Shown here piece by piece: positions 1-64,000 of a stretch of DNA of 64,000 nucleotides. Made by a program: the position numbers and the translations under genes. The stretch spans positions 3,040,001 through 3,104,000 of the forward strand of contig CBDBHB010000009.1 in the NCBI GenBank assembly GCA_965205505.1, in the 5' to 3' direction. Origin of the DNA: Acidobacteriota bacterium (GTDB lineage Bacteria; Acidobacteriota; UBA890; WLXD01). The notes under the pieces were generated by a model, which had not been told where the DNA came from, did not search any database, and was given only the letters and a program-made list of their open reading frames with translations. Position 1 is the first letter of the stretch, and every line of letters starts with the position of its first letter.

Positions 1-1132
1 GCAGATCACTTACTTGCTCTTCTTTGATGGCGCCTGGATAGCGAACAATGAACGGTACGTTCATCGGCGTATCGTAGAGGCTCGCTGGAAATGTGCTATC
101 GGGATGGCCCCAAAGGCCATGTTGTCCGAAGAAGGTTCCCTGATCACTCGTGTAGATGACTAACGTGTCTTCTTCGAGTCCGGCTTCCTTCAGTGCTGTC
201 AATAGACGGCCGACACCATCGTCCACCATCGTATTCTCTGACGCTATATTAGCCATCGATGCTTGGTCGTTGTGCATGCGAGCCAAGCTGGCGTACCACC
301 CGGTGTAGGGCGGCCTTAACTGCTCGAGTATCCTGTCGCTGATCCTGGTTCTGGGAAACGAAGGAAACTCTTGGTCCTTATAGTATTCATAATGCGGGTT
401 CTTGGCGGGACCGAGGTTCGGTGGAGGTTGCATATAAGGACCGTTGAAGGTAACTAGCAGGAAGAAGGGCCGTTGATGATCATAGTCCTCCAAGTATGCG
501 ACTGCTTTGTCGGTAAAGAACTCGACACTGTGCTTATCCTCTACTTTGTACGTTCTGCTGTTGTCATTGATATCAGTGGACCAGAAATCGGGGGTGAGGC
601 CACCATCGAACGTCACCCAATAATCGAACCAGCCGTCCGGCGGGCGTGTGTGACCTAGGTGCCACTTGCCGATTAATGATGTCTGATATCCTCGAGTCCT
701 TAGTGTGTACGGTAACGTTCTATACTCTCTGATCGCATTCCAATCTTCGGGCCAATTCTCTATCTTTCTGTTATCTAGCCAGGAATGAACGCCATGTTGA
801 GAAGGCATGAGTCCGGTCAGCATTGTTGCACGTGTTGCAGAACACATACCGTGGACGGCGAAAACACGCGTAAGACGTATTCCTTCGTTGGCTAGTCGAT
901 CGATATTGGGCGTCCTGACATCCGGGTTTCCATAAGCCCCCACGATCGAGGCGGGTTGGTTGTCGACCACTATGTAGAGAATATTTGGCCTAACTTGCGC
1001 TCCTGCGGGCAGTGCAGAAGAAACTTGTGGTCGTGCGGGTATTACAGAAAAGAGGAGGAGTAAGGAGATAAACAAATATGGCTTCCGATGAGTGCTGATA
1101 CCACGAATCGTTGCCAACACGTGATCCTGCAT
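1..1132 (-). CDS. Formylglycine-dependent sulfatase, partial (3' end runs off the window)
   Basis: Manual translation, absent from the ORF track: ATG at 1132 with GGAGG RBS at 1141-1145. Signal-like N-terminus, then RPNILYIVVD, TPNIDRLANEG, CSATRATMLTG (C-x-A-x-R at 830-844), GYQTSLIGKWHLG and LVIYTSDQG. Confidence 0.9.
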   Translation of the reverse strand, partial: MQDHVLATIRGISTHRKPYLFISLLLLFSVIPARPQVSSALPAGAQVRPNILYIVVDNQPASIVGAYGNPDVRTPNIDRLANEGIRLTRVFAVHGMCSATRATMLTGLMPSQHGVHSWLDNRKIENWPEDWNAIREYRTLPYTLRTRGYQTSLIGKWHLGHTRPPDGWFDYWVTFDGGLTPDFWSTDINDNSRTYKVEDKHSVEFFTDKAVAYLEDYDHQRPFFLLVTFNGPYMQPPPNLGPAKNPHYEYYKDQEFPSFPRTRISDRILEQLRPPYTGWYASLARMHNDQASMANIASENTMVDDGVGRLLTALKEAGLEEDTLVIYTSDQGTFFGQHGLWGHPDSTFPASLYDTPMNVPFIVRYPGAIKEEQVSDL

Positions 1133-1176
1133 AATCAGTTCCTCCGCAATGTGTATTCCGGCGCGGTGACCTTTAG

Positions 1177-1342
1177 CAGGCCGTGGTGGAAGTGTGGTGG
1201 CCCGTAGAGGTTGTGCCGCGAAGGGGACATAGGCGGCGTTGCCGCTCCTGAACGATGCGCCAAGGCATCGCCGGCGGCGCGGCACCTTGCATCTGCGCCC
1301 TTGGCGTCGCAACCAGACCCATCACACTTTCAACACGGCCTG
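1177..1342. mobile_element. MITE copy 1 (degenerate, non-autonomous)
   Basis: Left end CAGGCCGTGGTGGAAGTGTGG. Right end 1313-1342 is 26/30 identical to the right TIR of copy 2. Flanks are TTAG and TTGG. Shares an internal GCGGCGTT..CGATG..GCATCGCC..CCTTGCAT core with copy 2. Confidence 0.75.
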
Positions 1343-1599
1343 TTGGTCCCAATCAACGATACTCGATCAGTAGCGTATGAGCGGCCGTTCCGCCTGGCTT
1401 GCCCGAGGACTTGTACTTGTACCACTTCCTATCTCATATGCGCTACTGATGAGGTGTACCCCAACTTTGGTCCGTCGAAAACGAGAAAGACTCGGGTTTG
1501 GGAACATCAGGTAACTGCACCCTCCTGCAGCAGTTGGACTTAGACGGTAGGTTGCAGGCCTCGGGAGTCCGCTCTTCACGTTGTCCTAGCTGGATCTAG

Positions 1600-1870
1600 C
1601 AGGCCGTGGTGAAAGTGTGGCGGGCCTGGCGACAGGGTCTTGCGAGGCGGAGGCAAGGAGAAAGGAGGAGGCGATGGTTACCCCATCGTTGACGACGAAC
1701 GACGCGGGATACGCGCACAACCCCCTGTCGCCCGAAGGGTTGCGGCGATTTGGGGCCATCTGCGGCGTTCGCCTTCCTCGACGATGGCTCGGGCATCGCC
1801 AGTGTCAGGCCGCCTTGCATGTGGCCCCAACTCGCCGTAACCAGGCCCGCCACACTTTCACCACGGCCTG
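1600..1870. mobile_element. MITE copy 2 (271 bp, perfect 30-bp terminal inverted repeats)
   Basis: 1600-1629 CAGGCCGTGGTGAAAGTGTGGCGGGCCTGG is the exact reverse complement of 1841-1870. Flanks are CTAG and CTCG. Internal hairpins present; no transposase. Confidence 0.85.
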
Positions 1871-1962
1871 CTCGGGGGTAGGGTTCACCCTCCTCTGTTG
1901 TTCACGGAGCGCGCTGAACAGGAGAACGTCGGCGCCGGGTACGAGGTGAGCTGGAGCAGACA

Positions 1963-4017
1963 ATGCGCCGAACAAGGCTCGCTAGCTCCTTTGCCGCCAT
2001 CATGCTGTTGGCGGGGCTTTCGCACGCCGGCGGGCAGCTCTCCCCGACCGAAAGCCAGATCCTGAGCGCTCTGGATACCGACAGGACAATCGCCCTCACC
2101 CGCCGTCTCTCGGAGGAACTCGTCAAGAACGACTCGGGTGCGGGTGCCGGCTCGGCCATCGCCGGCAGCGCCGATGAGCGCCTCTTGGCCGGCTTCATCG
2201 AGGCGGAGATGAAGCGGCTAGGTTTGGAGGTGCGGCGGGAGAGCTTCCCCGTGCACGCTTACGACTACGGGGAAGTATTGCTGCGGGCATCGGGCAGACA
2301 GCTGCCGGCGATCACCCAGCACTCCGGCGCAGGGACCTGGGGTACGGCCGAGCGAGTGCCGTACACCAAGGGCAACACGTCTGGTGGACAGCGCCTGCGG
2401 ACGGCGTTACTCGATGCAGGAGAGGGCTGGGTCCATGACTACGCGAACCTGAGCGAGGTGCGCGGTAAAGCCGTGCTGGTGCGCCGCGGAGCGGGTTGGC
2501 TCAACAGCCAGGTCGTGATGGAGGCGGCAGAACAGGGAGCGTCCGCGATCTTGCTCTACGACTACAACGGCGGTGGTGGCGAGGCCCCCCAGGACTCGAT
2601 CCAGCAGATGAGCATCGTTTACCGCGATCCGATCCCGACCGTGACGATCAGCAACCGTGATGCCGCATGGCTCAAGGAACGGCTTGCCGAGGGCCAGGTG
2701 ATGATCGAGCTCGAAAACCGGGTCGATGTCGACTACGGCGTTTCCGAGAACGTCATCGGCATGATCCGGGGCCGGGAGTATCCGGACGAATGGATCATCG
2801 TCTCGGCGCACCACGACCGCTGGTGGCAGGGAGCCCAAGACAACAGCGTCGGTGTGGCCGTCATGCTGGAGCTGGCCCGCGTGATCTCGGAGGGTTACCG
2901 GCCGCGGCGCAGCTTCCTGTTCATCGCCTTTGGAAGCGAAGAAGTCGGAGGACTGTGGACCCAGTACGACTGGCTGGCGGGTTCCCATGCGTTCATCCGG
3001 GCGCACCCCGAGGTCACCTCGCGTCTGGCCTATGCCTTCAACATGGAAGGCGCTGGATGGAAGGGGCGTGAGGGCCGCTTGTATGCCACCCTCGACCAGG
3101 TTGCCTTCCAACGCGGTTTGCTGGCAGAGCTCGGCCTCGACGAGCGGGTGACCGTACGTGAGCGTATCAGGGGCGATGGCTGGTCGTTGGGAGGGGTTCG
3201 GGGCGGAGCGGTGGCATACATGAGTTGGACCGGTGACGTCCCCTACAGCCGCTACTACCACACGCAGCACGATGTCTATCGCGCCGAGGATTACACTAAC
3301 CTGCAGGACCACCTGCGAGTCGGAGCACTCGGCGTGCTTCGGATGGATCAAGCTGTTGTCCTGCCCGTCGGTTTCTCAGAGATCGCTGACTGGGTCGCCC
3401 AACAGCTCGAGAGGATCGAGCAGACACTCTCCGCTCTCTCGGCACCGACGGAGCTGCTTCGCGACGCTAGAGAGGCGGCAGAGCGCCTTCGCACGCAGGC
3501 CGAAAGGCTGGCAGCGGCTCATGCGTCAGTCGTGGACGTCGATCACGCAGCGGTCGTCAATGCCCTCTTGATGGGGACCCGACACGATCTCGTTCCCTGG
3601 CTTCTCAACACAGAACAACGCCTGAGAGGAAGCCGTTACGCGGAAGATTTCGCTGCACTCCAGAGAGCCCGTCTCGCTGCCACGGATGAAGATACGGAGG
3701 CTGCGGCGAGGGCGCTCGAAGAGGTCAACACGATGCAGTGGGGCAGGCAGGTTTCGCCCGGAACCTACCGCGCTGAGAGGCTGCTCTCCTACGAGCCGAT
3801 CGGTTGGATGTGGGAGTTCGACCAGCACCCGCGTCCGATCGGTCCGGAACTCCACACCATCTACTCGCAGCTCGGGGCGGGACGCGGCTCTGATTCGGTC
3901 ACCGGGATCGCCAGGCTCGAGGCGCAGGCGGAGGGTTCGCTGCGTGAGGCCTTGTTCATCGTGAGCGGCAAGCTTCGGGAAGCCGCGAGGGCGCTTGCCG
4001 ATGTTCCGCTACCGTAA
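1963..4017 (+). CDS. Secreted M28 family metallopeptidase with PA domain
   Basis: Signal peptide, PA-like insert, and IIVSAHHD, GAQDNSVG, FGSEEVG and YYHT metal/catalytic motifs. Confidence 0.85.
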   Translation: MRRTRLASSFAAIMLLAGLSHAGGQLSPTESQILSALDTDRTIALTRRLSEELVKNDSGAGAGSAIAGSADERLLAGFIEAEMKRLGLEVRRESFPVHAYDYGEVLLRASGRQLPAITQHSGAGTWGTAERVPYTKGNTSGGQRLRTALLDAGEGWVHDYANLSEVRGKAVLVRRGAGWLNSQVVMEAAEQGASAILLYDYNGGGGEAPQDSIQQMSIVYRDPIPTVTISNRDAAWLKERLAEGQVMIELENRVDVDYGVSENVIGMIRGREYPDEWIIVSAHHDRWWQGAQDNSVGVAVMLELARVISEGYRPRRSFLFIAFGSEEVGGLWTQYDWLAGSHAFIRAHPEVTSRLAYAFNMEGAGWKGREGRLYATLDQVAFQRGLLAELGLDERVTVRERIRGDGWSLGGVRGGAVAYMSWTGDVPYSRYYHTQHDVYRAEDYTNLQDHLRVGALGVLRMDQAVVLPVGFSEIADWVAQQLERIEQTLSALSAPTELLRDAREAAERLRTQAERLAAAHASVVDVDHAAVVNALLMGTRHDLVPWLLNTEQRLRGSRYAEDFAALQRARLAATDEDTEAAARALEEVNTMQWGRQVSPGTYRAERLLSYEPIGWMWEFDQHPRPIGPELHTIYSQLGAGRGSDSVTGIARLEAQAEGSLREALFIVSGKLREAARALADVPLP

Positions 4018-4068
4018 GTACGGATCCCTCTGATTGGAAGAGTCGGTTGGCTGCGGCCTTGAGCCGGC

Positions 4069-6069
4069 CTACCTCAGGGAGGCAAGCTCGATGCCTCGAT
4101 CGATCATGCGCTGGACGTCTTCTGGTAACAGCAGGCCCTGTTGTAACAGTCGGTGGGCGGCTTCTGCCAACCGACGGACATAGTCTTCGTGGCTCGCATA
4201 GCGCTCCGCGATCGACAGCCGTGGATCACCCGTTGCCAAGCGCTCCTCACGATCCTGAGGAAACGCGATGCTGGACCCGGTGACACCGCAGAGAGCGCCC
4301 TCCGCATAGCCCGCACGCCGCAGATTCCAACCAAGATAGGTGGCAACTGGAACCTCGACCGCCGGCAGCCGGATGCCGGCGATGTCGTTGCCGTCGTCAT
4401 CTACCTCGGGCACGAACAATGGGTAGGCTGCACCTTCTGGGGGAGGCTGGGCATCGTAATCGACGACGTGCAGGTGGTTGATCTGGCCCTGGTAGCGCAG
4501 ACCGGGGATCGCGGGCAAGCCGAAGGTTTTCCGATCGGCAGCAACCAGCGTCCCATCCGAGATCGTCGGGAAGCGGCTAACGGGCGGCTCGACGCCATCG
4601 GTAACCCAACGGTCGAGCGCTACCAGCAGGGCCCGCATCGGTCCGCCCTTGTGGAGCGGATTGCTCGGCTGCTGGCAGGTTCTCGTCGGCGCGGGCAGAG
4701 CGTCGATCCTAGCCGAATGCTGGGTGCTGGAGATCAAGTAAGCGCGCACGTTGCCGGGTAGCTCGATCGGCTTGCCGTCGGTGTCCGTCACCACCAACGA
4801 CGAACGCGCCTGAAAGAACTCTGTCGACGAGTCGACATGCATGATCTTCGGACAGTTTCCTGCCCGCTGGCAGCGGGCAAGTACTCCGTCACGCTTCCCG
4901 GTCAGGGAATCGGTCGTGATGCCGTAGGTGAAGGGGAACTGGTCTCCGGGTTGGAGATGTTCCTCGTGCTGTCGCGAGAACCGACCCGGTTGGGCGAAGC
5001 GGTGGTTGATGTACGTCTTGCGGCCACCGGCGACGTCGGGGATCAGGGCATCGAAGACGACCAACCCCTCTTCGTCTTCATTGAACCCCTGATAGAGGAG
5101 GTCACGCAGAAAGCGACCGCTCTGTGAGATACCAAGGGCGTAGGCACGCTCGATCAGGGGCGCACCGTTGGGAGCCAGCGGATTGGGGTTACCTACCGAG
5201 TCCTCCACCTGCCGCCGAAGAAACGCGACCACGTCGCGCACGGAGGCGAAGGCCAACCCCATGACGACCGGATCTCTGGCCGGGTAGACGATCTCGTAGA
5301 TTGCCCCGGCATCGAAACCGGCCGGTCTCTGGATCAGGATCTGACGCGGGTCCCGGTACGAGATTCCCGAGCGGCGAACCCTGAAGTATTCGAAAGACAG
5401 ATCGTCCGGCGACTGCCGGGGATGCGTTTGCTGCTGGCGGACCGTCAGGGACGCCAGCGTCGGATCCATGTCGGCGGCCGGATAGCTGAGCGTCGCCACA
5501 ACCGGATTGATGTCGTCGTTGAAGATGAACTCGTCCCGACTCGGACCAGTGATGCCTTTGGCGACCGGCACCGTGAGACTCATGAGCTTCTCTCCCGGAC
5601 CCAGGTCGCCTTGCCAGCCGGACCAGACGATGGTGTAGCCCTGTCGCATGAGAAAGCCGTTGCCCGCATCCTCGGCCGTCGTCGGATCATCCTCCCAGGG
5701 CCCATCGTTCATCAGATTAAGGCCGATCTTTTCCCCACGGTTGAGGACATCGTAGAAGATCCGACGGTTGCCGCGTTCCAGGTCGACCGGCTTCAGCAGC
5801 ACGACATCGGCGATGAACTCGACGTGCCCGGCAGCATTCCGAGGAACAGCGGCAAGATCCACGATCCCGGCATTGCATGGTGCCTCCGGATCGACCTCAA
5901 GAGTCGCTCTGATGATCAGCTTCTCGTAGACGCCGATGCTACCAAAACGCCGACCCTCGAAGGTTGGTGACTCGACCTCGACGATCTCGAATCGTACGAC
6001 TTCTGCAAGCCCGGTGGCCGCCATCAAGCCGAAACCGAGCTGGATAACCAGCATCGACTTCCATCGCAT
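4069..6069 (-). CDS. Secreted alpha/beta hydrolase domain protein (tannase-like superfamily)
   Basis: Start moved to ATG 6069 (GAGG upstream; signal peptide MRWKSMLVIQLGFGLMAATGLA). Motifs YDVLNRG, WSGWQGD, nucleophile elbow GISQSG and GNDIAGIRLP. Confidence 0.75.
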   Translation of the reverse strand: MRWKSMLVIQLGFGLMAATGLAEVVRFEIVEVESPTFEGRRFGSIGVYEKLIIRATLEVDPEAPCNAGIVDLAAVPRNAAGHVEFIADVVLLKPVDLERGNRRIFYDVLNRGEKIGLNLMNDGPWEDDPTTAEDAGNGFLMRQGYTIVWSGWQGDLGPGEKLMSLTVPVAKGITGPSRDEFIFNDDINPVVATLSYPAADMDPTLASLTVRQQQTHPRQSPDDLSFEYFRVRRSGISYRDPRQILIQRPAGFDAGAIYEIVYPARDPVVMGLAFASVRDVVAFLRRQVEDSVGNPNPLAPNGAPLIERAYALGISQSGRFLRDLLYQGFNEDEEGLVVFDALIPDVAGGRKTYINHRFAQPGRFSRQHEEHLQPGDQFPFTYGITTDSLTGKRDGVLARCQRAGNCPKIMHVDSSTEFFQARSSLVVTDTDGKPIELPGNVRAYLISSTQHSARIDALPAPTRTCQQPSNPLHKGGPMRALLVALDRWVTDGVEPPVSRFPTISDGTLVAADRKTFGLPAIPGLRYQGQINHLHVVDYDAQPPPEGAAYPLFVPEVDDDGNDIAGIRLPAVEVPVATYLGWNLRRAGYAEGALCGVTGSSIAFPQDREERLATGDPRLSIAERYASHEDYVRRLAEAAHRLLQQGLLLPEDVQRMIDRGIELASLR

Positions 6070-6320
6070 CGCACACCTCTGCATATGCCAGGCGCCGTCG
6101 GCTCCCGCTCTGATCATCGTGGGCGACAGTCGTGCAGGGCGCTCCCAGTGCCTGCTGTTTGAGGGTTCAGCAAATCTCGGTGGGCCGGTGTTCACAAGCT
6201 CTCACCTCAGCCCTCCTGGCGGGGTAAGCCAGACGAGCAGAAGATCGGTGCCGATCACGAACGGGCCCTCTTCGACATCTTAGAGGCTCAAGCCGAAGCG
6301 GGATATTGTCAAGTTCGGGA

Positions 6321-6611
6321 GTAGATATCTTCAGCCCGTGCGTGACCTTCAATCATGACAACGACTATCCGTTCTTCCGCGAACGTGTGCGCCGGCTGGA
6401 GGACGAGGACCACGACCCGAGCGATTGGAAGAGCGCGTGCGAGAAGGCAATGCTGTGGGGCGATACGATCTACACGGGGCATTTCTTCGAGAACGTGGCC
6501 CCGTCGCTCGACCAGCTGGAGCCGGTGCTCGATGAAGGCGGCCCCCTTGCGCTGCGCTCCCTCGGCCTCACGCGGGAGCAGAGCAGGCGCCTCGTCGATC
6601 GGATGATGTAG
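6321..6611 (+). pseudogene. Orphan C-terminal fragment of a 2-oxoacid:ferredoxin oxidoreductase beta subunit
   Basis: DIFSPCVTFNHDN..LEDEDHDPSD..AMLWGDTIYTG resembles the OFOR/KorB beta C-terminus. The TPP-binding N-terminal part and the alpha subunit gene are absent. Confidence 0.75.
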
Positions 6612-6825
6612 CCAGGCCTACGATCTCGTGCAGCGCACGCTGATGACGGATGCCCCCCAATACCCGAGCAACCAGAGTCAGGGCCACGGGCGTCCTCGGC
6701 TGGCCAACGAGATGTATCGACGCGGCTGAAAGCAAGCGTGGCCAAGCGTTTCCGGCTCTACCCTCGGTTGAGAACTCTCTCCTCGCGACCTTTCTGGCCT
6801 CGCGGCTGCCTATGAAGCTCGGCTG

Positions 6826-7146
6826 GTGCTTGCCACCCAGCCATCCGTATGGCGACCGGGCATGACGGCCGACGAGCAGGAACGGCTATGGCTCGGCGGT
6901 GTCGGCAACTACCAGGAGCAGCCCGGCCAGCCGTACTACTCGGTCGACACGTTGGCCGATGGCATGCAACGCTACAATGACGTTCTCGTTGACACATGTC
7001 GCCAACGCGGCGTCGAATGTCTCGATCTCGCCGCCGCGTTGGCGCGCAGCACGGATAACTTCTTCGACGACGTTCACTTTACCGAGGCTGGATCGGCAGA
7101 GGTTGGACGACTCGTCGTGGCACATCTGGGTCGGCGCGCCTTCTGA
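6826..7146 (+). pseudogene. Orphan C-terminal fragment of an SGNH/GDSL hydrolase
   Basis: Ends in block V FFDDVHFTEAGS (DxxH). No upstream in-frame GDS block or credible start. Confidence 0.6.
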
Positions 7147-7185
7147 GGCGGTGTTGTAGCGGACCGATCCCCAGCCGGAGTTGAA

Positions 7186-8577
7186 ATGTCCTTTCGGCAT
7201 CGTTCGCTCTGGCTCCAGGAAGTCGCGGGAGATGCGCCCGACGCACCTCCGCTGCGCGGGCGCGTGCGGGCCGACGTTGCGATCGTCGGTGGCGGCTACG
7301 TCGGCCTATGGACGGCGATTCGGATCAAGCAGGCAGAGCCACAATGTGGTGTGGCTATTCTCGAGCAGGACATCTGCGGTGGAGGCGCCTCTGGCCGCAA
7401 TGGGGGCTTCGTGCTGTCGTGGTGGCCGAAGCTTGCCTCGCTGAGCAAGATGGTCGGGACCGAAGAGGCGATTCGCGTTGCGCGGGGCTCTGAGCAAGCG
7501 ATCGCCGAGATCGGCGATTTCTGCGCCGCCCACGCGATCGACGCCGACTATCGGCAAGGAGGGTGGCTATGGGCCGCCACGAGTGAAGCGCAACGTGGAG
7601 CATGGGACGGACTGCTCGATCTCTGTGCTCGGCACGGGGTGGACGCCTTCCGGCGTCTGGACCCCACCGAAGTGGCGCGCCGCAGCGGCTCGACGGCCCA
7701 CCGGGAAGGTGTTTTCGAGAGCACGGCCGCAATCGTGCAGCCGGCGGCGCTGGCCCGCGGGCTGCGTCGCGTCGCGTTGAAGATGGGCGTTCGGATCTTC
7801 GAGCATACCCAGATGCGTACGTTCTCGCGCCGTCGACCGGTCACGGTCGAGTGCGATAACGGAACGCTGCTTGCCGATACGCTGGTGATCGCCACCAACG
7901 CCTGGGCGGCGCGCGTCCCCGAACTGGCGCGCGCCATCGTAGTGGTCTCCAGCGACATGGTCGCCACCGCGCCGATCCCGGAAGAGCTCGACCGGATCGG
8001 CTGGGAACGGGACCTCGCGATCACCGATTCGCAACTCATGGTCGACTACTATCGCACCACGCGAGATGGCCGCATTGCCTTCGGCAAGGGCGGCAGTACC
8101 CTCGCCTACGGCGGCAACGTCGGAGGCGCCTTCGATCGCAGCGCCCGCCGCGCTCGCGAGGTCGAGGCAGACTTCCGACGCTACTACCCGACACTCGACC
8201 ACGTGCCTATCACCCACGACTGGTCGGGGCCCATCGATCGAACGCCCAACAGCGTCCCCCTGATGGGCCACCTCGGAGGGCTCGAGCACATCGTCTACGG
8301 GGTCGGCTGGAGCGGTAACGGGGTTGGGCCCAGCGTTGTCGGGGGCAAGGTCCTCGCAAGCCTGGCGCTGCGAGCCCAGGACGAATGGTCAGACCATCCG
8401 CTGGTTGACCAGCCCACCGCCGGGTTTCCGCCTGAGCCCATTCGATTCGTCGGTGCGCACATCGTGCGGGCGGCGGTGGCTAGCAAGGAGCGCGCCGAGA
8501 TTCGCGACCGCAAGCCATCGTGGCTGTCGGTGAAACTGGCGGGCCTCGCGCCGTCGGGTCTCGAGGACAAGGAGTGA
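7186..8577 (+). CDS. FAD-dependent oxidoreductase, DAO/PuuB (gamma-glutamylputrescine oxidase)-like
   Basis: SLWL N-terminus, GGGYVG, GASGRNGG, VQPAALARGL, DYYRTT.DGRI and GWSGNGVG. Confidence 0.85.
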   Translation: MSFRHRSLWLQEVAGDAPDAPPLRGRVRADVAIVGGGYVGLWTAIRIKQAEPQCGVAILEQDICGGGASGRNGGFVLSWWPKLASLSKMVGTEEAIRVARGSEQAIAEIGDFCAAHAIDADYRQGGWLWAATSEAQRGAWDGLLDLCARHGVDAFRRLDPTEVARRSGSTAHREGVFESTAAIVQPAALARGLRRVALKMGVRIFEHTQMRTFSRRRPVTVECDNGTLLADTLVIATNAWAARVPELARAIVVVSSDMVATAPIPEELDRIGWERDLAITDSQLMVDYYRTTRDGRIAFGKGGSTLAYGGNVGGAFDRSARRAREVEADFRRYYPTLDHVPITHDWSGPIDRTPNSVPLMGHLGGLEHIVYGVGWSGNGVGPSVVGGKVLASLALRAQDEWSDHPLVDQPTAGFPPEPIRFVGAHIVRAAVASKERAEIRDRKPSWLSVKLAGLAPSGLEDKE

Positions 8578-8824
8578 GCCACGCGTGGGCTCCAGAGCGG
8601 CTGCTTATCGATCGTCAGGTCACCGCCCCGGTGGCGTCAAGGCGAGGTTTTCGACCGAGGCAGACAGATCCTACGACGCTTGAGAATCTGCCCCTCCCAT
8701 GGTCCAATGCGCGTAGGCGCGTATCATCCTTGAGGGCAACAACGGGCCACCATCGATCGGTGATCTCCGGCGCGGCGCGAGCGATGTTGAGCGTAGGCGC
8801 GGGCGCTGGTGGGAGACGTATGTC

Positions 8825-11314
8825 GTGAGAGCCGGTGCGGAGCGTGTCCGCGCGATGTCGCGGCTGGCAACAGCTACGCTGGCCGCCGGCTTTCTCGCAA
8901 CGAGCCTGAGCGCCAACAGCCTGGCGCAGAGCAACTCGAGACGGGTCGATCTGCCACCGGCGGCCAACGAGATCGCCGAGAGCGCCGCAGCCTACCAGTC
9001 GCAGAATCGTGTCATCGGCCAGTATTGCGTGCGCTGCCACAACGACGCGAACCGTACGGCCGACCTGTCGCTGGAGTCGTTCGACGTGGCTCGGGCCCAC
9101 GAGAGCGCGGAAATCGTCGAAAAGATGATTCGCAAGCTGCAAGCCGGCATGATGCCGCCACCGCCGCTGCGTCGGCCCGACCGGGCGACCGTCAACGCGC
9201 TGGTGACGTCGTTGGCAGGGCGCATCGATGAAGCCGCGGCGGCCGGATCCTACGGTGGGGGCCGCACGTTCCAACGGCTCAATCGCGCCGAGTACGAGCG
9301 TTCTGTGCGCCAGTTGTTGGATCTCGAGATCGATGCTGCCGCTTATCTGCCGCCCGACACGATCAGCGAAGGATTCGACAACGTGGCCGACGTACAGGGG
9401 TTGTCGGTGACGGTGATGCAGGGGTTCTTGGCGGCGGCCGGCGAAGTGAGCCGCATGGCGCTCGGTAACGTAAGGGCCACGCCTAGCGCGACGACCTACT
9501 CGGTGCCGCGATTCGCTTCACAGCGGCAGCAAGTGGAGGGCGCTCCCTACGGTACGCGCGGCGGACTCTCTGTGATCCACCATTTCCCGGCCGATGCCGA
9601 GTACACGTTCACGATGGATTTCTACGACTCGCCGATCGCCGAGCTGTTCGGCAAGCGCACCCTGCACGATGAGCAGATCGAGATCTCCATCAACGGCGAG
9701 CGGGCGGCGCTGGTAGACATCGATCGGTGGATGAATGCCGACAACGGTCTCCTCGAGGCCGATGCTCCGATTTTTGTCAGGGCGGGACCACAGCGCGTAT
9801 CGGCCGCGTTTCTGCAGCGCTTCGAGGGGCCTGTCGAAGACACGCTCTCACCGCACGAGTGGAGCCTGGCCGACAAGAAGATCGGCAGCTCGTACGGGGT
9901 GACTTCGTTACCGCATTTGCAGGACCTGATCATCGGTGGGCCCTACAACCCGCGGGGCGTATCGGCAACGCCGAGCCGCGACCATATCTTTGGCTGCCGG
10001 CCTACGGCTCCAAACGAGGAGCTGCCGTGCGCTCGCCAGATCGTCTCGCGTCTGGCAACCGAGGCATACCGACGGCCGCTGACAAGCGCCGACGTCGATG
10101 CGCTGATCAGCTTCTACGAGAACGGTGCTGGCGCGGGCGGATTCGAGATCGGCATCCGAGATGCCCTACAGGCAATCTTGGCGAGCCCTCACTTCATCTT
10201 CCGTTTCGAGGAGGCAGCTGCATCCGATCTGCCAGCCGCAGGGCATCGGATCAGCGATTTGAACCTTGCCTCGCGACTGTCGTTCTTCCTCTGGGCCGCC
10301 GCCCCCGACGACCAGCTGGTTGACCTGGCGCAGCGCGGTCAGCTGTCGGACCCACGGGTTCTCGAGGCCCAAGTAGCCCGGATGCTGGCCGACCCGCGCG
10401 CGGCGTCGCTAGGCACACGCTTCGCAGCCCAGTGGCTTCGCCTCCAGGATCTGTACCTGGTGCAGCCGGATGCGGTGATGTACCCCGATTTTCCACGACA
10501 GCTCGCCGATGCCATGCGCCAGGAGACCGAGCTGCTCTTCAACCATCTCGTGCAGGAAGATCGTGGCGTTCTCGAGTTGCTGACCGCCGACTACACGTTC
10601 GTCAACGAGCGCTTGGCCAGGCACTACGGCATCCCGAACGTCGCCGGCACGCATTTCCGCAAGGTGCCCCAGAGCGACCGCAATCGACGAGGTATTCTGG
10701 GGCACGGTAGCTTTCTCACGCTCACCTCGCACTCCACCCGAACCTCTCCGGTTCTGCGCGGCAAGTGGCTGATGGAGGTCTTGCTGGGCACTCCGCCTCC
10801 GCCTCCGCCAGCGGACGTGCCGGATCTAGAAGACAGCGATTTCGTCGGCGATACCAAGCTCACCACGGTGCGCGAGCGACTCGAGCAACATCGTGCCGAT
10901 CCGACCTGCATGTCGTGCCATCGGGTTATTGATCCGCTCGGCCTGGCGCTCGAGAACTTCGACGTCATGGGGACCTGGCGCATCAACGACAACGGCCTAC
11001 CGATCCAGGTTGCGGGCGAGCTGTACGACGGTACGCAGTTGGAGGGCCCCCTCGACTTGCAACGGGCGCTGCTCAACTACTCCGACGCCATCATCACGAA
11101 CTTTGCCAAGAACCTCATGGCCTATGGACTTGGCCGGCGGATCGAGTACACTGACATGCCTTTCATTCGGGCCATCGTTGCCGACGCGCGGCGGAATGAC
11201 GATAGGATGTCGTCGTTCATCCTCGGCATCGTTCGCAGTCCCTTATTCCAGACCAACGACCGCGCACTGCGGATACAGGTAGCCGACGGCGACGACGTCG
11301 AACACCGACCTTGA
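8825..11314 (+). CDS. Exported c-type cytochrome with DUF1587/DUF1595/DUF1592/DUF1588/DUF1585 domains
   Basis: Signal peptide, CVRCH near the N-terminus, MMPP, RLNRAEY, GFDN, LASRLSFFLW, RTSPVLRGKW, CMSCH and DPLGLALENFD. Start could be 8855. Confidence 0.85.
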   Translation: MRAGAERVRAMSRLATATLAAGFLATSLSANSLAQSNSRRVDLPPAANEIAESAAAYQSQNRVIGQYCVRCHNDANRTADLSLESFDVARAHESAEIVEKMIRKLQAGMMPPPPLRRPDRATVNALVTSLAGRIDEAAAAGSYGGGRTFQRLNRAEYERSVRQLLDLEIDAAAYLPPDTISEGFDNVADVQGLSVTVMQGFLAAAGEVSRMALGNVRATPSATTYSVPRFASQRQQVEGAPYGTRGGLSVIHHFPADAEYTFTMDFYDSPIAELFGKRTLHDEQIEISINGERAALVDIDRWMNADNGLLEADAPIFVRAGPQRVSAAFLQRFEGPVEDTLSPHEWSLADKKIGSSYGVTSLPHLQDLIIGGPYNPRGVSATPSRDHIFGCRPTAPNEELPCARQIVSRLATEAYRRPLTSADVDALISFYENGAGAGGFEIGIRDALQAILASPHFIFRFEEAAASDLPAAGHRISDLNLASRLSFFLWAAAPDDQLVDLAQRGQLSDPRVLEAQVARMLADPRAASLGTRFAAQWLRLQDLYLVQPDAVMYPDFPRQLADAMRQETELLFNHLVQEDRGVLELLTADYTFVNERLARHYGIPNVAGTHFRKVPQSDRNRRGILGHGSFLTLTSHSTRTSPVLRGKWLMEVLLGTPPPPPPADVPDLEDSDFVGDTKLTTVRERLEQHRADPTCMSCHRVIDPLGLALENFDVMGTWRINDNGLPIQVAGELYDGTQLEGPLDLQRALLNYSDAIITNFAKNLMAYGLGRRIEYTDMPFIRAIVADARRNDDRMSSFILGIVRSPLFQTNDRALRIQVADGDDVEHRP

Positions 11315-11398
11315 TTGGAAGCTCGCCGGAACAATTGGAGCTCGACTGACCCGCGGAAACGGGGGGACGGCGGTGTACAGCCGAGCCTTGGAGGAACG

Positions 11399-12790
11399 AT
11401 GGTCATCTTGAATAAGCCGCTTCCGCGCCGCACGGTTCTGCGCGGTGTGGGCGCGACCGTTGCATTGCCCTTGCTCGACGCGATGGTGCCAGCAGCCAGT
11501 TGGGCACGGACCGGCGCCGACTCCTCTGATCCCACTCGGCTGGTCTGTATCGAAATGGTGCACGGCGCCGCCGGTTGCAACGATTACGGTGCTTCGAAGA
11601 ACTACTGGTCGCCGGCGGAGACGGGCCGCCAATTCGATCTCAGCCCGAGCTCGCTTCGCGCCCTCGAGCCGTTTCGCGAACAGCTGACCATCGTCAGCAA
11701 CACCGACTGCCAGGGCGCCGAGGCGGTTATCCCGAAGGAGATCGGCGGCGATCACTTCCGCTCGAGCGCCGTCTTCCTGACCCAGGCGCACCCGCTGCAA
11801 ACTCAGGGTTCGGACGTGCGCGTCGGCACGTCCATGGATCAGCTGCACGCGCATCGTTTCGGTCAGAACACGCCGATTCCGTCAATGCAACTCTGCATCG
11901 AGAACGTCGATGCAGCAGGCGGATGCGCGTATGGATACGCCTGCGTGTACACCGACACGATCAGCTGGGCTGCCCCGAATCGCCCGCTGCCGATGATCCG
12001 AGACCCCCGCGTGGTCTTCGATCAGCTATTCGGCGTCGGTGGTACCCAAGAGGAGCGCGCCGAGCGCCGGCGAGCAGATCGCAGCATTCTCGACTGGATA
12101 ACCGGCGAGATCTCGCGCCTGAAGGCCGGCTTCGGCCCCGAAGATCGGCGGCGCATAGATCGGTATCTCGAGAACGTTCGTGAGATCGAGCGCCGAATAC
12201 TACGAATCGAGGAGCGCAACGCGAGCGGTGAGGTACGCGAGCTGCCCGAGGCCCCGGCGGGCGTGCCGGACTCCTTCGAGGAACACGTCAAGCTCATGTT
12301 CGACCTCCAGGTCCTGGGCTTCGCTGCTGATGTGACCCGCGTGTTCTCGTTCAAGATGGGTCGCGATGCCTCGTCGCGCGTCTATCCACAGAGCGGCACC
12401 AACAAGGGCTTCCATCCCGCCTCACACCATGGAGGCAAGGAAGAGAACATCGACGAGTTCGCCCTCATCAACGACTACCACGTCAGCTTGATGCCGTACT
12501 TCCTGGAGCAGCTGCGGAACACGATGGAGGGTGACAGTAGTCTGCTCGACAAGAGCATGGTGATCTACGGGTCGCCGATGGGCGATCCCAACCTCCACAA
12601 CCACAAGAGGTGCCCGCTATTCCTTGTCGGCGGCGCCAACGGCCAGCTCGATGGGAACCTCCACCTGAGGGCCGACGATGCCACCCCGATGGCCAACGTC
12701 ATGTTGAGCCTGATGCATAGGCTCGGCCACAACGACATGACGAGCTTCGGTGATAGCACCGGCGAGTTCGCGCTATCGGCGCCAGCGTGA
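11399..12790 (+). CDS. DUF1552 family protein with twin-arginine-like leader
   Basis: GGAGG RBS before ATG 11399. LPRRTVLRGVGATVALPLLDAM, SMDQ, GGCAYGYACVY, FHPASHH and NLHNH. Usual partner of DUF1592 proteins. Confidence 0.85.
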   Translation: MVILNKPLPRRTVLRGVGATVALPLLDAMVPAASWARTGADSSDPTRLVCIEMVHGAAGCNDYGASKNYWSPAETGRQFDLSPSSLRALEPFREQLTIVSNTDCQGAEAVIPKEIGGDHFRSSAVFLTQAHPLQTQGSDVRVGTSMDQLHAHRFGQNTPIPSMQLCIENVDAAGGCAYGYACVYTDTISWAAPNRPLPMIRDPRVVFDQLFGVGGTQEERAERRRADRSILDWITGEISRLKAGFGPEDRRRIDRYLENVREIERRILRIEERNASGEVRELPEAPAGVPDSFEEHVKLMFDLQVLGFAADVTRVFSFKMGRDASSRVYPQSGTNKGFHPASHHGGKEENIDEFALINDYHVSLMPYFLEQLRNTMEGDSSLLDKSMVIYGSPMGDPNLHNHKRCPLFLVGGANGQLDGNLHLRADDATPMANVMLSLMHRLGHNDMTSFGDSTGEFALSAPA

Positions 12791-12822
12791 TTCGGACAGC
12801 GATGCACTCTCGGAGGACCAGC

Positions 12823-14679
12823 ATGCTCCGACGATACGCGGGCCGGCCGACCGCCGCTTTGATCTTCGCCGTTTGTCTGCCCGCGCTGGTAGCGGCGGCA
12901 CCGAGCGCCTCGCCGGTAGCCGACGCGGCGATGCGCGGCGATGTCGACGCGGTGCACTCGTTACTCCGGCAAGGCGCCGATGTAAACGCGGCCCAGGGTG
13001 ACGGCATGACCGCCCTGCACTGGGCGGCGCGAAACGACGACAGCGCCCTGCTCGAGATGCTCATCTACGCGGGTGCCAGCCCCACCGCGGTAACGCGAAT
13101 CGGCGACTACACTGCGCTTCACCTGGCCGCCAAATCCGGGCACGCGCAAGCGGTCGAGGTACTGTTGCGGGCCGGTAGCAGTGTGGACGCCACGACAACG
13201 GCGGGAGGCGCGAGCGCCCTGCATTTCGCCTCGGCAGCGGGCAACTTGAACGCCATCACCGCGCTCCTGGACCATGGCGCAGACGTCAACGCGCGGGAGT
13301 CGACCTGGGGGCAGACGTCGCTGATGTTTGCTGCCGCGGCGAACCGCGTCGAGGCGGTGGACCTGCTGGTTCAACGAGGCGCCGACTCGTCTATCACCGC
13401 CAGGGTCGTCGACCTGCCCGCCTTCGAAGAGCGCCTGAACGCTCAAAAGGAGCAGCGCGACCGACGCATCGCGGCGCTTCAGGCAATCGATCCCGAAGAT
13501 TCCGTCGAGCCTGTGAGGCCCACTCCCTCGAGGGAGCCTCTCGACGCAACGCCGGCCGAGCCGACAGCGAAGCCGGCACCGGCTGCCGAGGCAAAGCCCG
13601 AGCCCGAGTCAGAGGAGGCGCCATCTCCACCGGTCGCCGAGTCGGCCGCACTCGAAGAGGAAGAGGCGGAAGGAGAGCCGCCGGACTACCACGACCTCGT
13701 GGGTACGCACGGCGGCATGACCGCGCTGCTGCACGCGGCTCGCGAAGGTCATGGCGCCACCGTACAGGCCTTGCTGGAGTCCGAAGCCGACGTCAATCTG
13801 GTCAACGCCGGCGATCGCACCAGCCCGCTACTGATCGCCGTGGTGAACGGCCACTTCGACCTGGCGATGTACCTTCTCGACCAAGGTGCCGACCCGACCC
13901 TGGCAAGCACCGGCGGCCTGACACCGCTCTACGCCACCATAAAGGTGCAGTGGGCGCCTAAGTCGCGGTACCCACAGCAGTACGCCTACACGCAGCAGCG
14001 CACTGGCTATATGGAGTTGCTACAGGCGCTGTTGGATGCCGGGGCCGATCCGAACGTTCGGCTCAACAAGCATCTGTGGCATATGTCGTACAACTTCCAC
14101 TTGCTCGGCGTGGACTCCAAAGGGGCGACGCCGCTCTGGAGGGCCGCCTACGCTACCGATGTTGCGGCGATGCGGCTACTGGTCGCCCACGGCGCCGATC
14201 CGAACGTCCCCACGCAGGTAGTGCCCAAGCGCCGGCGCTACGCGGACAGCGGCGGCGAGGATGGCAAGATGGACCCCTCGGGTCTGCCCCCGGTACCGAT
14301 CAACGGGCCCGCCGTGTATCCCATCCACGCGGCCTCGGGCGTGGGATACGGCCAGGGCTATGCAGGGAACTCGCACCGGCATGTGCCGGACGCGTGGTTG
14401 GCGACCGTTACGTATCTGATGGAAGAGCTCGGTGCGGACGTCAACGCCCGCGACCATGACGGGTACGCGCCGCTGCACCATGCCGCCGCACGAGGAGACA
14501 ATGAGCTCATTCGGTACCTCGTGGAGCACGGCGCCGATCCCACCGTGATTAGCCGCCGCGGTCAGACGACAGTCGATATGGCGAACGGGCCCGTACAGCG
14601 CATCCAGCCGTTCCCCGAGACCATCGCGCTGCTCGAGAGCTTGGGCGCGGAGAACAGCCATAACTGCGTCTCCTGCTGA
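12823..14679 (+). CDS. Secreted ankyrin repeat protein
   Basis: GGAGG RBS before ATG 12823, signal peptide, many G.TALH.AA / GADVN repeats, a Pro/Ala/Glu-rich linker and C-terminal CVSC. Confidence 0.9.
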   Translation: MLRRYAGRPTAALIFAVCLPALVAAAPSASPVADAAMRGDVDAVHSLLRQGADVNAAQGDGMTALHWAARNDDSALLEMLIYAGASPTAVTRIGDYTALHLAAKSGHAQAVEVLLRAGSSVDATTTAGGASALHFASAAGNLNAITALLDHGADVNARESTWGQTSLMFAAAANRVEAVDLLVQRGADSSITARVVDLPAFEERLNAQKEQRDRRIAALQAIDPEDSVEPVRPTPSREPLDATPAEPTAKPAPAAEAKPEPESEEAPSPPVAESAALEEEEAEGEPPDYHDLVGTHGGMTALLHAAREGHGATVQALLESEADVNLVNAGDRTSPLLIAVVNGHFDLAMYLLDQGADPTLASTGGLTPLYATIKVQWAPKSRYPQQYAYTQQRTGYMELLQALLDAGADPNVRLNKHLWHMSYNFHLLGVDSKGATPLWRAAYATDVAAMRLLVAHGADPNVPTQVVPKRRRYADSGGEDGKMDPSGLPPVPINGPAVYPIHAASGVGYGQGYAGNSHRHVPDAWLATVTYLMEELGADVNARDHDGYAPLHHAAARGDNELIRYLVEHGADPTVISRRGQTTVDMANGPVQRIQPFPETIALLESLGAENSHNCVSC

Positions 14680-14717
14680 CGGCGGTCGACGCTGGCTCTC
14701 TCCGCCTGATCGTGCGC

Positions 14718-15506
14718 CTACTTGAGCGTCACCCAGATCAAATCGATCGTGGTGTCGCCGGTGTTGCCGGATTCGTGCCCCTCGCTGAGCGGAACAGCCT
14801 CCATCCAGCCCACGGAGCCGGTCTCGGAAAACGGTGACGGATCGCGCTGTACGCCGCCGCGGCGTCCCGACCAGATGCCTCCCTTGATGTGGATGTAGAC
14901 CTGTTTGCCGGGATGCGAGTGGATGCCCTCCCACTCACCGGGGCGGACGATAAACCGCTGTACGACGACGCGCTCGTTCTCCAACAGCACGTCACCGTCA
15001 GGATCCGCCAGGTTCGGATAAGTCAATAAGAACTGCTTGTCGGCGTCGGGGGCGGCCGGCGCATCTTTCTTCAGAGTCACCCAGATCAGGTCGATCGGGG
15101 CGTCGCCGGTGTTGCCGGATTCGTGCCCCTCGCTGAGCGGAATCGGCTCCATCCAGCCTACCGAACCGTCCGCGGACGGGGAACCGGAAGAGGTAGGCTC
15201 GCCGCCTCCGGTAATGCCGGACCATTGGCCGCCCTTGACATGCACGTAAACCTGGTTGCCGGGATGCGAGTGGATCCCCTCCCACTCGCCCGGGCCCACG
15301 ACGAACCGTTGCACCACGACAAGCTCGTTCTCGAGCAGCACCTCGCCGTCAGGATTCGCCAGGTTCGGATAGGTCAATAGAAACTGCTTGTCGCTGGCGG
15401 CAGCCGGCGCGGCGACCTGTTCGGTCGGTGTCGGGGCTTGCTCGCTTCCGGCAGGGGCAGCGGCGAACATGAGCATGACGAGGGTCAAAGTCAATCTGCG
15501 GCGCAT
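14718..15506 (-). CDS. Secreted protein with two tandem near-identical cupin domains
   Basis: AGGAG RBS before ATG 15506, signal peptide, and VLLENE.VVVQRF..PGEWEGIHSHPG..GHESGNTGD..IDLIWVTLK present twice. Confidence 0.8.
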   Translation of the reverse strand: MRRRLTLTLVMLMFAAAPAGSEQAPTPTEQVAAPAAASDKQFLLTYPNLANPDGEVLLENELVVVQRFVVGPGEWEGIHSHPGNQVYVHVKGGQWSGITGGGEPTSSGSPSADGSVGWMEPIPLSEGHESGNTGDAPIDLIWVTLKKDAPAAPDADKQFLLTYPNLADPDGDVLLENERVVVQRFIVRPGEWEGIHSHPGKQVYIHIKGGIWSGRRGGVQRDPSPFSETGSVGWMEAVPLSEGHESGNTGDTTIDLIWVTLK

Positions 15507-15685
15507 GGTTTCTCTCCTGCGCACACGAAGGCGCGCGGCCAGTTGGCTCGGAACTCGGCGGCAAACATTCACCATGCGGGCAACTCGTTCAAGCGTCGAT
15601 GGGTCGGTTGCGATTGCTCCATACCGAGGGTGGCCGTTACGATCCCCACGCAGGAGCATTCCGGATCTCCAAACACGGCGCCGAC

Positions 15686-16138
15686 ATGAAGCTTCGATCT
15701 ACGACAATAGCCACGGCCACCTGCTTGGCTCTGGGCGGTCTTCTCACCGCGCTCGGTTCGCCCGCCACGGTTGGGGCAAGACAGACTCAATCGGTGTGGA
15801 ACGGGATCTATACCGTGGACCAAGCTGAACGTGGCCGGCCGCTCTACGAAACCGCCTGCGCCGGGTGTCACGGTGCCGACCTCACGGGTGGAGACGAAGC
15901 GCCGCTGCTTGCAGGCGGCGAGTTCGTCTGGACCTGGAACGGGCTGACGGTCGGAGCGCTATTCGAACGCATCCGTAAGTCGATGCCCGTTGACGATCCC
16001 GGCAGCGTGAGTCGTCAAGAAAAGGCCGACATCCTGGCCTTTGTGTTCTCGGTCAACGAGTTTCCGGCCGGTGAATCGGAGCTAGCTTCGCGCACCTCTA
16101 CGCTTGAACGAATCATGTTCGAGGCCATCCAGCAGTAG
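15686..16138 (+). CDS. Periplasmic monoheme cytochrome c
   Basis: Signal peptide, SVWNGIYT..QAERG..Y, CAGCH and distal MP. Homologous to 35019-35567. Confidence 0.85.
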   Translation: MKLRSTTIATATCLALGGLLTALGSPATVGARQTQSVWNGIYTVDQAERGRPLYETACAGCHGADLTGGDEAPLLAGGEFVWTWNGLTVGALFERIRKSMPVDDPGSVSRQEKADILAFVFSVNEFPAGESELASRTSTLERIMFEAIQQ

Positions 16139-16195
16139 CGACCGAGCGCGCGCCGCCACAGGCGGTGGCGAGCGGCGGTGATCAGGAGCGAGACC

Positions 16196-17203
16196 ATGCG
16201 CCGAACGCAACGAATTCATCCGGCAGCCGGAGCTACCATGCTCGCTCTCCTCCTGCCCTTGGCAGTCTTCGCGCGGACGCAGGACAACCCCTACCGCGTC
16301 GCCGATGCGGCCTGGGGCGAGCTCCCCAACGGCCGTACATACGGGTCCATAAGCGCGGTGCACCCGGCGCCTGACGGCACCCTGTGGGTTGCCGACCGTT
16401 GTGGCCAGAACAGCTGCCTCGGACGAGATGAGGCTCCTATTCTGCACTTCGATGCGTCGGGGAAGCTGCTCAACAGCTTCGGCGCCGGGTTGTTCGTGTG
16501 GCCTCATGGCATCGAGGTCGACGCGGAGGGCAACGTCTGGGTGACCGACGCCCAGGTTCGGAGCGGCCAGGGCAATCAGGTGCTGAAGTTCAGCCCGGAC
16601 GGTGAGCTGTTGCTGACCCTGGGCCTCAAGGGCCGAGTCGACGGTGACCGCCCCGACTTGTTCACCGGACCGACGGACGTCGCCGTCACAGCGGCCGGCG
16701 ACATCTTCGTCCTCGACGGACACGGCCCGCTCGGTAACAACCGTGTGGTGAGGTTCACAGGTGACGGCGAGTTGGTCACCTCTTGGGGTGAGACCGGAAG
16801 CGGGGTGGGCCAGTTTCACGATCCCCACGCTATCGACATCGATTCCCAGGGTCGCATCTTCGTCGGCGACCGCGGCAACAATCGTATTCAGATCTTCGAT
16901 CAGGACGGCAGCCATATCGCTACGTGGACGCAGTTCGGGCGGCCTAGCGGTATCTTCATCGATGCCAACGACGTTCTATATGTGGCCGACTCGGAGTCGC
17001 ACTCGGGCAACCCTGGCTACCGACGTGGTATCCGCATCGGCAGCGCCAGCGACGGCTGGGTCTCCGCCTTCATCCCCGACGCTGAGCCCAACCCAGGGAA
17101 CTACATTACGAGCGGAGCCGAGGGAGTCGCGGCCGACGCCATGGGCAACGTCTTCGGCGCCGAGGTAACGAATCGGACGCTGGTGAAGTACGTCCGGCGG
17201 TAG
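16196..17203 (+). CDS. Secreted NHL-repeat beta-propeller, peptidyl-alpha-hydroxyglycine lyase (PAL)-like
   Basis: AGGAG RBS, signal peptide, FVWPHGI, VWVTD, GPTDVAV, DG.G..NNRVV, FHDPHAI and VGDRGNNRIQIF. Confidence 0.8.
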   Translation: MRRTQRIHPAAGATMLALLLPLAVFARTQDNPYRVADAAWGELPNGRTYGSISAVHPAPDGTLWVADRCGQNSCLGRDEAPILHFDASGKLLNSFGAGLFVWPHGIEVDAEGNVWVTDAQVRSGQGNQVLKFSPDGELLLTLGLKGRVDGDRPDLFTGPTDVAVTAAGDIFVLDGHGPLGNNRVVRFTGDGELVTSWGETGSGVGQFHDPHAIDIDSQGRIFVGDRGNNRIQIFDQDGSHIATWTQFGRPSGIFIDANDVLYVADSESHSGNPGYRRGIRIGSASDGWVSAFIPDAEPNPGNYITSGAEGVAADAMGNVFGAEVTNRTLVKYVRR

Positions 17204-17239
17204 TTGCGCCGCGCCGCGGGCAGAAAACTGCTCCGCCGC

Positions 17240-18613
17240 CTACTCTTCGCTCTCGGCCGCTGCGCGGCGCTTGTCGACCTCGGCGTCGAAGTCCTCCTGC
17301 TCCATGTAGGTGAAATCGATCCAGACGTGCGCCATCTCGTCGACAGTGCGGTCGCCATAACCAACCCACTGATCGGGATCCGGATTGTTCGGATTGTCCT
17401 CGGTATTGTCGTGCCAGGTGGTGACCAGCAGCGTCGTTCCGGCAGGCAGCAACGGCGCCACATCGTCGTCATAGATGTAGTTGATGTGCCAGTTCCACTG
17501 GAAATCGCCGACGTGGCTGAGCACCTCGCGACGACCATCCGGATAAATCGCTTCGAGGGTCTGCGCCTTGCCGCGCATGTGCATGTGCGGCTGGAAGTTC
17601 TCGATGCGCGCCGGAGCGACGAGCACCTGCTGGTGCTGGATCACGCTGACCTGGTGCGGTGGGATATCAAGCCGGGACTCCCGCGTTCCCTCGCCGATCA
17701 TTCCCAGCATCGTACGGTGCTTTGGGACGTAGCCGCGCGGATAGAAGTACACGCCCAGCTCGACGACGTCGTCGGTCACCTGTGCGCCGTACGCGTAGTA
17801 GTGCACCTCCCACTGAATCATCGAGCCGGGCAACATCAGCTTGCCCGCGGTAGGTGGAAACACTTCGCCGACCTTGCCGATCGCCCACTCCATGAAGGTC
17901 CCGGCGCGGCGTGCCTCTGGAGGAACGTTGCTCGCCAGGCCGACAATGTCGTCCTCCTCTTGGAGTAGATAGGTGAGGACGTGATGCACTGCTTTGCGTC
18001 CCCCAGGGTAGGACGGCTTGATCTCGATGGCGCGCACCCAACGTGGCTCGGTCAGGCCGGTCTCGACGATGGGGCGCCACCATTTGTCCTCGCCGAGATC
18101 CTCGACGGTGTATGGCACCGAACGGACGATTAGATCGGGCTCACCGAACTCGTCGGCCAGCCGCCACTCGGCGGGGTCAGGGAAGTCGCGCGGCGGCGGC
18201 ATGTCGGCGGGATCACCCATGGGGGCGCCTTCATCGATCCAACGAACGATGGTGGCCAACTCGTCGTCGGTCAGCGAACGGTCGTTCTTGTAGCGCTGGA
18301 TTCCGACCGTCTTGTCGATGTGCCAGGGTGGCATACGACGCGCCACCAGCGCCTTGCGGATCGGCCTGAGAAAAGCTCGTACGTCCTCATATGTCAGCAA
18401 CGACATCGGAGCGATGGAGTCCGGCTTGTGGCACTCCTGACACTTCACCTGGAGGATCGGCGCTACATCCTTGGTGAATGTGATCGGGTCGTCGTCCGCG
18501 ATCGGTACGCTGCCCGAGAAGGCGCTCCCGCTGAAGGCCAATACCGCGACGAAGGCAACGCTGGCGATAGCGAGGCTCTGTAACACGCGAGGGTAAGACC
18601 GGTTGCCTGTCAT
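17240..18613 (-). CDS. Cytochrome c fused to a type II copper (PHM/DBM-like) monooxygenase
   Basis: AAGGAG RBS before ATG 18613, signal peptide, CQECH and MPPW heme domain, then VHHV, EVHY, PHMHMRG and DEM copper motifs. Confidence 0.8.
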   Translation of the reverse strand: MTGNRSYPRVLQSLAIASVAFVAVLAFSGSAFSGSVPIADDDPITFTKDVAPILQVKCQECHKPDSIAPMSLLTYEDVRAFLRPIRKALVARRMPPWHIDKTVGIQRYKNDRSLTDDELATIVRWIDEGAPMGDPADMPPPRDFPDPAEWRLADEFGEPDLIVRSVPYTVEDLGEDKWWRPIVETGLTEPRWVRAIEIKPSYPGGRKAVHHVLTYLLQEEDDIVGLASNVPPEARRAGTFMEWAIGKVGEVFPPTAGKLMLPGSMIQWEVHYYAYGAQVTDDVVELGVYFYPRGYVPKHRTMLGMIGEGTRESRLDIPPHQVSVIQHQQVLVAPARIENFQPHMHMRGKAQTLEAIYPDGRREVLSHVGDFQWNWHINYIYDDDVAPLLPAGTTLLVTTWHDNTEDNPNNPDPDQWVGYGDRTVDEMAHVWIDFTYMEQEDFDAEVDKRRAAAESEE

Positions 18614-18624
18614 GGTGAGCTCCT

Positions 18625-19473
18625 TCATGGAGTAACGGTGACTCGTACGAACGAATTCGTCCAGCAGCACTGCGCATGCCCCGCGGCAAAGGTCCCCGAG
18701 ACGTCGTTGGCGAGCACTCGTAGGACGTACTTTCCCGGTGCGCTGAATGTCGCGGTTGTGGTCGCTTTTCCGCCATCTGCGCGATCGACCGAGAGGGTGG
18801 CATCGGCAAACGAGACGTCCCCCTTGCCCTGGTGCTTGTGCCAGGTAAGGTCGAGCGTGTCGCCGGTGGACCTCCGGTGCCAATACGACTCGCTTCTGGC
18901 ATCGTCGATCGCCCAGACCGTGAGCGTCAGTGGATCGCCGACGGCAACGGTCCTGGGCGGACCGTAGATTCCTCCCGGCCCGCTACCTCCCGGGCCATCA
19001 GGGGCGAACTTGATCACGGGCGGCGTGTTCTGCACGCCCGCCTCACCCTCCAGGGCGTCGATGTAGTAGCCGCGGTCCAGGTGCCCCGGTACCGAGTACG
19101 TCTTGCCGCGAATGACGATCGTCCAGAAGAGCTTCCGGTCGCCGAAATCGGCCGGCACTTTGACGCCGAACACGCCCCAGTGACGACGTGGCCCAAAGCG
19201 GGTCGGCTGGCCCCGGTCGGGGTCGCCGGCCTCGAAGCGATTGTTCGGACCTAGCGGAATCTCGACGACCTCTTCCGAGTTGCGGTTGAAGTAGCCGAAC
19301 GAGAGCGTCCGTGTGCCATCCGAGTTTATGTACCAGCCCTCGAAGACCGGGGTTACCCCCTCCCCTGACCTGGCCACGGGCCCGAGCGGTAGCTGGCCAG
19401 CAAAGAGTGCCGTACTAGCTGTAGCGACGGCGGCAGCCGTCAGCAGTCCTAGTGCCACGCGACCTCTGGACAT
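18625..19473 (-). CDS. Conserved secreted hypothetical protein with Ig/PKD-like C-terminus
   Basis: AGGAG RBS before ATG 19473, signal peptide, PVFEGW..N.DG...SFGYFNRN, GQPT.F, TATFSAPGKYVLR and QCCWTN. Lies 11 bp upstream of the monooxygenase. Confidence 0.75.
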   Translation of the reverse strand: MSRGRVALGLLTAAAVATASTALFAGQLPLGPVARSGEGVTPVFEGWYINSDGTRTLSFGYFNRNSEEVVEIPLGPNNRFEAGDPDRGQPTRFGPRRHWGVFGVKVPADFGDRKLFWTIVIRGKTYSVPGHLDRGYYIDALEGEAGVQNTPPVIKFAPDGPGGSGPGGIYGPPRTVAVGDPLTLTVWAIDDARSESYWHRRSTGDTLDLTWHKHQGKGDVSFADATLSVDRADGGKATTTATFSAPGKYVLRVLANDVSGTFAAGHAQCCWTNSFVRVTVTP

Positions 19474-19594
19474 CGGCTCTCCTGAGGAGGATCCGCACAT
19501 GGGCGCTCGAGGCAAACCTGTGTGCGCCCGCAGGTGGAGAGATCGTACACGTACCATCGGCCAGCACGGTCAGTCAACGAAGGGTGCACCGCGA

Positions 19595-20959
19595 ATGAGC
19601 GCGGATACAATGGCCGCCGCACCACCAGGCGCCAAGCAACTGCCCCGTGATCGAAGAACCAGCGGTAGAGATTTGAAAATACGAAGTAATCGGTACGTGA
19701 TCCTCGCCTGCCTGACAGTGGCCGGAGAGATGGTGTTCTCTCTGCCATTCCACGTGGGCAGGTTCTTCCGCGCTACGACCCTTGACGTGTTCGGTTTCTC
19801 GAACACGCAATTCGGTGACGCCTTCGCGGTCTACGGCGTCACGGCGATGCTCTCCTATTTCTTCGGCGGCCCGCTCGCCGATCGCTTCTCCGCGCGCAAG
19901 CTGATCGCCACGTCTCTGTTCGCCACTGGCTTGGGTGGCTTCTACATGGCGAGCATCCCGGGCTTCGCCGGCACCACGCTCTTGTTCGGGTACTGGGGGG
20001 CCACCACCATCCTCTTCCTGTGGGCCGCGATGATCCGCGCTACCCGCGAGTGGGGCGGCGTGGCGGCCCAGGGGCGCGCGTTCGGATTGCTGGATGGCGG
20101 TCGTGGTCTGGCAGCTGCGGCCATGGCCAGCGTCGCCGTCGTGCTCTTCGGGCTGTTTCTACCCGGCGAGACGACTGAGATAACGGCGACCGAGCGGCTC
20201 GCTGCGCTCCGCGCGGTCATCTATTTCTACACCGCAATGACCATCGCCGCGGGGGCCCTCGTATTGCTCGTCATACCCGAGTCGAAGCGCAACCACCTCT
20301 CGTCCCCGCGCAACCCGCTTCCGGCGCTGCGGGCGGTCGTGGGTACGGCGTGCGTCTGGGCTCAGGCGCTTATCGTCGTGTGCTCCTACTGTGCCTACAA
20401 AGGTCTAGACAACTACTCGCTCTACGCCGTCGAGGTGATGGGAATGAGCGAGTTCCAGGCGGCGCAGTTCACCGCCAGCGCGACGTACCTCCGCCTGTTC
20501 GGGGCGATCGGCGCCGGGTTACTCGCCGACCGCTTCACCGCCCGGCGAACCCTTGCCGGACTCTTCATGATCCTGACAGTGAGCTACGTCGCCCTGGCGA
20601 TGTCGAGCCCGGCGGCGGGACTGGTCGGTGTCATCTACGCCAACCTCCTCGTAACCTTCGCCGCTACCTACGGTCTTCGGGGCATTTATTTCGCCCTGCT
20701 GGAGGAGACCAAGGTGCCGAGCACTCGCACGGGGACCGCGGTTGGCGTGATCTCCGTCGTCGGCTTCACGCCAGAGATATTCTTCGCGTCGATCGCCGGG
20801 CGGATTCTCGACTATTCACCGGGCGTCGCCGGCCACCAGAACTTCTTCGCATTCCTTGCGATGATCGTGGTGATCGGGGTCGGCGCCTACTTCGTGCTGG
20901 CGCGTCTCTTGAGATCCGAAGATTCGCGAGCTACATCATTGGCACGAGAGCGTACTTGA
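19595..20959 (+). CDS. MFS transporter
   Basis: About 12 hydrophobic segments; MFS motif GPLADRFSARK repeated as GLLADRFTARR. Start approximate. Confidence 0.85.
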   Translation: MSADTMAAAPPGAKQLPRDRRTSGRDLKIRSNRYVILACLTVAGEMVFSLPFHVGRFFRATTLDVFGFSNTQFGDAFAVYGVTAMLSYFFGGPLADRFSARKLIATSLFATGLGGFYMASIPGFAGTTLLFGYWGATTILFLWAAMIRATREWGGVAAQGRAFGLLDGGRGLAAAAMASVAVVLFGLFLPGETTEITATERLAALRAVIYFYTAMTIAAGALVLLVIPESKRNHLSSPRNPLPALRAVVGTACVWAQALIVVCSYCAYKGLDNYSLYAVEVMGMSEFQAAQFTASATYLRLFGAIGAGLLADRFTARRTLAGLFMILTVSYVALAMSSPAAGLVGVIYANLLVTFAATYGLRGIYFALLEETKVPSTRTGTAVGVISVVGFTPEIFFASIAGRILDYSPGVAGHQNFFAFLAMIVVIGVGAYFVLARLLRSEDSRATSLARERT

Positions 20960-20968
20960 GATCGTGAC

Positions 20969-23341
20969 TCAGGCCATCGAGTCCAACACCGCGTCAAGCG
21001 TCGCCACTAGCCGCTCCGCATGACTCGATGCGAAGACGATCGGGGGGCGGATTTTCAACACGTTGCCGTACGGGCCCTCACGTCCCACCAGCACGCCGCG
21101 CTGCCGCAGCTGGTTCACTGCCCGGTGCGCTTCCACCGGCGCCGGCTCTCGTGTGCTTCGGTCGAGCACCAGCTCGACGCCGATGAACAGGCCCGCTCCG
21201 CGCACGTCTCCGATCACCGTGTGACGATGTGACAGCTCTTCCAAGGCCGTACGCAACTCGGCGCCGACACGTTGAGCGTTCTTCTGCAGCTCCTCGACTT
21301 CGATGACCTCGAGGACCGCCGTCGCCGCGGCGCACGACACGGGGTTGCCACCGGTGGTGCTGAAGAACCCGCTGGTCGCCTGGAACTCCTCCGCCAGCTC
21401 TCGGCGGGTCACCACCGCGCCTACGGGGTGACCGTTGCCGATCGGCTTGCCGAACGTGACGATGTCCGGCACGACACCGTCGACCTCGAATCCCCACATG
21501 TGCGCTCCGGTGCGTCCGAAACCGGCCTGAACTTCGTCAGCAACACACAGTCCCCCAGCAGCTCGCACGCGCTCGAAGACACCCGACAGAAACCCGGCCG
21601 GGATGTTGAAGATCCCGTCGCTACTGAGCACCGTGTCGATGAGGAACATCGCTGGCTCGTGACCCTTGTCACGCAGCTTCGCGATGGCCGTGTCGGCGCC
21701 GGCAGCAAACTTCGCTCCGCGATCCTGGTCGTCTCTACGCCATCGACCGCGGTAATCGTCCGGCGGCTCGATGGTCTCCACATAGGCGGCGAGATCATCG
21801 TCGCGGTCTGAGGGCGACAGATCGTGAGTTATCTGGGTCACACCGTGATAGGCGTTGCGCGTCACCAAGGCTCCGCTGTACCCCGTGCAGGTGGCGGCGA
21901 TGCGCCACGCCAGGTCGTTGGCCTCGCTCCCGGACGACACCAGCATGCATACCTCGAGCTCATCGGGCAGGGTGCCCACAAGCCGATCGCCGAACTCGAC
22001 AATGTGCTCGTAGAGGTACCGTGTGTTGGTGTTTAACGTCGCAGCCTGGCGCGCGATCGCACGCACCACGCTCGGATGACAGTGCCCCACCTGCGGGACG
22101 TTGTTGTAGCAATCCAGGTAGGCGGTCTCGTCAGCGTCGTACAGCCACACTCCCTCACCGCGCACCGTGTGGACCGGTGTCTCGTACGAGAGCTCGTAGC
22201 CGCTGCCCAGGCGCGCCACCCGCCGCCGCTGTAGAGTCGTCGTAGCCGTCTCTGCGGGAACGGTAACTGCCGATGGAGATAGCCCGCAGGCACTTCGATA
22301 CAGATGCGCTACTTCTTCATGGCCAGCCGCCTGCATGGCCTCGAGCGAGTTGGCGAGATCTTCCTCGGAGTTGTCGAAGTGATCGCGCTCATCCGGGAAC
22401 GGCTTCCACGACTCGATCGCGAAATACATCGCCAACCGGGTGGCTGCGAGTACCGGTAGCAGCTCGATCTCGAGGGGCTCCAACGGCGTTACCGAGTGAA
22501 ACCCAGCAACGATCCGCGCACCCAGCACCAGCTCGCCCTTGCGTCCGGACGGAATCTCTGCTGCTGCGACAGCGAGATCCTGGACCAGCGGGGCGTGGAT
22601 CACGTCGCCGAAGTCGTACACGCCAGCGACGTTCCATGGACGATCGGCGTCAACCAGTGCGTTGTGGAACGAGACGTCGTTGTGGATGACTTGGGCGCGC
22701 AAGCGCTGCAGCTGAGGCGCCACCGTGCGATCGAATGCCGCGAACGCGGATTCTGCCAATGCTCGATGTCGGTCGTCGGCAATTCCGCTCGCTAGCTCGA
22801 CGATCCGCCCTGCCCGCTTGATATCCCAAGCCAACGGATGGTCTGCGGCCCGATGAAACAGCCCGCGCAGGCCGACGCCGATCTTGGCGGTGACGGCGCC
22901 CAGCGCGTGCATCATGCGCGGATCGTCGGGCGCGTCCCCGACGAGCCTGCCCGGCAGGTAGCTAAGCAACCTGGCGCGGTGTGGGCGTTCCTGGTCGTCG
23001 AGCACTTCAACCCAGGCGGCGCTCGTGTTGCTCTCGAACACACGCGGTACGGGAAGCGCCGGGGCCATCGACGCCAGGCGTCGAAGAACCGTGCACTGAA
23101 GGTCGATCAGCTCGGCAGAATCGGCCCGGTTGCCAATCTTGAGGACGCGTCTGCCATCGGCGCCGCTGAGCAAGAAGTTCTGGTCGCGCTCCCCACCGAG
23201 CGCTGCGGCTTCTCCCACGAACCCGAAGTCCTCAGCCGCAATTGCAGCTGCATCGGTCGAATTGAACTCCGGCGGCGCCACCGACAAACAGCGCAGAAGC
23301 TCATCGAGGCCCGGTTCTGGGGTCGATTCGGGAAAGAGCAT
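20969..23341 (-). CDS. Bifunctional aminoalcohol/hydroxylysine kinase (APH fold) fused to class III PLP aminotransferase/phospho-lyase
   Basis: N-half: GGERDQNF, VLKI, HNDVSFHN, DFGD. C-half: YLDCYNNV..VGHCHP, SGSEANDLA, AYHG, DEVQAGFGRTG, GKPIGNG. Confidence 0.85.
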   Translation of the reverse strand: MLFPESTPEPGLDELLRCLSVAPPEFNSTDAAAIAAEDFGFVGEAAALGGERDQNFLLSGADGRRVLKIGNRADSAELIDLQCTVLRRLASMAPALPVPRVFESNTSAAWVEVLDDQERPHRARLLSYLPGRLVGDAPDDPRMMHALGAVTAKIGVGLRGLFHRAADHPLAWDIKRAGRIVELASGIADDRHRALAESAFAAFDRTVAPQLQRLRAQVIHNDVSFHNALVDADRPWNVAGVYDFGDVIHAPLVQDLAVAAAEIPSGRKGELVLGARIVAGFHSVTPLEPLEIELLPVLAATRLAMYFAIESWKPFPDERDHFDNSEEDLANSLEAMQAAGHEEVAHLYRSACGLSPSAVTVPAETATTTLQRRRVARLGSGYELSYETPVHTVRGEGVWLYDADETAYLDCYNNVPQVGHCHPSVVRAIARQAATLNTNTRYLYEHIVEFGDRLVGTLPDELEVCMLVSSGSEANDLAWRIAATCTGYSGALVTRNAYHGVTQITHDLSPSDRDDDLAAYVETIEPPDDYRGRWRRDDQDRGAKFAAGADTAIAKLRDKGHEPAMFLIDTVLSSDGIFNIPAGFLSGVFERVRAAGGLCVADEVQAGFGRTGAHMWGFEVDGVVPDIVTFGKPIGNGHPVGAVVTRRELAEEFQATSGFFSTTGGNPVSCAAATAVLEVIEVEELQKNAQRVGAELRTALEELSHRHTVIGDVRGAGLFIGVELVLDRSTREPAPVEAHRAVNQLRQRGVLVGREGPYGNVLKIRPPIVFASSHAERLVATLDAVLDSMA

Positions 23342-23378
23342 CCAGTGTACCGAGACGCCCGTGCGGGGCGTCGCCTAG

Positions 23379-23443
23379 CAATGCGTGGTGAAGGTGTGTG
23401 GGGTCTGGTTCCGGCGACTCGGGGTCTGATGATAGGCAGCCCG
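23379..23443. mobile_element. MITE copy 3 (internally deleted relic)
   Basis: 23379-23431 aligns without gaps to the reverse complement of the right end of copy 2. Perfect CTAG direct repeats at 23375-23378 and 23444-23447; the second contains the BHMT-like stop codon. Confidence 0.65.
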
Positions 23444-24499
23444 CTAGCTCCTCAGGCCATCCACGTAGCCGAGGTTGGCCTCGCTGACCGTCTCGGCATC
23501 GCCGAGAGAATAGTGCTTCGACATGTCCGGTGAGTACCGGCTGGCGGGCGGTTGGCGTCCGAGTGCTTCGGCCATGGCACGGACGTGATGGGGCGCGCCC
23601 CCACAGCAGATCCCCAGGTAGCGAATGTCGAGGTCACGTGCCTGGCTGGCAAACTCCGCCATCTCGTAACGGTTGCACATGAACGGATCGAGCGCCACCG
23701 GAAATGGCCGGCTTTCCGGGATGCAATCGCATGCCGGATCGGTTAGTGCCTGGAACGACTCACAGTCGGGGGTCGTCCGATAGGGTACCGGGAGCAACGC
23801 CACATGGCACGAAACCGCAGCGCGGATGCGCTCCCCTACTGGCAGCATGGTTGCTGGACCGCGCGTGCAGTTGAGACCCACGACGTCCGCTCCCGCTTGT
23901 TCGAGCCGTTGCGCCGCCTCCTCGACGGTTACGTCGTCGCGCAGTCGCGGATCCTCGTGTAGTGCCAAAGTGATTAAAGCAGGCACGCCGGCCGCCTTGA
24001 TGGCGCTGGCCGCCAGCTCGGCCTCGCCGCAGTACGGGAACGTCTCGCCGATGATGAAATCCACGCCCGCCTCGACAGCCCATTCGATCTGCTCGTCGAA
24101 CATGGCCCGCACCTCGGATTCCGAGCCCGCGTCGACCCACAGGTTCGTGTTGCAGATGTTGCCGGCGACGAGCGGTGGGTTGGCAGGGAACTCCGATGCC
24201 ACCTCGAACGCCAGCGCCAGCGCCTGACTCTGCATGGGCTCCAGCAGGCCCTCCTTGCCGATGCTGCGCAGCTTCTCACGATGCGCATAGTAGGTCAGCG
24301 CCTCGATCACGTCGGAGCCAGCGCGCACGAACTCGCGATGCAACTGCTTCACCGAATCCGGAAATTCCAGAACCACCTCCGGCACGAAGGCGCCCGCCTG
24401 CAGATATCCGCGACGCTCGAGCTCGAACAGGTAGCCCTCGGCGCAGATTACGACCCCGGCATCGAGCTGCTCGACTAGCCCTTTCTTCGCATTGCTCAT
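23444..24499 (-). CDS. Homocysteine S-methyltransferase family, betaine-homocysteine methyltransferase-like
   Basis: EGYLFELERRGY..AGAFVPE, LHREFVRAGSDV, Zn ligands GLNC and ICCG, PFPVALD and HHVRAMAEAL. Confidence 0.85.
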   Translation of the reverse strand: MSNAKKGLVEQLDAGVVICAEGYLFELERRGYLQAGAFVPEVVLEFPDSVKQLHREFVRAGSDVIEALTYYAHREKLRSIGKEGLLEPMQSQALALAFEVASEFPANPPLVAGNICNTNLWVDAGSESEVRAMFDEQIEWAVEAGVDFIIGETFPYCGEAELAASAIKAAGVPALITLALHEDPRLRDDVTVEEAAQRLEQAGADVVGLNCTRGPATMLPVGERIRAAVSCHVALLPVPYRTTPDCESFQALTDPACDCIPESRPFPVALDPFMCNRYEMAEFASQARDLDIRYLGICCGGAPHHVRAMAEALGRQPPASRYSPDMSKHYSLGDAETVSEANLGYVDGLRS

Positions 24500-24701
24500 G
24501 TCACGCTCTTCCGGTTCCGACCTGCGCCACGCATACCCGTGTCGTGGAGTTGAGAGCGGCTGCACAGAGGGTACATGCAGTTGCGAAGTAGGCCGGCTCA
24601 CGGATCTTGGTCGACCCTCTTACCGACTTGGCGAGGCTGCCAGAAACCCGGCCAACATCGAAAAGGGCGGTGGGCTAGAATGCCCCGCTTGGGAGGAGTC
24701 C

Positions 24702-26000
24702 ATGTCGCTGCTGGCCGGCCGTATCGCAACCCTGGGAACCGAGAACGCCTTCAGGCTGGGTGCCGATATCCAGCGCTGTGTCGAGCGGGGAATGGAGGTC
24801 ATCAAGTTCAATCTGGGCGAACCTGACTTCGACAGCGCCGCGCACATCAACCGCGAGGCGATCGCGCAGATCGAGGCGGGGAACTCGCACTACTGCGACC
24901 CGGCCGGATTACTGGGCTTGCGCGAGACCATCGCACGGCACGTCTCGGCGACGCGCGAGATCGAGGTCGATCCCGGTCGGGTGGTGGTGACCACCGGCGG
25001 CAAGCCACCGATCGGCTACACCTTTCAGACCTATGTCGACCCTGGCGACGAGATCATCTACCCGAGTCCCGGGTTTCCGATCTACGAGTCGTGGGTCACG
25101 TTTGTCGGTGCCGTTCCGGTACCGCTGCAACTCTCCGAGGACTCCGGCTTCGGCTTTACCGCCGATGAGTTGGCGGCGCTGATCACCGAGCGCACCAAGC
25201 TGATCATCCTCTGCTCGCCGTCGAACCCGACCGGCGGCGTGGTCGCCGGGAAAGACCTTGGCGAGATCGCGGCGGTGATTCGTGAGCGCTGTCGCCCCGA
25301 GGTCAGAATCTACTCCGACGAGATCTACGAGCACATTCTGTTCGATGGCGAGACCCACCACAGCATCGTCTCCCATTCCCAGATGCCAGAGCGGACCGTC
25401 CTGGTGAGCGGCCACTCGAAAGGCTTCGCGATGACCGGATGGCGACTCGGCTTCGCCGTGCTGCCGACCCTCGAGGAGGCGGCGATCTTCAAACAGCTCA
25501 ACATCAACATTGTTTCCTGCGTGCCGGCGTTCATCCAGGAGGCCGGCCGCGAGGCCTTCGAAAACCCCGCATCCGAGCGCACGGTGAGCGAGATGGTGAG
25601 CGCCTTCGAAAGGCGCCGTGACTGGGTTGTCCCGGCGCTAAACGGCATCAGCGGCTTTCGATGCCAGAATCCGAAGGGCGCCTTCTATGTGTTCCCGAAC
25701 GTCGCCGGAGCCTGTGAGCGTCTGGGCGTCCTCGAGGCCTATGCGGGCATGGCGCCCGAGGTTCGTGCGCGGACCAGCCCATCGGGGATGTTGCAGATGT
25801 TCTTGCTCTACCGCCACGGCGTGGCGACGATGGATCGTCCGTCCTTCGGCCACGTAGGCGCTGAGGGTCAACATTTCTTGCGGCTCTCGATCGCCGCCGG
25901 GATGGAGGAGATCAAGCGTGGCGTGGCTTGGATCGCCGCCGCGGTCGAGGATCGGGAGGGCTTCGGGGAGTTTCTCGAGGCAGAGCACCTATGGGACTGA
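24702..26000 (+). CDS. Class I/II PLP aminotransferase (aspartate aminotransferase-like)
   Basis: GGAGGAG RBS, LGEPDF, SPSNPTG, SDEIY, SKGFAMTGWRLG and GAFY. Confidence 0.9.
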   Translation: MSLLAGRIATLGTENAFRLGADIQRCVERGMEVIKFNLGEPDFDSAAHINREAIAQIEAGNSHYCDPAGLLGLRETIARHVSATREIEVDPGRVVVTTGGKPPIGYTFQTYVDPGDEIIYPSPGFPIYESWVTFVGAVPVPLQLSEDSGFGFTADELAALITERTKLIILCSPSNPTGGVVAGKDLGEIAAVIRERCRPEVRIYSDEIYEHILFDGETHHSIVSHSQMPERTVLVSGHSKGFAMTGWRLGFAVLPTLEEAAIFKQLNINIVSCVPAFIQEAGREAFENPASERTVSEMVSAFERRRDWVVPALNGISGFRCQNPKGAFYVFPNVAGACERLGVLEAYAGMAPEVRARTSPSGMLQMFLLYRHGVATMDRPSFGHVGAEGQHFLRLSIAAGMEEIKRGVAWIAAAVEDREGFGEFLEAEHLWD

Positions 26001-26034
26001 GTCACGCGCTACAGCGCCCAAGCAGTGGCGCCGC

Positions 26035-27069
26035 ATGAGCGCTCCCAGGATCTTCGTCACCCGCAAGATGCCCGCGTCGGGAATGGAGGTCCTCGCCGAC
26101 TCGGAAGCCACGATCACGGTCTGCCAGGAGATCGAAGACGAGGGCGTGAGCCGGGTGGACCTGATCGAGGGGGTACGCAATTGCGACGTGCTCGTGTCGC
26201 TGCTGACCGAGATGGTGGACCGCGACCTGATGATGGCCAACGAGGGTCTGCTTGGCGTCGCCAACATGGCTGTGGGCTTCAACAACATCGACATCGCGGC
26301 CGCCACCGAGTTGGGAATCCCGGTATCCAACACCCCGGGCGTGCTGACCGATACCACCGCGGACCTCGCCTGGGCGCTGATCCTCGCGGTGGCACGGCGG
26401 GTTCCCGAGGCCCATAACTACATGGTCGAAGGGCGATACAAGATCTGGGGGCCGAACCTTTTCCTCGGTGGGGACATCGGTCCGGGCGCGAGCGGCGTGC
26501 GCAAGGTGCTGGGGCTGGTGGGGTACGGCCGGATCGGCGCGGCGGTGGCCAAGCGGGCGCTCGGATTCGACATGGACGTGCTGGCCTTCGATCCCTTTGC
26601 GCGGCAGGCGATCGACGAGTCGGAGTGGGCCAGCTGGGCCGACCTCGAGGAGCTGCTCGAGCGAAGCGATTTCGTCAGCTTGCACCCGCTGCTGACCGAC
26701 CAGACCCGCCACATGATCGGCGCGGCGGAACTGCGTCAGATGAAGTCGACCGCCTATCTGGTCAACACCTCGCGAGGCCCGGTGATTGACGAGGCGGCTC
26801 TGGTGTCGGCGCTTCGCGAGCAGTGGATCGCCGGCGCCGGCCTCGACGTCTACGAGAGCGAGCCGGCGATGGCGCCAGGCCTCAGCGAGCTCCCCAACGT
26901 GGTGCTGCTCCCGCACATCGCCAGTGCCTCGCGGGACACCCGCGGCAAGATGAGCACCATGGCGGCGACCAACGCCCTCGCCCATCTACGCCGCCAGCGG
27001 GCCGCCAACCCGGTCAACCCCGAAGTCTACGACACCTCGGCCTATCGCCGGCGCACGGACGGCGGCTGA
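26035..27069 (+). CDS. D-glycerate dehydrogenase / glyoxylate reductase (D-2-hydroxyacid dehydrogenase)
   Basis: AVGFNNID, NTPGVLTDTTAD, GYGRIG, NTSRGPVIDE, AGLDVYE and PHIASA. Confidence 0.9.
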   Translation: MSAPRIFVTRKMPASGMEVLADSEATITVCQEIEDEGVSRVDLIEGVRNCDVLVSLLTEMVDRDLMMANEGLLGVANMAVGFNNIDIAAATELGIPVSNTPGVLTDTTADLAWALILAVARRVPEAHNYMVEGRYKIWGPNLFLGGDIGPGASGVRKVLGLVGYGRIGAAVAKRALGFDMDVLAFDPFARQAIDESEWASWADLEELLERSDFVSLHPLLTDQTRHMIGAAELRQMKSTAYLVNTSRGPVIDEAALVSALREQWIAGAGLDVYESEPAMAPGLSELPNVVLLPHIASASRDTRGKMSTMAATNALAHLRRQRAANPVNPEVYDTSAYRRRTDGG

Positions 27070-27097
27070 TCTGAGCTTGTGGCAGAGTGCGGTTGAG

Positions 27098-28024
27098 ATG
27101 GAAACGCGCGTATTCGCACCTGCCACGATTTCCAACATAGGCCCGGGATTCGACGTGCTCGGTTTGGCACTCGATGCCCCCGGCGACACGATCACGGCTC
27201 GCCTGAACCCCCGCGGGCCGCGCGGCGTGAGCATTGTCGCGATCCGCGGCGACGGTGGATCTCTGCCTGTTGATACGCGCACGAACACCGCAGGAGTAGC
27301 GGCGATGGCTACTCTGAAACGTATTGAGCTGGACGGCAGCGTCGAGATCGAGATCGACAAAGGACTGCCTATCGGAACGGGAATCGGTAGCTCCGCGGCC
27401 AGCGCCGCCGCGGCCGCCTTCGCGGTCAACGTGTTGTTCGGATCTCCGCTCACCACCCGCGAGTTAGTGGGTCCGTGCATCGAGGCGGAGACCGCAGTCT
27501 CCGGCCGACACGGCGACAACGTTGCGCCCGCATTGATGGGCGGTCTTGTCCTTGTCCGGTCGATCGACCCGATCGACGTCGTGCGTGTCCCGGTGCCCGC
27601 TGGATTGTTCGTAGCTTGCACGACCCCCGCAGTCGAGCTTTCGACGCGCCGGGCACGCGAGGTGCTCCCACGTCAGGTATCGCTGCAGGACATGGTCGGC
27701 AATGGCGCCAACCTAGCGGCGCTGGTAAGCGCCTGCCACTCCGGCGATCTCGATCTGCTGGGCGCGTGCATCACCGACGATATCGTCGGTCCAACTCGCG
27801 CCGAGCTCATCCCCGGGAGCCGTGAGGCGATGCGGGCAGCCGATGAAGTGGGCGCGATCGGCAGCTCGATCAGCGGTGGAGGCCCCAGCATCATGGCACT
27901 CTGTGGATCGGAGGTAGAAGCGGAGCGCGCTGGCGCCGCGATGGCGGCTGCGTTCGAAGCCGCGGGGCTGGCGTCTTCTACTCACGTCTCCCCGGCGGAC
28001 TGCCCCGGCGCCCGGGTGATCTGA
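27098..28024 (+). CDS. thrB: Homoserine kinase
   Basis: APATISNIGPGFDVLG, GHMP motif PIGTGIGSSAA, HGDNVAP and ISGGGPS; adjacent to thrC. Confidence 0.9.
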   Translation: METRVFAPATISNIGPGFDVLGLALDAPGDTITARLNPRGPRGVSIVAIRGDGGSLPVDTRTNTAGVAAMATLKRIELDGSVEIEIDKGLPIGTGIGSSAASAAAAAFAVNVLFGSPLTTRELVGPCIEAETAVSGRHGDNVAPALMGGLVLVRSIDPIDVVRVPVPAGLFVACTTPAVELSTRRAREVLPRQVSLQDMVGNGANLAALVSACHSGDLDLLGACITDDIVGPTRAELIPGSREAMRAADEVGAIGSSISGGGPSIMALCGSEVEAERAGAAMAAAFEAAGLASSTHVSPADCPGARVI

Positions 28025-28038
28025 ACGAGGCATCTCGC

Positions 28039-29334
28039 ATGTGCGCTGACGCAATCCCGTGGAAGCTGCGATGCGTGGAGACCGGCGCCACCTATCCAGG
28101 ACTGGAGGTGCGCTATCGGTCCGACATCGGGGAGACACTCGACGTCATACACGACTTTGCTGCCGCCGAGACGATCGATCTCGACACCTTCGATCGCCGG
28201 CGGGGGTCGAAGCAGCCCGCCGACCGTTCCGGCGTGTGGCGCTTCCGCGAGCTGATCCTACCCGTCGGCGCGGACGCGCCGGTCACCAAGCCAGAAGGCA
28301 ATACCAACTTGTACTACTCGGATGCAATCGCCCGCTACGTCGGCCTGGATTCATTCGGTCTGAAGCACGAGGGCGAGAATCCCACCGGCTCGTTCAAGGA
28401 CCGCGGCATGACCGTTGGGGTGACGGTTGCCAAGATGCTCGGCATGCGTCGTGTCGCCTGTGCCTCAACCGGCAATACGTCGGCCTCGATGGCCGCCTAT
28501 GCCGCGCAGGCCGGCATGCAGGCCTTGGTCTTCGTTCCAGACGGAAAGATCGCCTACGGCAAGCTCTCACAGGCGCTCGCCTACGGAGCCACCACGATCC
28601 AGCTGGCCGGTGACTTCGATCGCGCCATGGAGCTCGTGCAGGAAGTGTGCGCGAGCGAGGGCATCTACCTACTCAACTCGGTCAATCCGTTCCGCATCGA
28701 GGGCCAAAAGGCGATCGGCTTCGAGCTGCTACAGGATCTGCACTGGGCCGTGCCCGACTGGATTGTGCTTCCCGGCGGCAATCTCGGCAACAACGCCGCC
28801 CTGTCGAAGGGCATGATGGAGCTGCGCGATCTCGGCCTCATCGACCGGCTACCGCGCATTGCGGTGATCCAGGCGGCCGGTGCCAATCCGCTGTATCGCG
28901 CCTTCCGAAACGGAACCCCGGTGGAACCGCTCGCCAAGCCCGAGACGCTCGCCACGGCGATTCGCATCGGCAACCCGGTGTCGTGGCGAAAGAGCCAGCG
29001 CGGCATCGCTGCTTGTGACGGCGCGGTCGAGGAAGTGACAGATCAGGAGATCCTCGACGCCAAGGCCCAGGTGGACGCAGCCGGCATCGGCGCGGAACCT
29101 GCCTCGTGCACCACCGTCGCGGGAGCCCGCAAGCTGGTAGCTGCCGGTGTTATCGACCCCGCCGACAGCGTTTGCGGCATCCTCACAGGGCACCTGCTGA
29201 AGGACTCCGATACGGTGATCGGCTATCACCGCGGGGAGCTCGAGGGGTTCGACTCGCGCTTCGCCAACGCCCCGATTCGCGCCCCCGCTGAGATCGGGGC
29301 GATCGTCGATCTGGTGCGGTCAGTGGAGCCCTAG
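28039..29334 (+). CDS. thrC: Threonine synthase
   Basis: EGENPTGSFKDRG, CASTGNTSAS, NSVNPFRIEGQK, PGGNLGN and TGHLLKD. Confidence 0.95.
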   Translation: MCADAIPWKLRCVETGATYPGLEVRYRSDIGETLDVIHDFAAAETIDLDTFDRRRGSKQPADRSGVWRFRELILPVGADAPVTKPEGNTNLYYSDAIARYVGLDSFGLKHEGENPTGSFKDRGMTVGVTVAKMLGMRRVACASTGNTSASMAAYAAQAGMQALVFVPDGKIAYGKLSQALAYGATTIQLAGDFDRAMELVQEVCASEGIYLLNSVNPFRIEGQKAIGFELLQDLHWAVPDWIVLPGGNLGNNAALSKGMMELRDLGLIDRLPRIAVIQAAGANPLYRAFRNGTPVEPLAKPETLATAIRIGNPVSWRKSQRGIAACDGAVEEVTDQEILDAKAQVDAAGIGAEPASCTTVAGARKLVAAGVIDPADSVCGILTGHLLKDSDTVIGYHRGELEGFDSRFANAPIRAPAEIGAIVDLVRSVEP

Positions 29335-29354
29335 AGACGCGCTGGTGGTCGCGT

Positions 29355-30413
29355 TCAATCGCCCAGCCGCGCGAGGATCGCCTGCACGATCTCATCTACT
29401 CCGTCCAGCAGCGGAAAGGCGACCGGCAGGTCGAAACGATCGGCGAGGTTGCCGCGTAGGTCATCGCACTGCTCCGCGGACAGGCCGTCGTGATTCAGGG
29501 TCAGCGCCAACACTCGCGCGCCCAGCAGACGTATTAGCTCGATCTCCTCTTCCAGGGGCGGTATGGGACCGCCGGCTTCGCCGAGCCCGTCGAACGATGG
29601 GCGTCCCGGCGCATGCTGCAGCACCACCCCCGTGGCGGCGCCGGAGATGATGAGCTCCGAGCCACACGGACCGCTCGGGTTGCGGAGGGCCGACTGACCT
29701 TCGAGCAGGATCACGTCGGGCTGTTCCTCCCGGTCACAGTCGACGATGACGCGCTCCAGCTCACCGGAGACGAAGTCGTTGAGGGTGGCGTCGAGGATGA
29801 AGCCGTGCTTCTGACCCGACAGCCAGCCCGTTTGCCCGGTATAGACCATCTCGGCCTTCGTACCCGCAGCACACAGAGACTTCATCAGCAAAGCGGTTGT
29901 GGTGCGCTTGCCGAGGGCGCAATCGGTTCCCAGCACGGCGATCCGCGGAGCCCGAACCTGTCGAATCTTCCCCTCCCAGAAGTGAAGATCCGGGGTCGGG
30001 CGCGGCTTGCGGATATCGAGGATCCTGGCGCCGCCGGACGACGCGGCGGCTACAATCTCAGCGTCGTCTTCGAGGAAACGGTGCAGGCCGCTCACCAGCG
30101 AGATACCGGCCTGCGCCGCAGTTAGCAGGGACGCACGCAAGTCCGACGGAATCACCCCTCCGTCGGTGGCGATGCCGATAACGCAGAAGCCCGGCCGAGA
30201 CGGCAGCTTGTCGAGCGACTCGGACACCGACCGGAAGACCGGAATGTCGCGCTTCTGTCCGTCCAGCAATTCGCCCGCATCGGCGCCGGCGCAGCTCGCG
30301 TCGATGACTCCGACGATCGCGTACCGGCTTGGGCCACGGACAAGGCCATGAGCGGTCTTTGCCCAGGCCGTTTCGAACAGGTCGTTCGCCAACAAGATCG
30401 CAGTCTGGCTCAA
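29355..30413 (-). CDS. DUF1611 family protein (P-loop, DgcN-like)
   Basis: AKTAHGL, SGLH, GTDCALGKRTT, TGQTG, DFVSG and EGQ. Start uncertain (TTG 30413 with GGGAG upstream). Confidence 0.85.
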   Translation of the reverse strand: MSQTAILLANDLFETAWAKTAHGLVRGPSRYAIVGVIDASCAGADAGELLDGQKRDIPVFRSVSESLDKLPSRPGFCVIGIATDGGVIPSDLRASLLTAAQAGISLVSGLHRFLEDDAEIVAAASSGGARILDIRKPRPTPDLHFWEGKIRQVRAPRIAVLGTDCALGKRTTTALLMKSLCAAGTKAEMVYTGQTGWLSGQKHGFILDATLNDFVSGELERVIVDCDREEQPDVILLEGQSALRNPSGPCGSELIISGAATGVVLQHAPGRPSFDGLGEAGGPIPPLEEEIELIRLLGARVLALTLNHDGLSAEQCDDLRGNLADRFDLPVAFPLLDGVDEIVQAILARLGD

Positions 30414-30488
30414 CGCATTGACTCCCCTGCTCGTCGATCGCGCCCGCATGCGATCATTCCCCCCGTCCACTATCATGGAGGCATTCGT

Positions 30489-31322
30489 ATGAATCCCGCA
30501 GAACAGGATCAAGGCTCGTGCCGCGCGTCGGCCCCGACGACCCTGGTGAATCTCGAACTGTACCCGATAGATAAGCTGTCGTCGGAAGAGGGGCGGACCC
30601 TGGTTCGCCGCTGCCGCGAACAGCTGGACGAAGACGGCGTGTGCCTACTGCCAGACTTTCTTGCGCCGCAGGTCGCCCCGCTCATGGCGGCGCAGGTCGA
30701 CGAGGTCGTGGGTGAGAGCTATCGCTGCGACACGACGCACAACGTGTATCTCGAGCCCGACGACGACGCCTTCCTGCCGGAGCATCCCCGGCGGCAGCCC
30801 CAACGAACGCATTTGAGGTCGGTTGCCTACGATCAGATCGTCGAAAGCCATGATCTCCGCGCCCTCTACGAGTGGGATCTGCTTACCGAGTTCGTCGCGG
30901 CTACGACCTCCAACGCGCCGATATTCCGTATGGGTGATCCGCTCGCCGCTTTGACCATCAACGTGATGGGCGAGGGACAGCATCACGGATGGCATTTCGA
31001 CGAGTCGGAGACCACGATCACACTCATGCTGCAGGCTCCGCTCCTGGGAGGTGAGTTCGAGTATGTTGCGCGGCTGCGCCGACCCGACGGCGAAGAGTAC
31101 GAGGCCGTGGGGCAGATCCTCGCCGGCGACACGCAAGCTGTTAGCAGGCTCGAGGTGTCGCCGGGAACGTTGATGATGTTCGAAGGCCACGAGGCGCTCC
31201 ACCGTGTCTCACCGGTGGTCGGCAGTACTGCTCGATACGTCGCGGTCCTGTGCTACAAGAGCGAGCCCGGTGTATGCAACAGCGCGGAAGTGCAGCAACT
31301 CTTTTACGGGCGCACTGCCTAG
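30489..31322 (+). CDS. Fe(II)/2-oxoglutarate oxygenase (HalD/BesD-fold relative with intact HxD)
   Basis: GGAGG RBS, GWHFD, GGEFEY, and distal HRVSPV..R. Confidence 0.75.
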   Translation: MNPAEQDQGSCRASAPTTLVNLELYPIDKLSSEEGRTLVRRCREQLDEDGVCLLPDFLAPQVAPLMAAQVDEVVGESYRCDTTHNVYLEPDDDAFLPEHPRRQPQRTHLRSVAYDQIVESHDLRALYEWDLLTEFVAATTSNAPIFRMGDPLAALTINVMGEGQHHGWHFDESETTITLMLQAPLLGGEFEYVARLRRPDGEEYEAVGQILAGDTQAVSRLEVSPGTLMMFEGHEALHRVSPVVGSTARYVAVLCYKSEPGVCNSAEVQQLFYGRTA

Positions 31323-31351
31323 GCGACGCGGCGCTCGCCCGAACTTCCCTG

Positions 31352-32767
31352 CTAGGCTCGCGGGTCAGGCCGACCTGACCCGATACGTCGACGCCCGACG
31401 GCGTATAGGACCACCCCGCCCAGAATCATCACCAGCGTGGAAAGGACCAGCTTCGACAGCCATAGTTGCGGATCCGGCTCGCCATCGGGAGGTACGAACG
31501 CGAGCACGAACGCGACGCTCACCGTGAGGAGGCCTAGGGCGCCCATGAGAATCGCCGCCGGGGCTCCACCTGGGACGCGCCGCACCTCAGGCCCGGCGGG
31601 CTCGCGTTGCAGTCGAATCAGCGCCGCGAAGACGAGCACGTACGGGATCATGTAGCCGATGATCGACATGCTCACCAGGTAGTCGTAGGCGCCGGCCACC
31701 GTCGTTCCGTACTGCGCGAAATAGATGCAGAGGACCTCGATCCCGGCGAGCAACAGCAGCGAGTAGTGGGGCGTGCGCCATCTCGGATGCACGCGTGCAA
31801 ACCACCTCGGCAGAAATCGATCGATTCCGGCGACGAAGGGGACGTGCGCCACGGCTCCGAGCCACAAGCCGACGCTGCCGAGGGCGCTCAGCGCCACGAG
31901 AAAGGCGGCGATCGGAGCGAGCCACCCGAGGCCGAGACGCTGCATCGCGAAGCTGATCGCCTGCAGGATTCCTTGAAACCGGCCGACTTCACTCGCGGGC
32001 ATGGCCACCTGAACGCTGATCGTCGCTACCAGGTACACCAAGCAGGCCAGCGGCGCCGCGGCAAGAATCGCTCGTGGAACGGTGCGGCGCGGTTCCTTGA
32101 TCTCGTCACCCATGAACGACACCGCCTCGATGCCGGTCAGGGCGAACGTGATGGCGGACCAGAAGATCAGATCCTTGATGCTCGATACCGAGACCATCGT
32201 GTCGAGCGTGAACTCGGTGGCGGAGCCGAATGTCGACCACGCCGCGAGCCCGATAGCCGCGAGGATGAGCACCGCCAGCCAGCGCGCCATCGCTCCGGCA
32301 TTGTTCAGCCATTTGCCGACGTTCATGCCGACCACATTCATGAAGGTTGCGACACCGAGCAGGGCGATGGCCGTCAGAGTCATGAACGTCTTGTTATCCG
32401 ATAGCCGTAGCCAGTCGTCGCCGCCGATAAACAGGGCGTTTCCGATCCCGAAGAAGAGCACGCCGGGGAAATACGGCAAGCTGGCCACCCAGAAGCACCA
32501 ACCGGTCATGAAGCCGCCGAAGTCTCCGAACGCCTTCTTGGTCCAGAGATAGATACCCCCCTCCTGCGGGTAGCGGGAAGACAGCTCGATCACCGCCAGG
32601 GCCAACGGCACCATCATCATGGCGAAGCCCAACAGCCACAGGGCGATGGCCTTGGGTCCGGCACCAGCCGCTGTCGCCACCCATTGCAGGTTGACGGATG
32701 CCGTGACGAGAAAGAACACCACGTCGCGGTAGCCCATGACGCGGCGGAGTCTGGGGGCGTCCGGCAC
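31352..32767 (-). CDS. APC family amino acid/polyamine permease
   Basis: GTG 32767 with GGAGG RBS, LRRVMG, ELSSRYPQEGGIYLW, GDEIKEPRRTVP and about 12 TMs. The longer 5' extension in the track is antisense to the SpdH-like gene. Confidence 0.9.
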   Translation of the reverse strand: MPDAPRLRRVMGYRDVVFFLVTASVNLQWVATAAGAGPKAIALWLLGFAMMMVPLALAVIELSSRYPQEGGIYLWTKKAFGDFGGFMTGWCFWVASLPYFPGVLFFGIGNALFIGGDDWLRLSDNKTFMTLTAIALLGVATFMNVVGMNVGKWLNNAGAMARWLAVLILAAIGLAAWSTFGSATEFTLDTMVSVSSIKDLIFWSAITFALTGIEAVSFMGDEIKEPRRTVPRAILAAAPLACLVYLVATISVQVAMPASEVGRFQGILQAISFAMQRLGLGWLAPIAAFLVALSALGSVGLWLGAVAHVPFVAGIDRFLPRWFARVHPRWRTPHYSLLLLAGIEVLCIYFAQYGTTVAGAYDYLVSMSIIGYMIPYVLVFAALIRLQREPAGPEVRRVPGGAPAAILMGALGLLTVSVAFVLAFVPPDGEPDPQLWLSKLVLSTLVMILGGVVLYAVGRRRIGSGRPDPRA

Positions 32768-32947
32768 CTGGATGTCCTCCGTGGGCTCCTCGGGATCGGC
32801 GATTGCGGGGCAGGGTCCACCCCGTATCGGTGCGCCCCTGTGAGCGCGGTCCGAAAGTGTGCCAGAATTCGGCACGCAACCCGGCGGAGGGCGGTTCAAC
32901 GCAGCTGCCGGGAACAACGAATTCCATCGCGCCAAGGAGCAGACACA

Positions 32948-34957
32948 ATGAAGAAGTCCGATCGTGAGCTCGGCATGGGCCGCGACATTACCCGCCGCGA
33001 CTTTCTCAACGGCGCCGGCGTGGCGATCGGTGGTGCCGGTGCGATTGGCGCAGCGATGGGGACGCGAGTGACACTCGCCAACGAGCCGCCAGTGAATCGC
33101 GCCCAGAGTCCTGGGCCCTTCGGCTCCGACGAGTACTACCCGCCCAAGCTCACCGGAATGCGCGGCAGCCATCCGGGCTCGTTCGAGGTGGCGCACGAGA
33201 TGCGCGACGGCAAGACCTGGGGCGAGGCCGCGGACACCGGCGAGAGCTACGACCTGATCGTCGTCGGCGGTGGGCTGAGCGGCTTGGCCGCCGCCTACTA
33301 CTTCCGCAAGGCGTTGCCCGAGGCGAAGGTGCTGGTGCTCGACAACCACGACGACTTCGGCGGCCATGCCAAGCGCAACGAGTTCATGCTCGGAGACCGG
33401 CAGATCATCGGCTACGGCGGCACGATGTTCATCACCGGGGCGTATACCCCCGAGGGCGTGACCCTATTCGACGACATCGGGCTCAACGCCGAGCGCTTCA
33501 ACGCCGCTACTGGGGGCGCCACGGACGACTCCGACCCGCTGGCCAGATACGACCTCCAGCCGGGCGTGTTCTTCGACCGCGAGACCTTCGACGAAGACCG
33601 ACTGGTCGTTGGCACCCCAGACAACGGCTGGGGTGGCGCTAACGCGGCATCGATAACGTGGTCGGAGTTCCTATCGAAGACGCCGCTGAACGAACAGGCG
33701 CGGCACGACATCGCCCGCCTCTACGACGATCAGAAGGATTATCTCGAGGGCCTCTCGGCGGACGAGAAGATCAGCCGGCTTCGCAAAATGAGTTACGAGG
33801 ACTACCTGCTGAACGTCGTCGAGGTAGATCCCCAGGTCATTGCCTACTTCCGGTACAGCATCGATCATAACGGCGCTGCCGGAATCGACAGCATCAGCGC
33901 ATACGGCGCCTTCCGCTCAGGCTGGGTGCCGGGGTTCGACGGCCTGGGGCTAGGACGGCCGTCGCGCAATTGGCTCGAGGAAGCTGGCATCGACAACCCG
34001 CTCGAAGGCATCCACTTCCCGGACGGTAACGCCGGCGTTGCCCGGCTGATGGTTCGTTGGCTGATCCCCGATGCCCTGCCCGGGTCGACGATGGAGGATT
34101 CTGTCGCCACACGGGTGCGCTACGACGCGTTGGACAGGGACAGCAACGATGTCCGCATCCGCGTCAACAGCACCGTCGTGAACGCCCGCCATAGCGGCGA
34201 GCCACGCTCCGCGGACGAGGTGGAGGTGACCTACGTCCGCGCTGGCAAGGCGTATCGGGCTCGCGCCGCAACCTGCGTGATGGCCTGTTACAACGCCGTC
34301 GTCCCCTACCTCTGCCCGGAGATCCCCGACGCGCAGCGGGCCGCGCTCAAGCTCGCGGTTCGCAAGCCCTACGTCTACACCAATGTCGTCGTGCGCAACT
34401 GGACGGCGTTCCACGAGCTCGGCGTCTCGAGCATCAGCAGTCCCGGCAGCTACCATCAATCCGTCATGCTCGACTGGGGCGTGAGCCTCGGGAACTACAC
34501 CTGCTCGCAGACTCCCGAGGATCCCATGGTGGTGCACATGCAGCGGGTTCCGATCATGCCGGGTTTGCCGGCGAGAGATCAGTTCCGCGCCGGGCGCGAG
34601 GATCTGCTGGCAACCTCGTTCGAGACCTTCGAGCGCAACGTGCGCGATCAGCTCGGGCGTGCCCTGGCCAACGGTGGATTCGATCCGGCGCGCGACATCG
34701 AGGCGATCACGGTCAATCGCTGGCCGCACGGCTATGCTGGTGCGCCCAATGACCTGTACGACCCGGAGTGGAGCTATGACGAGGCGCCCTTCGTGGTCGG
34801 CCGCAAACGCTTCGGACGCATCACGATAGCCAACTCTGACGCCGCCGCTGTGAGCCTGACGTCGGCAGCGTTCGACCAGGCGCATCGTGCCGTGCAGGAG
34901 CTGCTGACCGACGTGATCCGACCCGAGTTCCAGTATCCTTGGGCCGAACGCACCTAA
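32948..34957 (+). CDS. Tat-exported spermidine dehydrogenase (SpdH)-like FAD/heme oxidoreductase, copy 1
   Basis: AAGGAG RBS, ITRRDFLNG Tat motif, YYPP.LTGMRGSH, GGGLSG, LDNHDDFGGHAKRNE, HFPDGNA, NRWPHGY and IANSDA. Confidence 0.85.
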   Translation: MKKSDRELGMGRDITRRDFLNGAGVAIGGAGAIGAAMGTRVTLANEPPVNRAQSPGPFGSDEYYPPKLTGMRGSHPGSFEVAHEMRDGKTWGEAADTGESYDLIVVGGGLSGLAAAYYFRKALPEAKVLVLDNHDDFGGHAKRNEFMLGDRQIIGYGGTMFITGAYTPEGVTLFDDIGLNAERFNAATGGATDDSDPLARYDLQPGVFFDRETFDEDRLVVGTPDNGWGGANAASITWSEFLSKTPLNEQARHDIARLYDDQKDYLEGLSADEKISRLRKMSYEDYLLNVVEVDPQVIAYFRYSIDHNGAAGIDSISAYGAFRSGWVPGFDGLGLGRPSRNWLEEAGIDNPLEGIHFPDGNAGVARLMVRWLIPDALPGSTMEDSVATRVRYDALDRDSNDVRIRVNSTVVNARHSGEPRSADEVEVTYVRAGKAYRARAATCVMACYNAVVPYLCPEIPDAQRAALKLAVRKPYVYTNVVVRNWTAFHELGVSSISSPGSYHQSVMLDWGVSLGNYTCSQTPEDPMVVHMQRVPIMPGLPARDQFRAGREDLLATSFETFERNVRDQLGRALANGGFDPARDIEAITVNRWPHGYAGAPNDLYDPEWSYDEAPFVVGRKRFGRITIANSDAAAVSLTSAAFDQAHRAVQELLTDVIRPEFQYPWAERT

Positions 34958-35018
34958 GCCGTCGGCTCCAGCGTGGCGATCGGCCTACTCCAAAAAGGCG
35001 AGGTTGGGCAGCAATCTC

Positions 35019-35567
35019 ATGCGCAAGAAGCTCCGTATCCGTTACCCGTATCTGATAATGACCATTCTTACGGTGGGCACCCTGGCCTGCTCGTCGTCAC
35101 AGCCTCCCACAACGACCCCCATCCCGCCGTCCGCAACGCCGGTGGAACTGGAGCCGCGCGACGTTCGGGCCGAACCTGTCGAGCCGGCCATGCCGGAGCC
35201 CCCGGCCACAGCCGGGGCGGCCACTTCGGTCATGGACGGGGTGTATACCGTCGAGCAGAGCACCCGCGGCGAGGCCGCATATCGTCTCGCCTGCCAGAGT
35301 TGCCACAGGCCCACCTTGCGAGGCGGAATCGTCATCCCGACACTGGTGGGAGAGGATTTCATGTCCAAATGGGGTCGCATGTCGGCCGGCGACCTGTTCG
35401 AGAAACTACGCACCACCATGCCGCCTTCCGCGTCGCGCAGGCTCACCCGCGAGGAGTACGCCGACGTGGTGGCCTTCATCTTCAGCAAGAACGAATTTCC
35501 GCCCGGAGAGCAGGAGCTTGGCACCGACTTCGCCGAGCTCAAGGACATCCAGATCCAGCCGCAGTAG
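35019..35567 (+). CDS. Lipoprotein cytochrome c
   Basis: Lipobox-like TLAC, Pro-rich linker, SVMDGVYT..Q..RG, CQSCH and TMPP. Confidence 0.85.
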   Translation: MRKKLRIRYPYLIMTILTVGTLACSSSQPPTTTPIPPSATPVELEPRDVRAEPVEPAMPEPPATAGAATSVMDGVYTVEQSTRGEAAYRLACQSCHRPTLRGGIVIPTLVGEDFMSKWGRMSAGDLFEKLRTTMPPSASRRLTREEYADVVAFIFSKNEFPPGEQELGTDFAELKDIQIQPQ

Positions 35568-35672
35568 GTGCCGGGAGGCACCCGTGCGTAGATCTGGTAG
35601 GCAAGCGGCGCTCGTACTCGGGTCCGGCGAGGCGTCGACACGGAGGATAGAACGGTGTCTTGGTGCAACAGG

Positions 35673-37001
35673 ATGAAAACTCTACAAGCCACCGGAGTCG
35701 TGCTCGCCGTCGCGTGCGCTGCCGGCTGCGCACCCGTCGACACGGCCGCTAGAACGGCGGAGGCTAGCACCGACGCAGCGCCGTTCGAGTCCGCCTCGAC
35801 GGTGGCCGAGACGCTACGCTGGCACCGCGATCTGCCGACCGACCGAACCGCCTGGTGGGATGTGGTGGGGGAACAACAAGCGTGGAATTTCAAGAACGTC
35901 CATCAGATCGCCCCTACCGTCAACGTTTACCGCGACGGGCCGGTCAGCGAGCTCAGCCGCCGACCTATGGACGAGATTGCCGAGTTCTCTGTCGAGACCC
36001 CCGACGGCCGGATGAGTTACCTCGATTTCCTGCACAGCGATCACTCGACGACGATGGGCCTGGTGATCGTTCATCATGGGGAGATCGTCTTCGAGACATA
36101 TCCGCGGATGGAGCGCTACCAGAAGCCGATCTTCTGGTCCGTTACCAAGGCCTTCGTCTCGACCGTGCTGGCGATCCTCGAGGACCGTGGCGAGGTTGAC
36201 GTCGGCAAGCCGCTGGAGTTCTACATTCCCGAGCTCGAGGGCTCGCAGATCGCTGGCATCACGGTACGTAACGCGCTCGACATGGCGTCGGGACTCGACT
36301 GTCCAGACGACTACGCCGACTCGCACGCCTGTTATAACCATTTCGAATCGACGCTGGGCGACGGGCTGCCCATGGAGACCCCTGAGGACAACCCGTACGA
36401 CATGTTGGTCAACTTCAACTACGGCTATTGGAGTGAGCAGGGAGTCGGTTTCGACTACTCGGGGGTCAACACGTTCCTGGTTGGCTGGGTGGTCGAGAAG
36501 ATCACCGGCATGCCGTTTCAGGACGTCCTCACACGCGAGGTATGGAGGCACATGGGCGCGGAGTCGGATGCGTCCATCTTCGCGGGCCGCAACGGGATTC
36601 CGCTCACCAGCGGCGGCCTTCTGGCGAACGTGCGCGATGTGGCCCGCTTCGGGGTGCTGTTCACCCCCAGCCACGCGGTCGTATCGTCGCGGAAGATCAT
36701 CTCGGACCGCTACGTCGAGCTGATCCTGCACGGTGGCCGGCCAGAGCTTTTCGAGAACGCCCGCAATGGCGGCCGTCGCCCAGGTACGCGACACAACGTT
36801 TACCAGTGGGACGTCGTGTTCGACAACGACGACATCTACAAGGGCGGATGGGGCGGCCAGGGCTTGTTGATCAACCCGGAGCGCGACTACGTGGCGGCGT
36901 ATACCGGCTACTTCAAGGACCGCGAGCACAGCGAGATGAGCGCCCTGCCGGTGCTCCGTGATGTGCTTGAGGGAGTGTTCGGATCAGGGACAAGGCCTTG
37001 A
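35673..37001 (+). CDS. Beta-lactamase-fold serine hydrolase (NylB/6-aminohexanoate-dimer hydrolase-like) lipoprotein, copy 1
   Basis: Lipobox-like Cys, WSVTK (SxxK), LDMASG, FDYSGVNT and KGGWGGQ. Confidence 0.85.
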   Translation: MKTLQATGVVLAVACAAGCAPVDTAARTAEASTDAAPFESASTVAETLRWHRDLPTDRTAWWDVVGEQQAWNFKNVHQIAPTVNVYRDGPVSELSRRPMDEIAEFSVETPDGRMSYLDFLHSDHSTTMGLVIVHHGEIVFETYPRMERYQKPIFWSVTKAFVSTVLAILEDRGEVDVGKPLEFYIPELEGSQIAGITVRNALDMASGLDCPDDYADSHACYNHFESTLGDGLPMETPEDNPYDMLVNFNYGYWSEQGVGFDYSGVNTFLVGWVVEKITGMPFQDVLTREVWRHMGAESDASIFAGRNGIPLTSGGLLANVRDVARFGVLFTPSHAVVSSRKIISDRYVELILHGGRPELFENARNGGRRPGTRHNVYQWDVVFDNDDIYKGGWGGQGLLINPERDYVAAYTGYFKDREHSEMSALPVLRDVLEGVFGSGTRP

Positions 37002-38335
37002 TTCCAGGCTCTCCGTTGCGGCGGCTGGGTGTAGTAAGCGCGGCATTTTGCATGGCCGCCTGCGGTGCCTCCGCACAGGAACCGGCCCTTCCCTCTCCTT
37101 CTCCCGAGCCCGAAGCACTCGAAAAGTTCGAGCCAGCCTCGACGGTCGAGGAGACGTTCCGCTGGCAGCGGACCGTACCGACCGATACCGCCTGGTGGGA
37201 CGTGGTCGGCGAGCAGCTCGCCTGGAGCCTCAAGAACGTTCATCAGCTTTTCCCTACCGTCAATATCTACCGGGACGGGCCGGTTCGTGAGCTCGACTAT
37301 CGGCTCGACGAGAGGATTGCGAACCACCTAGTGGAGACGCGCGACGGCCCGCTGCGCTTCGCGGATTTCCTGCAAAGCGATCACACAACCACCATGGGAA
37401 TGGTGATCTTGCATCGCGGAGAGATCGTCTTCGAAACCTATCCCCGGATGCAGTACTACCAGAAGCCTGCCTATTGGTCGGTCACGAAAGTGCTGGTGTC
37501 GGCCGTGGTCTCGATACTCGAGGATCGCGGCCTGGTGGACGTCGACCAGCCGATCGAGCGCTATGTTGTCGAGCTGAAGGAGTCGCAGTTGGCCGGAATC
37601 ACCGTGCGCAACCTGCTCGACATGGCCTCCGGGATCGATTGCTCCGACAACTATGTCGACTTCGAGTCCTGTTACTACCGGTTCGAGGCGTCGATGGGCG
37701 ACGCATACCGCACCGAGACCAGCCCCGACAACCCGTACGACATGATGATCGACTTCGATTACGGGTACTGGGCCGATCAAGGCACCGGCTACGACTACTC
37801 CGGTATCAACACCTTTCTGCTCAGATGGCTAGTCGAGGAAGTCACCGACATGCCGTTCCAGGACGCGTTCACCGGCGAGATCTGGCGCCATATCGGTGCC
37901 GAGGCCGACGCGTCGATGTTCGCGGCGCGCAACGGGATTGCTCTCGAGGTAGTGATCGCCCGCCTACGAGACCTGGGCCGGTTTGGCTTGTTGTTCACGC
38001 CGAGCTACGGCGTGGTGGCTGATTGCAAGATCATCTCCGATCGGTTCATCGACGTCATCGTCAACGGTGGCCGGCCGGAGCTGTCGGTCAACGCGCGGTT
38101 CGGGCCGCGGCCGGTCGACATGAAGCACACCGTGTACCAATGGGATGTCTACGACAACAACGACTTCCACAAAGGTGGTTGGGCCGGTCAGGGACTGCTG
38201 GTCAACGCTGAACGCGACTACGTGGCGGTCTACGCCAGCTACTTCAAGGATCGAGAACACAGCGAGATGAGCCTATTACCGGCGCTGCGGCAGGTGCTCG
38301 AAGGTGTCTACGGAGGCGCTCCGACGTCGCCTTAG
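36998..38335 (+). CDS. Beta-lactamase-fold serine hydrolase (NylB-like) lipoprotein, copy 2
   Basis: Tandem paralog with WSVTK, LDMASG, YDYSGINT and KGGWAGQ; start overlaps the previous stop. Confidence 0.85.
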   Translation: MIPGSPLRRLGVVSAAFCMAACGASAQEPALPSPSPEPEALEKFEPASTVEETFRWQRTVPTDTAWWDVVGEQLAWSLKNVHQLFPTVNIYRDGPVRELDYRLDERIANHLVETRDGPLRFADFLQSDHTTTMGMVILHRGEIVFETYPRMQYYQKPAYWSVTKVLVSAVVSILEDRGLVDVDQPIERYVVELKESQLAGITVRNLLDMASGIDCSDNYVDFESCYYRFEASMGDAYRTETSPDNPYDMMIDFDYGYWADQGTGYDYSGINTFLLRWLVEEVTDMPFQDAFTGEIWRHIGAEADASMFAARNGIALEVVIARLRDLGRFGLLFTPSYGVVADCKIISDRFIDVIVNGGRPELSVNARFGPRPVDMKHTVYQWDVYDNNDFHKGGWAGQGLLVNAERDYVAVYASYFKDREHSEMSLLPALRQVLEGVYGGAPTSP

Positions 38336-38365
38336 AGCTCACAGCTGTACGGAGATTTCCCAACC

Positions 38366-39238
38366 GTGCTCCGTCTAACGGCCGAACACCACGCGCGCTT
38401 CAAGGCGGACGGGTTCGTAGTCGTCGACGACATCCTCGATCCTCAGACGGTGCAGGCTGCAGTAGCGCGCTTCGCGCCACTCTTTCGCGGTGAGTTCGAG
38501 ACCGGCCTCATGCCGGACGAGTGGAAGTGGCGGGAGGGCCGCGATGCGGAGCACCTCACGCGCCAGATTTGCAACGGCTGGAAGTCAGACCGCGTGGTGG
38601 CGTCGGTCGTTCTGCATGCTGACATCGGTCGCGCGTGCGCCGAGTTGATGGGATGGCCCGGTGCACGGCTGAATCAGGACAACGTGCTTTGGAAACCCCC
38701 CGGCGCTGCGGCGCTGGGACACCATCAGGACGACAGCTACGAGAGCTGGATCGTTCCCAGAGAAATGGCCACCTGCTGGATGACCTTGGACGCCACCAGC
38801 ATCGACGGCGGGACGATCGAGTACGTGCGCGGCTCTCACCGGTGGGGTCTGTCGCCACCGATCTCCCAGTTCCACGCGCCGCCGGATCACCAAGTCGAAA
38901 TGCGCCGGGCGGCGGCAGCGGCCGGCGTCGAGCCCGACGTCGTGCGCATCGAGTGTGCCGCCGGATCCGGTGTCCTGCACCATGGCAGGACGTGGCATGG
39001 GTCGGCCGCCAATCGCAGCAATCGACCACGCCGATCGCTCGTTGCCCACTGCATGTCGTCGGACGCGCAGTTCCACCCCACCAACGTCAGCGCTGTCTAC
39101 GGGCGCTACATGCATCCCGGCGAGCTATCGATGGACGAAAGCTTCTTTCCGATTCTGTGGGCTCAGGAAGGCCACCGCACCGAGTTCCTCGAGGAATACG
39201 TCGCCGGCCTTCCTCGAGGCCGTGAGCCGGGCTACTGA
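38366..39238 (+). CDS. Phytanoyl-CoA dioxygenase (PhyH) family Fe(II)/2OG oxygenase
   Basis: KPPG, HQD, WMTLD, GSH, HGRTWHGS..N and RRS. Confidence 0.9.
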   Translation: MLRLTAEHHARFKADGFVVVDDILDPQTVQAAVARFAPLFRGEFETGLMPDEWKWREGRDAEHLTRQICNGWKSDRVVASVVLHADIGRACAELMGWPGARLNQDNVLWKPPGAAALGHHQDDSYESWIVPREMATCWMTLDATSIDGGTIEYVRGSHRWGLSPPISQFHAPPDHQVEMRRAAAAAGVEPDVVRIECAAGSGVLHHGRTWHGSAANRSNRPRRSLVAHCMSSDAQFHPTNVSAVYGRYMHPGELSMDESFFPILWAQEGHRTEFLEEYVAGLPRGREPGY

Positions 39239-41352
39239 TCGTCGCGGAACCCTGAATATAGGGGATCCACGGGCTCACCCTTGACGTACTTGTCGAACCA
39301 CAAGCCATAACGTCGTAGACGATCTGCCTCGTACGAAGGCACACCGAACCCGTGGCTCTGCCCCGGGTAGACGATCAGGCCGGTCTCGACATCGAGCACC
39401 CGCAGGGCGAGATACAGGTGCTCCGATTGGCTCAGCGGATCGCGGTAGTCCTCGCCGCCGTGGATGAACAACGTCGGGGTGACCGCGTTCTTGATGTACG
39501 TTGCCGGCGACACCTTGCGGTATAGGTCAATGTTGTCCCAGGGCGTGCCGAACTCGTGGATCCACAGCATTCCCCAATCGTCGGTACCGAAAGCGCCGTA
39601 GTAGTCGGAATCGCTGGCGGCGGAGACCGCTCCTTTGAATCGGTCGGTCTTGACGATCACGTAGTTCGTGAGAATGCCACCGTAGCTGTATCCGCCAACG
39701 CCCATGCGGTCGGGATCGACGTAACCGCGGGCGATCAACGCGTCGACGCCCGCCATTACGTCGTCGTAGTCTGGCCCGCCCCAATCGGCAAAGATGGCGC
39801 GGCTGAACTCCTCGCCGTAGCCGGTGCTGCCGCGTGGATTGACCAGCAGCACGACGTAGCCGAGCGATGCCAGGTACTGGTGGGTGAGGTTGAAACCGTT
39901 GGTGAACTGCCCCACGGGTCCGCCGTGAATCCACAGGATGAGTGGGTATTTGCGGGCCGGCTCGAATCCCGGCGGCTTGATAACCCAGGCGTGGACCGGC
40001 GGGCCGTCGGCAGTTTCGAACCACATTTCCTCGCTCGAGTTGAAGTCGAGCTCGGCGAGGTGATCCGCGTTGGCCCGACTGAGATCCCGCATAGCGCTTT
40101 CCGGAACCGGTATCTGGTCGAGCGGAGCCACATAGATCTCCGCCGGCCGGTCGTTGCGCGTGTACCGCAGCACCACGCGATCATCGCCCACCAACGCCGT
40201 ACCCACGTTGCCCTCCACAATCCGGGTTACCTCGCCATCCAGGCTTCCTCGCACGAGCGGAGTGCGACCCTCATCGGCCAGGCTGACGTAGATCGAACGC
40301 GAGTCCGGCGCCCAGACGGGGGCGCCGCGCGTCCAGCGATCGAGATCGCCCGTGAGGTTGCGGGCGGCCCCACCCGATGACGGCACGGCCATGACCCTCG
40401 GGGTCGGGTACATCGACCACTCGGGGTCGGCGCTGATATAGGCAATCCAAGCACTATCCGGCGAGAAGACTGGGGATCCGTCACTGCCCGCGTAGTCGGT
40501 CACTCGCACCGTCCGCCCGGAGGCCACCTCCACCTTCCAGATATCGGTGTTCAAGTTGCTGTCCGGCTCAGCGGTACGGTTGGATTCGAAAGCGATCCAC
40601 CGACCATCGGGCGCGAACGACGGGTTGCTGCTGTCGTAGGCGCTGTCGGTGAGTCGCGTCGCGTCACCCCGATCCATCCCCCGGCTATCGAGTGCCGGGC
40701 CCGTCGGGAGGATGTGGATTTGGGACCGGCGGTCGTCCAGATAGCCGAGTCCGTCGTACTTGTGCTTCAAGCGCGTCACCACGATGGGCACCGGCCTACC
40801 GACGGCGTTTTCCTGCGGGCCAGCTTTCGGCGGCATCGACACCACGGCTAGCTGTGTGCCGTCGGGTGACCAACGGTAGGAGCGCACACCGCCCTCGACT
40901 TCGGTCACCGGGAAGGCCTCGCCTCCGCTCACCGGCATGACGTAGACCTGCCCACGGGCCGCGACCTCTTCGGCCAAGCCCCAGGCCGACGCGTCGCGGC
41001 TCGAGACGAACGAGATCAAGCGCCCATCGGGCGAGAACGCTGGCGACGAAACGCTATCGTGGCCGTGCGTAAGTGGTCGCGCCGCGCCGCCGTCGATGGC
41101 AACGCGCCACAGTGTCCTGACCTTGCTGTCGGTCGCTCGATCGGCATGGGTGACGACATACACCACGCTGCGCCCGTCGGGCGAAACCGCCGGGCTGCCG
41201 ACCGAGCGCAGAGCGTAATAATCGCCCAACGACACGGTTTGAGCGGCGCCCGAATGACGAGCCCCCGCCACCCGCCCGGCCGCCGGGACGGGCTCGATCA
41301 GCGGGATGGCGATCAGCCCCAACAGGGCAACTAGCCGAGACCTGTAACGCAT
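39232..41352 (-). CDS. Secreted S9 family peptidase (acylaminoacyl/dipeptidyl aminopeptidase)
   Basis: Signal peptide, PD40-like SPDG repeats, IHGGP, NPRGSTGYG, GYSYGG, HGGEDYR and H in GQSHG. Confidence 0.9.
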   Translation of the reverse strand: MRYRSRLVALLGLIAIPLIEPVPAAGRVAGARHSGAAQTVSLGDYYALRSVGSPAVSPDGRSVVYVVTHADRATDSKVRTLWRVAIDGGAARPLTHGHDSVSSPAFSPDGRLISFVSSRDASAWGLAEEVAARGQVYVMPVSGGEAFPVTEVEGGVRSYRWSPDGTQLAVVSMPPKAGPQENAVGRPVPIVVTRLKHKYDGLGYLDDRRSQIHILPTGPALDSRGMDRGDATRLTDSAYDSSNPSFAPDGRWIAFESNRTAEPDSNLNTDIWKVEVASGRTVRVTDYAGSDGSPVFSPDSAWIAYISADPEWSMYPTPRVMAVPSSGGAARNLTGDLDRWTRGAPVWAPDSRSIYVSLADEGRTPLVRGSLDGEVTRIVEGNVGTALVGDDRVVLRYTRNDRPAEIYVAPLDQIPVPESAMRDLSRANADHLAELDFNSSEEMWFETADGPPVHAWVIKPPGFEPARKYPLILWIHGGPVGQFTNGFNLTHQYLASLGYVVLLVNPRGSTGYGEEFSRAIFADWGGPDYDDVMAGVDALIARGYVDPDRMGVGGYSYGGILTNYVIVKTDRFKGAVSAASDSDYYGAFGTDDWGMLWIHEFGTPWDNIDLYRKVSPATYIKNAVTPTLFIHGGEDYRDPLSQSEHLYLALRVLDVETGLIVYPGQSHGFGVPSYEADRLRRYGLWFDKYVKGEPVDPLYSGFRDDQ

Positions 41353-41356
41353 CTGC

Positions 41357-41857
41357 TCAGCCCTCCGGAGTGTAGTTCCAGATGTCGCGCGCCACCCTCC
41401 AGCTGTCGTCTGCCTGTCGTCGAAATACGTACACGCCCTTCCCGGTCTGCCGAATCGGCTCGCCGCCGTCGAGCGGCGTAAGTGTCCAGCGGAAAGCGTA
41501 GGCCTCGAATGCAACATCGCCGGCTAAGCTCACATCGGAGCTCGTGTATTCGAGATCGGTCTCGTAGGCGGCGAAGAACGCCTCGAGCCAGGCTCGGATG
41601 GCGTCGTGGCCGCTCACCGCCGGCTCGTCGGGCGGCATGATCACCATGTCCTCGGTGACACTTGCCAGGAAGCCGTCGGGATCAGCGCCGATAAAGGACG
41701 CCGCGAAACTGTTCAAGCGCGTGGCGCGGATCGCTGCGATGTCTTCTGCCTCGGACGGCCCCGTGACTACCGCTGCCTGAGGCGCCTCGGCAGGCTGGGT
41801 GCATGCGGCATTCGCCACGAGTGATAGGACGATAAAGCACTTCGCGAGCCTGTCCAT
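41357..41857 (-). CDS. NTF2-like (DUF4440/SnoaL) lipoprotein
   Basis: GGAGG RBS, lipobox-like NAAC, MPP.EP..G..AIR and C-terminal GKGVYVFRRQADDSWRVARDIWN. Confidence 0.8.
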   Translation of the reverse strand: MDRLAKCFIVLSLVANAACTQPAEAPQAAVVTGPSEAEDIAAIRATRLNSFAASFIGADPDGFLASVTEDMVIMPPDEPAVSGHDAIRAWLEAFFAAYETDLEYTSSDVSLAGDVAFEAYAFRWTLTPLDGGEPIRQTGKGVYVFRRQADDSWRVARDIWNYTPEG

Positions 41858-41953
41858 TCGTTGCCCTCCAGCTGAATCGATGAGCATACGCGTCGGTTAG
41901 TATCACGTGTCCGCCGCGATAGCACGGAGTGACGATGGCACGGAGCGACTCGT

Positions 41954-44254
41954 GTGATTGAGAATCCCGGACAGCGAGTCGTAAGACCGGCACCCTCCAG
42001 CAGAGCGGGTTGCTCCGCCGGGCTGCTCTGTATTCTCCTGTGCACGAGCCTGCCGCTGACTGCAGGCGCGGCGACGCCGGGACACCAGGAAACCACGATC
42101 GACCCCGCAGCGCCAGGATCATCGACACCGTCCTCCGCCAAGTTCATGCGGGCTACGCGAACTGCCTCCGGCCCGGTCCTCGATGGCGTACTCGACGACG
42201 AGGCGTGGGACGCCGCCGAGGTGATCAGCGACTTCGTACAGCGCGAGCCGCAGGAGCGCGGCACCCCGTCGGAGCGTACCGAGGCTCGCGTCTTGTACGA
42301 CGACGAACATCTCTATATCGGTTTCGTGCTCTACGACAGCGACCCGGGGGCCATACGCGCAACGCAGCTGCGCCGCGACAGCCTGCGAATCCGTCTTCCG
42401 GGTGTCCGTCGCAACAGCGGCGCCGGGTCCGACGACATCGTGAGCGTCGTGCTAGACACGTTTCACGATCACCGCAACGCCTTCCTCTTCACCGTGAACG
42501 CGCTCGGGACACGCAGCGACGCGACCATCCGAAACGAGCGCGAGGTGAACCAGGATTGGGACGAGCGCTGGGAGGCTGCGGCACAAATCACCGATCGCGG
42601 TTGGGAGGCTGAGTTGGCGATCCCCTGGTCGATCCTGCGTTACTCAGGCGACAACCCTACCTGGGGATTGGATTTCCGGCGCGAGATTCGCCGCACCAAC
42701 GAGGAGATCATCTGGAGCAACTCCAGCCTCGACTATTCCTTCATCGCCGTCTCGCAAGCAGGCGAGCTCCAGGGACTTACGGGCCTCACGCTCACCGAGC
42801 GATTTCGCCTACGGCCATACGTAACCGGCGCCGCTAGCTCGTTGGAGCAACGTGACGATCCGATCTCCGAGCGCAACACAGAACTCGGTATCGAGGACCT
42901 GAAGATCAAGCTGACGTCGAATCTGACATCACAGTTCACCTACAACACCGACTTCGCTCAAGTGGAGGTCGACGAGCAGCGCGTCAACCTAACACGCTTC
43001 TCGCTTTTCTTCCCCGAGAAGCGGGAGTTCTTTCTCGAGGCGGCCAACAACTTCACCTTCGGCAACACCGCGGGTCGATTCGGGTTACCGCCGCCCACGC
43101 GTCTCTACTTTTCGCGCCGCATCGGGCTGGCCGACGATGGAACACCGCTGCCGATCGACTTCGGAGGGAAGCTGACCGGCAAGATGGGCCGCGGCAATCT
43201 GGGACTACAGCACGTACGGACTGGCGACTCGCCGCTTGCCCCCGGTCGTGCCTACACGGCGCTACGCTGGCGCCAGGATATCCTGGCGCGTTCCAGCGTC
43301 GGCGCTTACTTCTCCAACGTGGAAGGGGCGGCGGGCGACTTCAACCGTGTCTTTGGCGTCGATGCCAGTTTCATTCTCTACGACCACCTCAATATCTCCG
43401 GTTTCGCGGCGCAATCGCAGGACGACGAGGTTGACGGCGACGCCTGGATCGGTGAGGTCCGCGCCATCTGGCAGACGGATTTGTGGGAGGCGGAAGCGCA
43501 AATCGTCCAGATCGACGAGGACTTTCGCACCGAGCTGGGCTTCATACCACGTACGGACATCGTCAAGAGAACGGTTGCTGGCCGCTGGAAGCCGCGTCCC
43601 GCCGCGCGCTGGCTCCGTCAGATCGATATCAACGGCTACCTCGATCACACCATCAACCACGCCGGTGAGCGCGTAGCCCGACAGAGCGGCGTGTTCATGC
43701 GGTTCGGTATGGAGTCGGGGGATTCGTTCACCGCTGGTTTCCGCACCAACTTCGATCGCCTGGAGGCGCCGTTCGAGGTCAGCCCTGACGTCATTGTTTC
43801 GGCCGACGACTACGAGTTCATCGAATGGTCCGTCGGATACCAGACCTATCCGGGCAGAAAGCTCAGTGGTGGGTTCTCCATACTGTCGGGCGGGTTCTTC
43901 GACGGTATGCTGACGCGCGTGAGTCCGCGGGCCACGCTGCGCCTCAACGAGAGCGTCAGCCTGCGGCCGAGCTACAGCTTCAATTACGTCAAGCTCCCGG
44001 GTGGCACATTCTCGGTCCACCTGGCACGCCTGCGCGCGGAGGTGTCGTTCTCCGAGCGATGGCTGACCGACGCCCTGGTCCAGTACAGCAGCGCTGACGA
44101 GGATTTCTCGGTGTTCGCGCGCTTGCGCTACCTCTATCGTCCCGGAGACAATTTCTACCTCGTCTATCGACAGAATCGCTCGTACGGTGGCGAGTTCTCC
44201 GGACTGGACGATCGCTCCCTTACCGCCAAGATGACCTACACATTCCAGTGGTAG
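41954..44254 (+). CDS. CBM9-like domain plus DUF5916 outer-membrane protein
   Basis: LDGVLDDEAW, TEARVLYD, LDTFHD, WEAELAIPW, NTDFAQVEVD, FFPEKREFFLE and aromatic C-terminus. Start uncertain. Confidence 0.85.
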   Translation: MIENPGQRVVRPAPSSRAGCSAGLLCILLCTSLPLTAGAATPGHQETTIDPAAPGSSTPSSAKFMRATRTASGPVLDGVLDDEAWDAAEVISDFVQREPQERGTPSERTEARVLYDDEHLYIGFVLYDSDPGAIRATQLRRDSLRIRLPGVRRNSGAGSDDIVSVVLDTFHDHRNAFLFTVNALGTRSDATIRNEREVNQDWDERWEAAAQITDRGWEAELAIPWSILRYSGDNPTWGLDFRREIRRTNEEIIWSNSSLDYSFIAVSQAGELQGLTGLTLTERFRLRPYVTGAASSLEQRDDPISERNTELGIEDLKIKLTSNLTSQFTYNTDFAQVEVDEQRVNLTRFSLFFPEKREFFLEAANNFTFGNTAGRFGLPPPTRLYFSRRIGLADDGTPLPIDFGGKLTGKMGRGNLGLQHVRTGDSPLAPGRAYTALRWRQDILARSSVGAYFSNVEGAAGDFNRVFGVDASFILYDHLNISGFAAQSQDDEVDGDAWIGEVRAIWQTDLWEAEAQIVQIDEDFRTELGFIPRTDIVKRTVAGRWKPRPAARWLRQIDINGYLDHTINHAGERVARQSGVFMRFGMESGDSFTAGFRTNFDRLEAPFEVSPDVIVSADDYEFIEWSVGYQTYPGRKLSGGFSILSGGFFDGMLTRVSPRATLRLNESVSLRPSYSFNYVKLPGGTFSVHLARLRAEVSFSERWLTDALVQYSSADEDFSVFARLRYLYRPGDNFYLVYRQNRSYGGEFSGLDDRSLTAKMTYTFQW

Positions 44255-44283
44255 CTGCCTCGAGGAGCACGGCGTCGCTACTC

Positions 44284-44391
44284 ATGTCAGCGAACACCCG
44301 GGTAACGCCGAATGTATTCAGCACGCTCGAGGAGCTCGATCGAATCTGTGGCGCCGTCGAAGACGGAAGGCGCCTCGGAATCGGTGCCTGA
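44284..44391 (+). pseudogene. Possible C-terminal remnant of a class V aminotransferase
   Basis: 35-codon frame containing RVTPNVFSTLEELDRICGAVE, resembling the terminal strand and helix of NifS/isopenicillin-N-epimerase-like enzymes. Confidence 0.5.
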
Positions 44392-44471
44392 TGACACTGG
44401 CCCATTTCTGTGGTTTGCTGCAAAGTACCGATGAACAGGAACGACCGGCTTGAACGACAGGAGTCAGACGG

Positions 44472-44771
44472 GTGAGCGACCAGCTAAGAGAAACCAAAGG
44501 GCTGTACCGGACGGTGGAGTTCGTAGCCACTGCGGAGAAGCAGGAGGGTGGCTGGCACCCGACCTACAAGCTAGCTAGCGGTATGGGCGGACGACCCGCA
44601 GGCGAGCTTCAGGAGAGCGCCGAGGCAGCGCTCGTGGAAGCCACGATCGGCGCCGTTCAGATGGTTCGATTGATCTTCGACGATCGCCCCGAGCCCGATA
44701 CCGTGAACGTCCAGGAGTCCAGCATCCACGACGCTGTACAGGAGCGGCTCGACGCTCTCGAGGAAGCCTGA
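44472..44771 (+). CDS. Hypothetical protein (99 aa)
   Basis: GTG start with AGGAG upstream, genome-like codon usage, fills an intergenic gap. Confidence 0.6.
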   Translation: MSDQLRETKGLYRTVEFVATAEKQEGGWHPTYKLASGMGGRPAGELQESAEAALVEATIGAVQMVRLIFDDRPEPDTVNVQESSIHDAVQERLDALEEA

Positions 44772-44804
44772 CTGACCGGCCCGGCGGGCGCCGGATCGAG
44801 CCTG

Positions 44805-45806
44805 CTAGGCGGTATCGGGATCATTGTTCTCCGCACGCTCACTACGACCGAGCCGGTGCTTCTGGCGATCGATGAGCACTGCGGCGACGATGATCGCTCC
44901 GGTCATGATCTCCTGGACGTAGTGAGGCACCCCCAGCATGTTGCTGCCGTTGCGCAGCACCGCCATGATCAGCGCGCCGGCGACCGATCCCATAGCGCTC
45001 CCCTCGCCGCCGCCTAACGACCCGCCGCCGATCACCACAGCAGCAATGACGTCGAGCTCCAGCCCGGCGGCGGAAGTAGGATCACCGACCGTAAGGTAGG
45101 CACACTGCATCACGGCCGCAACGCCGGTAAAGGCTCCGCACAAGGCGTAGATCTGGATCTTCACGAGCTCCACCCGCACGCCGCACAGTCGCGCCGTGCG
45201 CTCGCTCGAGCCGATCGCGAAGACATAGCGCCCGAACCCGGTGCGCGTCAGAATGACGGTCGAGATTCCGAGCAGCGCGGCTGCCACCCAGACGCCGGGT
45301 GCGAAGATCAACCAGGCGGGGCGCGGATCGACGAGCATCAAGTCGTTGAGCCAATTGCCGGGGATCGACAGCGTCCCCTCGCGGGCGAGCCATTTGGCCA
45401 CGCCGCGGGCGATCTGCATCATGCCCAGGGTGACGATGAACGGGATCACGTTGAACCGCGTAATGAGCACGCCGCTGACCGTGCCCACCGCCACACACGC
45501 CGCCACTCCAGCCAGGGCGGCCAGCAACGGCCCGGTGAACCCCGGGCCGAGCGCGTTGATCACGAGCCCGGTCACCACGGTCCCCATGGCGATTTGCGAG
45601 CCGACGCTGAGGTCGATGCCCTTGGAAACGATGACGAACGTCATGCCGAGCGCCGCGATCCCGACAATGACGCTCTGGGTGAGGATCGTCTTGAGGTTGT
45701 ACAGCGACTGAAACGCCGGAGGGGTGATCAAGGCGAACAAGGTCACCACCGCGGCCAACCCGATGAACGGTCCGAGCGCCGCCAGGCGCCGGCGCGAGAT
45801 CGCCAT
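44805..45806 (-). CDS. Sugar ABC transporter permease (RbsC-like)
   Basis: GMTFVI..GIDLSVG, PFIVTLG, T.FGRY..AIG and ELDVIAAVVIGG. Confidence 0.9.
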   Translation of the reverse strand: MAISRRRLAALGPFIGLAAVVTLFALITPPAFQSLYNLKTILTQSVIVGIAALGMTFVIVSKGIDLSVGSQIAMGTVVTGLVINALGPGFTGPLLAALAGVAACVAVGTVSGVLITRFNVIPFIVTLGMMQIARGVAKWLAREGTLSIPGNWLNDLMLVDPRPAWLIFAPGVWVAAALLGISTVILTRTGFGRYVFAIGSSERTARLCGVRVELVKIQIYALCGAFTGVAAVMQCAYLTVGDPTSAAGLELDVIAAVVIGGGSLGGGEGSAMGSVAGALIMAVLRNGSNMLGVPHYVQEIMTGAIIVAAVLIDRQKHRLGRSERAENNDPDTA

Positions 45807-47341
45807 CACGCCGTGCTCGGCCCGATGCTCCGCAAGGGCGGGCCACCGATGCCGGAGGTGGCGAATTGCATCACCTTCTCCAGCGTCCATCCTTCGACCG
45901 GGCGTGATTCGGAGACCACACCCCGGTGAACGACGGCTAGCGTGTCGCACACACCGAACAGCTCGGGCAGGTACGAGCTGGTCATGAGGATCGCCTTCCC
46001 AGATTCGGCGAGCGCGTGCATGAGCCGATAGATGTGGGCCTTGGTGGCGATGTCGATGCCGCGAGTAGGCTCGTCCATCAGCAGCACGTCACCGTCCTGA
46101 TGGAGTAGGCGGGCCAGGCAAACGCGCTGTTGGTTGCCGCCCGACAACGTTGCGACCGGCGCATCGGGGTCATGCGCCTTGATGCCCAGCCGCCGACCCC
46201 AATCGACGGCGCTGTCGCGCTCGCGCTGCCGGTCCAGCAATCCCCATCTACGGTAGCGACGTAACCCCGACAGTGTGATGTTGGCCGAGATCGACAAGCC
46301 GAGAGCCAGCCCCTCCACCTGCCGATCCTCACTGAGCATGTCCACACCCTGCTCCAACGCGCTGTACGGGGTGAGCTGGCGGACGCGCAACTCGGGCTTG
46401 CCGGCGATCGCCAGGCGTCCACTGACCGTAGGGTTCAGCCCGAACAGGGCCCGCAACGTCTCGCTACGACCGGCGCCGACGAGGCCCGCCAATCCCAGGA
46501 TCTCGCCCCGACGGAGGTTGATATTGGCCCCAGCAGGCATCCCCTCACGCCCACTCAGATCGCCGACTCGAACGAAGACGTCGCCAAGCCGATGGCGCGA
46601 CTGCGGATACAGCTCCCCGACGTCGCGACCCACCATATGGCGGATCAGCTCGTGATCGGTAACGGCTTCAACGGATCCATTGGCGACCGCGCGACCGTCG
46701 CGTAGGACTGCGAACCGATCACAGAGCCGTCGAACCTCCTCGAGGAAGTGGCTGACGAATATGAAGGCCACGCCACGATCTCGAAGCCGGCCCACAACCT
46801 GAAACAGGGTGCGCGCATCCCTCGCCGAGAGGGCACTGGTAGGCTCGTCCATCACCACGATGCGGGCGTCGGCAAATAGTGCTCGCGCGATCTCGACGAC
46901 CTGCTGCCGACCGATGCTGAGGTCTCCGACAGCTGCGGCGGTGTCGATGTCGGCGTGTTCCAACATTCCCAGCACCTCGCGAACGCGGCCGTGCTGCGAG
47001 CGCAGCACACCGAGTCGACGCGCCTCCCTTCCGAGGGTGATATTCGCCTCGACGCTCAGGTGTGGAGCGAGGCTCAGCTCCTGGTAGATCGCCGCGATAC
47101 CGACGCGTAGTCCCTCCAGCGGAGACGATGGCGCGTACCGTTGGCCAGCCAGGTGCATGCCGCCGCGATCGGGCCGGTACACGCCGGCGAGCACGTTCAT
47201 CAAGGTGCTCTTACCGGCACCGTTCTCGCCTATCAGGCCGAGAACTTCCCCCCGATCCAGGCGCAGAGACACTCCGCGCAGGGCGCGCACGGGCCCGAAC
47301 GACTTTTCGATTCCTTCGAGCTGGAGGAGTGCCTCAGCCAA
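45806..47341 (-). CDS. Sugar ABC transporter ATP-binding protein (RbsA-like, two domains)
   Basis: GENGAGKST, MDEPT, FVSH, LSGGNQQ and DEPTRGID. Confidence 0.92.
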   Translation of the reverse strand: MAEALLQLEGIEKSFGPVRALRGVSLRLDRGEVLGLIGENGAGKSTLMNVLAGVYRPDRGGMHLAGQRYAPSSPLEGLRVGIAAIYQELSLAPHLSVEANITLGREARRLGVLRSQHGRVREVLGMLEHADIDTAAAVGDLSIGRQQVVEIARALFADARIVVMDEPTSALSARDARTLFQVVGRLRDRGVAFIFVSHFLEEVRRLCDRFAVLRDGRAVANGSVEAVTDHELIRHMVGRDVGELYPQSRHRLGDVFVRVGDLSGREGMPAGANINLRRGEILGLAGLVGAGRSETLRALFGLNPTVSGRLAIAGKPELRVRQLTPYSALEQGVDMLSEDRQVEGLALGLSISANITLSGLRRYRRWGLLDRQRERDSAVDWGRRLGIKAHDPDAPVATLSGGNQQRVCLARLLHQDGDVLLMDEPTRGIDIATKAHIYRLMHALAESGKAILMTSSYLPELFGVCDTLAVVHRGVVSESRPVEGWTLEKVMQFATSGIGGPPLRSIGPSTA

Positions 47342-47380
47342 GGCGCGCCCGGATCCCCTGGCCGAGCCCCGATCCTCGTA

Positions 47381-48442
47381 TCACTCGCCGAGCCAGGTTT
47401 CCAAGTCGGGTGACAGTAGCTCGCGCGCCACCGGCTCACCCATGTTCTGTGGCGTGATCATCATCAGGCGGGTCTCCACGTACGCGTCGTGCTCGAGCCC
47501 CCGAGCCGCGGCGGCGGCCGTCTTGACGCCCAGATACCCCATCGCAAAGGGATCCTGGACCGCAAGCCCGTGAATCGTCCCGGCGTCGAGGGCTGCGATC
47601 AGCGTCTCGTTGGCGTCGAAGCCGACCAGACGCGTGGTACCGGCGCGACCGCTCGTTTGCAACGCGCGTAGCATCCCTTGAGTAGAGGTTTCGTTGGCCG
47701 TGAAGATTCCGTCCACAGCGGGGAACCGATTGAGTAGATTTTGCGATGCTTGCAAGGCAGTTTCCAGCGTTGCGCCGGCGCGTTGATTGTCGCTGACTAC
47801 CTCGATATCCGCGAACTCGCCCATGGCGTCGAGAAACCCCCGCTCCCGAGCCGTGGTGCTCGCGTGCCCTTCCATGAAGCGCAACATGAGGACGCTGCCA
47901 CGCCCGCCGATGACCTCGGCCAGCCGGCGGCCGCAGCTTCGCCCACCCTCGTAGTTGTTGGTGGCGATGAAGGCTGCCTGCACGGTCGAATCCAGTCCTG
48001 AATCGACGATCACCACCGGGATATCGCGACCCGCCGCCGCCTCGACCGGTCCCACCAGGCTACGAGAATCGAGCGGTGCCAGAACGATGGCGTCGACCCG
48101 GCGGCTTATGAAGTTCTGCACCACCTGGATCTGCATCTGACGGTCGTCTTCGCGTACCGGTCCCTGCCACAGCACTTCGACGTCGGCCTCGATGCCGCCC
48201 TTGATCGCGCCGGCGTGGATGCTCTTCCAGAACTGGTGAGTGGAGCCTTTGGGAATGACCGCGATCTGCAGTCGGCTCTCGCCCCCGGCAGTGTCCGGCT
48301 CAGCGCACGCCGCGGACAACAGCATGGCGACGCCAAGCCATGAGAGCGTCGCCGCCATGGGCGAGCGCCGATCAGCGCGCCACGAGCCTGCGCCAGGGCG
48401 GTTACCCTGCCGCCGGCGCGGCAACGCCGCCACCACCATCAC
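47381..48442 (-). CDS. Sugar ABC transporter substrate-binding lipoprotein
   Basis: LSAAC lipobox, IAVIPKG.TH.FW, IATNNY.GG, VGFD and QDPF.MGY. Start may be 48358. Confidence 0.88.
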   Translation of the reverse strand: MMVVAALPRRRQGNRPGAGSWRADRRSPMAATLSWLGVAMLLSAACAEPDTAGGESRLQIAVIPKGSTHQFWKSIHAGAIKGGIEADVEVLWQGPVREDDRQMQIQVVQNFISRRVDAIVLAPLDSRSLVGPVEAAAGRDIPVVIVDSGLDSTVQAAFIATNNYEGGRSCGRRLAEVIGGRGSVLMLRFMEGHASTTARERGFLDAMGEFADIEVVSDNQRAGATLETALQASQNLLNRFPAVDGIFTANETSTQGMLRALQTSGRAGTTRLVGFDANETLIAALDAGTIHGLAVQDPFAMGYLGVKTAAAAARGLEHDAYVETRLMMITPQNMGEPVARELLSPDLETWLGE

Positions 48443-49860
48443 GGCTCGGTGGGCGGCATGGTGATCACGCCGACGCCGTCCTCGAATCGCACCTCGGTCC
48501 CAAAGGGCGCGGACAGGCGTGCCAGATCATCGATGATCTTGCGGCCAAGCTCCAGGCCCGCCAGCATCGGCCGCCCACGACGTGATCGCGGCGTGTCGTA
48601 GCCCAAGGTCACCGGCGCCAGCCGGATTTCCCTCAGAAGGCCCGCCTCGAATCTCGGCAGAGCTATTACTGTCTCCCAGAACCAAGCATCGAGGGTGAAA
48701 TAGCCTCCTTGCGTACGCTGACGGTAGTCGTAGTAGTCGACCGTTCTGCTATCAGCGGGCAAGTCGACGCCACGATACTCGGCCGACGGCCGGTAGCGCA
48801 CGGTCTCGTTCTCGAAGAAGAAATTGCCCAAGCTGTAGAAGATGGGACGCCCCTTGTAGATTTCGATACCCCGCAGCACGTGCGGTCCGGTGCCGGCGAA
48901 GACGTCGGCACCGGCGTCGATCGCGGCGTGGGCATACTCGACCAGGAAGTCCGCTGGCAGTTCCCGCCGACCGCCGCTCTCGTGCGTATGGGTGGCAACG
49001 ATCACCCAGTCGGACTGTCGATCGGCGGCATCGATGCTGGCGAGGATGCGCTGCAGATCCAGCGGGTCGGCGGTCGTTGTTACCCTGGCTTCGTCGCCCA
49101 GCGCGAAGGACTCACCGGCAAAGTCGAGACCCACGGCGTCATCTTCGACGCTCTGTCCCAGGTTTCGCGCGATCATCTGTAACGCCGCGAACTCCACCGA
49201 CGGCAATGTGGTCGTACGGTGGTAGCGGATCGGGTTGAGGCCCGGGGTTGCCCGGATGTCGGGACGCTGTGGCCGCGCCGGGTGGAATGTGTCGAAGCTC
49301 GACGCGGTGGAGATCAGCGCCACGCGCCCGTTTCCTGTCTGTACGTATACAGCCTCGTCGGCAAGCGCGAGGTTCTCCCCTACCCCGGCATGCGCAACTC
49401 CGGCTTCGTCGAGCGCACGACTGGTGGCGCGCATGCCATCCCAGCCATAGTCGAGCGCATGGTTGTTGGCCCTGCTGACGACATCGAAGCCCGCCCACGC
49501 CAGCTCCTGGGCGATGCCCGGGTCGGCGAACATGTAGCTTTCCCTATCCGACACCATCGGTGTCAGCTTCTCGACCGTCTGTAGCGCGATCTCGAGGTTG
49601 GTGAACGCGAGGTCGGCACCACGTATGGCGTCGACCATCGCAATGAACTCAGGCTCGATGTACGCAGACATCGGACGGCTGATGATGGAGTCGCCGGTAA
49701 GCGCGAACGTGATGTTGCCTTTCGCTGCCTCGTAAGGGGTCTGGCCATACGCGAGCATGGCGGGGAGCATCAGGCCCACTACGGAACCACGCCTCACCCC
49801 TGTTCTCACGGATGACCGGCGGCGCTCTTCGCGGCCACATCTCTGGGGCTGGGTAAACAT
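48439..49860 (-). CDS. CapA (poly-gamma-glutamate synthesis) family metallophosphoesterase
   Basis: TGD, TNLE, ANNHALDYG, HTHE, GPH.LRGIE and YSLGNF. GGAGG RBS before ATG 49860. Confidence 0.85.
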   Translation of the reverse strand: MFTQPQRCGREERRRSSVRTGVRRGSVVGLMLPAMLAYGQTPYEAAKGNITFALTGDSIISRPMSAYIEPEFIAMVDAIRGADLAFTNLEIALQTVEKLTPMVSDRESYMFADPGIAQELAWAGFDVVSRANNHALDYGWDGMRATSRALDEAGVAHAGVGENLALADEAVYVQTGNGRVALISTASSFDTFHPARPQRPDIRATPGLNPIRYHRTTTLPSVEFAALQMIARNLGQSVEDDAVGLDFAGESFALGDEARVTTTADPLDLQRILASIDAADRQSDWVIVATHTHESGGRRELPADFLVEYAHAAIDAGADVFAGTGPHVLRGIEIYKGRPIFYSLGNFFFENETVRYRPSAEYRGVDLPADSRTVDYYDYRQRTQGGYFTLDAWFWETVIALPRFEAGLLREIRLAPVTLGYDTPRSRRGRPMLAGLELGRKIIDDLARLSAPFGTEVRFEDGVGVITMPPTEP

Positions 49861-50058
49861 CGGTACCTCCGCTGGCGCTCTCATGCGCACCGGTTGCCCG
49901 AGGTTGAATCTCTGGTGCGGGGCGCGTTTGCGCAGGATACCATCGCCTCACGCCCGTCGAGTCAGGAGCACGAATGCCCGGGAATTGCCTCCCAGATCGC
50001 TTGATCAACGCCGACGGCGCCACGTTCAGCTCCGGCACAACGAACTACCCTGGGTACA

Positions 50059-50874
50059 GTGGTGGAGCCTAAGACGCTCGTCGGCGGCCTGGTCCTTGTC
50101 GCCTTGTGGCTTGGCGAGACGTGGGTACCGTTCTATGCGCAGTTTCGTGACGATCGAACCGAGCGTGTTCGACACGACCTCCGCAATCTCTTCATCGGCG
50201 TTCTCAACTCCATCATCGTTGCTGTGGCGTTCTCCGGGTTGGCGGTCATCGCCGAGGTCTGGGGCGCCGCCAACGGATACGGGCTACTGCGTATCTACGA
50301 GCTCCCGGGCTGGGCAGCCGCCCTGGTGGCCATCGCTCTGTTCGATTTCTGGATGTACCTGTGGCACCGCGGTAACCACGCCATCCCGATCCTCTGGCGC
50401 TTCCACCGGGTACACCACGCCGACCCGAACATGGATGCCACCACCGGAGTGCGATTCCATACGGTCGAGGTCGTCCTGTCGTTCTTCACGAAAATTGCCA
50501 TAATGCAGCTCATCGGGATGTCGATCTGGCATCTGGCGCTCTATGAGGCGATCGTCCTGCCGGTCGTGCTGGTCCACCACTCCAACGTAGCGCTGCCCCG
50601 GTGGATCGACCGTGGGCTGCTGTTCCTGATCGTTACCCCGGCGATGCACCGAGTTCATCACAGTCGACTGCGGGCCGAGACAGACTCCAACTACGGCTCG
50701 TTGTTCCCCTACTGGGACTACGTGCTGCGCAGCCTACGCCTGCGCGAGGACGTCCACGCCGTGCACGTCGGATTGGACGGTTTTGACGCGGACGATTACC
50801 AGACCCTCCCGGGAATGATTCTCCGTACGCCGAAGTCGTCGGTCCGATCGAGCGCCCGAAACGAGCACTCGTAG
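50059..50874 (+). CDS. Sterol desaturase / fatty acid hydroxylase family membrane protein
   Basis: His boxes YLWHRGNH, FHRVHH, RFH, HHSN and HRVHH, plus SNYG. Confidence 0.9.
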   Translation: MVEPKTLVGGLVLVALWLGETWVPFYAQFRDDRTERVRHDLRNLFIGVLNSIIVAVAFSGLAVIAEVWGAANGYGLLRIYELPGWAAALVAIALFDFWMYLWHRGNHAIPILWRFHRVHHADPNMDATTGVRFHTVEVVLSFFTKIAIMQLIGMSIWHLALYEAIVLPVVLVHHSNVALPRWIDRGLLFLIVTPAMHRVHHSRLRAETDSNYGSLFPYWDYVLRSLRLREDVHAVHVGLDGFDADDYQTLPGMILRTPKSSVRSSARNEHS

Positions 50875-50918
50875 GCCTGTCGTAGTCCGCCGACCGATGC
50901 TCTTCGCCGCAGCGGGCT

Positions 50919-50945
50919 GGCCCGCCACACTCCCACCACGGCCTG
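50919..50945. mobile_element. MITE copy 4 (solo terminal repeat)
   Basis: GGCCCGCCACACTCCCACCACGGCCTG is 25/27 identical to the right TIR of copy 2. It is followed by TTAG, which contains the TAA stop of the minus-strand permease. Confidence 0.7.
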
Positions 50946-52496
50946 TTAGCCGTAGCTTCGACGTAGCCCCTCGGGGATGACCAGTCGATCGACCAGCTCG
51001 AAGCAAGCATGGATCACGAGCGCCATCACGGCAGCCGGCACGGCGCCGGCGAGGATTGTCGGGATATCGTTGAGGGCCAAACCCCGAACGATCAAGGTCC
51101 CGTAGCCTCCGCCGCCGATGAAGGCTGCCAGCGTCGCCGTCCCCACGGTGAGGACTGCTGAAGTCTTGATGCCCGCCATGATATTCAGCGACGCAAGCGG
51201 AAGCTCGATGCGAGTCAATCGCTGCCGCTGGCTGAGCCCGAGTACGCCGGCGATCTCCAGTAGCTGACGGTCGAGGCCGATGAGCCCGGTGTAGGTGCTC
51301 CTCACGATCGGCAGCAGCGCATACAGAAACAGCGCCACAAGCGACGGCAGCCGTCCGATGCCGAACAACGGGATCATGAAGCACAACAGCGCCAGCGAGG
51401 GAATCGTCTGCAGGATGCCAACTGATACCAACGTCGTCTGACCGAGACGGCGAAACCGCGCGGCCACGATGCCCAGCGGGATGCTAACCAGGGTTGCCAG
51501 GCCGAGCGCGACGACCACGAGGAGGGCGTGGTCGAGTGTCAGCCTGAGGATCTCGTCTCGGATCGAGACGCCGCCCTGGGTACCGGGTTGCCCGTTCGAC
51601 AGGAACGCTGAGGCGACCTCACGCGGTGTCTGGCCGTCCAGATCTGCGAGAGCGTTCAGGGTCGACATCTCGCCGTCGTCCAATCGACGTACGAGGAGCT
51701 CGTTGAGCCGTTCCCAGATACGCGGGTAACGGTCGATGAAGTCCTGCCGCACCAGCATCACAGCTTCGTACTTGGCGAAGAACTCCAGATCATCGACCAG
51801 AACGCGGAGATCGAATCGATCGATCTTGCCGTCGGTCGAGTAGATGTCGATAACATCGACCTCGCCACGCGACACCGCCTCGTAGCTCAGGGAGTGCTCG
51901 ATCACTCGAACTTCCGAAAAGCTAAGGTCATAGCGTTGCTGCAGTCCCGGCCATCCGTCGGCGCGGTCGATGTACCCAGCACTGAACGCCGCTTCCATCT
52001 CCGGGTGGCGTTGCAGGTCGGTGATCGTCCGCAATCCGAGACGCTCTCCCACATCCTCGCGCACAGCCAAGGCGTAGGTATTTTCGAATCCCAACGGATC
52101 GCTCACCGTCAAACCCAAGCCGCGCAGCCGCCGGCGAAGCTCTGCCACGCCGATCGCCGACGAATCCTTCAGCAGCGCGTAGCTCAGCGTGCCGGTGTAC
52201 TCAGGGTAGATGTCGATCTCGCCGGTCGAGATGGCTCGGAATGCGATTGCCGCAGCACCGAGACCCATCTTGCGCTCGACCACTGCTTCGCCGGCACCCT
52301 CCACGATTGCCGCGATCAGCTCCCCGAGAATGAAGCTCTCGGTGAACGACTTGGACCCGACACGGACGACGCCTGCATCACGCGGTGACGCGGGGGCACA
52401 TGCAGCGCCCGACAACAGCAATACGGCCACCGCGCCAACGCACACATAGACCTCACGGGTCACCCTCAACGCACGCCTGGAAGTGTCGCCGCACAT
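50946..52496 (-). CDS. Osmoprotectant (glycine betaine/choline-type) ABC transporter, fused substrate-binding and permease
   Basis: VGSKSFTES, DIYPEYTGT, GFENTYAL, YSTDG, QTIPSLALL and AAFIGGGGYG. Confidence 0.9.
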   Translation of the reverse strand: MCGDTSRRALRVTREVYVCVGAVAVLLLSGAACAPASPRDAGVVRVGSKSFTESFILGELIAAIVEGAGEAVVERKMGLGAAAIAFRAISTGEIDIYPEYTGTLSYALLKDSSAIGVAELRRRLRGLGLTVSDPLGFENTYALAVREDVGERLGLRTITDLQRHPEMEAAFSAGYIDRADGWPGLQQRYDLSFSEVRVIEHSLSYEAVSRGEVDVIDIYSTDGKIDRFDLRVLVDDLEFFAKYEAVMLVRQDFIDRYPRIWERLNELLVRRLDDGEMSTLNALADLDGQTPREVASAFLSNGQPGTQGGVSIRDEILRLTLDHALLVVVALGLATLVSIPLGIVAARFRRLGQTTLVSVGILQTIPSLALLCFMIPLFGIGRLPSLVALFLYALLPIVRSTYTGLIGLDRQLLEIAGVLGLSQRQRLTRIELPLASLNIMAGIKTSAVLTVGTATLAAFIGGGGYGTLIVRGLALNDIPTILAGAVPAAVMALVIHACFELVDRLVIPEGLRRSYG

Positions 52497-52499
52497 GGC

Positions 52500-53245
52500 T
52501 CAGAAGTGGCCCTTCATATCAGGGGGCGGCTTCTGGGCCTGAAAGAACGCGGTCACGAAGTCACTTGCAGGCTGCGTCACGAGGTCGAGAAATGTCCCCT
52601 GTTGGACCAATCGGCCTTCGGTCATCAGGCTGACGGTCTGCCCGAGCATCGCGGCCTCTCGAATGTCATGGGTAACGAGGATCACCGTCTTGCCCAGGGC
52701 GCGAAAGATCTCCGGCAGCTGCACCTGTAGTCCGTGGCGCACCAGTGGGTCCAGAGAACCCAGAGGCTCATCCAGAAGCAGGATCGGTGGATCCAGCAAA
52801 AGCGCCCGCATCAGGCCGACTCGTTGTCGCTGCCCGCCGCTGAGCTCGTGTGGATACTTCTGCATGATCGGCGCATCAAACCCGACGAGCGCCATCAGCT
52901 CGTCAATACGCTGGGCCGTGCGATCGACCAACCACCCCCGCGCCTCGGCGGCGAGCGACACATTGCTTCGCGCGCTGAGGTGCGGGTACAGCCCCCCTCC
53001 TGCACGACATAACCCATTGTCGCGAGCAGTTCCTTTCTGCTGTCCGTATCCATGGCCCTGCCATCGACGCGAACGGAGCCACTGTCGGGAGCTATCGATC
53101 CGAGGATGAGCCGGAGAATGGTCGATTTTCCACAACCGCTCGAGCCCAGAAGGACGTGCGTCTGTCCGCGGCTGAACTCGCACGAGAGGTTCTCGATCGC
53201 GACCACCGAGTCGAAGAGCTTGGTCACGCGGTCGAGAACGATCAT
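52500..53245 (-). pseudogene. Osmoprotectant ABC ATP-binding protein, frameshifted (real lesion or sequencing error)
   Basis: Walker A GSSGCGKST and GYVVQEGG are in one frame; LYPHL, LSGGQRQR and DEP are in another. One extra G in the G6 run (52992-52997) restores the frame. Confidence 0.8.
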
Positions 53246-53249
53246 TCGA

Positions 53250-54261
53250 TCAACAGGCCGGGGCGGCTCGTCGATCGAATACGACACCCGAGCGTCCTGC
53301 TCGCACCGCGTCCCAGATCGCCTGATAGAGCCTCATGGTCTCGACTGCATCTGCAATGCTCCCCACCGGCTCGCGGCCCTCGCGGATGGCTCTGACCCAC
53401 TCGACCAGACATGGACCATCCCCGGTGAGCTCACCACTGCGCTCATCGCTCCAGTTCTCGGTGAAGGTGTTCTGCTCCTGGGCGTAGTGCTTGATCGACC
53501 AGAGGTCGTCGAGAACGAGGTACTCGTTCTTTCCGGTGATCTCGATGCGATCGTAGTTCCGCCACCAGAGTCGCTGGCTGTTCAGCTGCAGAGTTCCCAC
53601 GGCACCGCTGACGAACTCCAAGCCGACCGCCAGCGCCACACCGCTTCCGTCCTGTCGGTGAAACAACGACAACTGCCGGATCTCGCCGCCGAGGAATCGG
53701 GCGATATCTAGATAGTGCGGCGCGAAATCGAGGATGTAAGCATGAACCGGATCGTCGTAGTCACGACCACGGACCTCATCGAAGATCCCGCTGCAGAACG
53801 AGCCGAAGAACTGGGTCATCGTTCCAAACGACTCCGCCGCCATGATCTCGCGGGCCTTGGTCACGCCGAAGCAGAAGCGGCGCTGGAAGTTCACCATCAA
53901 GATCCTTCCGGCGCGACTTGCCGCCTCTGCCAGCTCTTGCGTGGCGTTCAGCGAGGCCGCTGGCGGCTTGGGGATGAAGACGTGATAGCCGGCCTCTAGC
54001 GCCTCCAGTACGATGCGCTGCCGCGGCCGCGGATGCATCTGCACGATCACCGCCTCGAGGTCTTCCGTCTCCCACATCTCCCGGTAGTCGGTGTACCAGC
54101 GCCCGGGCCCGAACTTCCCGGCGGTATCGCGGGCCAGGGCTTCGTCACGATCGCAGAACTGCCTGCAGATGGATCGGTGCGAAGTGCAACGACGGATACA
54201 CCTGCCACGTCGCCATGGCGCCGGCGCCGACGAAGCCGACCCGCAGAGGCTCCAGCCGCAA
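53250..54261 (-). pseudogene. Gfo/Idh/MocA oxidoreductase, frameshifted near the 5' end
   Basis: LRVGFVGAGAMA Rossmann start (TTG 54261) is out of frame with AVCDRD..YTDYREM..PKPPA. Removing one base at about 54157-54158 restores a single ORF. Confidence 0.75.
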
Positions 54262-54263
54262 TG

Positions 54264-56219
54264 CTACTCGGCCGACTCGCGCAGCGAGAACGCGATCCAC
54301 TCGGCCGGATCGTCGTTGCCGCCGACGGCGACGACGATGTACTGACGTCCCTGGTGCATATAGGTGATCGGCGCTCCGGTAACGCCTGCTGACAGCTCGG
54401 TCTCCCAGAGCTCGGTGCCGTCGGCTTTGTCATAGGCGCGGAACTTGTTGCCGTTGACTTGGATGCCGAGTATCGCGTCGCTGCTCTCGCCGAGAAACAG
54501 CAGGGTCTTGGTGAGCATCGGTGCCGGACGACCAAGCATTCCCAGCGGCGGAAGGTCGAGACCCTCGAGCAGCGGATGGTCGAGCGGGCCGTCACCGTTG
54601 GCCGCCATCCAGACTTTCTCGCCGCGGTTCATATCGTAGGCGGTGATGCGTCCGTACGGTGGCTTGAAGATCGGTAGCCCGTCGAGGGTCGGAACTCCCG
54701 GACCCTCGCCCCACTCGTAGGCGAGCGTCGCCTCCGGATCGGACGGCTCGGAGAGCGGATAGACGTTCGGCATCGTGTGCGAGACGGCGTAGTAGAACCC
54801 GGTCTCCGGGTCGAACGCACCGGTGTTCCAGTTGCCCGACCCCCAGCCGCCGGGGAAGATCAGCGTGCCCTGTTTACTTCCAGGGTCACTGCCAACGACC
54901 GACGGCGGCGTGAACATGGGCCCCAGCAAGAGGGGCTCGATGAGCTCCAGAGCTCGTGCCCGCAGCTCCGGGGTGAAGTCGATCAGGTCGTCTTCGCTGA
55001 AACCCTGCATATCGAACGGCGGTGGCTTGGTGGGGAAGGGCTGCGTCGGCGACAGCTGCTCGCCGGGCACCTCCGACTGCGGCACCGGGCGCTCCTCGAT
55101 CGGCCACACCGGCTCACCTGTCTCGCGATCGAATACATAGAGAAACCCTGTCTTGCTGGGCTGCATCACCGCCTTGATTCGCTTGCCCTCCACGGTGATC
55201 TCGCCAAGCGTCGCCGGGCCTACGGTGTCGTACTCCCAGACGTCGTGATGCACCATCTGGAAGTGCCAGACGCGTTTACCGGTTTTGGCATCGAGCGCCA
55301 CGAGGCTGTTGGAGAACAGGTTGTCGCCCGGTCGATGTCCCCCGTAGTAGGCCGCCGTCGGCGCCGTCAGAGGTACGTAGACGTAGCCGAGCTCCTCATC
55401 CGCCGTGGCGCAGCACCAGGACCCCAAGTCGCCCGAGTACTTCCAGGAATCGTCTCCCCAGGTGTCGTTGCCGAATTGCCCGGGCTTCGGAACCACGTTG
55501 AAGGTCCACAGCAACTCGCCGGTGCGCACCGAGTAGCCGCGCACATCCTCGGGAACGGCTTCCTTGCGATTGCCGCCGTCGCCGGCGCCGCCCGTGATCC
55601 CGGCTATGACGATCACGTCGCCAACGACGATCGGGCCCGCCGACCAGCGGTAATTACCGGCCCGCTGGTGGGCGATGTTGAGGTTGAGCCGGCCCCGATC
55701 GCCGAAATCGGCATACGGTTCCCCGGTCCGTGCGCTGAGTGCGTAGAGGTAGTCGTTGCGCACCAGGAGCAGCCGTCGATCCGACCCCTCGCCCCAGGTA
55801 TCGATACCGCGCGGGCTCCTGCCCCTGGCCTCGCTCAAGGTCGGCGCAAATGGCTGCTGTTCCCAAATCGTCTCCCCGGTTCCGGGGTCCAGGGCACGCA
55901 GCAGCCCGACGCCGTTCGGCGCCAGCAACATGCCGTCGAGCATGATCGGCGTCGACCTGAAATAGCCGGGAATCCGCACCTCGGGGTAGGCGTCCTCGAA
56001 CGCCGGGTCTACGGCCGGGCGACGCCAGGCAACCCGCAGGTCGGTAATGTTGTCGCGATTGATCTGCGCCAGCGGAGAGTAGCGTGTAAACGCCTTGTCG
56101 CCGCCGAAGTAGGGCCACTCGCCGGGCGCCCGTTCACCCTGGGCGTGCGAGGCGATCGGCCCGCCCCCGACCATCATCAGGAGCACGCCACCGCCTATCA
56201 GCCGTTGCAAACTGGACAC
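54264..56219 (-). CDS. Periplasmic PQQ-dependent dehydrogenase (quinoprotein glucose dehydrogenase-like)
   Basis: Signal peptide, RYSPL.QIN, GGHRPGDNLF, WHFQMVHHDVWEYD, PTQPFP, KPPYG and GRQYIVV. Confidence 0.9.
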   Translation of the reverse strand: MSSLQRLIGGGVLLMMVGGGPIASHAQGERAPGEWPYFGGDKAFTRYSPLAQINRDNITDLRVAWRRPAVDPAFEDAYPEVRIPGYFRSTPIMLDGMLLAPNGVGLLRALDPGTGETIWEQQPFAPTLSEARGRSPRGIDTWGEGSDRRLLLVRNDYLYALSARTGEPYADFGDRGRLNLNIAHQRAGNYRWSAGPIVVGDVIVIAGITGGAGDGGNRKEAVPEDVRGYSVRTGELLWTFNVVPKPGQFGNDTWGDDSWKYSGDLGSWCCATADEELGYVYVPLTAPTAAYYGGHRPGDNLFSNSLVALDAKTGKRVWHFQMVHHDVWEYDTVGPATLGEITVEGKRIKAVMQPSKTGFLYVFDRETGEPVWPIEERPVPQSEVPGEQLSPTQPFPTKPPPFDMQGFSEDDLIDFTPELRARALELIEPLLLGPMFTPPSVVGSDPGSKQGTLIFPGGWGSGNWNTGAFDPETGFYYAVSHTMPNVYPLSEPSDPEATLAYEWGEGPGVPTLDGLPIFKPPYGRITAYDMNRGEKVWMAANGDGPLDHPLLEGLDLPPLGMLGRPAPMLTKTLLFLGESSDAILGIQVNGNKFRAYDKADGTELWETELSAGVTGAPITYMHQGRQYIVVAVGGNDDPAEWIAFSLRESAE

Positions 56220-56268
56220 CGCAGTCTCCTTGATCGCACGAGCAAGAAGCCCGCTGTTCAGTTTCCGC

Positions 56269-56757
56269 CTATTCCTGCGGCTCGGGCATCACCTGGAAAT
56301 GAAGGTGGACGATCGTCCAGCTGCCATTGCGCTTCACCAACGTCGGCGACATCTGGTAGATCACCGTCGGGGCTGCCTCGCCAGGATTGGCCCGGCTGAC
56401 CGTCAAAATATACGACGCGACTGCCAGATCACCGCTCGGAGCCACGGCAATCTGTAGGTCAGAGTTCTCGGCCGACGCCAGGCCACCGGTGGAATCGATG
56501 TACTCCGTCCAGTACGTCCTATACGAGGCCTTGTCCCAGCGACCCGACGGGCCCCACCAGGTCAACTCGGGCGCGTAGAGCCCGAAGTAGCCCTCGATGT
56601 CGTTGACCGCATACGTCGCGGTCAGTTGCGCCACAGCATCGGCCACCTCCTGTTCGAGCGCGGCGGCGTCCTGTGCGGTCGCTCCCGGGGCACCGATCGT
56701 GGCCACTGCGACAACCGCCAAAGCCAAAGCAAAAGCAAAACTCACGATATTTCGCAT
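56269..56757 (-). CDS. Secreted NTF2-like (SnoaL/DUF4440) protein
   Basis: GAGGAGG RBS, signal peptide, AVASY.L and KRNGSWTIVHLHF. Confidence 0.8.
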   Translation of the reverse strand: MRNIVSFAFALALAVVAVATIGAPGATAQDAAALEQEVADAVAQLTATYAVNDIEGYFGLYAPELTWWGPSGRWDKASYRTYWTEYIDSTGGLASAENSDLQIAVAPSGDLAVASYILTVSRANPGEAAPTVIYQMSPTLVKRNGSWTIVHLHFQVMPEPQE

Positions 56758-56780
56758 CTCGTCGACCTCCTCGCTGACCG

Positions 56781-57287
56781 TTAATCGGCGGCGGTGACGG
56801 GGTTCCAGTGGAAATGCGCGATGCTCCACTCCCCGTCGCGCTTGAACCAAGTCGCCGACATCTGGTAAGTGGCGTTTACTCCTTCGGGATCGTCCGTGAT
56901 GCGCTTGACGTTGAGCAGATAGGACGCCACCGCACCGTCACCGGCGGGCGATGTGTGGATCTGCAGATCGCTGATGTTGGCCTCTGTGAGACCGCCACCG
57001 CCGCCGACAACGCCGCTCCACAGCTCGTGGTACTCGTCGCGCGTTACCCGTCGGCCAGGCCACCACTGCGTCCCATCCGCCGCGAAGGAGCCGATATAAC
57101 CCTCCACGTCGTTGGAGCCATACGCGGCCACGAACTCCATCATCCGCTCACGCACCTCGTCTTCTGCTGTCGCCACGGGATCTTCGGCTACCGGTTCCGG
57201 CGCCGGCTCTCCACCTCCGCAGGCTGCGGCGAGTACTGCCAGGACGATCAGCCAAACGAAGTTCCTTCCTCCCAGAACATTGCGCAT
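56781..57287 (-). CDS. NTF2-like (SnoaL/DUF4440) lipoprotein
   Basis: GGAGGAGG RBS, LAAAC lipobox, paralogous to 56269-56757 (Y..ND.EGY, WW, SDLQI, AVASY, YQMS). Confidence 0.8.
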   Translation of the reverse strand: MRNVLGGRNFVWLIVLAVLAAACGGGEPAPEPVAEDPVATAEDEVRERMMEFVAAYGSNDVEGYIGSFAADGTQWWPGRRVTRDEYHELWSGVVGGGGGLTEANISDLQIHTSPAGDGAVASYLLNVKRITDDPEGVNATYQMSATWFKRDGEWSIAHFHWNPVTAAD

Positions 57288-57462
57288 GTTGCACCTCCTC
57301 CACTGCTGTGCTGTGCTGCAGACCTCTTGAGCGTTGTACAGGGTTTCCAATCCGGCGCCAGAAGTCCAGTCGCGCAGCGAGTCCCTTCCTCAACCGCGCT
57401 GTTTTCTGCGACACGGGGAGCGACCTGCAACGCCAATGGAATCCGCTCCGAAGACCGTTGAT

Positions 57463-57492
57463 TTGCGCGCGGGCCGCGTGCCGTGATACTCA
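57463..57492 (+). promoter_or_regulatory. Putative sigma70-type promoter of SpdH-like copy 2
   Basis: TTGCGC-16 nt-GATACT. CGTGATACTCA is shared with 61397-61407. Confidence 0.4.
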
Positions 57493-57566
57493 GGCAAAGC
57501 GTCGTGGCGCAGAGATTTCGCCGTCTTCGCCGGACAGAACTGGGATCCGAACCGAGGAGAGAGACA

Positions 57567-59524
57567 GTGAAGAAGGGCGACAAGCATCTCGGTATGGATC
57601 GCCAGATCACTCGGCGTGACCTCCTCAATGGCGTCAGCGTGGCCATCGGGGCCTCAACCACCGGCGGGCGCCTGACTGCCGAGTCGCCCGAGGTTCGGCG
57701 CTACGCCACCCAGGAGACCCCTGAGGACTACTCTACCCGCCACGGCTGACCGGAATGCGAGGCAGCCACGAGGGCTCCTTCGAGGTGGCGCACGAGATGC
57801 GCTTTGGGAAGACCTGGGACGGCGCCGACGAATCCGGCGAGCACTACGACCTGATCGTCGTCGGCGCTGGGTTGAGTGGCCTCGCGGCGGCCTACTACTT
57901 CCGTAAGGCACTCCCCGAAGCCAAGGTCTTGATCCTCGACAACCACGATGACTTCGGCGGCCACGCCAAGCGTGTCGAGTTCACCGTCGGCGACCGGCAG
58001 CTCATCGGCTATGGCGGCACGCAGTTCATCACCGGTTACTACCCAGCCGAGGCCAAGCAGCTGCTGGACGACATCGGAGTGAGCGCCGAGCGCTTCCCGA
58101 GCGGGACCGCAACCGATCTTTATCGCGAGCTGGGGCTTGAAGGAGGGGTGTTCTTCGATCGGGAGACCTTTGGTGTCGACCGCCTTGTGGTCGGCGAGCC
58201 ACGCCGGGCGCGTGGACCGCAAGCAGAGCGCCGATGGACGGCGTTCCTCGACAAGACACCCCTGTCCGATGCAGCCAAGGCGGGCATCCTCCGGCTCTGC
58301 ACCGAGGATCGCGACTACCTGCCAGGGCTGACCGACGACGAGAAAATCGCCCGCCTGCGGAGGATGAGCTACCAGAGTTACATTCTCGACGTTGTAGGCG
58401 TCCACCCGGATGTGATCCCGTACCTGCTGCGGCGCGGCGATCCGAACGGCGCCGCCGGTATCGACTCGTACAGCGCCTGGGGTGCCCTACGAAGCGGCTC
58501 GTTCCCTGGTTTGGGCGGGCTCGGGCTCGATCGTCCAGCTCGCAATGCGGCGCCTGGCGACAACCCCTTCCAGGGCATCCATTTCCCGGATGGCAACGCC
58601 GGCATCGCCCGTTTGATCGTCCGCTGGCTCCTCCCGCGAGCGCTGCCGGGAGACACGATGGAGGACTCGGTTACTACGCCGATCCGCTATTCCGAGCTCG
58701 ACAAGGCGGGCGCCCCGGTGCGAATCCGGCTCAACAGCACGGTGGTTGGAGCGCGTCACGCCGGCGAGCGGCGCACCTCCAGCGAGGTCGTCGTGACCTA
58801 CGTCCAGGACGGACGGGCGGTTCGCGTGCGCGGCGACAACTGCGTCATGGCTTGCTACAACGCCATGATTCCCTACCTGTGCCCAGAGGTCCCTGAGGTC
58901 CAGAAGGAAGCGCTGAAGATGGCGGTGCGCAAGCCCTACGTCTACACGCAGGTGGCGATCCGCAACTGGACCTCGTTCGTTAATCTCGGTGTCGGTGCTA
59001 TCCACAGTCCCGGAGGTTTCCACGAGTTCATCGACCTCGATTGGGGCGTCAACGTCGGCGACTACCAGCACTCGGCGTCGCCGGACGAGCCGATCCTGCT
59101 GTGGTTGCAGCGCCTACCCATTCGACCAGGCCTATCGGCGCGTGACCAGTTTCGTGCCGGCCGCGAGGAGCTGCTGGCAACGTCGTTCGAGACCTACGAG
59201 CGCAACATCCGCGATCAGCTGGGCCGCGCCCTCGGCGAAGGAGGCTTCGATCCGGCTCGCGACATCGCCGGAATCACCGTGAATCGCTGGCCGCACGGCT
59301 ACGCAAGCGGTGGCAACGATCTCTACGACCCCGACTGGAGTTACGACGAGGCGCCCTGGGTGGTCGGCCGACAACGCTTCGGGCGGATCACCATCGCTAA
59401 CTCGGACGCGGCAGCGATCTCGTTGACGCAGGCGGCATTCGAGCAGGCGCACCGCGCCGTTCAGGAGCTACTGACCGACGTGATTCGCCCCGAGTTCCAG
59501 TATCCGTGGGCAGAGCGCACCTGA
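57567..59524 (+). pseudogene. SpdH-like Tat oxidoreductase copy 2, frameshifted near the 5' end (real or error)
   Basis: GTG 57567 with GAGGAG RBS gives VKKGDKHLGMDRQITRRDLLNG. GACTACTCTACCCG at about 57726-57739 breaks the DYYPP frame. The remainder (57755-59524) is intact and closely parallels copy 1. Confidence 0.8.
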
Positions 59525-59578
59525 GGCGAGGTGGTGCGCCGATCGCCGAGGGCAAAAGAGGGAGGGAGAGCTCGTCCA

Positions 59579-59607
59579 TTGCTGGTGCCTCCCTGCAAGC
59601 CTACAAT
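59579..59607 (+). promoter_or_regulatory. Putative sigma70 promoter of Rieske oxygenase 1
   Basis: TTGCTG-17 nt-TACAAT about 130 bp upstream of ATG 59736. Confidence 0.55.
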
Positions 59608-59735
59608 TCGATGGGAAATTGTAGTTTCTTGAGCACGAAGCGCGCATACGACGCGGGGCGGGGCGCAAGCGCTGGCGAGTACGTAGATTTCCGAGGTCAG
59701 ATCGACCGCGTTCCGATCGGTGAAGGAGTAGTGAG

Positions 59736-61259
59736 ATGAGCAAGAAAGACGATCACGACGAGAACGGCGGCCCGCGCGTAAGCCGCCGAGCCTTCGCAAA
59801 GGGCTCGGTCGCCGCAGGCACCGCGGCGGTGGCCCTTCCCAAGTCGCTGTTCGGCGCCACTCCGGCGACGACAGCCGCGACGACTAAGACCAATGGCCGT
59901 GCAGCGCGCGTGGAGATGCGCACTGAAACCGCCGCCTACGGTGGCAGCGGTGCGACTCCGCTGACGGCGCCGGTTGCCAAGAAGCCTGGCGTCAGTGGCT
60001 GGACAGAAGGCCTGACCATTCCCCACGAGTACTACACGGAGCCGCAGCACTTCGACGCCGACGAGGCGTTCGTGGCGGAGAATTTCTGGCAGTACACCGA
60101 TCAGGCGAGCCGTATTCCGGATCCGGGCGATTTCTACGTGTTCGAGTTCGGTCGCTCCGAGTCCATCCTCATCGTGCGCGGTCAGGACAACGAGATAAGA
60201 GGCTTCTACAACGTCTGCCGCCACCGCGGCTCGCGACTCTGCCGTCACGACGCCGATGCCAAGCCGAGCGACCCACGCCTGTCGGTCAAGCAACTCGGAC
60301 AGTCCGGTAGCTCACCGGTGTTCCGGTGCCCATATCACGCATGGACGTACGACACCGAGGGCAGCCTGATCTACGCCTACGGCATGCAGGACGACTTCGA
60401 CCCGGCCGACAACGGCCTGCTCCCGTGCCACACGCGGGTCGCCGAGGGTCAGGTCTTCGTCAATCTGTCGAAGTCAGAGACCCCACCGGACTTCGAGTCG
60501 GTGGTAGCTCGCATGCGCGCCCTCGCTCCGAAGTACAGCTTCAAGGACCTGAAGGTTGTGGCCCGTGAGTACTACCCAATCAACGCCAACTGGAAGCTTG
60601 CCCTTGAGAACTTCAAGGAGTGCTACCACTGCGGGCCGTCGCATCGGCCGCTGGTGACCACCCACAACTGGGATCACGACATCAGCGCCGAACAGAAGGC
60701 TGAAAAGGCCGCCGCGGTCGCCGATTGGGTGCCAGAGGAACACCGGCGGCGGCGACGCGGTAACCAGCAGCAGGGCGGCCAGGGCATGAGAGGCGGTATG
60801 AGCGGCGCCGGCGCCGAGTCGCTCCAGTTGACGGGACAGCTCAATCCCGGCTTCGTTACGGGCACCATAGACGGTAAAGCCGCGTCGATTCTGCTGCCCA
60901 ACATCGACGACTGGCACCACGAGACCAACGTCGCCACAACAGCCGAGTCAACCGGCTACTGGCAGTGCTACGACGATCACGTCGCGGTGGCTCGTTTCAC
61001 GCCGCGGGCGGAGAACTTCACCGATTGCGAGATCGTCTGGTTGGTGCACCCCGACGCCGTCGAGGGTCGCGACTACGACCCCGACAACGTCAAGGCGCTC
61101 TGGCACGTCACCATCCAGGAGGACATCTGGGTCACCGACAACAACCACGCCGGTATCGAGTCGAGTGCGTACACCGCCGGTCGATACTCGATCATCGAGG
61201 GCAGCCCGGCCCGCTTCGTGGGCTGGTACATGAAGGAGGTCGTCAAGGCGGGCAACTGA
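59736..61259 (+). CDS. Rieske non-heme iron oxygenase alpha subunit (GbcA/Stc2-like) with Tat signal, copy 1
   Basis: AAGGAG RBS, SRRAFAK plus h-region, NVCRHRG..CPYHAW Rieske ligands, NWKLALENFKECYHC...H and QED. Confidence 0.9.
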   Translation: MSKKDDHDENGGPRVSRRAFAKGSVAAGTAAVALPKSLFGATPATTAATTKTNGRAARVEMRTETAAYGGSGATPLTAPVAKKPGVSGWTEGLTIPHEYYTEPQHFDADEAFVAENFWQYTDQASRIPDPGDFYVFEFGRSESILIVRGQDNEIRGFYNVCRHRGSRLCRHDADAKPSDPRLSVKQLGQSGSSPVFRCPYHAWTYDTEGSLIYAYGMQDDFDPADNGLLPCHTRVAEGQVFVNLSKSETPPDFESVVARMRALAPKYSFKDLKVVAREYYPINANWKLALENFKECYHCGPSHRPLVTTHNWDHDISAEQKAEKAAAVADWVPEEHRRRRRGNQQQGGQGMRGGMSGAGAESLQLTGQLNPGFVTGTIDGKAASILLPNIDDWHHETNVATTAESTGYWQCYDDHVAVARFTPRAENFTDCEIVWLVHPDAVEGRDYDPDNVKALWHVTIQEDIWVTDNNHAGIESSAYTAGRYSIIEGSPARFVGWYMKEVVKAGN

Positions 61260-61377
61260 TCCCTAGCAGGAGTCGATCTACGGGTCGGCTCCCGTGTTGT
61301 TCATTGGATGCCGCGCGGCGCGCCTGAGCCCGTACCCGCCGACCACAGGGCCGAAGTGAAGGAACCCGGCGCGCCTA

Positions 61378-61407
61378 TTGTCGTACCGCCTGCCAACGTG
61401 ATACTCA
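61378..61407 (+). promoter_or_regulatory. Putative promoter of Rieske oxygenase 2
   Basis: TTGTCG-16 nt-GATACT. CGTGATACTCA is shared with the region upstream of SpdH-like copy 2. Confidence 0.4.
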
Positions 61408-61540
61408 TGCAGTCGGGTGACTTCGCTGGGGTGTGCGTTGAGATTGTCGCGCGATGTCCGAGCGCGACTGACCCGAACGATTACCGACGAATTTGTAGCG
61501 GCTTGAGATCGATCAGATCCAACTGGCGAGGCAAGTACAG

Positions 61541-63052
61541 ATGAGCAAGAAAGACGACCACGACGAGAACGGTGGCCCGCGCGTAAGCCGCCGAACCTTC
61601 GCCAAGGGCTCGGTTGCGGCGGGCACCGCTGCTGTCGCCCTCCCCAAATCGCTCTTTGGCGCCACCCCGGCGACGGCCGCCGCAACGACGGCTACCTACG
61701 GTCGCGCGTCGCGCGTCGAGGCGCGCAACGAGAACATCGGGTACGGCGGGCGCGGTGCGGCTCCGCTCACCGCGCCCGTCGCCAAGAGGGCCAGTGTCAA
61801 CGGCTGGAAAGAGGGCCTCACTATTCCCGCCGAGTACTACATCGAGCCGAAGCATTTCGAGGCCGACGAGGCGTTCGTCGGCGAGAACTTCTGGCAGTAC
61901 ACCGATCAGGAGAGTCGTATTTCGAACCCAGGCGACTTCTATGTCTTCGAGTTCGGGCGTTCCGAGAGCATTCTCATCGTGCGCGGGAAGGACACCGAGG
62001 TGAGAGGCTTCTACAACGTCTGCCGCCACCGCGGCTCGCGACTCTGCCGTCACGACGCCGATGCCAAGCCGAGCGACCCACGCCTGTCGGTCAAGCAACT
62101 CGGACAATCCGGTAGCTCACCGGTGTTCCGGTGCCCGTACCACGCTTGGACGTACGACACCGAGGGCAGCCTGATCTACGCCTACGGCATGCAGGAGGAT
62201 TTCGACCCGGCCGACAACGGCCTGCTCCCGTGCCACACGCGGGTCGCCGAGGGTCAGATCTTCGTCAACCTGTCGAAGTCCGACACGCCGCCGGATTTCG
62301 ATTCGGCAGTCAGCTCGCTCACGGCTCTGGCTCCCGAATACCACTTGAAAGACCTAAAGGTCGCGGCCCGCGAGTACTACCCGATCAACGCTAACTGGAA
62401 GCTGGCGTTGGAGAACTTCAAGGAGTGCTACCACTGCGGCCCGGCTCACCGGCCGCTGGTCACGACGCACAACTGGGATCACGACCTCAGCGATCAGCAG
62501 AAGACTGAGAAGGCCGCGGCGGTTGCCGCGTGGGTCCCGGAGGAGAGCCGCCGGCGACGTGAAAACGAAGATGCAGGCATGGCCGGCGAGGGCATGGACG
62601 GCACGCCCGGCTACGACCGCTTGACCGGGCTGCTCAACCCGGGCTTTGTCACCGGGACGATCGACGGCACCCAGGCGGCACCGTGGCTGCCTGGGAGGAA
62701 GGGAGACGACCACCGGACGGTGATCGCCACCACCGCAGAGTCGACCGGGTACTGGCAGTTCTACGACGATCACGTCATGGTGGTGCGGTTCACCCCGCGC
62801 ACGGAAAAGTTCACCGATGCCGAGATCGTCTGGCTGGTGCACCCCGACGCAGTCGAGGGTCGCGACTACGATCCCGAAAAGGTCAAGGGCCTTTGGCACG
62901 TCACGATCCAGGAGGACATCTGGATCACCGACAACAACCACGCTGGGGTCGAGTCGAGCGCGTACAGTGGCGGTCGCTACGGCACCCTCGAAGGCGGCCC
63001 GTCGAGCTTCGTCAACTGGTATATGAAGGAGATCGTCCAGGCCGGCGATTGA
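61541..63052 (+). CDS. Rieske oxygenase alpha subunit with Tat signal, copy 2
   Basis: SRRTFAK, the same Rieske and mononuclear Fe ligands, tandem paralog of copy 1. Confidence 0.9.
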   Translation: MSKKDDHDENGGPRVSRRTFAKGSVAAGTAAVALPKSLFGATPATAAATTATYGRASRVEARNENIGYGGRGAAPLTAPVAKRASVNGWKEGLTIPAEYYIEPKHFEADEAFVGENFWQYTDQESRISNPGDFYVFEFGRSESILIVRGKDTEVRGFYNVCRHRGSRLCRHDADAKPSDPRLSVKQLGQSGSSPVFRCPYHAWTYDTEGSLIYAYGMQEDFDPADNGLLPCHTRVAEGQIFVNLSKSDTPPDFDSAVSSLTALAPEYHLKDLKVAAREYYPINANWKLALENFKECYHCGPAHRPLVTTHNWDHDLSDQQKTEKAAAVAAWVPEESRRRRENEDAGMAGEGMDGTPGYDRLTGLLNPGFVTGTIDGTQAAPWLPGRKGDDHRTVIATTAESTGYWQFYDDHVMVVRFTPRTEKFTDAEIVWLVHPDAVEGRDYDPEKVKGLWHVTIQEDIWITDNNHAGVESSAYSGGRYGTLEGGPSSFVNWYMKEIVQAGD

Positions 63053-63076
63053 TCTTCCGACAAGCCGCTATGAACG

Positions 63077-63112
63077 CGCGGGAACCGATCTGCCGGTCGG
63101 TTCCCGCGTTTT
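63077..63112 (+). terminator. Rho-independent terminator
   Basis: 12-bp perfect stem CGCGGGAACCGA/TCGGTTCCCGCG with an 8-nt loop, followed by TTTT. Confidence 0.75.
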
Positions 63113-63183
63113 GCTAATAGCTACGTGAAGGCGTCATGCAGCGCGCGGCGACCTAGTCGCACCTCGGACGGCGGAGCGAGCTG

Positions 63184-63672
63184 ATGTCGAAGAAAACTCC
63201 GGACGGGATCAACGGACCGAAAGTAAGCCGGCGGACGTTCGCCAAGTCGTCCGTCGCTGTCGTCACGGCAGCCGTGACTCTGCCCGATTCCCTGTTTGGT
63301 GCGCCGCCTCGTGCACCCGCAGCGACAACGCCGACACACCGGACAGTTCCGCGGGCGGAGTTGCCCGGGGAAGCGCCGGGCTACGGCGGCAGGGGTGCGC
63401 CGCGCGTGCCCATTACGGTCTCCGAGAGCAGCGGCGCCAACGGCTGGAAAGAGGGCGTCCATCCGGATGCCGTCGACGGTCGCGACTACGATCCCGACAA
63501 CGTCAAGGCGCTCTGGCACGTCACGACGACGGAAGATATCTGGCTTACCGATAACCACCACCTCGGCATCCAGTCAGGCGGCTATAGCTCCGGTCGCTAC
63601 GCCACCCACGAGGGCAGCCCGGCCCGATTCGTCAAGTGGTACATGGAACAGTTCGTCGACGCCGGCGATTGA
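63184..63672 (+). pseudogene. Rieske oxygenase copy 3 with in-frame internal deletion (Tat leader plus C-terminal ~70 aa only)
   Basis: SRRTFAK leader to NGWKEG is fused directly to VHPDAVDGRDYDP. About 340 codons present in copy 2 are missing. Confidence 0.8.
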
Positions 63673-63777
63673 ACTTCGAGCTCCGTTGTGGGCTCGCGAA
63701 CGCCACCATCTGGAACCGTCCGGAGATCTCTGGCACCCTTGTCGGCGATCTCGCACCGACCGGACCCGAGGGACACG

Positions 63778-64000
63778 ATGACGAAGAACGATCGACAGCT
63801 CGGAATGGACCGCGACATCACGCGGCGTGACTTCCTGGGTGGCACCAGCGTTGCCATCGGTGGCTCGCTGCTCGCCGCCGGAACCGTTAGCGCATCACCG
63901 GCCGTGCCTGGAACGTCAATAGAGCAGACAGCGGTGTCCTACCCGGCGACCTGGAAGGTCGGCGACTACTACCCACCCAGGCTCACGGGCATGCGCGGCA
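63778..64000 (+). CDS. SpdH-like Tat oxidoreductase copy 3, partial (runs off the window)
   Basis: Manual translation: MTKNDRQLGMDRDITRRDFLGG...DYYPPRLTGMRG. Confidence 0.85.
   Translation, partial: MTKNDRQLGMDRDITRRDFLGGTSVAIGGSLLAAGTVSASPAVPGTSIEQTAVSYPATWKVGDYYPPRLTGMRG

Follow-up and report, generated by a model that had tools for sequence, protein, structure and literature searches.

The window, a stretch of 64,000 nucleotides from an Acidobacteriota genome, ends in five genes that all lie on the + strand and all begin with a twin-arginine leader, just as the original prediction had described: SpdH-like 1, RO1, RO2, RO3 and SpdH-like 2. Another SpdH-like gene and a cytochrome c gene (CYT) are located further upstream. 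The features are as follows.

32948..34957 (start approximate), + strand: additional SpdH-like gene
35004..35567, + strand: CYT, lipoprotein mono-heme cytochrome c, 47 bp 3' of the SpdH-like gene 32948..34957
57567..59524, + strand: SpdH-like 1, FAD/heme b amine dehydrogenase, leader and 589-aa body in different frames
59736..61259, + strand: RO1, Rieske monooxygenase alpha subunit with Tat leader, 507 aa (leader 1-45, linker 46-87, core 88-507)
61269..61292, + strand: GC-rich hairpin 3' of RO1
61541..63052, + strand: RO2, tandem paralog of RO1, 503 aa, 80% identity to RO1
63184..63672, + strand: RO3 remnant, 162 aa, leader and about 93 N-terminal residues fused in frame to the 70 C-terminal residues
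63778 (approximate start)..64000 and on to C9:3105769 past the window, + strand: SpdH-like 2, Tat leader recognised by TIGR01409

RO1 is preceded by a Shine-Dalgarno sequence (AAGGAG, 8-9 nt upstream of the ATG), a comparable hairpin is found 3' of RO2 near 63070-63100, and two further SpdH-like genes follow SpdH-like 2 outside the window. SpdH-like 1 starts with GTG at 57567 (VKKGDKHLGMDRQITRRDLL) and its leader contains the motif ITRRDLL. Leader and body are split by a 2-bp insertion at 57731-57732; the leader frame ends with a stop at 57749 and the body, 57755..59524, is read in a different frame. The insertion was present in the contig of run X1 and was missing from one contig each of runs X4 and X7. 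Thus, the frameshift is a strain-specific one, and close relatives have an intact gene. RO3, predicted to be truncated, is indeed incomplete, but it arose by an in-frame internal deletion instead of a simple truncation: it aligns only to residues 1-93 and 437-506 of RO1, and the Rieske and iron sites are gone. Its sequence is identical in contigs of X1, X4 and X7. Altogether, tandem duplication, internal deletion and a frameshift in the flank mark the array as a birth-and-death product.

Domains and metal sites of the array proteins

In a Pfam search, both RO1 and RO2 showed a PF00355 Rieske domain (45.0 and 42.3 bits, cut-off 20.3) and a PF00848 (Ring_hydroxyl_A) catalytic domain (89 and 99 bits). 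In the Rieske motif, C161-R-H163 ... C198-P-Y-H201, residues C161, H163, C198 and H201 were invariant among 34 aligned sequences. The same was true for H298, H303 and D463 of the iron-site motifs (E291-N-F-K-E295-C-Y-H298 ... H303; D463), which align with H204, H209 and D360 of Stc2, presumably the mononuclear iron ligands of that enzyme. The bridging Glu was fully conserved in the leader-bearing oxygenases, hereafter the Tat clade, along with the Rieske centre and the 2-His-1-Asp site. The Pfam matches and invariant residues thus bear out that the full oxygenases have complete Rieske and mononuclear iron sites. In an AF2 model the core reached pLDDT values of 84-97, and residues 1-85 were disordered except for a helix at 17-30. 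The best PDB matches were 3n0q, Stc2 and CntA. The Rieske domain of the clade carries an insertion of 14-17 aa between its two cluster-binding boxes, highly conserved within the clade and missing from these three proteins. Homologs with the leader showed 44% identity or more, and those lacking it, about 410 aa long, 34-39%; clade members are mutually only 40-80% identical. The clade is defined by the N-terminal RR leader with its flexible linker, by the Rieske-domain insertion and by periplasmic heme proteins as genomic partners. The genome holds 17 full-length leader-bearing oxygenases and about 26 SpdH-like copies.

The flanking genes had been predicted to encode SpdH-like flavo-heme proteins, which agrees with a match to PDB 7d9f (E in the order of 1e-126; for paralog L022, 4.7e-126, with residues 61-654 aligned to 31-619 of the chain) and with conservation of both heme b ligands: in the body of SpdH-like 1, axial His54 and His562 of PaSpdH correspond to H13 and H514, both invariant in 28 sequences. 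A FAD-binding fold (PF13450) is present as well. The mutual identity of the roughly 26 paralogs, 45-82%, suggests that these divergent proteins may act on many substrates, including other amines. Family resemblance is what suggests amines or quaternary amines as the candidate substrate class of the oxygenases. In CYT, CxxCH and a Met are invariant and a lipobox Cys is present. By these motifs CYT is a cytochrome of the His/Met type, and the lipobox Cys would make the CYT partners membrane-tethered.

The twin-arginine leader

The oxygenases begin with the twin-arginine motifs SRRAFAK or SRRTFAK, followed by GSVAAGTAAVALP, and motif plus a moderately hydrophobic h-region were found family-wide. 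R17 and R18 were invariant in 34 of 34 aligned family members, and 111 of the 120 best homologs had RR.[FL] within the first 70 aa; of the remaining nine, six start inside the leader or linker. The leader was present in all 17 full-length Tat-clade paralogs of the genome. The uncharged stretch after the RR motif has a median length of 16 aa and a mean Kyte-Doolittle value of 1.4, and the disordered linker varies between 40 and 120 aa. Codon differences in the leader fall chiefly at third positions, as they do in the core (synonymous to nonsynonymous 180:186 in the leader, 1382:1355 in the core). Judged by these data, the leader is translated, conserved and defines the family, and the predicted presence of a twin-arginine leader on the oxygenases was substantiated.

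The Tat-signal HMMs TIGR01409 and PF10518 are short models of low sensitivity, and with them RO1 gave no match, the RO2 leader reached 8.1 (cut-off 16.7, TIGR01409) and 14.9 bits (cut-off 22.7, PF10518), the RO3 leader 14.4 (cut-off 22.7) and that of SpdH-like 1 16.1 bits (TIGR01409, cut-off 16.7). SpdH-like 2 passed TIGR01409 with 24.1 against 16.7. In the oxygenase leaders no clear AxA cleavage site was seen, L-x-A or F-G-A being merely permissive, and the c-region holds a basic residue. The genome encodes two full-length TatC proteins (221 and 167 bits) and one TatC fragment. The SpdH-like leaders resemble that of P. aeruginosa SpdH (PA3713), which was validated experimentally as a Tat signal according to an excerpt of PMC6085387.

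Genomic neighbourhood of the oxygenase genes

Domain searches agreed with the predicted lack of a ferredoxin or NAD(P)H reductase gene: the window contained no PF00175, no PF00111, no strong PF07992 match and no small Rieske-ferredoxin gene. Genome-wide, the two PF00175 (FNR-type) matches were not near an RO, none of the 13 Fer2 matches and neither of the two small Rieske proteins adjoined one, and the seven strong Pyr_redox_2 matches all lay at least about 50 kb away. A dedicated reductase linked beyond the window was likewise found neither beside the paralogs in the genome nor in 22 related loci. As far as linkage goes, the Tat clade thus departs from the usual Rieske oxygenases, which depend on an NAD(P)H reductase, with or without a ferredoxin, that is mostly encoded nearby.

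Nine of the 19 RO genes of the genome belong to arrays bordered by SpdH-like genes, the smallest gaps being 7-10 bp, and the other ten stand alone with no adjacent SpdH-like or CYT gene, so that a trans-acting donor must be assumed. The 22 Tat-clade loci, taken from other genomes and metagenomes, were compared with 139 leaderless control loci; six of the 22 are cut at the RO N-terminus, where the leader is unseen, and those from the same genus are non-independent. CYT was the commonest immediate neighbour, within 500 bp of the RO in 9/22 loci, whereas a SpdH-like gene was that close in 4/22; one or the other occurred within 500 bp in 12/22 and anywhere in the locus in 19/22. In the 139 control loci one SpdH-like gene and no CYT were found. 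The controls contained genes of cytoplasmic betaine catabolism instead, with DAO-GCV_T in 50/139 and a ferredoxin reductase (Pyr_redox_2/Reductase_C) in 16/139, and neither was seen in any of the 22 Tat-clade loci. One distant genome has the operon SpdH-like-RO-RO-CYT, and homologs of the window CYT directly adjoin Tat-clade ROs in other lineages. Thus, the expected co-occurrence with SpdH-like genes held for 9/19 ROs in this genome and only partly elsewhere. Given the neighbour counts and the ten ROs without an adjacent SpdH-like gene, a cytochrome c, the alternative donor named in the original prediction, is at least as well supported as SpdH.

Probable export, proposed electron supply and comparison with known systems

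Most likely, the oxygenases would be Tat-exported and reduced by periplasmic heme proteins. Taken jointly, the placement of RO1 and RO2 in a distinct clade of alpha-only Rieske monooxygenases, with Stc2, GbcA and CntA as relatives, their export and their reduction by periplasmic heme carriers form the reading to which we incline, with some reserve. We infer that folding and insertion of the [2Fe-2S] cluster and the iron would take place in the cytoplasm, that Tat would then carry the oxygenase across the inner membrane, and that in the periplasm it would oxygenate or N-dealkylate small nitrogen compounds. Periplasmic one-electron heme carriers would reduce it in place of the NAD(P)H reductase/ferredoxin chain, the candidates being the His/Met cytochrome c lipoprotein, SpdH-type flavocytochromes with their surface heme b, or both, and would in turn be reduced by periplasmic dehydrogenases (SpdH-like proteins, PQQ quinohemoproteins). 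His/Met cytochromes c usually have a positive potential and oxygenase Rieske centres one near -150 mV; therefore, transfer from CYT to the oxygenase would be uphill unless the Rieske centre of this clade is tuned. Tat-exported Rieske oxygenases with heme-protein partners were not described in the literature searched, and the array points to an undescribed way of running Rieske oxygenases outside the cytoplasm.

Alternatively, as the original prediction suggested in the first place, the adjacent SpdH-like protein might oxidise an amine, and the two electrons might go directly from its surface heme b to the neighbouring oxygenase's Rieske centre. Closely spaced RO-SpdH-like pairs are in line with this (7-18 bp apart in L114 and at three loci of this genome, about 100 bp apart in L029 and L030), as are operons with both genes in distant lineages (L107, L109). 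Furthermore, according to an excerpt of PMC12564564, SpdH passes electrons from FAD to a surface heme b and from there directly to external acceptors, a cytochrome c or an electrode. Nevertheless, we regard such direct pairing as rather unlikely: outside this genome CYT is the more frequent close neighbour, ten ROs lack an adjacent SpdH-like gene and most of the SpdH-like genes an adjacent RO, the one at 32948..34957 is paired with CYT, and tandem duplication of a whole unit can yield such pairs without protein contact. About equally doubtful is an exported but unreleased oxygenase, tethered by its uncleaved leader (or leader and linker) at the periplasmic side of the inner membrane, where it would meet the lipid-anchored cytochrome c. 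The lack of a clear AxA site, the basic residue in the c-region, the long flexible linker and the lipobox Cys of CYT fit that arrangement, for which an excerpt of PMC6085387 provides a precedent in the uncleaved Tat signal anchor of the bc1 Rieske protein; a stable transmembrane helix, however, is usually longer and more hydrophobic than the uncharged stretch, with its about 13-16 residues rich in Ala, Gly and Thr.

A non-functional leader is slightly less probable still. The oxygenases would then be cytoplasmic or at the cytoplasmic face of the membrane and served in trans by a generic ferredoxin/reductase, and the linkage to genes for exported enzymes would reflect no more than a shared substrate pathway. 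To our knowledge, all characterised relatives are cytoplasmic; in addition, the RO leaders score under the Tat HMM thresholds, and the FNR-type, Fer2 and small Rieske proteins of the genome could act in trans. On the other hand, the two arginines never vary and the n/h-region is conserved across members as divergent as these, purifying selection acts on the leader as it does on the core, a linker of this length and disorder is typical of tethered or exported domains, and the cytoplasmic reductase context, retained by the leaderless relatives, has consistently been lost from the clade. Very improbable, finally, are exported oxygenases that need no external donor, using the peroxide shunt or having a non-oxygenase redox role. 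Rieske oxygenases are known to turn over by the peroxide shunt in vitro, but the conserved Rieske centre, bridging Glu and 2-His-1-Asp site imply normal intersubunit electron delivery, the consistent heme-protein neighbours speak for a donor, and SpdH acts as a dehydrogenase and not as an oxidase that forms H2O2, as stated in an excerpt of PMC12564564.

With Stc2 (PDB 3vca, 4qup), GbcA, CntA and the uncharacterised 3n0q, the clade shares the alpha-only Rieske and catalytic fold, CxH...CxxH and E-x-x-H...H with the bridging Glu, and with Stc2 also the Asp at D463 (Stc2 D360). GbcA is the best NCBIfam model for RO1 and RO2, although 218.7 and 233 bits lie far below the 670-bit cut-off of this equivalog (NF058607). 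Core identity to these proteins is only 28-37%, and the clade differs by about 88 extra N-terminal residues with the RR leader, by the lack of a linked reductase and by its heme-protein neighbours. The SpdH-like proteins match P. aeruginosa SpdH (PA3713; SpdH structures PDB 7d9f-j) in full-length homology, FAD motif, both heme b His and an ISRRDFLNG-type leader, but their leader is about 30-40 residues longer and includes a linker, and there are about 26 paralogs in this one genome. As a works-like analogy only to the putative SpdH/oxygenase pairing, cellobiose dehydrogenase (CDH), with which SpdH is compared in an excerpt of PMC12564564, and LPMO illustrate how an extracytoplasmic flavocytochrome b (FAD to surface heme b) might supply electrons to an O2-activating metalloenzyme independently of NAD(P)H. 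There the folds are unrelated and the metal centre is different. Among respiratory Rieske proteins, the small subunit of arsenite oxidase is exported by Tat. In the bc1 complex, too, the [2Fe-2S] Rieske domain is carried by Tat and exchanges electrons with cytochromes periplasmically, according to an excerpt of PMC6085387. Those proteins are small electron-transfer subunits without a mononuclear-iron domain, whereas here the whole oxygenase bears the leader.

The oxygenase array and its strain variation

The genome (5.98 Mb in 9 contigs, 64% GC) has its closest protein relatives among Acidobacteriota MAGs. The original prediction had described five co-oriented genes opening with twin-arginine motifs, and this was borne out on the + strand from 57567 to the window end, with the motif at the start of all five. 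By ORF reading, these genes for Rieske oxygenases (RO) and SpdH-like FAD/heme b amine dehydrogenases are:

57567 (GTG), + strand, SpdH-like 1: leader frame ending at 57749, 589-aa body in a different frame (57755..59524)
59736..61259, + strand, RO1: tandem copy, 80% identical to RO2
61541..63052, + strand, RO2: tandem copy, 80% identical to RO1
63184..63672, + strand, RO3: leader plus ~93 N-terminal residues, with the final 70 residues joined on in frame
~63778 to beyond the window end, + strand, SpdH-like 2: followed by two further SpdH-like genes

RO3, which had been called truncated, is indeed incomplete and without either metal site, but it is an in-frame fusion of its two ends and not a simple truncation; its sequence was identical across contigs of the public sequencing runs X1, X4 and X7. 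When contigs of four public runs were compared, two letters at 57731 were missing from one X4 contig and one X7 contig but present in X1, which makes the break in SpdH-like 1 a strain-specific insertion of 2 bp; the gene is otherwise intact. In one X7 contig 59566 was joined straight to 61345, placing RO2 after SpdH-like 1, so RO1 is missing from that strain. The tandem oxygenase array differs in copy number between strains, and the RO family is abundant in public data.

Similar GC-rich hairpins of the GGAGTCGATCT...GGCTCC type follow RO1 (61269-61292) and RO2 (~63070-63100); they were copied when the gene was duplicated, and could be either terminators or repeat elements. A promoter scan found no sigma-70-like site, which is uninformative since only 0.7 were expected, and the RNA runs X18-X20 contained only 0.05-0.06 of the sampled words. 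Upstream of the array, two small SnoaL/SgcJ-like proteins whose N-termini resemble signal peptides are encoded next to each other on the - strand (56269-57350), adjoined by a PQQ dehydrogenase (54264..56219). A glycine-betaine-type ABC importer also lies on the - strand; its ATPase gene is split across two overlapping frames (52895..53287 and 52500..53183) and thus frameshifted, and its fused binding-protein/permease gene (50946..52496) looks intact.

Oxygenase fold and twin-arginine leader

Pfam Rieske and Ring_hydroxyl_A domains were found in both RO1 and RO2, for which GbcA was the best NCBIfam model (219 and 233 bits, cut-off 670). By sequence and fold, the solved structures closest to RO1 are 3n0q, stachydrine demethylase Stc2 and CntA, with matches beginning at residue 90-93. 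The cluster ligands C161, H163, C198 and H201, the bridging Glu295, and H298, H303 and D463 were invariant in 34 aligned members; the last three align with Stc2 H204, H209 and D360, which we take to be metal ligands. Relative to the three solved structures, the clade of ROs with a twin-arginine leader (Tat clade) carries 14-17 extra residues between the two cluster-binding boxes, an insertion strongly conserved inside the clade and modelled by AF2 with low confidence. Located beside the cluster, it is an obvious candidate for potential tuning or docking. The AF2 model of RO1 had a mean pLDDT of 72 (84-97 in the core, residues 88-507), and residues 1-85 were disordered except for a helix at 17-30, corresponding to the h-region. 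Many members share a P-x3-GYGG motif within the otherwise variable leader-core linker (family alignment A1).

The clade is distinct. Among 1.84 billion cluster representatives, a few clusters matched from residue 13-14 on (44-74% identity); the next matches, proteins of ~400-420 aa, fell to 34-39% identity and aligned only from residue 84-97. Matches at E<=1e-80 occurred in 7/301 sampled genomes of the phylum, namely all five of this genus (the present one included) and two from other families. At E<=0.001, 2556 of 7999 scored candidates were retained, and the best 120 (48-95% identical) almost all have the leader: RR.[FL] was present in the first 70 residues of 111, and the other nine start within the h-region or linker (six, which suggests a mis-called start) or at the core (three).

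R17 and R18 were invariant in 34/34 sequences and F20 and A21 nearly so; the motif was present in all 17 full-length Tat-clade paralogs of the genome, and the uncharged stretch behind it is 16 residues long at the median, with a mean Kyte-Doolittle value of 1.4. An AAGGAG lies 8-9 nt upstream of the RO1 ATG. Among six paralogs, the leader (residues 1-45) showed 180 synonymous and 186 non-synonymous codon differences (142, 81 and 276 by codon position) and the core 1382 and 1355 (958, 761 and 2017); the linker (46-87) was more relaxed, with 135 and 252. Two full tatC genes are present in the genome. With curated Tat-signal models the RO2 leader scored 8.1 (cut-off 16.7) and 14.9 (cut-off 22.7), the RO3 leader 14.4, also below cut-off, and RO1 gave no match, whereas the SpdH-like 2 leader exceeded the cut-off (24.1 vs 16.7). 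Because the RO leaders remain under these cut-offs, export is strongly predicted from the sequences rather than demonstrated. A TatC fragment (131-aa ORF, profile positions 2-97 of 208) adjoins an SpdH-RO-x-SpdH-RO cluster at G000:C9:2059125-2068061.

Reductase search and neighbouring heme proteins

The absence of ferredoxin and reductase genes from the window was confirmed, with no match to PF00175, Fer2, Pyr_redox_2 or small Rieske proteins inside it. In the whole genome, neither of two PF00175 matches (C9:1764725 and C8:95332) was near an RO, none of 13 Fer2 matches adjoined one, the seven strong Pyr_redox_2 matches were each at least about 50 kb away from every RO, and both small Rieske proteins were located elsewhere. 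Within a few kb of ROs, only weak partial Pyr_redox_2 matches were seen, one of them an exported amine-oxidase-like flavoprotein. The same genome encodes a leaderless Rieske oxygenase joined to a full aldehyde dehydrogenase domain in one 925-aa chain (G000:C6:336220-338997), reminiscent of choline monooxygenase and betaine-aldehyde dehydrogenase in a single chain.

The flavoproteins that flank the ROs are genuine homologs of SpdH (E 4.7e-126 to PDB 7d9i). According to PMC12564564, electrons in PaSpdH move from FAD to a heme b at the surface, with ligands His54 and His562, and the enzyme hands them directly to cytochrome c, ferricyanide or an electrode; equivalents of both histidines were invariant in 28 aligned sequences. 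The SpdH-like leaders read ITRRDFLNG, as against ISRRDFLNG in PA3713, whose leader is listed among validated substrates in P. aeruginosa in PMC6085387. Of ~26 SpdH-like genes in the genome, some directly flank ROs in arrays that hold 9/19 RO genes, with smallest gaps of 7-10 bp. The other 10/19 stand alone, and no recurrent partner was found among two genes on either side of nine of these (the broken copy C7:446252-447445 was left out). None of five paralogs of a lipoprotein mono-heme cytochrome c family (CYT; reference 35004..35567) lay within 16 kb of an RO, in a CxxCH scan of ORFs of at least 80 aa with GC3 >=0.70, by which smaller cytochrome genes could be missed. Exported hydrolases, PQQ dehydrogenases and TonB-type receptors were further recurrent neighbours of ROs. 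Three copies of an rve-integrase transposase, a few genes from RO/SpdH clusters (C7:593143-594171, C8:1162561-1163589 and C9:1664030-1664884), may be connected with how these clusters spread.

In other genomes and metagenomes, 22 Tat-clade loci were compared (RO at least 40% identical to RO1; 16 with the RR motif, six cut at the N-terminus); in one locus of 70% GC (L106), neighbours were identified by tblastn.

Neighbours of the oxygenase in 22 Tat-clade loci
CYT homolog (query 35004..35567): within 500 bp 9/22; anywhere in the locus 11/22
SpdH-like gene: within 500 bp 4/22; anywhere in the locus 10/22
CYT or SpdH-like gene: within 500 bp 12/22; anywhere in the locus 19/22

Several loci come from one same-genus MAG and are therefore not independent; the 11 CYT-bearing loci are 11 separate records. 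Seven CYT genes were co-directional and directly downstream of the RO and two convergent, and an SpdH-RO-RO-CYT operon was found in one genome from another family. In CYT proteins a lipobox-like Cys and a linker occur together with a CxxCH and a Met that are both invariant. Among 139 leaderless control loci one contained an SpdH-like gene and none a CYT; their commonest neighbours were DAO-GCV_T dehydrogenases (50) and a Pyr_redox_2/Reductase_C reductase (16), besides aminotransferases and IclR regulators, and none of these clusters occurred in the 22 Tat-clade loci. The expected lack of reductases beside Tat-clade ROs was thus found (0/22 vs 16/139), whereas the expected link to SpdH-like genes holds for the locus as a whole (10/22 vs 1/139) and less for immediate neighbours, where CYT prevails (9/22 vs 4/22).

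Electron supply

The best-supported reading takes the ROs as a Tat-exported clade of Rieske monooxygenases of the quaternary-amine type, in which periplasmic heme carriers would stand in place of a cytoplasmic reductase chain. The oxygenase would receive its electrons from the lipoprotein cytochrome c or from the SpdH-like heme b, or from the two acting in series. Evidence on this point is split, as the external loci favour the cytochrome and the array in the window favours SpdH. Predicting a complex of RO1 (97-507) and the SpdH-like 1 body from alignments, without controls, gave scores of 0.02 and 0.00, the mark being 0.32, which neither supports nor opposes binding. A second module in the window (32948-35567) pairs an SpdH-like gene with the gene of a lipoprotein mono-heme cytochrome c that begins 47 bp further on, suggesting cytochrome c as natural acceptor of at least that paralog. 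The main physical difficulty of the heme-carrier account is redox potential, that of a His/Met cytochrome set against the normally low potential of an oxygenase Rieske centre.

To our knowledge, all characterised Rieske oxygenases work in the cytoplasm or plastid, on NAD(P)H-derived electrons. The literature searched, which lay mostly outside subscription journals, yielded no account of an exported or periplasmic one; matches mentioning signal peptides were irrelevant, the peptides belonging to other proteins. If the heme-carrier account is true, a textbook enzyme class would be found in a compartment new to it and supplied with electrons by a new route. A specific redox problem would arise, namely by what means a His/Met cytochrome c or heme b could reduce the Rieske centre of an oxygenase, and 'orphan' oxygenase genes without reductases in metagenomes would be read differently. 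Reductase-free oxygenases would also become conceivable for biocatalysis and electrode-driven catalysis, because SpdH, according to PMC12564564, already transfers electrons directly to electrodes.

A wider reading, which we put forward tentatively and consider somewhat doubtful, joins Tat-exported Rieske monooxygenases, lipid-anchored cytochromes c and SpdH-type flavocytochromes b into a self-contained, NAD(P)H-independent periplasmic oxygenase system. The insertion beside the [2Fe-2S] cluster would then be a heme-protein docking or potential-tuning element, and the at least 17 oxygenases and ~26 dehydrogenases in one genus an adaptation for stripping N and C from diverse dissolved organic amines before uptake. 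The dehydrogenase would draw electrons from one amine, and these would be spent in activating O2 on that substrate or a different one, making the system a possible bacterial counterpart of CDH-LPMO logic.
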